In this document: one piece after another, positions 1-10,367 of the stretch
How the letters are laid out: every line of letters begins with the position of its first letter
Position numbering within the stretch: the stretch's first letter is position 1
Virus genome (UHGV): UHGV-1709880
Reading direction: 5' to 3' (one strand)
Length of the DNA: 10,367 nucleotides
Source of the DNA: a virus
Made by a program: the position numbers and the translations under genes
Notes under the pieces: generated by a model
Told to the model about the DNA's origin: nothing
What the model saw: only the letters and a program-made list of their open reading frames with translations
The model's database searches: none

Positions 1-210
1 ACAACGCGCGGCGCTCTTTACTCGTTCGTCTACAACGTGGGTGCTGGCAATTTCAGAACATCGACGCTTCTTCGCAAAATAAACCAGGGTGATATTAAAG
101 GCGCATGTGATCAGCTACGGCGCTGGACATACGCTGGCGGTAATCAATGGAAAGGACTGATGACTCGCCGTGAGATTGAGCGTGAAGTCTGTTTGTGGGG
201 GAAACAATGA
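1..210 (+). CDS. 19: Endolysin, phage lysozyme (GH24, T4 e / P22 gp19 type); 5'-truncated by the window edge, C-terminal ~69 aa present
   Basis: Frame 1 is open from position 1 to TGA at 208-210 and translates to ...[63 protein letters not shown], which I recognise as the conserved C-terminus of P22-type lysozyme. The stop overlaps the downstream Rz start (ATGA), as is typical of lysis cassettes. Confidence 0.85.
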
Positions 211-665
211 GCAGAGTAACCGCGATTATCTCCGCTCTGGTTATCTGCATCATCGTCTGCCTGTCATTGGCTGTTAATCATTACCGTGATAACGCAATCG
301 CCTACAAAGAGCAGCGCGATAACAAGGCCAGTGAACTGGAGAAGGCGAACGCCACCATCGCTGACATGCGGAAGCGTCAACGTGATGTAGCAGAACTCGA
401 CGCAAGATACACAAAGGAGCTTGCTGATGCTAACGCGACTATCGAAAGTCTCCGTGCTGATGTTTCTGCTGGGCGTAAGCGCCTGCAAGTCGCCGCCACC
501 TGTGCAAAGTCAACGACCGGAGCCAGCGGCATGGGCGATGGAGAAAGCCCAAGACTTACAGCAGATGCTGAACTCAATTATTACCGTCTCCGAAGTGGAA
601 TCGACAGAATAACCGCGCAGGTTAACTACCTGCAGGAATACATCAGGACGCAATGCCTTCGATGA
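207..665 (+). CDS. rz: Rz i-spanin (inner-membrane spanin subunit), 152 aa
   Basis: ATG at 207 gives [93 protein letters not shown]...: an N-terminal transmembrane helix followed by a coiled-coil periplasmic domain, closely resembling lambda/P22 Rz. The ORF track begins at GTG 195, but the ATG at 207 matches the family N-terminus (MSRVTAI...). Confidence 0.9.
427..612 (+). CDS. rz1: Rz1 o-spanin (outer-membrane lipoprotein spanin subunit), embedded in the +1 frame of rz
   Basis: A strong RBS (AAGGAG at 414-419) sits 7 nt before ATG 427. Translation [46 protein letters not shown]... has a lipoprotein signal with lipobox VSAC and a proline-rich mature region, the hallmark of Rz1. It lies entirely inside rz in a different frame, the classic embedded spanin architecture. 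Confidence 0.8.
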
Positions 666-839
666 TAGCGATAATTTTACTCATCATCCTTCACATCTGG
701 CTCTGTAGACAGGGTGGTGATCACTTCTGGAGTGAATCCAGATTAAACATCTCATTGCTGATGCTTGATATTGAGCATCTGGCGCGCAGTAAGGGGCTGC
801 GTTGAGATAAGAGCCAGTTCATTACAAATACCAGGATTT

Positions 840-864
840 AGCCTCGCATTCGCGGGGCTTTTTA
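840..864 (+). terminator. Candidate intrinsic terminator in the rz-rha intergenic region
   Basis: GC-rich hairpin GCCTCGC (841-847) / GCGGGGC (852-858) with loop ATTC and one G-U wobble, followed by TTTTT (859-863). Confidence 0.45.
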
Positions 865-873
865 TATCTGAAT

Positions 874-901
874 TTCACAGCGCATCTCACGCGCATATTA
901 A
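874..901 (+). promoter_or_regulatory. Possible sigma70-like promoter for the rha transcript
   Basis: TTCACA (874-879), 16-bp spacer, TATTAA (896-901). It lies just downstream of the candidate terminator and about 105 bp upstream of the rha ATG. Weak match to consensus; by eye only. Confidence 0.2.
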
Positions 902-1007
902 CGAGAGCCTTTCAGTAAGCGAGCCTGAGAAATGCCGTTATAGGTGGCGACCTCTCTCGGGCGGCTTTTCTGTGAGACAGGCTCACTTTCTAAAAGGTAA
1001 AGACGCT

Positions 1008-1532
1008 ATGAATAATCATTCAGTTATTCCAGCCTTCGACTTCCGAGAAATGGTGCAAGCCAAAAACGGAGAGGTCGTTACCACATCCAGAAAAATTGCC
1101 AAGTACTTCGGCAAGCGACACGGTGATGTTCTCAGGAAAATCGAGCAGGTTAAGGCTGATTGCTCGCGTGAGTTTAGCCAACGCAATTTTGCGTCGGCTG
1201 ATTATATCGATGAGCAGGGCAAGGTTCGCCCGATGTACAGCCTGACGAAAGATGGCTGGATCATGGTTGTGATGGGGTTCACCGGGAAAGCTGCTGCGGC
1301 AATCAAGGAGAGCTATATCGCAGCATTCAACTGGATGGCAGAGCAACTGAGCCGCCGCATGGCAATTGGCGAAGAAATGCAGCACCGCTACGCCATCAAA
1401 GAAACACGCTCAAAGCTGAAAGGTACGATCGGCAGTCGGTTAATGAACGAACGGAAGAAAGAGAAGCGTGTCCTGGCTGTCGAGCATGAATACATCTTGC
1501 AGGTGACGCAGCCCGAATTGCTGATTAATTGA
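1008..1532 (+). CDS. rha: Rha-family phage regulatory protein (Phage_pRha-like N-terminal domain), 174 aa
   Basis: First ATG in the open frame, preceded by AAAAGG. Translation MNNHSVIPAFDFREMVQAKNGEVVTTSRKIAKYFGKRHGDVLRKIEQVKADCSREFSQRNFASADYIDEQGKVRPMYSLTKDGWIMVVMGF... carries the characteristic Rha motif (TSR.IA..FGKRH.DVLR.I). Its position between lysis and terminase genes matches the rha slot (orf201) of P22-like phages. The upstream extension of the ORF (765-1007) has no ATG and contains the terminator hairpin. Confidence 0.75.
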   Translation: MNNHSVIPAFDFREMVQAKNGEVVTTSRKIAKYFGKRHGDVLRKIEQVKADCSREFSQRNFASADYIDEQGKVRPMYSLTKDGWIMVVMGFTGKAAAAIKESYIAAFNWMAEQLSRRMAIGEEMQHRYAIKETRSKLKGTIGSRLMNERKKEKRVLAVEHEYILQVTQPELLIN

Positions 1533-1545
1533 AGATGCCATCACA

Positions 1546-1567
1546 AAGCCCATCTACGGGTGGGCTT
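1546..1567 (+). other. Stem-loop immediately after the rha stop (possible terminator or RNA-stability element, no U-tract)
   Basis: AAGCCCA (1546-1552) / TGGGCTT (1561-1567), 8-nt loop, followed by GATAATG. Same architecture as the hairpin at 2143-2168. Confidence 0.3.
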
Positions 1568-1762
1568 GATAATGAAACCGGAATTTATTCTGGGCAACCA
1601 GTTACGGCAGTACAGCGAAACAACCCAAGCCAGTAAGTGGGGAAATAACACTGTCAGCCACTGAAAGATGAACCTCCAGCCTTATGGCAAAAAAGATTCT
1701 TTGTGGTGGCGGACTGATGGAAAGACATCCTAATCAAGCAACCACTCTACAGGGTCATAATT

Positions 1763-2134
1763 ATGAACGACCAGCAAATCGAAAAAGAAATCGTTGAGAA
1801 AGGCAAAACGGCACCGCGAGTTACGCCAGACCATATCGAAGGAATTATTGCTCAGGAGGCATATTTCACAGCAGAGGATGGTGCCTTTGGCAAAGCCATA
1901 AAAGAGAAACATACTGGCGGAGAGGTAAACTACCAGCCGCACGAATCACTTTCTCTGCTGACGTTCTGCGTCCTGGTGCTGCGCAACGGCTTCACCGTCA
2001 CCGGAGAGAGTGCCTGTGCAAGTCCGGAAAATTTTGATGCAGAAATTGGTCGGAAGATTGCCCGGCAGAATGCTGTAAACAAAATCTGGATGCTCGAAGG
2101 TTACTTGCTGAAGCAGAAGCTAAGCGAACAGTAG
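1763..2134 (+). CDS. Hypothetical phage protein, 123 aa; possibly Gp49/Sf6-Gp66-like family (unverified)
   Basis: ATG 1763 with AGGG about 9 nt upstream. Translation MNDQQIEKEIVEKGKTAPRVTPDHIEGIIAQEAYFTAEDGAFGKAIKEKHTGGEVNYQPHESLSLLTFCVLVLRNGFTVTGESACASPENFDAEIGRKIARQNAVNKIWMLEGYLLKQKLSEQ. Same strand and operon context as the flanking phage genes. The family assignment is from memory of small phage proteins found between lysis and terminase genes, not from a search. Confidence 0.6.
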   Translation: MNDQQIEKEIVEKGKTAPRVTPDHIEGIIAQEAYFTAEDGAFGKAIKEKHTGGEVNYQPHESLSLLTFCVLVLRNGFTVTGESACASPENFDAEIGRKIARQNAVNKIWMLEGYLLKQKLSEQ

Positions 2135-2142
2135 TTATTACA

Positions 2143-2168
2143 AAAGCCATTCCTTACTGAGTGGCTTT
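2143..2168 (+). other. Stem-loop immediately after the 123-aa ORF stop (second copy of the hairpin + GATAATG motif)
   Basis: AAAGCCA (2143-2149) / TGGCTTT (2162-2168), 12-nt loop, followed by GATAATGG (2169-2176). Confidence 0.3.
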
Positions 2169-2190
2169 GATAATGGCTTATACCCTACAC

Positions 2191-2216
2191 GGGATAACTT
2201 AACTGATATCCCTTTT
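2191..2216 (+). terminator. Weak terminator-like hairpin upstream of the 80-aa ORF
   Basis: GGGATA (2191-2196) / TATCCC (2207-2212), 10-nt loop, then TTTT (2213-2216). Confidence 0.25.
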
Positions 2217-2237
2217 AACGGATAAACGGAGCCAACA

Positions 2238-2480
2238 ATGGCAGAGATTATTCCCATGACTGAAGAACAGAAATTCCAGTTAGAGATTTACAAGCTGGTC
2301 ATGAACCAGAACGCAGCCGCAGAAGAAGCATTTCAGTTCATTGGTACTGACGAGCTGAAGCTTGAGCTATTCAAAATTCACTTCCAGTCAGGCGGCGCTA
2401 ATTCAGATATCACGACCCGCACTATCGAAGCGGTGCGTAAATCGAAGGAAGCGTTAGACCTGTTCACCGCTGGAGTGTGA
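2238..2480 (+). CDS. Hypothetical small acidic protein, 80 aa (size and position resemble orf80 of P22-like phages)
   Basis: ATG 2238 with GGAG about 8 nt upstream. Translation MAEIIPMTEEQKFQLEIYKLVMNQNAAAEEAFQFIGTDELKLELFKIHFQSGGANSDITTRTIEAVRKSKEALDLFTAGV. Stop TGA at 2478-2480 is 1 nt from the next ATG (2482), implying translational coupling. Confidence 0.6.
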   Translation: MAEIIPMTEEQKFQLEIYKLVMNQNAAAEEAFQFIGTDELKLELFKIHFQSGGANSDITTRTIEAVRKSKEALDLFTAGV

Positions 2481-2481
2481 T

Positions 2482-2871
2482 ATGGCTAAGGCCAAATGGC
2501 ACAAACTCCCGGCGTTCACCATTCCGCTGTTTCAAAGTGCACACGTCTACCTCGCAACAACCAGAGAACAGTTTCAGCACGCTGATAAATTCCTTGGCGG
2601 CAGCGGGGATGAGAAGCCATTCAATCTTGGGCTTGCAAGCAGCTATGAAAACACTGATACGGGTGAGCGATGCTATCTGATTGGAGTATTCGATCAGCAG
2701 ATCGCTACGCTCGTTCATGAGTGCGCCCACGTCTGCTTTTACGTTTGCTCTGATGTCGGCGTGACGACAAGGCCTGAAGATGCCAACGAGACGTACTGTT
2801 ACATGCTGGACAGGATGGTTAATCACTTCCTGCCATTCATTCAGGAGAAACAAGATGCATCACTGGAATAA
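2482..2871 (+). CDS. Hypothetical protein with HExxH motif (possible zinc metallopeptidase-like fold), 129 aa
   Basis: ATG 2482 with GGAG upstream, coupled to the preceding ORF. Translation MAKAKWHKLPAFTIPLFQSAHVYLATTREQFQHADKFLGGSGDEKPFNLGLASSYENTDTGERCYLIGVFDQQIATLVHECAHVCFYVCSDVGVTTRPEDANETYCYMLDRMVNHFLPFIQEKQDASLE. HECAH is at residues 79-83 (nt 2716-2730). The equal-length antisense ORF 2464..2853 has no RBS and no operon logic, so I call the + strand. Confidence 0.6.
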   Translation: MAKAKWHKLPAFTIPLFQSAHVYLATTREQFQHADKFLGGSGDEKPFNLGLASSYENTDTGERCYLIGVFDQQIATLVHECAHVCFYVCSDVGVTTRPEDANETYCYMLDRMVNHFLPFIQEKQDASLE

Positions 2872-3049
2872 TCAATCCCCTTATTGCCAATGCCAACGCT
2901 GCCCGTGCTGCGGGAAGATTGTTAACCAATTTACTGGCAACAATTTCTTCAAGACTGGTTATGGATATGGTGTTGCGGGTAGCATTAATTGCTCTGGGGC
3001 TGCTGCTGAAACGACATCAAACACAGGCAAGCAGGAAGGAGCTAAGTAA
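2855..3049 (+). CDS. Candidate Cys-rich micro-protein, 64 aa (possible zinc-ribbon); uncertain
   Basis: Strong RBS CAGGAGAAACAAG immediately before ATG 2855. Translation MHHWNNQSPYCQCQRCPCCGKIVNQFTGNNFFKTGYGYGVAGSINCSGAAAETTSNTGKQEGAK has two closely spaced Cys pairs (C..C x2 C.CC). Overlaps the 3' end of the HExxH ORF by 17 nt. An alternative hydrophobic ORF 2919..3110 in another frame cannot be excluded. Confidence 0.3.
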   Translation: MHHWNNQSPYCQCQRCPCCGKIVNQFTGNNFFKTGYGYGVAGSINCSGAAAETTSNTGKQEGAK

Positions 3050-3143
3050 TGGTAATCAACGTTTGTTCAGGCTCTCAGGGCTTCGACAACCCATCCAAAT
3101 TCCGCGATGAATGGGATAAGCAAGCAGAAGGGAAATAATCAAT

Positions 3144-3632
3144 ATGGCAGCACCAAAGGGCAACCGATTTTGGGAGGCCCGCAGTAGTCATGGGCGAAAT
3201 CCTAAATTCGAATCGCCTGAGGCGCTGTGGGCTGCTTGTTGTGAATACTTCGAGTGGGCTGATGATAACCCGTTATGGGAGGGTAAGGTATTTTCATATC
3301 AGGGAGAAATAATTAAGGCTAATGTCCCTAAGATGCGAGCCATGACTATTTCAGGATTGTGTACCTTCCTTGATATCACCAGGCAAACATGGGGAACCTT
3401 CCGGTCAATGGAAGGTTTTTCTGACGTCACATCACGAGCGGAAGACATCATCTACGACCAGAAATTCTCTGGCGCAGCCGCTGACCTTCTCAACGCTAAC
3501 ATCATCGCCCGTGATTTGGGCCTCAAAGAGCAGTCGCAAGTTGAAGACGTGACACCTGATAAGGGAGATCGCGATAAGCGACGCTCTCGTATCAAGGAGC
3601 TATTCAACCGTGGAACTGGACGCGATTCTTGA
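3144..3632 (+). CDS. 3: Terminase small subunit (TerS), P22 gp3-like, 162 aa
   Basis: ATG 3144, RBS GAAGGG upstream. Translation [38 protein letters not shown]...[49 protein letters not shown]. Recognised as the P22-type small terminase by length, termini and position immediately upstream of the large terminase. Confidence 0.88.
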
Positions 3633-5109
3633 TAACCTGAGCGACGAAGAGCAAATCGAATTGCTCGAGCTACTCGAAGAAGAAGAAAACTACCGGAACA
3701 CACACCTGCTATATGAATTTACGCCATACAGCAAACAGCGTGAGTTCATCGACGCCGGGCATGACTATCCAGAGCGATGTTTTATGGCTGGTAACCAGCT
3801 TGGTAAGTCATTTACTGGTGCTGCTGAAGTCGCGTTTCACCTTACCGGGCGTTATCCGGGCACAAAAGGCTATCCTGCTGATGGTAAATATGGCGGTGAG
3901 TGGAAAGGTAAGCGTTTCTATGAGCCTGTTGTCTTCTGGATTGGCGGCGAGACAAACGAGACTGTAACCAAAACGACTCAACGCATCCTGTGCGGTCGTA
4001 TCGAAGAGAATGATGAACCTGGCTACGGTTCCATACCGAAAGAAGACATCATTAGCTGGAAGAAGTCTCCTTTCTTTCCGAACCTTGTTGATCATCTTCT
4101 GGTTAAGCATCACACGGCTGATGGCGTTGAAGATGGCATTTCAATCTGCTACTTCAAGCCATACTCGCAAGGCCGTGCTCGCTGGCAGGGTGACACAATC
4201 CACGGCGTGTGGTTTGACGAAGAGCCACCATACAGCATTTATGGTGAAGGTCTTACACGTACCAACAAATACGGGCAATTCTCAATTCTGACGTTTACCC
4301 CGCTGATGGGGATGTCTGACGTTGTTACCAAGTTCCTGAAGAATCCCAGCAAGTCGCAGAAAGTGGTCAACATGACCATCTATGACGCTGAGCACTACAC
4401 CGACGAGCAGAAAGAGCAAATCATCGCATCCTATCCTGAGCATGAGAGAGAGGCGCGTGCTCGCGGTATTCCTACGATGGGTAGCGGGAGAATCTTCCAG
4501 ATACCGGAAGAGACGATTAAGTGTCAGCCGTTCGAGTGCCCTGATCACTTCTACGTAATTGGCGGGATGGATTTCGGATGGGATCACCCACAGGCGCAGG
4601 TTCAGCTTTGGTGGGATAAGGACGCAGACACAATCTACGTTTCACGCGTGTGGAAGGCGAAAGAAAAAACAGCCGTTCAGGCATGGGGAGCCGTTAAATC
4701 ATGGGCGCATAAAGTGCCAACCGCATGGCCTCATGACGGAAACCAGCATGAGAAGGGCGGCGGTGAGCAGCTCAAAGGGCAGTATGCCGACGCTGGTTTT
4801 ATGATGTTGCAGGAGCATGCGACATGGCCTGATGGCGGTAACGCTGTTGAGCCTGGCATCACTGAATTGCGAGACATGATGCTCGACGGTCGCTTCAAAG
4901 TATTCAACACCTGTGAGCCATTCTTTGAGGAGTTCCGCCTCTATCACCGTGATGAAAACGGGAAAATCGTCAAGCTTAACGACGACGTGCTATCCGCCGT
5001 TCGCTATGCATACATGATGCGCCGCTTCGCAAAAATGATGCGCGACATCAAAAAGCCAAAAGAGAAAAAGATACCAGCCCCAATCAGGCCCATCGCACGG
5101 AGAACTTAA
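3610..5109 (+). CDS. 2: Terminase large subunit (TerL; ATPase/nuclease), P22 gp2-like, 499 aa
   Basis: GTG start at 3610 (AAGGAG at 3592-3597), overlapping the terS 3' end by 23 nt. Translation [37 protein letters not shown]...[16 protein letters not shown] (Walker A-like GKS) ... VWFDEEPP (Walker B-like DEE) ... C-terminal nuclease region. Size and sequence match P22 gp2. Confidence 0.95.
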
Positions 5110-7275
5110 ATGGCCGACGAAAACAGACTCAATTCCATTCTGTGTAAGTTTGACGCAGACTGGATGGCGAGCGATGAAGCCAGAACCGAGGCGACAAATG
5201 ACCTGTATTTTAGCCGAGTGTCGCAATGGGATGACTGGCTATCAAACTACACCACCCTGCAATATCGCGGACAATTCGATGTTGTCCGCCCGGTGGTCAG
5301 GAAGTTGGTCGCAGAGATGCGCCGGAACCCTATCGACGTTCTCTTCCGACCAAAAGACGGTGCTAATCCTGATGCAGCCGATGTGTTGATGGGGATGTAT
5401 CGTACTGATATGCGCCATAACACGGCAAAAATTGCCGTTAACATTGGCGTTCGTGAGCAGATAGAGTCCGGCGTTGGTGCATGGCGTCTGGTCACGCAGT
5501 ACGAAGACAACGATCCAACAAGCAACAATCAGGTAATTCGACGCCTGCCAATTCATGAAGCCTGCTCACACGTCATATGGGACGCCAACAGCAAGCAGAT
5601 GGATAAGAGCGACGCTAAGCACTGCACGGTGATTAACGCCTTGTCGCGCAATGGCTGGAAAGAGTTTGCAGAGGATTACGGTATTGATCCGGACACCTTG
5701 CCATCTTTCCAGAATCCGAACGATACATGGCTGTTTCCGTGGGTATCGAATGATGTCGTCTACGTCGCTGAGTATTACGAGGTCGAAGAGAAGAAAGAGA
5801 AAGTCTTCATCTACCGCGACCCGCTGACAGGTGAGCCGGTAAGCTATTACCAGCAGGATATCAAAGACGTCATCGACGACCTGGCTAATCGTGGATTCAT
5901 TAAGGTAGCAGAGCGCAAGGTGAAGCGTCGGCGTGTGTATAAGTCGATCATCACCTGTACGCAGATACTGAAAGACCGCGAGAAGATAGCCGGAGAGCAT
6001 ATTCCAATCGTTCCAGTGTATGGTGAATGGTCATTCGCTGGTGACAAGGAGTGCTACGAAGGAGTGGTAAGGCTGACGAAAGACGGTCAACGCCTTCGTA
6101 ACATGATCATGTCGTTCAACGCCGATATTGTTGCTCGTTCACCGAAGAAGAAACCGACCTTCTTCCCTGAGCAAATCGAAGGCTACGAATACATGTACGG
6201 TGGAAATGATGACTATCCGTACTATCTGCAGAACAGGACCGATGAAAACGGTAACGACCTGCCGATTGGTCCAATCTCCTACATGGAAAACCCTGAAGTG
6301 CCGCAAGCCAACGCTTACATGCTTGAGGCTGCCACCAACGCAGTGAAAGAGGTGGCTAGTCTTGGCGTGGATGCGCAGGCAGCAAACTCTCAGGTCGCTT
6401 TCGATACTGTCAATCAACTGAACATGCGAGCAGACCTTGAGACATATGTGTTTCAGGATAACCTGGCTACCGCAATGCGACGTGATGGCGAGATTTATGC
6501 CTCAATGGTCAACGATATTTATGACGTTCCTCGTCATGTAACGCTGACACTTGAAGATGGTAGCGAGAAAGACGTTCAACTCTACGCGCAAGTTGTCGAT
6601 TACCAGTCCGGTAATGTGGTCACACTCAACGACATTCGCGGTCGCTATGAGTGCTATACAGACGTTGGACCATCCTTCCAGAGTATGAAGGAACAGAACC
6701 GCGCAGAGATTCAGGAGTTACTCACCAAGGTTCCACAAGGTACTCCAGAGTTCCAGATGCTGATGCTGCAATACTTCACGCTGCTTGATGGTAAAGGCGT
6801 CGAGATGATGCGAGAGTACGCGAACAAGCAACTGGTGATGATGGGGCTGAAGAAACCAGAAACACCTGAAGAGATGGAGATGGTACAGCAGGCTCAACAG
6901 CAGCCGCAGCAGCCATCAGCAGAGCAAATTCAGGCGCAGGGTATCCTTCTGCAAGGTCAGGCTGAATTGCTCAAGGCAGAGAACCAACAGGCGCAGATTC
7001 AGGTTGAAGCCGCCAAGGTTGAAGCCCAAAACCAACTCAACGCCGCGAAGATTGCGGAAATCTTCAACAATATGGACCTCGACAAGCAGGCAGAACTGCG
7101 TGAGTACCTCAAGCTCGTAGGTCAATTCCAGCAACAGCGCAGCAAAGATGCTCGTGCTAACGCTGAGCTGCTTCTTAAAGATGCAGACCAGACTCATTCA
7201 CAACGCATGGATTTCGCGAATCTTATGCGTCAAGTTCAAATCCCCTCCGGCGGAGTAGCCGAGACACCTCAATAA
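5110..7275 (+). CDS. 1: Portal protein, P22 gp1-like, 721 aa
   Basis: ATG 5110 directly abuts the terL stop (TAAATG). Translation [66 protein letters not shown]... with a long glutamine-rich coiled-coil C-terminal barrel region (...[65 protein letters not shown]...), as in the P22 portal. Confidence 0.95.
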
Positions 7276-7288
7276 GAGAGAGTTAACC

Positions 7289-8200
7289 ATGGACCAAACC
7301 ACCGACATTCAGGCTTCTGAAGAATTAACCCTGCCCGGCAATCATGCAGCGGCATCTGCTGATGGCTTAGTTGTCGATAATGCCAACGACAACGCAGGTC
7401 AGGAAGAAGGCTTCGAGATTGTCCTGAAAGACGATGAGAAACCAAAACAAGACCCGGCAACTAATGCTGAATTTGCCCGTCGCCGCATCGAACGCAAACG
7501 CCAGCGTGAGCTTGAGCTGCAGATGGAAGCGGTTAAGCGTGGAGAGTTGCCGGAGCACCTGCGGGTGAACCCTGAGTTACCAAAACAACCAGACCCTAAC
7601 GATTATCTTTCCGAAGATGCACTGGCTAAGTACGACTATGACCAGAGCCGCGCACTGGCTGCCTTCCAGCAAGCAAACAGTGAATGGCAGATCAAGGCTA
7701 TGGACGCACGAAGCCAGGCTGTCGCCGAGCAGGGTCGCAAAACTCAGGAGTTCACCCAGCAATCAGCGCAATACGTCGAGGCAGCCCGTAAGCACTACGA
7801 CGCAGCGGAAAAGCTCAATATCCCTGACTATCAGGAGAAAGAGGATGCATTCATGCAACTGGTGCCGCCAGCAGTCGGTGCCGACATCATGCGCCTCTTC
7901 CCGGAGAAATCCGCTGCTCTCATGTATCACCTTGGTGCTAATCCTGAGAAAACACGCCAGTTGCTGGCGATGGACGGGCAATCCGCACTGATTGAACTCA
8001 CTCGACTGTCAGAACGTTTAACTCTCAAGCCTCGAGCCAAGCCTGTTTCAGAAGCCCCGTTACCTGATGAACCCATTCAGGGACATGCTGTTGCTGCAAA
8101 TATCTCTGCGATTGAAAAGCAGATGGAAGCGGCAGCAAACAAAGGGGATGTAGAGACGTACCGCAAGCTCAAGGCGCAACTGAATAAAGGAATTCGATAA
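7289..8200 (+). CDS. 8: Scaffolding protein, P22 gp8-like, 303 aa
   Basis: ATG 7289 with RBS AGAGAG upstream. Translation [49 protein letters not shown]...[19 protein letters not shown]. Charged, helical, matching the gp8 length and coat-binding C-terminus. Stop overlaps the coat start (TAATG). Confidence 0.92.
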
Positions 8201-9495
8201 TGGCATTAAATGAAGGTCAACTGGTCACGTATGCTCTGGATGAAATCATCGAAACCGTCCAGAACCTGACGCCAATGGCGTCCAAAGTGACAAAATACAC
8301 CCCTCCGGCAGAATCCATGCAGCGTTCAAGCAACACCGTGTGGATGCCTGTTGAGCAGGAAGCGCCAACCCAGACTGGCTGGGATTTAACTGGCAAGGCA
8401 ACCGGGATTCTGGAGCTTTCCGTGAAATGCAACATGGGCGATCCGGATAACGATTTCTTCGAGCTTCGTGCAGATGACCTGCGTGATGAGCGTTCTTACC
8501 GTCGCCGCATCCAGGCATCCGCCAAAAAACTGGCGAATAACATTGAGTCAGCGATTGCCAAACAGGCAACTGAAATGGGCTCGCTTGTTGTTCACGATAC
8601 CCGCGCAATTGGTCCATCTACTGGCCTGTCTGGCTGGGATTTTGTGTCTGATGCAGAGCGCCTGATGTTCTCCAGAGAACTCAACCGCGACATGGGCATC
8701 AGTTACTTCCTGAACCCTGACGATTACCGCAAAGCAGGCCGTAACCTGGTAGATGGTGACATCTTCGGTCGCGTTCCTGAAGAAGCGTATCGCAACGGTA
8801 CTATTCAGCGTCAGATTGCTGGCTTTGATGAAATTCTTCGCTCACCGAAACTTCCGGCAGTTACCAAGTCAACCGCTACTGGTGTAACTGTTTCTGGTGC
8901 GCAGAAGTTTAAGCCGCAGGCATACACCCTTGATACCGATGGTAACAAAGAGAACGTCGACAACCGTGTTGCAACGGTGACCGTATCTTCCACCACCGGA
9001 TTTAAGCGCGGCGACAAAATCAGCTTCACTGGTGTGAAATTCCTGTCTCAGATGGCGAAGAACGTGCTGACTGATGATGCTACTTTCTCAATCACCCGTG
9101 TGATCGATGATACTCACATCGAAATCACGCCGAAACCGATTGCACTGGATGACGCTTCACTGACAAAAGAAGAGAAGGCTTACGCTAACGTAAACACATC
9201 TCTTGCTAATACCACTCCGGTAAACGTTCTGAACGTGGCAACAGCCACCGCTAACGTGTTCTGGGCTGATGACTCAATCCGCCTGCTATCTCAGCCGATC
9301 CCGGTAACCCATGAACTGTTTGCTGGCATGAAAACGTCTTCCTTCAGCATTCCTGGTATTGGTGTTAACGGCATCTTCGCAACGCAGGGTGATATCAACA
9401 CTCTGTCTGGTAAGTGCCGTATTGCTGTGTGGTATTCAGCATGTGCTGTACGACCAGAGGCAATTGGTGTTGGTCTGCCTAACCAGACTGCGTGA
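8200..9495 (+). CDS. 5: Major capsid (coat) protein, P22 gp5-like (HK97 fold with insertion domain), 431 aa
   Basis: ATG 8200. Translation [97 protein letters not shown]...[14 protein letters not shown]. Recognised as P22-type coat protein by sequence, length and gene order. Confidence 0.93.
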
Positions 9496-9502
9496 TAACC
9501 AG

Positions 9503-9526
9503 AGGGAGCTTCGGCTCCCTTTTTTA
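9503..9526 (+). terminator. Intrinsic terminator / attenuator immediately downstream of the coat gene
   Basis: Perfect hairpin GGGAGC (9504-9509) - UUCG tetraloop - GCUCCC (9514-9519), followed by TTTTTT (9520-9525); begins 8 nt after the coat stop. Confidence 0.7.
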
Positions 9527-9539
9527 TCTGGAGACAAAC

Positions 9540-9771
<232 letters not shown>

Positions 9772-9794
<23 letters not shown>

Positions 9795-10272
9795 TTTAGT
9801 TCTTGCGGCATTACGTAAGCTCGGCGTGGCATCAAATGCCACGTTAACCGATGTCGAACCGCAGTCTATGGAAGACGGCATCAACGACCTTGAAATGATG
9901 ATGGCTGAATGGCTTGGCGGTGATGCGTCACCTGGTATCAACGTTGGCTACATTTTTGCTGATGCAGATGTTGCTCCGGATCCGGGCGATGAGCACGGTT
10001 TATCAAATAACGCTATCAATGCCGTCATTTTCAACCTTGCCTGCCGCATTGCTCCGGATTATGCGCTGGAAGCGTCAGCAAAACTTATAACTACTGCCAG
10101 ATACGGGAAAGAGCGACTCGTCAAACTGTCTGCAATGGACAGAGCAAAAGCCGCTAAATGTAAGTCCGGTTATCCAAACCGTATGCCTGTTGGTAGCGGT
10201 AACCAGTTGGCGAAGTGGAATGGTTGGAATTACTTCCACCGAAAGGAACCTTGCGATAACGGGAGCGAATAA
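9772..10272 (+). CDS. 4: Tail adaptor / head-completion protein, P22 gp4-like, 166 aa
   Basis: ATG 9772. Translation [50 protein letters not shown]...[53 protein letters not shown]... matches the gp4 N-terminus and length. The ORF track's longer version from ATG 9679 reads through the repeat as SQSQSQ and is not supported. Confidence 0.85.
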
Positions 10273-10367
10273 ATGCCTATTCAGCAACTTCCGCTTATGA
10301 AAGGTGTCGGCAAAGACTTTCGAAACGCCGACTATATCGACTATCTGCCAGTGAATATGTTGGCTAC
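10273..10367 (+). CDS. 10: Tail hub protein, P22 gp10-like; 5' end only (3'-truncated by the window edge)
   Basis: ATG 10273 abuts the gp4 stop (TAAATG). Translation MPIQQLPLMKGVGKDFRNADYIDYLPVNMLA... matches the gp10 N-terminus. Confidence 0.8.
   Translation, partial: MPIQQLPLMKGVGKDFRNADYIDYLPVNMLA

Follow-up and report, generated by a model that had tools for sequence, protein, structure and literature searches.

The window, a 10,367-nucleotide stretch of the viral genome UHGV-1709880, contains a group of small genes between a lysis cassette and a small terminase gene; all genes and hairpins described here are on the + strand. The fixed left flank is the Rz i-spanin gene (195–665; PF03245, E = 1.5e-40; phrog_13), whose product is 84–91% identical to its counterparts in P22, Sf6 and g341c and within which lies the ORF for the Rz1 o-spanin lipoprotein (421–612). 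The fixed right flank is the P22-type small terminase gene, gp3 (3144–3632; PF16677, E = 8e-31; phrog_606, E = 4e-71). The borders of 665 and 3143 given to the segment in the first-pass annotation were correct, Rz ending at 665 and the small terminase starting at 3144. The five genes that it listed all exist on the + strand but the count was too low, as at least seven conserved ORFs are present, the additional ones being a 50-aa ORF (653–805) and a 29-aa ORF (3049–3138). Translational coupling had likewise been noted for two genes only; ORF80, ORF129, ORF64, ORF29 and gp3 are all tightly packed with successive gaps of 1, −17, −1 and 5 nt. PADLOC gave no match for any of the segment proteins.

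The 50-aa ORF overlaps the end of Rz and encodes a hydrophobic protein of the Sf6 gene 65 (gp65) type (phrog_11822, E = 1.4e-37). Its counterparts, annotated as CDS in RefSeq records, are 94–98% identical in Sf6, HK620, g341c, Huey and W284, while among the compared relatives the ORF is missing from P22, ST64T, VCSW5 and MLI106K1. It is followed by the gene for a 174-aa DNA-binding protein of the Rha family (1008–1532; PF09669, E = 2e-28; TIGR02681, E = 4e-33; phrog_518, E = 4e-78). This protein is 100% identical to WP_001059339.1, found in E. coli W284 and B1.H1.18, and 37% identical to P22 Rha. Some relatives have a GIY-YIG nuclease, a KilA-N protein or nothing at the Rha position.

The first-pass annotation could assign no function to any of four small proteins. 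This does not hold for the 123-aa ORF (1763–2134), which matches PF13876 (N4 gp49/Sf6 gp66) with E = 8e-35 and a bit score of 119.6 (cut-off 27). PF13876 has been equated with the Acb4 family of anti-CBASS sponges, for which 3'3'-cGAMP was bound by all eight homologs tested, and ORF123 shares approximately 99% identity with E. coli sequences listed in Table S3 of the same study (Chang et al.), A0A1S0WTM9 among them. A match to the Acb4 structure 9E4W was also obtained (E = 0.006). Across 48 aa, identity to the SPO1-type protein is 38%. Like Acb4 of Bacillus phage SPO1, ORF123 has the ENF(D/N)xEIGR core, and F48, F62 and I66 of the adenine pocket are kept as F77, F91 and I95. It differs in length, at 123 rather than 96 aa, being extended at the N-terminus and carrying an insert of ∼30 residues, and in its genomic setting, which is the late region of a P22-like temperate phage. 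Only three of the ten SPO1 ligand-contact residues are identical; L65 and T78 stand in place of K36 and E49, which contact guanine, and Y57, T70 and K81 are not conserved. ORF123 is predicted from sequence to be a cyclic-dinucleotide sponge of the anti-CBASS 4 (Acb4) family. We infer that it would form a homotetramer sequestering CBASS cyclic dinucleotides, which by analogy with other Gram-negative homologs would be 3'3'-cGAMP or cUA and probably also 3'3'-c-di-AMP, and that this would stop activation of the CBASS effector.

The Acb4 gene behaves as a discrete unit. The interval 1730–2134 is exactly absent from P22 and VCSW5 and from some E. coli prophages, and the junctions are identical in carriers and non-carriers. 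The left junction is a near-invariant non-coding core of 126 nt (1604–1729, no strand assigned), 95–98% identical in P22, ST64T, g341c, Sf6, HK620, Huey and E. coli prophages and common to all P22-like relatives examined, while both of its flanks differ. The core had no match in Rfam and its folding was not unusual (z = −0.65). Among complete E. coli genomes, 526 of 5426 contain the Acb4 gene.

ORF80 (2238–2480; P22 orf80/Sf6 gp67/HK620 hkbM) encodes a small four-helix DUF2560 protein (PF10834, E = 1e-43), 97–100% identical to the P22, Sf6, HK620 and g341c proteins, for which structural comparison gave no informative match. One nucleotide beyond its stop begins ORF129 (2482–2871; phrog_1365, E = 2e-37), which is 60% identical to orf129 of ST64T, L and g341c and belongs to a large, phage-wide family (827 clusters in a 50%-identity library). 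No Pfam model matches it. Residues G50, H79, E80, H83 and E103 are invariant among 74 homologs of 24–50% identity, giving HExxH followed by an invariant Glu 20 residues on, a spacing which we take to be thermolysin-like, with an 'NE' motif. In the AF2 model (pLDDT 86) HExxH lies on helix 74–91, E103 opens helix 103–128 and the order of secondary-structure elements is zincin-like. Neighbours in BFVD are named SprT-like, Metalloprotease and IrrE, there are weak profile matches to myroilysin, and just two of the 74 relatives touch SprT-like. The position of the Glu where the following helix begins, the succession of β-sheet, backing helix and active-site helix, and the length of about 120–130 aa are shared with minimal zincins such as SprT-like PF10263, the minigluzincins and polyvalent/ArdC-type metallopeptidase domains, although ORF129 has no zinc-ribbon or DNA-binding extension. 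Comparison with the PF18894 phage metallopeptidase, its neighbour in locus L031, gave an hhalign probability of 1.2%. ORF129 is under strong purifying selection (dN/dS = 0.03). Its sequence and model predict a minimal gluzincin, i.e. an HExxH...E zinc metallopeptidase, which may be proteolytically active. Neither DUF2560 nor the zincin is related to Sequestin, an hhalign comparison with the phCDa Sequestin domain giving a probability of 0.2%.

ORF64 (2855–3049), overlapping the end of ORF129 by 17 nt, encodes a Cys-rich protein with a CxCQRCPCCGK motif and matches no known family. AGGAG is found 7 nt 5' of its ATG. Homologs were found in 18 other loci, and the motif is retained in the diverged copies L058 and L007, including the most diverged one. 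Compared with these copies the frame stays open, with indels of 6 and 3 nt, and an alternative frame is closed in L007. ORF29 starts within the ORF64 stop (TAATG), lies directly 5' of the small terminase gene and is conserved in L007; versions of 23–25 aa abut the small terminase gene of W284 (P22-type) and B1.H1.18 (Sf6-type). At the DNA identity of about 80% at which the coding comparison was made, differences by codon position were 12/11/20 for ORF64, enriched at the third position, and 5/2/10 for ORF29, with dN/dS of 0.35 for ORF64 overall, 0.13 for its Cys-rich N-terminal part and 0.18 for ORF29. These values suggest that both ORFs are probably coding, though PGAP annotates neither in E. 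coli prophages and the ORF64 database variants include one frameshifted and one truncated (P0218, P0216).

The hairpins reported between genes were confirmed at three places, each more stable than shuffled sequence. That 3' of the 50-aa ORF (840–866) is intrinsic-terminator-like, the hairpin itself (840–859; ΔG −16.5 kcal/mol, z = −3.8) having an 8-bp stem, six of whose pairs are GC, with TTTTT behind it. The hairpin 3' of rha (1546–1567; ΔG −17.2 kcal/mol, z = −3.3) has no T-run and is followed by GCTTGATAATG, a motif which reappears behind the next hairpin (repeat D6). The hairpin 3' of the Acb4 gene (2143–2168; ΔG −15.8 kcal/mol, z = −4.4), also without a T-run, is followed by GCTTTGATAATG and is kept in relatives lacking the Acb4 cassette.

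The expectation that P22-like phages vary in what lies between Rz/Rz1 and the small terminase was borne out, reference phages and E. coli prophages holding different subsets of genes. Slot, strand and junctions are alike in P22 (rha-orf25-orf80-orf59c), Sf6 (genes 65–68), HK620 (hkbK-hkbN) and ST64T, L and g341c (orf118 or orf80, orf129, dec). The window differs from these in having an E. coli Rha allele, an Acb4 allele that shares 75% identity with Sf6 gp66, and the zincin, ORF64 and ORF29 together. The last three stand where P22, Sf6 and HK620 have the unrelated orf59c/hkbN, where W284 has the 23-aa ORF only and where ST64T, L and g341c have the capsid decoration gene dec. As to whether all five listed ORFs occur near-identical, in the same order and with known functions in such phages, the Rha-Gp49-DUF2560 order was found with 75–100% identical proteins in the E. 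coli prophages/phages W284, B1.H1.18 and phiv205-1, but only one small protein has an assigned function. IME10, HZ41 and APC_JM3.2 are 97% identical to the window across 81–82% of its length, and the individual blocks each occur at 95–100% identity in different relatives; no phage and no complete E. coli genome covered at least 80% of 600–3200. No named reference phage combines Rha, Acb4 and zincin/ORF64/ORF29. A single contig (L018) among 80 zincin-bearing IMG/VR contigs had the complete arrangement, with 99.5% identity; the 80 contigs displayed 46 distinct patterns of recognised genes. Within the fetched flanks only four of these 80 loci contain Acb4, thus the association of the zincin block with Acb4 is positional and not obligate.

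The close packing of DUF2560, zincin, ORF64 and ORF29 against gp3 raises the possibility that these genes serve DNA packaging or head morphogenesis instead of host antagonism, the zincin perhaps processing a virion or packaging protein. They are chained translationally to the small terminase gene, zincin homologs lie directly 5' of at least four small-terminase types (P22 gp3, Sf6-type, Terminase_2 and DUF2280), ORF29 or its shorter version abuts the terminase start in several contexts, and dec shares the sub-slot. However, P22, Sf6, HK620 and W284 lack the zincin, ORF64 and Dec and still make virions, and distant zincin homologs are found beside arc and a tailspike gene or within a lysis cassette. 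The zincin function must thus be dispensable and not bound to one packaging machine, and a packaging role for the block is considered unlikely.

The first-pass annotation had called the slot a moron insertion point whose cargo could affect superinfection exclusion, anti-defence or growth control. On a reading along these lines the genes would be classical morons or lysogenic-conversion genes, expressed from the prophage and of benefit to the lysogen. Gene-plus-hairpin units do exist, the patchy distribution of cargo would fit, and the 50-aa hydrophobic ORF, with a true terminator behind it, looks like a small membrane moron. A moron in the strict sense has its own promoter, gene and terminator, whereas only one of the three hairpins has a T-run and no sigma-70-like promoter was found on the + strand upstream of any segment ORF by a simple consensus search, which weak or non-sigma-70 promoters would escape. 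The genes are moreover co-oriented with the late operon, into which the overlap of the 50-aa ORF with Rz and the abutment of ORF29 on gp3 tie them, and Acb4, the sole protein of known family, serves an infecting phage and not a lysogen. Lysogenic conversion is accordingly a quite improbable reading, and the absence of sigma-70-like promoters suggests that these are most likely late-operon accessory cassettes. The reading of much of the segment as selfish or decaying filler, with Rha/KilA-N/GIY-YIG and the micro-ORFs non-adaptive and ORF64 and ORF29 untranslated, may be all but dismissed, for while the replaceable Rha position, the ORFs left uncalled by PGAP, the broken ORF64 variants and the duplicated junction sequences would suit recombination debris or mobile cassettes, the selection on the zincin, the conservation of DUF2560, the open frames, 3n indels and third-position bias of ORF64 and ORF29 and the persistent Cys motif do not.

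The preferred explanation is that the segment is a chain of single-gene cassettes which would be swapped by recombination at short conserved junctions. Since the cassettes share the strand of the lysis and head genes, are placed between the two and lack promoters of their own, they would most likely be transcribed in the late operon, an antiterminated polymerase presumably reading through the hairpins. A comparable arrangement is the anti-signalling hot spot of N4-like phages (Migulavirinae), in Ab09 gp59–61 (Acb4-Sequestin, Bes1 and Bes2), where conserved genes likewise enclose a compact and variable locus with an Acb4-family gene beside small genes, and where the neighbours Bes1 and Bes2 are also anti-defence. 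The phage group and genomic position are different, and the Acb4 gene here is not fused. Given the association with Acb4 and a zincin family that extends across phages and is strongly constrained by purifying selection, the most plausible role for the DUF2560-zincin-ORF64-ORF29 block is likewise in host takeover or counter-defence; the zincin would then cut a protein of the host, perhaps one involved in immunity. The slot also admits genes other than anti-defence ones, since L and ST64T put the structural gene dec there. The explanation as a whole, in which a P22-like (Lederbergvirus-type) phage of E. coli has a variable region of accessory genes at the distal end of its lysis cassette and at least one cassette there, that of the Acb4-family ORF123, is a predicted counter-defence gene, is considered probable. 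The suggestion that cargo at this site could affect host interactions is thereby supported, and the segment is best described as an ordinary mosaic accessory region which is, at least in part, a counter-defence island.

The window corresponds to the late region of a P22-like phage of E. coli, with 97% identity to IME10, HZ41 and APC_JM3.2 over 81-82% of its length. Its genes run in the order lysozyme end, Rz, accessory stretch, gp3-type small terminase, large terminase, portal, scaffold and coat. The first-pass annotation had set the limits of the accessory slot at 665-3143, and this is exactly the gap between the stop of Rz (195-665, with Rz1 embedded at 421-612) and the start of gp3 (3144-3632). 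All five of the ORFs that it listed were found on the plus strand, but the count was too low as ORF50 and ORF29, of 50 and 29 aa, had been overlooked. ORF50 (653-805, plus strand) encodes a hydrophobic protein of the Sf6 gene 65/gp65 type (phrog_11822, E = 1e-37), overlaps the end of Rz and is carried as an annotated CDS in the RefSeq records of Sf6, g341c and E. coli W284. As it starts before 665, it lies partly outside the slot as first delimited. The remaining genes, all on the plus strand, are rha (1008-1532, 174 aa), ORF123 (1763-2134, 123 aa), the gene for an 80-aa DUF2560 protein, ORF80 (2238-2480), a 129-aa predicted zincin (2482-2871), the Cys-rich ORF64 (2855-3049, 64 aa), which belongs to no family, and ORF29 (3049-3138), whose ATG overlaps the ORF64 stop and which ends 5 nt before gp3. 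The run from ORF80 to gp3 is chained, with gaps of 1, -17, -1 and 5 nt and a GGAG-type Shine-Dalgarno sequence inside each preceding gene. Counting ORF64 and ORF29 as coding, the slot probably contains at least seven genes.

The hairpins described between the genes were confirmed. Three were found, with stems at 840-859 (3' of ORF50), 1546-1567 (3' of rha) and 2143-2168 (3' of ORF123), and all were clearly more stable on folding than shuffled sequence. A T-run follows only the first, and 840-866 is the one hairpin of true terminator type in the segment; the two stable hairpins after rha and ORF123 lack a T-run. An Rfam search of both strands of 1-3700 (E<=1) gave no match. Scanning the plus strand of the same interval for promoters gave a single sigma-70-like site, at 1887-1915 inside ORF123, which equals the number expected from shuffled sequence. 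All the slot genes point the same way as the lysis and head genes, with which they partly overlap. Given this arrangement and the lack of a preceding sigma-70-like promoter, we infer that they are transcribed from the late promoter. Neither the 840-866 terminator nor the two T-less hairpins would stop an antiterminated polymerase. The earlier proposal of a variable slot with possible anti-defence cargo was right in spirit, but the term 'moron' is not supported in its strict sense, since no promoter of their own was found upstream of the genes, and its view of their functions is outdated.

None of the four small proteins had been thought to have an assignable function, and this no longer holds for ORF123. 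It matches PF13876 with 119.6 bits (cut-off 27, E = 8e-35) over the whole model, 1-82. A PDB-wide sequence search with ORF123 gave one meaningful match, 9E4W, anti-CBASS 4 (Acb4), at E = 0.006, and pairwise comparison with the SPO1-type Acb4 gave 38% identity over 48 aa (E = 7e-9). Chang et al. (bioRxiv 10.1101/2024.12.30.630793) describe SPO1 Acb4 as a tetrameric sponge for 3'3'-cGAMP and related signals of the CBASS antiviral system, the hallmark of the family being a homotetramer with four inter-protomer pockets. They define the family as Pfam PF13876 (N4 gp49/Sf6 gp66), with 1,331 members, and report that 8 of 8 homologs tested bound cGAMP and that homologs from phages of Gram-negative hosts also bound 3'3'-c-di-AMP. 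Their Table S3 includes Sf6 gp66 and E. coli proteins about one residue different from ORF123; the first 38 residues of ORF123 are common to ten of its entries, and one entry, A0A1S0WTM9, differs at one position in the sequence text compared. The 'anti-CRISPR' label on the ORF123 homolog of phage Huey is an automatic annotation of no evidential value.

The ligand contacts of the SPO1 structure (K36, F48, E49, V56, Y57, F62, N63, I66, T70 and K81) were scored in ORF123, which has an insertion of roughly 30 residues relative to the SPO1-type protein. F48, F62 and I66 are identical (here F77, F91 and I95), V56 and the backbone contact N63 are replaced by the similar C85 and D92, and K36, E49, Y57, T70 and K81 are changed to L65, T78, A86, I99 and M110 respectively. 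The adenine-pocket residues are therefore retained or conservatively changed and the guanine-specific K36 and E49 are replaced. These changes fit a shift in base specificity of the kind described for homologs from Gram-negative systems. Judged from sequence, membership of ORF123 in the Acb4/PF13876 family is firm, and its ligand range we infer. Late in infection, ORF123 would build up and sequester the cyclic dinucleotides of CBASS.

The Acb4 cassette (1730-2134) is bordered by a 126-nt non-coding core (1604-1729) on the left and the 2143-2168 hairpin on the right. Exactly that interval is missing in P22, VCSW5, g341c, ST64T and HK620, and 526 of 5426 complete E. coli genomes, roughly a tenth, carry the cassette. 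P22 has about 600 bp with no annotated gene between orf25 and orf80 (40407-41013; L004 2408-3014), where other relatives have the cassette. According to recent preprints, the guard systems Panoptes and PanDA fire once Acb4 removes a decoy signal, and the presence/absence polymorphism would fit such systems sensing sponges.

The 129-aa protein matches phrog_1365 (E = 2e-37) and shares 60% identity with ST64T orf-129, phage L Orf129 and g341c gp66. Alignments of 58 close and 74 distant homologs (24-50% identity) left only G50, H79, E80, H83 and E103 invariant, that is, an HExxH motif (H79, E80, H83) with a Glu 20 residues past H83. The AF2 model, of good confidence (pLDDT 86, pTM 0.81), has a four-stranded sheet, a backing helix and an active-site helix, 74-91, carrying HExxH, an order of secondary structure that fits the zincin fold. 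E103 is the first residue of helix 103-128 and would be the third zinc ligand in this model. Foldseek against viral models (BFVD) gave many neighbours in N4-like, crAss-like, Ralstonia and Erwinia phages, among them proteins that bear the names SprT-like, Metalloprotease or IrrE, and a profile search gave a weak match to myroilysin (E = 0.04). The protein is thus predicted to be a miniature gluzincin. It matched no Pfam model searched; for SprT-like PF10263 in particular there was no match, and only 2 of the 74 relatives matched it (best E = 1e-4). By these profile searches it seems to lie outside the described families, Pfam having no model for it. A HMMER scan (E<=1e-3) of 1.84 billion representatives of 50%-identity clusters found 827 clusters of the family, nearly all of 110-140 aa.

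Several other identities were rejected. The defining features of Acb5 are W38, R10, H61 and a tetrameric pocket, and HExxH is not among them. The alignment to PF18894 (PhageMetallopep) has an hhalign probability of 1.2% and lies around HExxH only, and the match to the NCBIfam aKG-HExxH hydroxylase model stayed at 18 bits, below the cut-off of 40, and was confined to the motif. P22 orf59c and HK620 hkbN are not truncated zincins, belonging to an unrelated family (phrog_3546). In other lambdoid viral contigs (L031 3036-5025, L037 3486-4879) the zincin gene lies directly 5' of a Terminase_2-type or DUF2280-type terS, and in L031 the order is Acb4, zincin and then a PF18894 'putative phage metallopeptidase'.

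The coding status of ORF64 and ORF29 was examined by comparison with a diverged viral contig, L007 (~80% DNA identity). Both frames are open in L007 and an alternative 63-aa frame (2919-3110) is stopped. The only indels across the two ORFs are 6 and 3 nt long. By codon position, the differences numbered 12/11/20 in ORF64 and 5/2/10 in ORF29. For ORF64 dN/dS was 0.35, and 0.13 over the first 29 codons, which are Cys-rich; it was 0.18 for ORF29 and 0.03 for the zincin. ORF64 homologs occur 15 times in 80 IMG/VR loci, and the most diverged copy (L058) retains CxCQRCPCCGK alone. Homologs of ORF29 conserve the C-terminal segment ending (A/T)EG, and a 23-25-aa version lies directly 5' of terS in E. 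coli W284, where terS is of P22 type, and in B1.H1.18, where it is of Sf6 type. These patterns indicate that both ORFs probably are coding, and the ORF29-type ORF could encode a micro-protein or serve terS as a translational-coupling leader. PGAP calls neither ORF in E. coli prophages with the same DNA at 98-99.7% identity. An ORF of 23-30 aa ending (A/T)EG(D)K was seen 5' of terS in the window (3049-3138), in contig L012 (3364-3435) and in L007 (1579-1671), where a 110-aa ORF separates it from the terminase. Database variants include an in-frame ORF64-ORF29 fusion of 89 aa (P0215, a variant of 2855-3138), a frameshifted form (P0218) and a truncated form (P0216). The interval 2872-3143 is not a decayed dec, the similarity being limited to a 21-nt junction match.

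The DUF2560 protein matches PF10834 with 147.7 bits (cut-off 25, E = 1e-43). A relationship to Sequestin was discarded (hhalign probability 0.2%): three DUF2560 alleles gave no match to PF21825 at E<=10, whereas the Acb4 fusion of phage phCDa matches at E = 2e-13. This fusion of Acb4 (PF13876) and Sequestin (PF21825), gp01 of the N4-like Pseudomonas phage phCDa (L008 608-1159), is annotated just as hypothetical, and no zincin was found beside it in the 3.4 kb retrieved. Rha, a DNA-binding-domain protein, matches PF09669 (99.1 bits, cut-off 29.9, E = 2e-28) and TIGR02681 (113.8 bits, cut-off 45.95, E = 4e-33). The rha genes of phi80 and P22 inhibit phage growth in IHF-deficient hosts and rha expression is controlled by IHF (PMC4936722). 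Just past the rha start codon, at 1014-1026, there is one IHF-like site with a single mismatch; such sites are not above chance in the window (6 against 8.5 expected). The 140-nt rha leader contains, 3' of the terminator, an 11-nt direct repeat at 875-896 (TCACAGCGCATC / TCACGCGCATA) to which a regulator could bind. PADLOC gave no defence-system match for the slot proteins.

Alignment with P22-like relatives bore out that the cargo of the slot varies, with blocks nearly identical in different relatives. Rha and ORF50 have 98-100% protein identity in W284 and B1.H1.18, MLI106K1 has the Acb4 allele, DUF2560, zincin, ORF64 and ORF29 at 90-99%, and VCSW5 has a nearly identical block from DUF2560 to gp3. 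The position of rha is taken in relatives by KilA-N, a GIY-YIG nuclease or no gene. Between DUF2560 and the terminase are found orf59c/hkbN in P22, HK620 and Sf6, a 23-aa ORF alone in W284, zincin and dec in ST64T, L and g341c, zincin, ORF64 and ORF29 in the window, and zincin with ORFs of 63, 30 and 110 aa in L007. Neither the phage records nor the complete E. coli genomes included one that covers 80% of 600-3200. The 80 zincin-bearing IMG/VR contigs show 46 recognised-gene patterns, an upper bound as contig ends cut some loci; one contig, IMGVR_UViG_3300045988_027612, has the identical seven-gene order with 99.5% identity over 207-6368 of the window. The locus brings known cassette types together in a new combination, within a variable region that was already known.

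Short conserved sequences recur at the junctions. The 1604-1729 core has 95-98% identity in P22, ST64T, g341c, Sf6, HK620, Huey and several E. coli prophages, with the flanking genes swapped on both sides. It has no conserved ORF, no Rfam match and unremarkable structure, and may be a recombination anchor or an unrecognised cis element. ORFs of 30 aa (1572-1664) and 21 aa (1668-1733) in the rha-Acb4 spacer were dismissed, the N-terminus or start codon being unconserved. GCTT(T)GATAATG lies 3' of two hairpins, and GCAAGCAG..GG.A..TAAT..ATG is found at the ORF64/ORF29 and ORF29/gp3 boundaries and also at the ST64T orf129/dec boundary (L005 2876-2896). The last 24 nt of ORF64 and of ORF29 form direct repeats (3027-3050 and 3120-3143, 75% identical), each ending in the next start codon. 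Such recurring junctions are the pattern expected of recombinational exchange at short conserved linkers, and the sequences suggest that junction linkers have been reused in cassette exchange. Elsewhere in the window, just 3' of the coat gene, a perfect hexanucleotide repeat, CAGAGC x 6.7 (9685-9724), is potentially slippage-prone; it reads PEPEPE in an ORF at 9492-9794 and SQSQSQ at the start of an ORF at 9679-10272.

The Acb4 locus of N4-like phages has been proven to be a hot spot, and neighbours of unknown function there are also anti-defence. By analogy, the block of DUF2560, zincin, ORF64 and ORF29 may reasonably be seen as candidate counter-defence cargo in addition to Acb4. The main rival explanation is that the zincin block has a role in packaging or morphogenesis. 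The zincin gene is found directly 5' of four different types of small terminase, and the same sub-slot is used by dec, both of which would suit such a role; one observation weakens it, namely that well-studied relatives are entirely without the block. Within the counter-defence reading, we regard a wider proposal as conceivable though improbable. The 129-aa protein would found an unrecognised phage-wide family of mini-metalloproteases, acting in counter-defence or host takeover through cleavage of an immune or regulatory protein of the host, with the tightly coupled ORF64 and the 29-aa peptide as possible partners, inhibitors or substrates, and the Rz-terminase slot, in P22-like as in other lambdoid phages, would form an anti-defence island with Acb4 as its marker.

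Overall, the analysis offers a concrete functional reading for a part of P22-like genomes that had long gone without annotation. The candidates beside the sponge are a miniature zincin family that Pfam lacks and two micro-genes that current pipelines skip. Known principles are unchanged and are extended to a new locus. The clean presence or absence of Acb4 is what would be expected if the sponge helps against CBASS yet exposes the phage to Panoptes and PanDA.

Follow-up and report, generated by a model that had tools for sequence, protein, structure and literature searches.

Covarying hairpins at accessory-cassette ends coincide with recombination joints in the late operons of lambdoid phages

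A 10,367-nt stretch of viral DNA (UHGV-1709880; hereafter the window) carries two copies of a structured hairpin, one behind each of two adjacent accessory genes, and these belong to a widespread family whose copies covary as a helix on the sense strand and coincide with breaks in homology between related phages. The explanation we favour, and consider somewhat probable, is that these are cassette-end RNA hairpins that set or protect transcript 3' ends, and whose DNA copies also act as short-homology recombination joints. On this explanation the hairpins would form in the sense strand of late-operon transcripts in lambdoid and P22-like phages, one closing each variable accessory-gene slot, at its 3' end, in the region that separates lysis from packaging genes. 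There they would fix or shield the 3' ends of cassette transcripts, by stopping 3' exonucleases, by being processed, or both. They would be at most weak insulators against transcription that is not antiterminated, and would not be promoters. Because near-identical copies sit at the same boundaries in every phage, we infer that the DNA copies may serve as short homology patches, recombination at which would swap, insert or delete cassettes (rha, KilA-N plus hkbL, GIY-YIG, Gp49-like).

Structure and covariation of the hairpin family

Hairpin A (type A; + strand, 1534..1582, core 1539-1574) follows rha, whose TGA stop codon occupies 1530-1532, the core beginning 7 nt after it. Hairpin B (type B; + strand, 2131..2183, core 2137-2175) follows ORF123, whose TAG stop codon (2132-2134) overlaps the base of the stem, and lies upstream of the leader of the DUF2560 gene (hkbM). 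Both are recognised by sequence, fold and covariance-model match; read directly from the sequence, the copies are ATCACAAAGCCCAtctacgggTGGGCTTGATAATG (1541-1574) and ATTACAAAAGCCAttccttactgagTGGCTTTGATAATGG (2137-2176). Sequence, folding and shuffles thus bear out the original prediction of a hairpin after the stop codons of rha and of a 123-aa ORF. The second motif is a hairpin as described, but its proposed start at 2141 is not correct, ACAAAAGCCA beginning at 2140; the stem as described captured the inner helix but not its extent, the real stem being longer, with an outer helix and a 2x2 internal loop that had been missed. In hairpin A an outer stem CAUCA/UAAUG (CAUUA in relatives) is followed by an internal loop CA/GA and an inner stem AAGCCCAUC/GGGUGGGCUU; in hairpin B the outer stem is 8 bp (AGUUAUUA/UAAUGGCU), the internal loop is again CA/GA and the inner stem is AAAGCCAUUC/GAGUGGCUUU.

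On the + strand hairpin A folds at -17.2 kcal/mol (z -3.6) and hairpin B at -20.4 kcal/mol (z -4.8), 0 of 200 shuffles being as good in either case, and both fold more weakly on the - strand. A degenerate pattern of the motif has 0.00 expected occurrences in 200 shuffles of the window. The family covariance model has exactly two + strand matches there, at 54 bits (A) and 66 bits (B), scores that are not independent evidence because both copies are among the 41 sequences from which the model was built; it finds no further match in the 10.4 kb.

Across the family, the signature reads CAUUA-CA, a covarying helix of 9-10 bp closed by a 3-6 nt loop, then GA-UAAUG, about 45-50 nt in all. The general layout is an outer stem of 5-8 bp (CAUUA/UAAUG), a conserved 2x2 internal loop (CA/GA) and an inner stem of 9-10 bp, with 8+2+10 positions in types B and C and 5+2+9-10 in types A and D. 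Lower stem and internal loop are conserved in sequence and the upper helix covaries. The invariance of CAUUA...UAAUG is partly an effect of ascertainment: both collection scans fixed parts of the signature (the first its 3' half, the second both), the model rewards it, and the 5' arm alone was free, in the first scan only. The second scan also gave chance matches in unrelated taxa, which were removed with the covariance model. The element is a G+C-rich stem-loop: its G+C core folds at -8.6 to -12.2 kcal/mol and the hairpin as a whole at -17 to -24 kcal/mol.

In a set of 41 distinct copies the paired fraction of cells is 90.5%, falling to 29-49% with slid partners, and the covariation score is 0.359 against 0.216 when shuffled, a value that 0 of 500 shuffles reach. 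The species-level genome set gives 91.2% paired and a score of 0.456 against 0.220, with six inner-helix pairs changed on both sides; over all covariation tests, double-sided changes occur at 9-10 pairs in the family. There are 39 inner-helix variants among the 173 distinct copies, in which G.U pairs number 317 and A.C pairs 23 (~14:1). Because G.U so far exceeds A.C, the sense strand is the folding strand, most likely as RNA, and the strand-specific compensatory pairs are as expected of a structured cis-acting RNA. Compensation extends to the outer stem, where a T/C change in the 3' arm is offset by A/G in the 5' arm (ATTA/TAAT versus ATTG/CAAT). The GATAAT that had been read as a hexamer following the 3' arm is actually the 3' half of this outer stem and covaries with the 5' arm. 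A cmscan of window positions 700-3300 against Rfam, at E up to 10, returned nothing relevant (two chance-level matches fall elsewhere). Absent from Rfam and not annotated as a boundary sequence, the family is previously unannotated.

Distribution, variable slots and recombination joints

Phages and prophages from some 25 or more genera of Enterobacterales contributed the 173 distinct copies, and the 53-mer of hairpin B has a blastn match in 1880 of 5426 complete E. coli genomes (35%). Hairpin A is conserved behind differing genes in Sf6, HK620, HK97, HK022, ST64T, mEpX1, HK544 and Stx2-1717. Genomes hold 1-3 copies, limited to the lysis-to-terminase interval of temperate lambdoid phages; three-copy arrays flank cassettes in loci L049 and L187, and the whole Sf6 genome has two copies only, both between Rz and terS (37830-37878 and 38494-38546). 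With two copies in Sf6 and two in the window, a REP-type repeat dispersed genome-wide is ruled out. Every copy in 14 annotated phages lies on the late-gene strand, and the hairpin starts no more than 28 nt from an ORF end in 57% of 194 contexts. There are no copies in the DLP12 and Qin prophages of E. coli K-12 or at the right end of phage lambda; because the K-12 prophages lack the element, published K-12 RNase III and Term-seq maps cannot be used for it. The BTP1 and epsilon34 papers do not mention it.

In the window the hairpins bound two variable gene slots. To the left of slot 1, just after a gp65-like ORF, lies an orphan 5' half-site, TTCATTACAAA (+ strand, 819..829). In Sf6 the half-site bases run straight into hairpin A, whereas in the window a terminator and the rha cassette come next; homology to Sf6 accordingly covers 207-828 and picks up again at 1539. 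Ayreon has the arrangement CATTACAAA-terminator-CATTACAAAAGCC, the last being hairpin B. The left border of slot 1 is a canonical intrinsic terminator (+ strand, 840..870; GCCUCGC-AUUC-GCGGGGC then UUUUUAU; terminator scan, d = +1.8) that is annotated as a terminator in epsilon34, mEpX1 and HK544. A conserved structured leader (+ strand, 866..1007), recognised as an inverted repeat with a long hairpin at 907-998 and a fold of -38.9 kcal/mol, is common to phages with rha, KilA-N or GIY-YIG as the slot gene. Its homology ends at the start codon, with breakpoints at 1012-1015 and 1055, and the P22 counterpart of this leader region gives the sncRNA P22F (PMC13397905). The occupant here is rha (+ strand, 1008..1532; Pfam Phage_pRha, E 2e-28); in other phages slot 1 is empty or holds different genes.

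Downstream of hairpin A is a conserved non-coding spacer (+ strand, 1604..1729), 1-3% variable across 87 loci and 96% identical to nt 59-186 of the small RNA P22G, of whose body it is the homologue. It has no codon-position bias and contains premature stops in some copies, on which grounds a 21-codon spacer ORF (1668-1733) and the 'orf118' of ST64T were rejected as coding. The slot 2 cassette (1730-2133) is occupied by ORF123 (+ strand, 1763..2134; N4 Gp49 / Sf6 gp66 family, Pfam PF13876 Phage_gp49_66, E 8e-35), which HK620, HK97, P22, epsilon34 and phiv205-1 lack, the junctions lying at 1729/1730 and 2133/2134. Next comes the DUF2560 gene (+ strand, 2238..2480; hkbM / P22 orf80 / Sf6 gp67, Pfam PF10834, E 1e-43), the commonest gene downstream of type B and C hairpins. 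A DUF2560 homologue lies within 700 nt downstream of 78 of 221 hairpins, and only 88 of the 221 have one within 700 nt, so that an obligatory link to DUF2560/hkbM is ruled out. The AUG at the hairpin base was likewise rejected as a conserved start codon, the downstream frames not being conserved.

At least 41 unrelated left contexts and at least 28 right contexts flank this one element, in 55 combinations, as expected of the shared module boundary that had been proposed. Homology breakpoints against the 14 annotated phages recur at 1531-1539, 1574-1589 and 2134-2137, and hybrid hairpins occur: in Stx2-1717 a type A hairpin is joined to a type B/C right flank, while locus L078 combines a type B left arm with the right arm of another type. 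These recurrent breakpoints and hybrids bear out the suggestion of a mosaic recombination joint, and the proposed search of related phages found the motif at gene-content junctions, with differing flanks. Crossovers fall at several positions: some at the left or the right base of the hairpin, others within its loop. Some breakpoints lie away from hairpins (1729/1730, 658 and 1012). The hairpin is present also where a slot is empty (Sf6, Ayreon), from which it follows that it belongs to the frame of the slot and not to the inserted gene.

RNA ends and alternative explanations

The small RNA P22G (204 nt, 374-488 RPM; PMC13397905) has its exact match at L006 2314-2517, and its 3' end falls within the 5' arm of the homologous P22 hairpin. 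Together with the sense-strand covariation, this end points to an RNA-level role at 3' ends, although the boundary lies inside the 5' arm and not at the 3' base; since it was drawn from read coverage, it may be inexact, or a cut in the loop may account for it. A role as a terminator or RNA-processing hairpin, as originally suggested, is plausible but unproven.

That the hairpins are intrinsic terminators or attenuators ('moron terminators'), stopping polymerase from a cassette promoter or not modified by Q while Q-modified polymerase reads through, is in our judgement unlikely. A position directly after the cassette stop codon is as expected for a moron terminator, an RNA does end at the P22 copy, and a type B copy is labelled a terminator in one record, the GenBank entry of Ayreon. 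Intra-operon terminators of unknown role have moreover been noted in phage L (bioRxiv 10.1101/2020.10.05.325894), which is in keeping with this reading, and a few homologues (L146, L155, L224) have TT instead of GA, which yields a canonical GUGGCUUUUUU tail. The original observation that neither window hairpin has a U-tract is correct, however, their tails being TTGATAATGAAACCG and TTTGATAATGGCTTA; the tails 3' of the stems are TTGATAATG, TTTGATAATG and GACAATGG, and a T-rich tail follows the full stem in only 18% of contexts. On a d'Aubenton-Carafa-type score the hairpins lack both a U-tract and a positive value, with d from -2.1 to -5.6: types A, B and C score -4 to -5.6 and one type D copy, near threshold, -2.1, against +1.8 and +1.2 for true terminators of the same region (window 840-870 and Sf6 t-coat). 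The conserved internal loop and outer-stem sequence, too, play no part in intrinsic termination. Furthermore, 14% of copies come 8 nt after a strong canonical terminator, which argues against this reading and, being an odd place for any transcript-ending element, counts against our preferred explanation as well. For types A to C, negative scores and copies directly behind true terminators led us to reject a canonical terminator. The negative terminator-type scores, the P22G end within the 5' arm and the non-hairpin breakpoints also count against the cassette-end explanation.

Processing sites of the T7 RNase III type, at which a cut would split the transcript into cassette mRNAs with a hairpin left to protect the 3' end, are quite unlikely in our view. 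The architecture is suggestive, with an upper stem of 10 bp, a conserved 2x2 loop and a lower stem of 5-8 bp amounting to ~20 bp-equivalents in types B and C; the location is intercistronic, and a conserved lower stem and loop under a covarying upper helix is what a recognised site would be expected to have. Carriers share no phage-encoded partner, so that the reader would be a host enzyme. Against this, types A and D would offer E. coli RNase III a short helix of only ~16-17 bp-equivalents, cutting in the lower stem or in the internal loop would not produce the P22G end, and K-12, where RNase III sites are mapped, lacks the element. We give scarcely any credence to the proposal that the hairpin is fused to a sigma-70 promoter with GATAAT as its -10, a PeSL-like composite, even though types A, B and D contain GATAAT, the distance to a downstream gene start is often 20-70 nt, and the stem-loops of T4-like PeSLs overlap -10 boxes (PMC2839356). 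The promoter scan is empty at both hairpins, with no -35 at 16-18 bp (hexamers there match TTGACA at no more than 1 of 6 positions) and no TG extension of the -10; most type C copies, the commonest ones among them, have GACAAT, the third base of the hexamer covaries with the 5' arm, and copy 1 precedes a non-coding spacer of ~190 nt and not a gene. On the scan and the covariation we rejected the downstream promoter of the original prediction.

A dedicated recombination site acting at the DNA level, as a folded single strand or cruciform used in attC-like fashion by a recombinase or nuclease, is very improbable. Hairpins with conserved ends and a variable middle do bracket cassettes, in arrays of up to three; joints fall at hairpin bases, the orphan half-site at 819-829 is in keeping with it, and G.T-tolerant covariation also fits single-stranded DNA. 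Indeed, covariation of the G.U type fits a hairpin in top-strand single-stranded DNA equally well, which counts against the preferred RNA explanation. Against a DNA site, no recombinase gene is linked to the arrays and carriers share no protein in the region, attC core sequences and extrahelical bases are absent, an RNA end maps to the hairpin in vivo (P22G), and the several crossover positions fit homologous rather than site-specific exchange. We place as little weight on the hairpin being more than a passive homology patch, namely a dedicated cassette-exchange signal whose folded form, a free helix on the conserved CAUUA-CA/GA-UAAUG base, would be recognised by some recombination or nuclease activity of host or phage. 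Were that so, lambdoid phages would carry, between their lysis and packaging modules, an integron-like array without an integrase that acquires accessory and defence genes. We take the resemblance to XerCD dif and to IS608 (TTAC) and ISDra2 (TTGAT) targets to be immaterial, the sizes and sequences being unfit and no such enzymes linked. The Pas sRNAs of EPEC/EHEC prophages were set aside as belonging to a different region, the holin/lysozyme side of the lysis cassette.

Known systems and wider significance

The closest analogues of the family are the PeSLs (promoter-early stem-loops) of T4-like phages (phi1/RB49; Arbiol et al. 2010, PMC2839356), which are likewise short intergenic stem-loops repeated after stop codons in hyperplastic accessory-gene regions, where recombination between copies explains insertion, deletion and replacement; the hairpins resemble them as stem-loop repeats that bound variable genes with recombination between copies. 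A PeSL, however, combines a strong sigma-70 promoter with a terminator proven to be efficient, whereas the hairpins have no detectable promoter and negative terminator scores, and their helix covaries over a conserved CAUUA-CA/GA-UAAUG base. The lambdoid 'boundary sequences' or bsq (HK620, Sf6; a concept cited in PMC3029335) are short conserved sequences at module junctions between unrelated flanks, proposed to permit homologous recombination that creates mosaicism. The hairpins too are short conserved sequences with unrelated flanks on both sides, yet they are not among the annotated Sf6 bsq2 to bsq7 (GenBank AF547987), of which the nearest, bsq7, lies inside Rz, and neither Sf6 hairpin coincides with an annotated feature in that record. 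The bsq idea is based on conserved sequence; the hairpin is conserved as a structure with compensatory changes, which implies that it has a function of its own.

Morons with their flanking terminators (a concept from HK97/HK022, used in PMC2629481) resemble the rha cassette, which similarly sits between a terminator and a hairpin in the late operon and is present or absent among otherwise syntenic relatives; the 3' element of the rha cassette differs in not being a canonical terminator. Integron cassettes, like these, end in an imperfect inverted repeat (attC) with conserved ends and a varied middle and form arrays, but the hairpins lack an integrase, RYYYAAC/GTTRRRY cores and extrahelical bases, and their crossover points vary: we found no recombinase in the annotated neighbourhoods, and no R''/R' cores or bulged bases in the alignment. 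The RNase III sites of T7 are likewise intercistronic hairpins in a long phage transcript, in which an internal loop parts an upper from a lower stem. By analogy, in both cases the upstream mRNA would be expected to keep a hairpin that protects its 3' end; the hairpins described here differ from the T7 sites in a shorter helix, of 16-20 bp-equivalents, and in a symmetric 2x2 internal loop.

Whether lambdoid mosaicism arises from illegitimate recombination followed by selection or from homologous exchange at short linkers is a long-standing question, and the hairpin is a concrete and very widespread linker that coincides with cassette junctions and would be kept by selection for its own RNA structure. 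As a structured RNA motif it is new to the catalogues, and the conservation of its internal loop suggests that a specific reader exists. Two addressable slots that swap rha, KilA-N, GIY-YIG and Gp49-like genes could aid moron and defence gene finding and phage engineering. For annotation, P22 orf25, ST64T orf118 and a phiv205-1 ORF, all of which read through the hairpin, are likely spurious.

Two hairpins in the late region of a P22-like phage

The window lies among the late genes of a P22-like (Lederbergvirus) phage. The end of a lysozyme gene at its left edge is followed by Rz (195-665), a gp65-like small ORF (653-805), a canonical terminator (840-870), rha (1008-1532), a 123-aa ORF of the Gp49/Sf6-gp66 family (1763-2134), the DUF2560 gene hkbM (2238-2480) with two small ORFs next to it, and a gp3-type small terminase (3144-3632), after which come large terminase, portal, scaffold and coat. 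Reading the sequence confirmed both predicted motifs, copy 1 (hairpin A) at 1541-1574 and copy 2 (hairpin B) at 2137-2176, each preceded by a stop codon, which copy 2 overlaps; ACAAAAGCCA in copy 2 begins at 2140, not at 2141 as first given. A degenerate version of the motif has an expectation of 0.00 in shuffles of the window.

The predicted stem is present in both copies, but folding shows it to be longer than the original prediction saw. From the base upwards, each fold consists of an outer CAUUA/UAAUG helix, which reaches 8 bp in copy 2, then a symmetric 2x2 internal loop (5'-CA / 5'-GA), then 9-10 bp of inner helix closed by a small loop. The free energy is -17.2 kcal/mol (z -3.6) for copy 1 and -20.4 kcal/mol (z -4.8) for copy 2; both fold more weakly on the minus strand. 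This places the GATAAT hexamer within the outer helix, as its 3' half. As the -10 promoter element it had been taken for, it has no -35 partner and no TG extension, and a promoter scan was empty at the hairpins. We reject the promoter reading: most copies of the type C hairpin carry GACAAT, the altered base being compensated in the 5' arm.

A hairpin family selected on the sense strand

Copies of the element are carried by Sf6, HK620, HK97, HK022, ST64T, P22, epsilon34, mEpX1, HK544, Ayreon, phiv205-1, APC_JM3.2 and Stx phages. In every case they lie on the late-gene strand, with Rz on one side and the packaging genes or cos on the other. There are at least four sequence types: A (AAGCCCA/TGGGCTT), B (AAAGCCA/TGGCTTT), C and D (GCAGGCA/TGCCTGT). 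Type C runs from GAGGCCA/TGGCCTC in P22 through GAGGCCA/TGGTCTC in HK620 and HK97 to GAGACCA/TGGTCTC in epsilon34, a G-C to G.U to A-U series. Copies were collected by a degenerate-pattern scan of IMG/VR and by a covariance model built from 41 distinct copies and run on all collected loci, including a one-genome-per-species bacterial collection. Together these searches gave 173 distinct copies on the sense strand, with 39 variants of the inner helix; they represent about 25 or more Enterobacterales genera, Yersinia, Erwinia, Pectobacterium, Hafnia, Morganella and Xenorhabdus among them. By blastn, a type B 53-mer matched 1880 of 5426 complete E. coli genomes; no copy turned up in phage lambda or in DLP12 and Qin, the cryptic prophages of K-12. 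No Rfam family matches the hairpin and its sole annotation is one automatic 'terminator' call, so it seems not to have been described before as an element in its own right. The original observation holds, and applies more broadly than was supposed.

Among the 41 distinct copies, 90.5% of cells are paired (29-49% with slid partners) and the covariation score is 0.359, against 0.216 when shuffled (0/500 reach it); the species-level set gives 91.2% (31-40%) and 0.456 against 0.220 (0/500), with both-sided changes at six inner-helix pairs. The outer helix covaries as well (ATTA/TAAT, ATTG/CAAT, ATTG/TAAT). Covariation is clean at positions unconstrained by the search patterns, one such pair reading UA 44, CG 24 and UG 3; at the outermost pair of the inner helix the counts are AU 44 and GC 25, plus one G.U and one A.C. 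Summed over 15 pairs, the 173 copies hold 2187 Watson-Crick, 317 G.U and 23 A.C pairs. Transitions are tolerated solely where the sense strand gains a G.U, so it is on that strand that the structure is selected. On this sequence evidence the simplest carrier of the selected fold would be the late transcript, as RNA; a single-stranded DNA hairpin of the top strand may also be compatible with the G.U argument. The CAUUA...UAAUG signature was partly fixed in both collection scans (its 3' half in the first, both halves in the second) and is favoured by the model's scoring, so part of its apparent invariance reflects ascertainment; yet the 5' outer arm, free in the first scan, is CATTA (or CATCA or CATTC) in nearly all copies.

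Hairpins at the edges of exchangeable cassettes

The proposal that the motif marks a module boundary and recombination joint is supported by many flank combinations, recurrent breakpoints at the hairpin bases and hybrid hairpins. Clustered by flank, 160 occurrences combine 41 left-hand with 28 right-hand classes in 55 ways. Genes whose 3' ends lie on the left include hkbL, two different rha genes, KilA-N, gp65 and the Gp49-like ORF; about ten different canonical terminators are also found there, 8 nt upstream of the hairpin. Homology breaks between the window and 14 annotated phages (local blastn) recur at the hairpin bases: at the left base of hairpin A in ten phages (1531-1539), at its right base in four (1574-1589; Stx2-1717 ends exactly at 1574), and at the left base of hairpin B in ten (2134-2137). 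Others fall at the slot-1 gene start (1008-1015 in three, 1055 in one), at the left edge of the Gp49-like cassette (1729/1730, nine), and at 658 (seven), 828 (one) and 865 (one).

The picture is one of two variable slots within a conserved frame. A terminator and structured leader precede slot 1, which holds rha, KilA-N with hkbL, GIY-YIG, another rha or nothing; hairpin A and a conserved spacer precede slot 2, which holds the Gp49-like ORF or nothing and is followed by hairpin B or C with the hkbM leader. Crossover inside the element itself is directly indicated by a Stx2-1717 hybrid joining a type A hairpin to the flank usual after B or C, a hybrid at locus L078 joining a type B 5' arm and loop to the 3' arm of another type with a resulting A.C mismatch, and an orphan 5' half-site, TTCATTACAAA, at window 819-829. 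The half-site runs directly into hairpin A in Sf6; in the window and Ayreon a terminator comes next, with the full hairpin farther downstream. The two Sf6 hairpins are the sole copies in that genome, and more distant prophages (L049, L187) have up to three, bracketing successive cassettes from Rz/Rz1 to terS. Hairpin-bounded cargo is varied: a Kluyvera prophage has an uncharacterised 241-aa ORF (L187 5618-6343), epsilon34 a GIY-YIG nuclease (L011 1869-2354); the hairpins could be used as anchors for mining accessory or defence genes.

The structured leader upstream of rha (866-1007, -38.9 kcal/mol) contains a long hairpin (907-998) and is common to phages with KilA-N, GIY-YIG or a different rha in the slot, homology stopping at the start codon. 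The P22 stretch matching it, across the annotated rha start codon, gives the sncRNA 'P22F' (PMC13397905). A possible weak promoter, TTCACA-16-TATTAA (874-901), lies ahead of the long hairpin. The spacer between hairpin A and the Gp49-like cassette (1604-1729) varies by 1-3% across 87 phage/prophage loci, a conservation exceeding that of neighbouring genes; it is non-coding, a 21-codon ORF (1668-1733) being interrupted by premature stops in some copies, and shows no unusual structure (z -0.6). A second small hairpin (2191-2212, GGGAUA...UAUCCC then UUUU) occurs in the conserved leader that runs from hairpin B to the DUF2560 start codon; it folds just marginally better than shuffles (z -2.3).

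Possible functions and known counterparts

We lean slightly towards a dual role, in which cassette-end RNA hairpins would define or protect the 3' ends of transcripts from accessory genes, inside the late operon or next to it, and the DNA copies would act as portable homology for swapping cassettes. The hairpin starts within 28 nt of an ORF end in 57% of copies. Small-RNA-seq of P22 infection (2026) reported ten phage RNAs, including the 204-nt sense-strand 'P22G' (PMC13397905). P22G maps exactly to P22 (L006) 2314-2517, its body being 96% identical to window 1604-1729, and its 3' end, set by read coverage (PMC13397905) and best taken as approximate, lies within the 5' arm of the type C hairpin. 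A hairpin-bounded RNA species therefore accumulates in vivo in P22. A role in processing or at RNA 3' ends is plausible, and P22G is its one support in vivo. Conservation of the CA/GA internal loop and of the outer helix could mean that a specific host factor reads the hairpin; the most concrete candidate, though an improbable one, is an RNase III-type processing site, suggested by architecture only.

Types A to C are unlikely to be canonical terminators: their d'Aubenton-Carafa-type scores are -4 to -5.6 (-2.1 for one type D copy), against +1.8 and +1.2 for true terminators in the same regions, and in 14% of contexts the hairpin sits just behind a real terminator. Weak or lineage-specific termination is possible because a few homologues with GA replaced by TT resemble genuine terminators and 18% of copies have a T-rich tail. 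Three homologues have TT (or TG) in place of the internal-loop GA (L146 1201-1249, L155 5084-5132, L224 7810-7862); in L146 and L155 the change yields GUGGCUUUUUUAAUGG, a canonical terminator tail, and in L224 the sequence is GUGGCUUUUGUAAUGG. All three may be terminator forms of the family, either ancestral or derived.

Among described systems the closest counterpart is the PeSL of T4-like phages, repeated stem-loop cassettes that border variable genes and shuffle modules by mutual recombination (PMC2839356). PeSLs bear strong promoters and proven terminators (PMC2839356), whereas by scans and scores the hairpin element shows neither. The element also fits the lambdoid 'boundary sequence' idea but is not among the catalogued ones, from which it differs in being conserved as structure; the Sf6 annotation places bsq2 to bsq7 at other positions and leaves both hairpins unannotated. 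It occupies the 'moron terminator' position, yet belongs to the slot frame and is present even when the slot is empty. Likeness to attC is limited to the cassette-plus-hairpin geometry, integrase, core sites and extrahelical bases all being absent.

Some annotated small ORFs start in the hairpin or read across it: P22 orf25 (L006 2521-2598), whose ATG sits in the loop, ST64T orf118 (L010 2655-3011), which passes through a degenerate hairpin into the hkbM homologue, and one in phiv205-1 (L001 3403-3540). These are probably annotation artefacts. Small ORFs with a Cys pair and Gly-rich sequence, without a Pfam match, lie beside the DUF2560 gene in unrelated phages (L049 7365-7730; window 2855-3049) and may be a further recurrent cassette of the lysis-to-packaging region.
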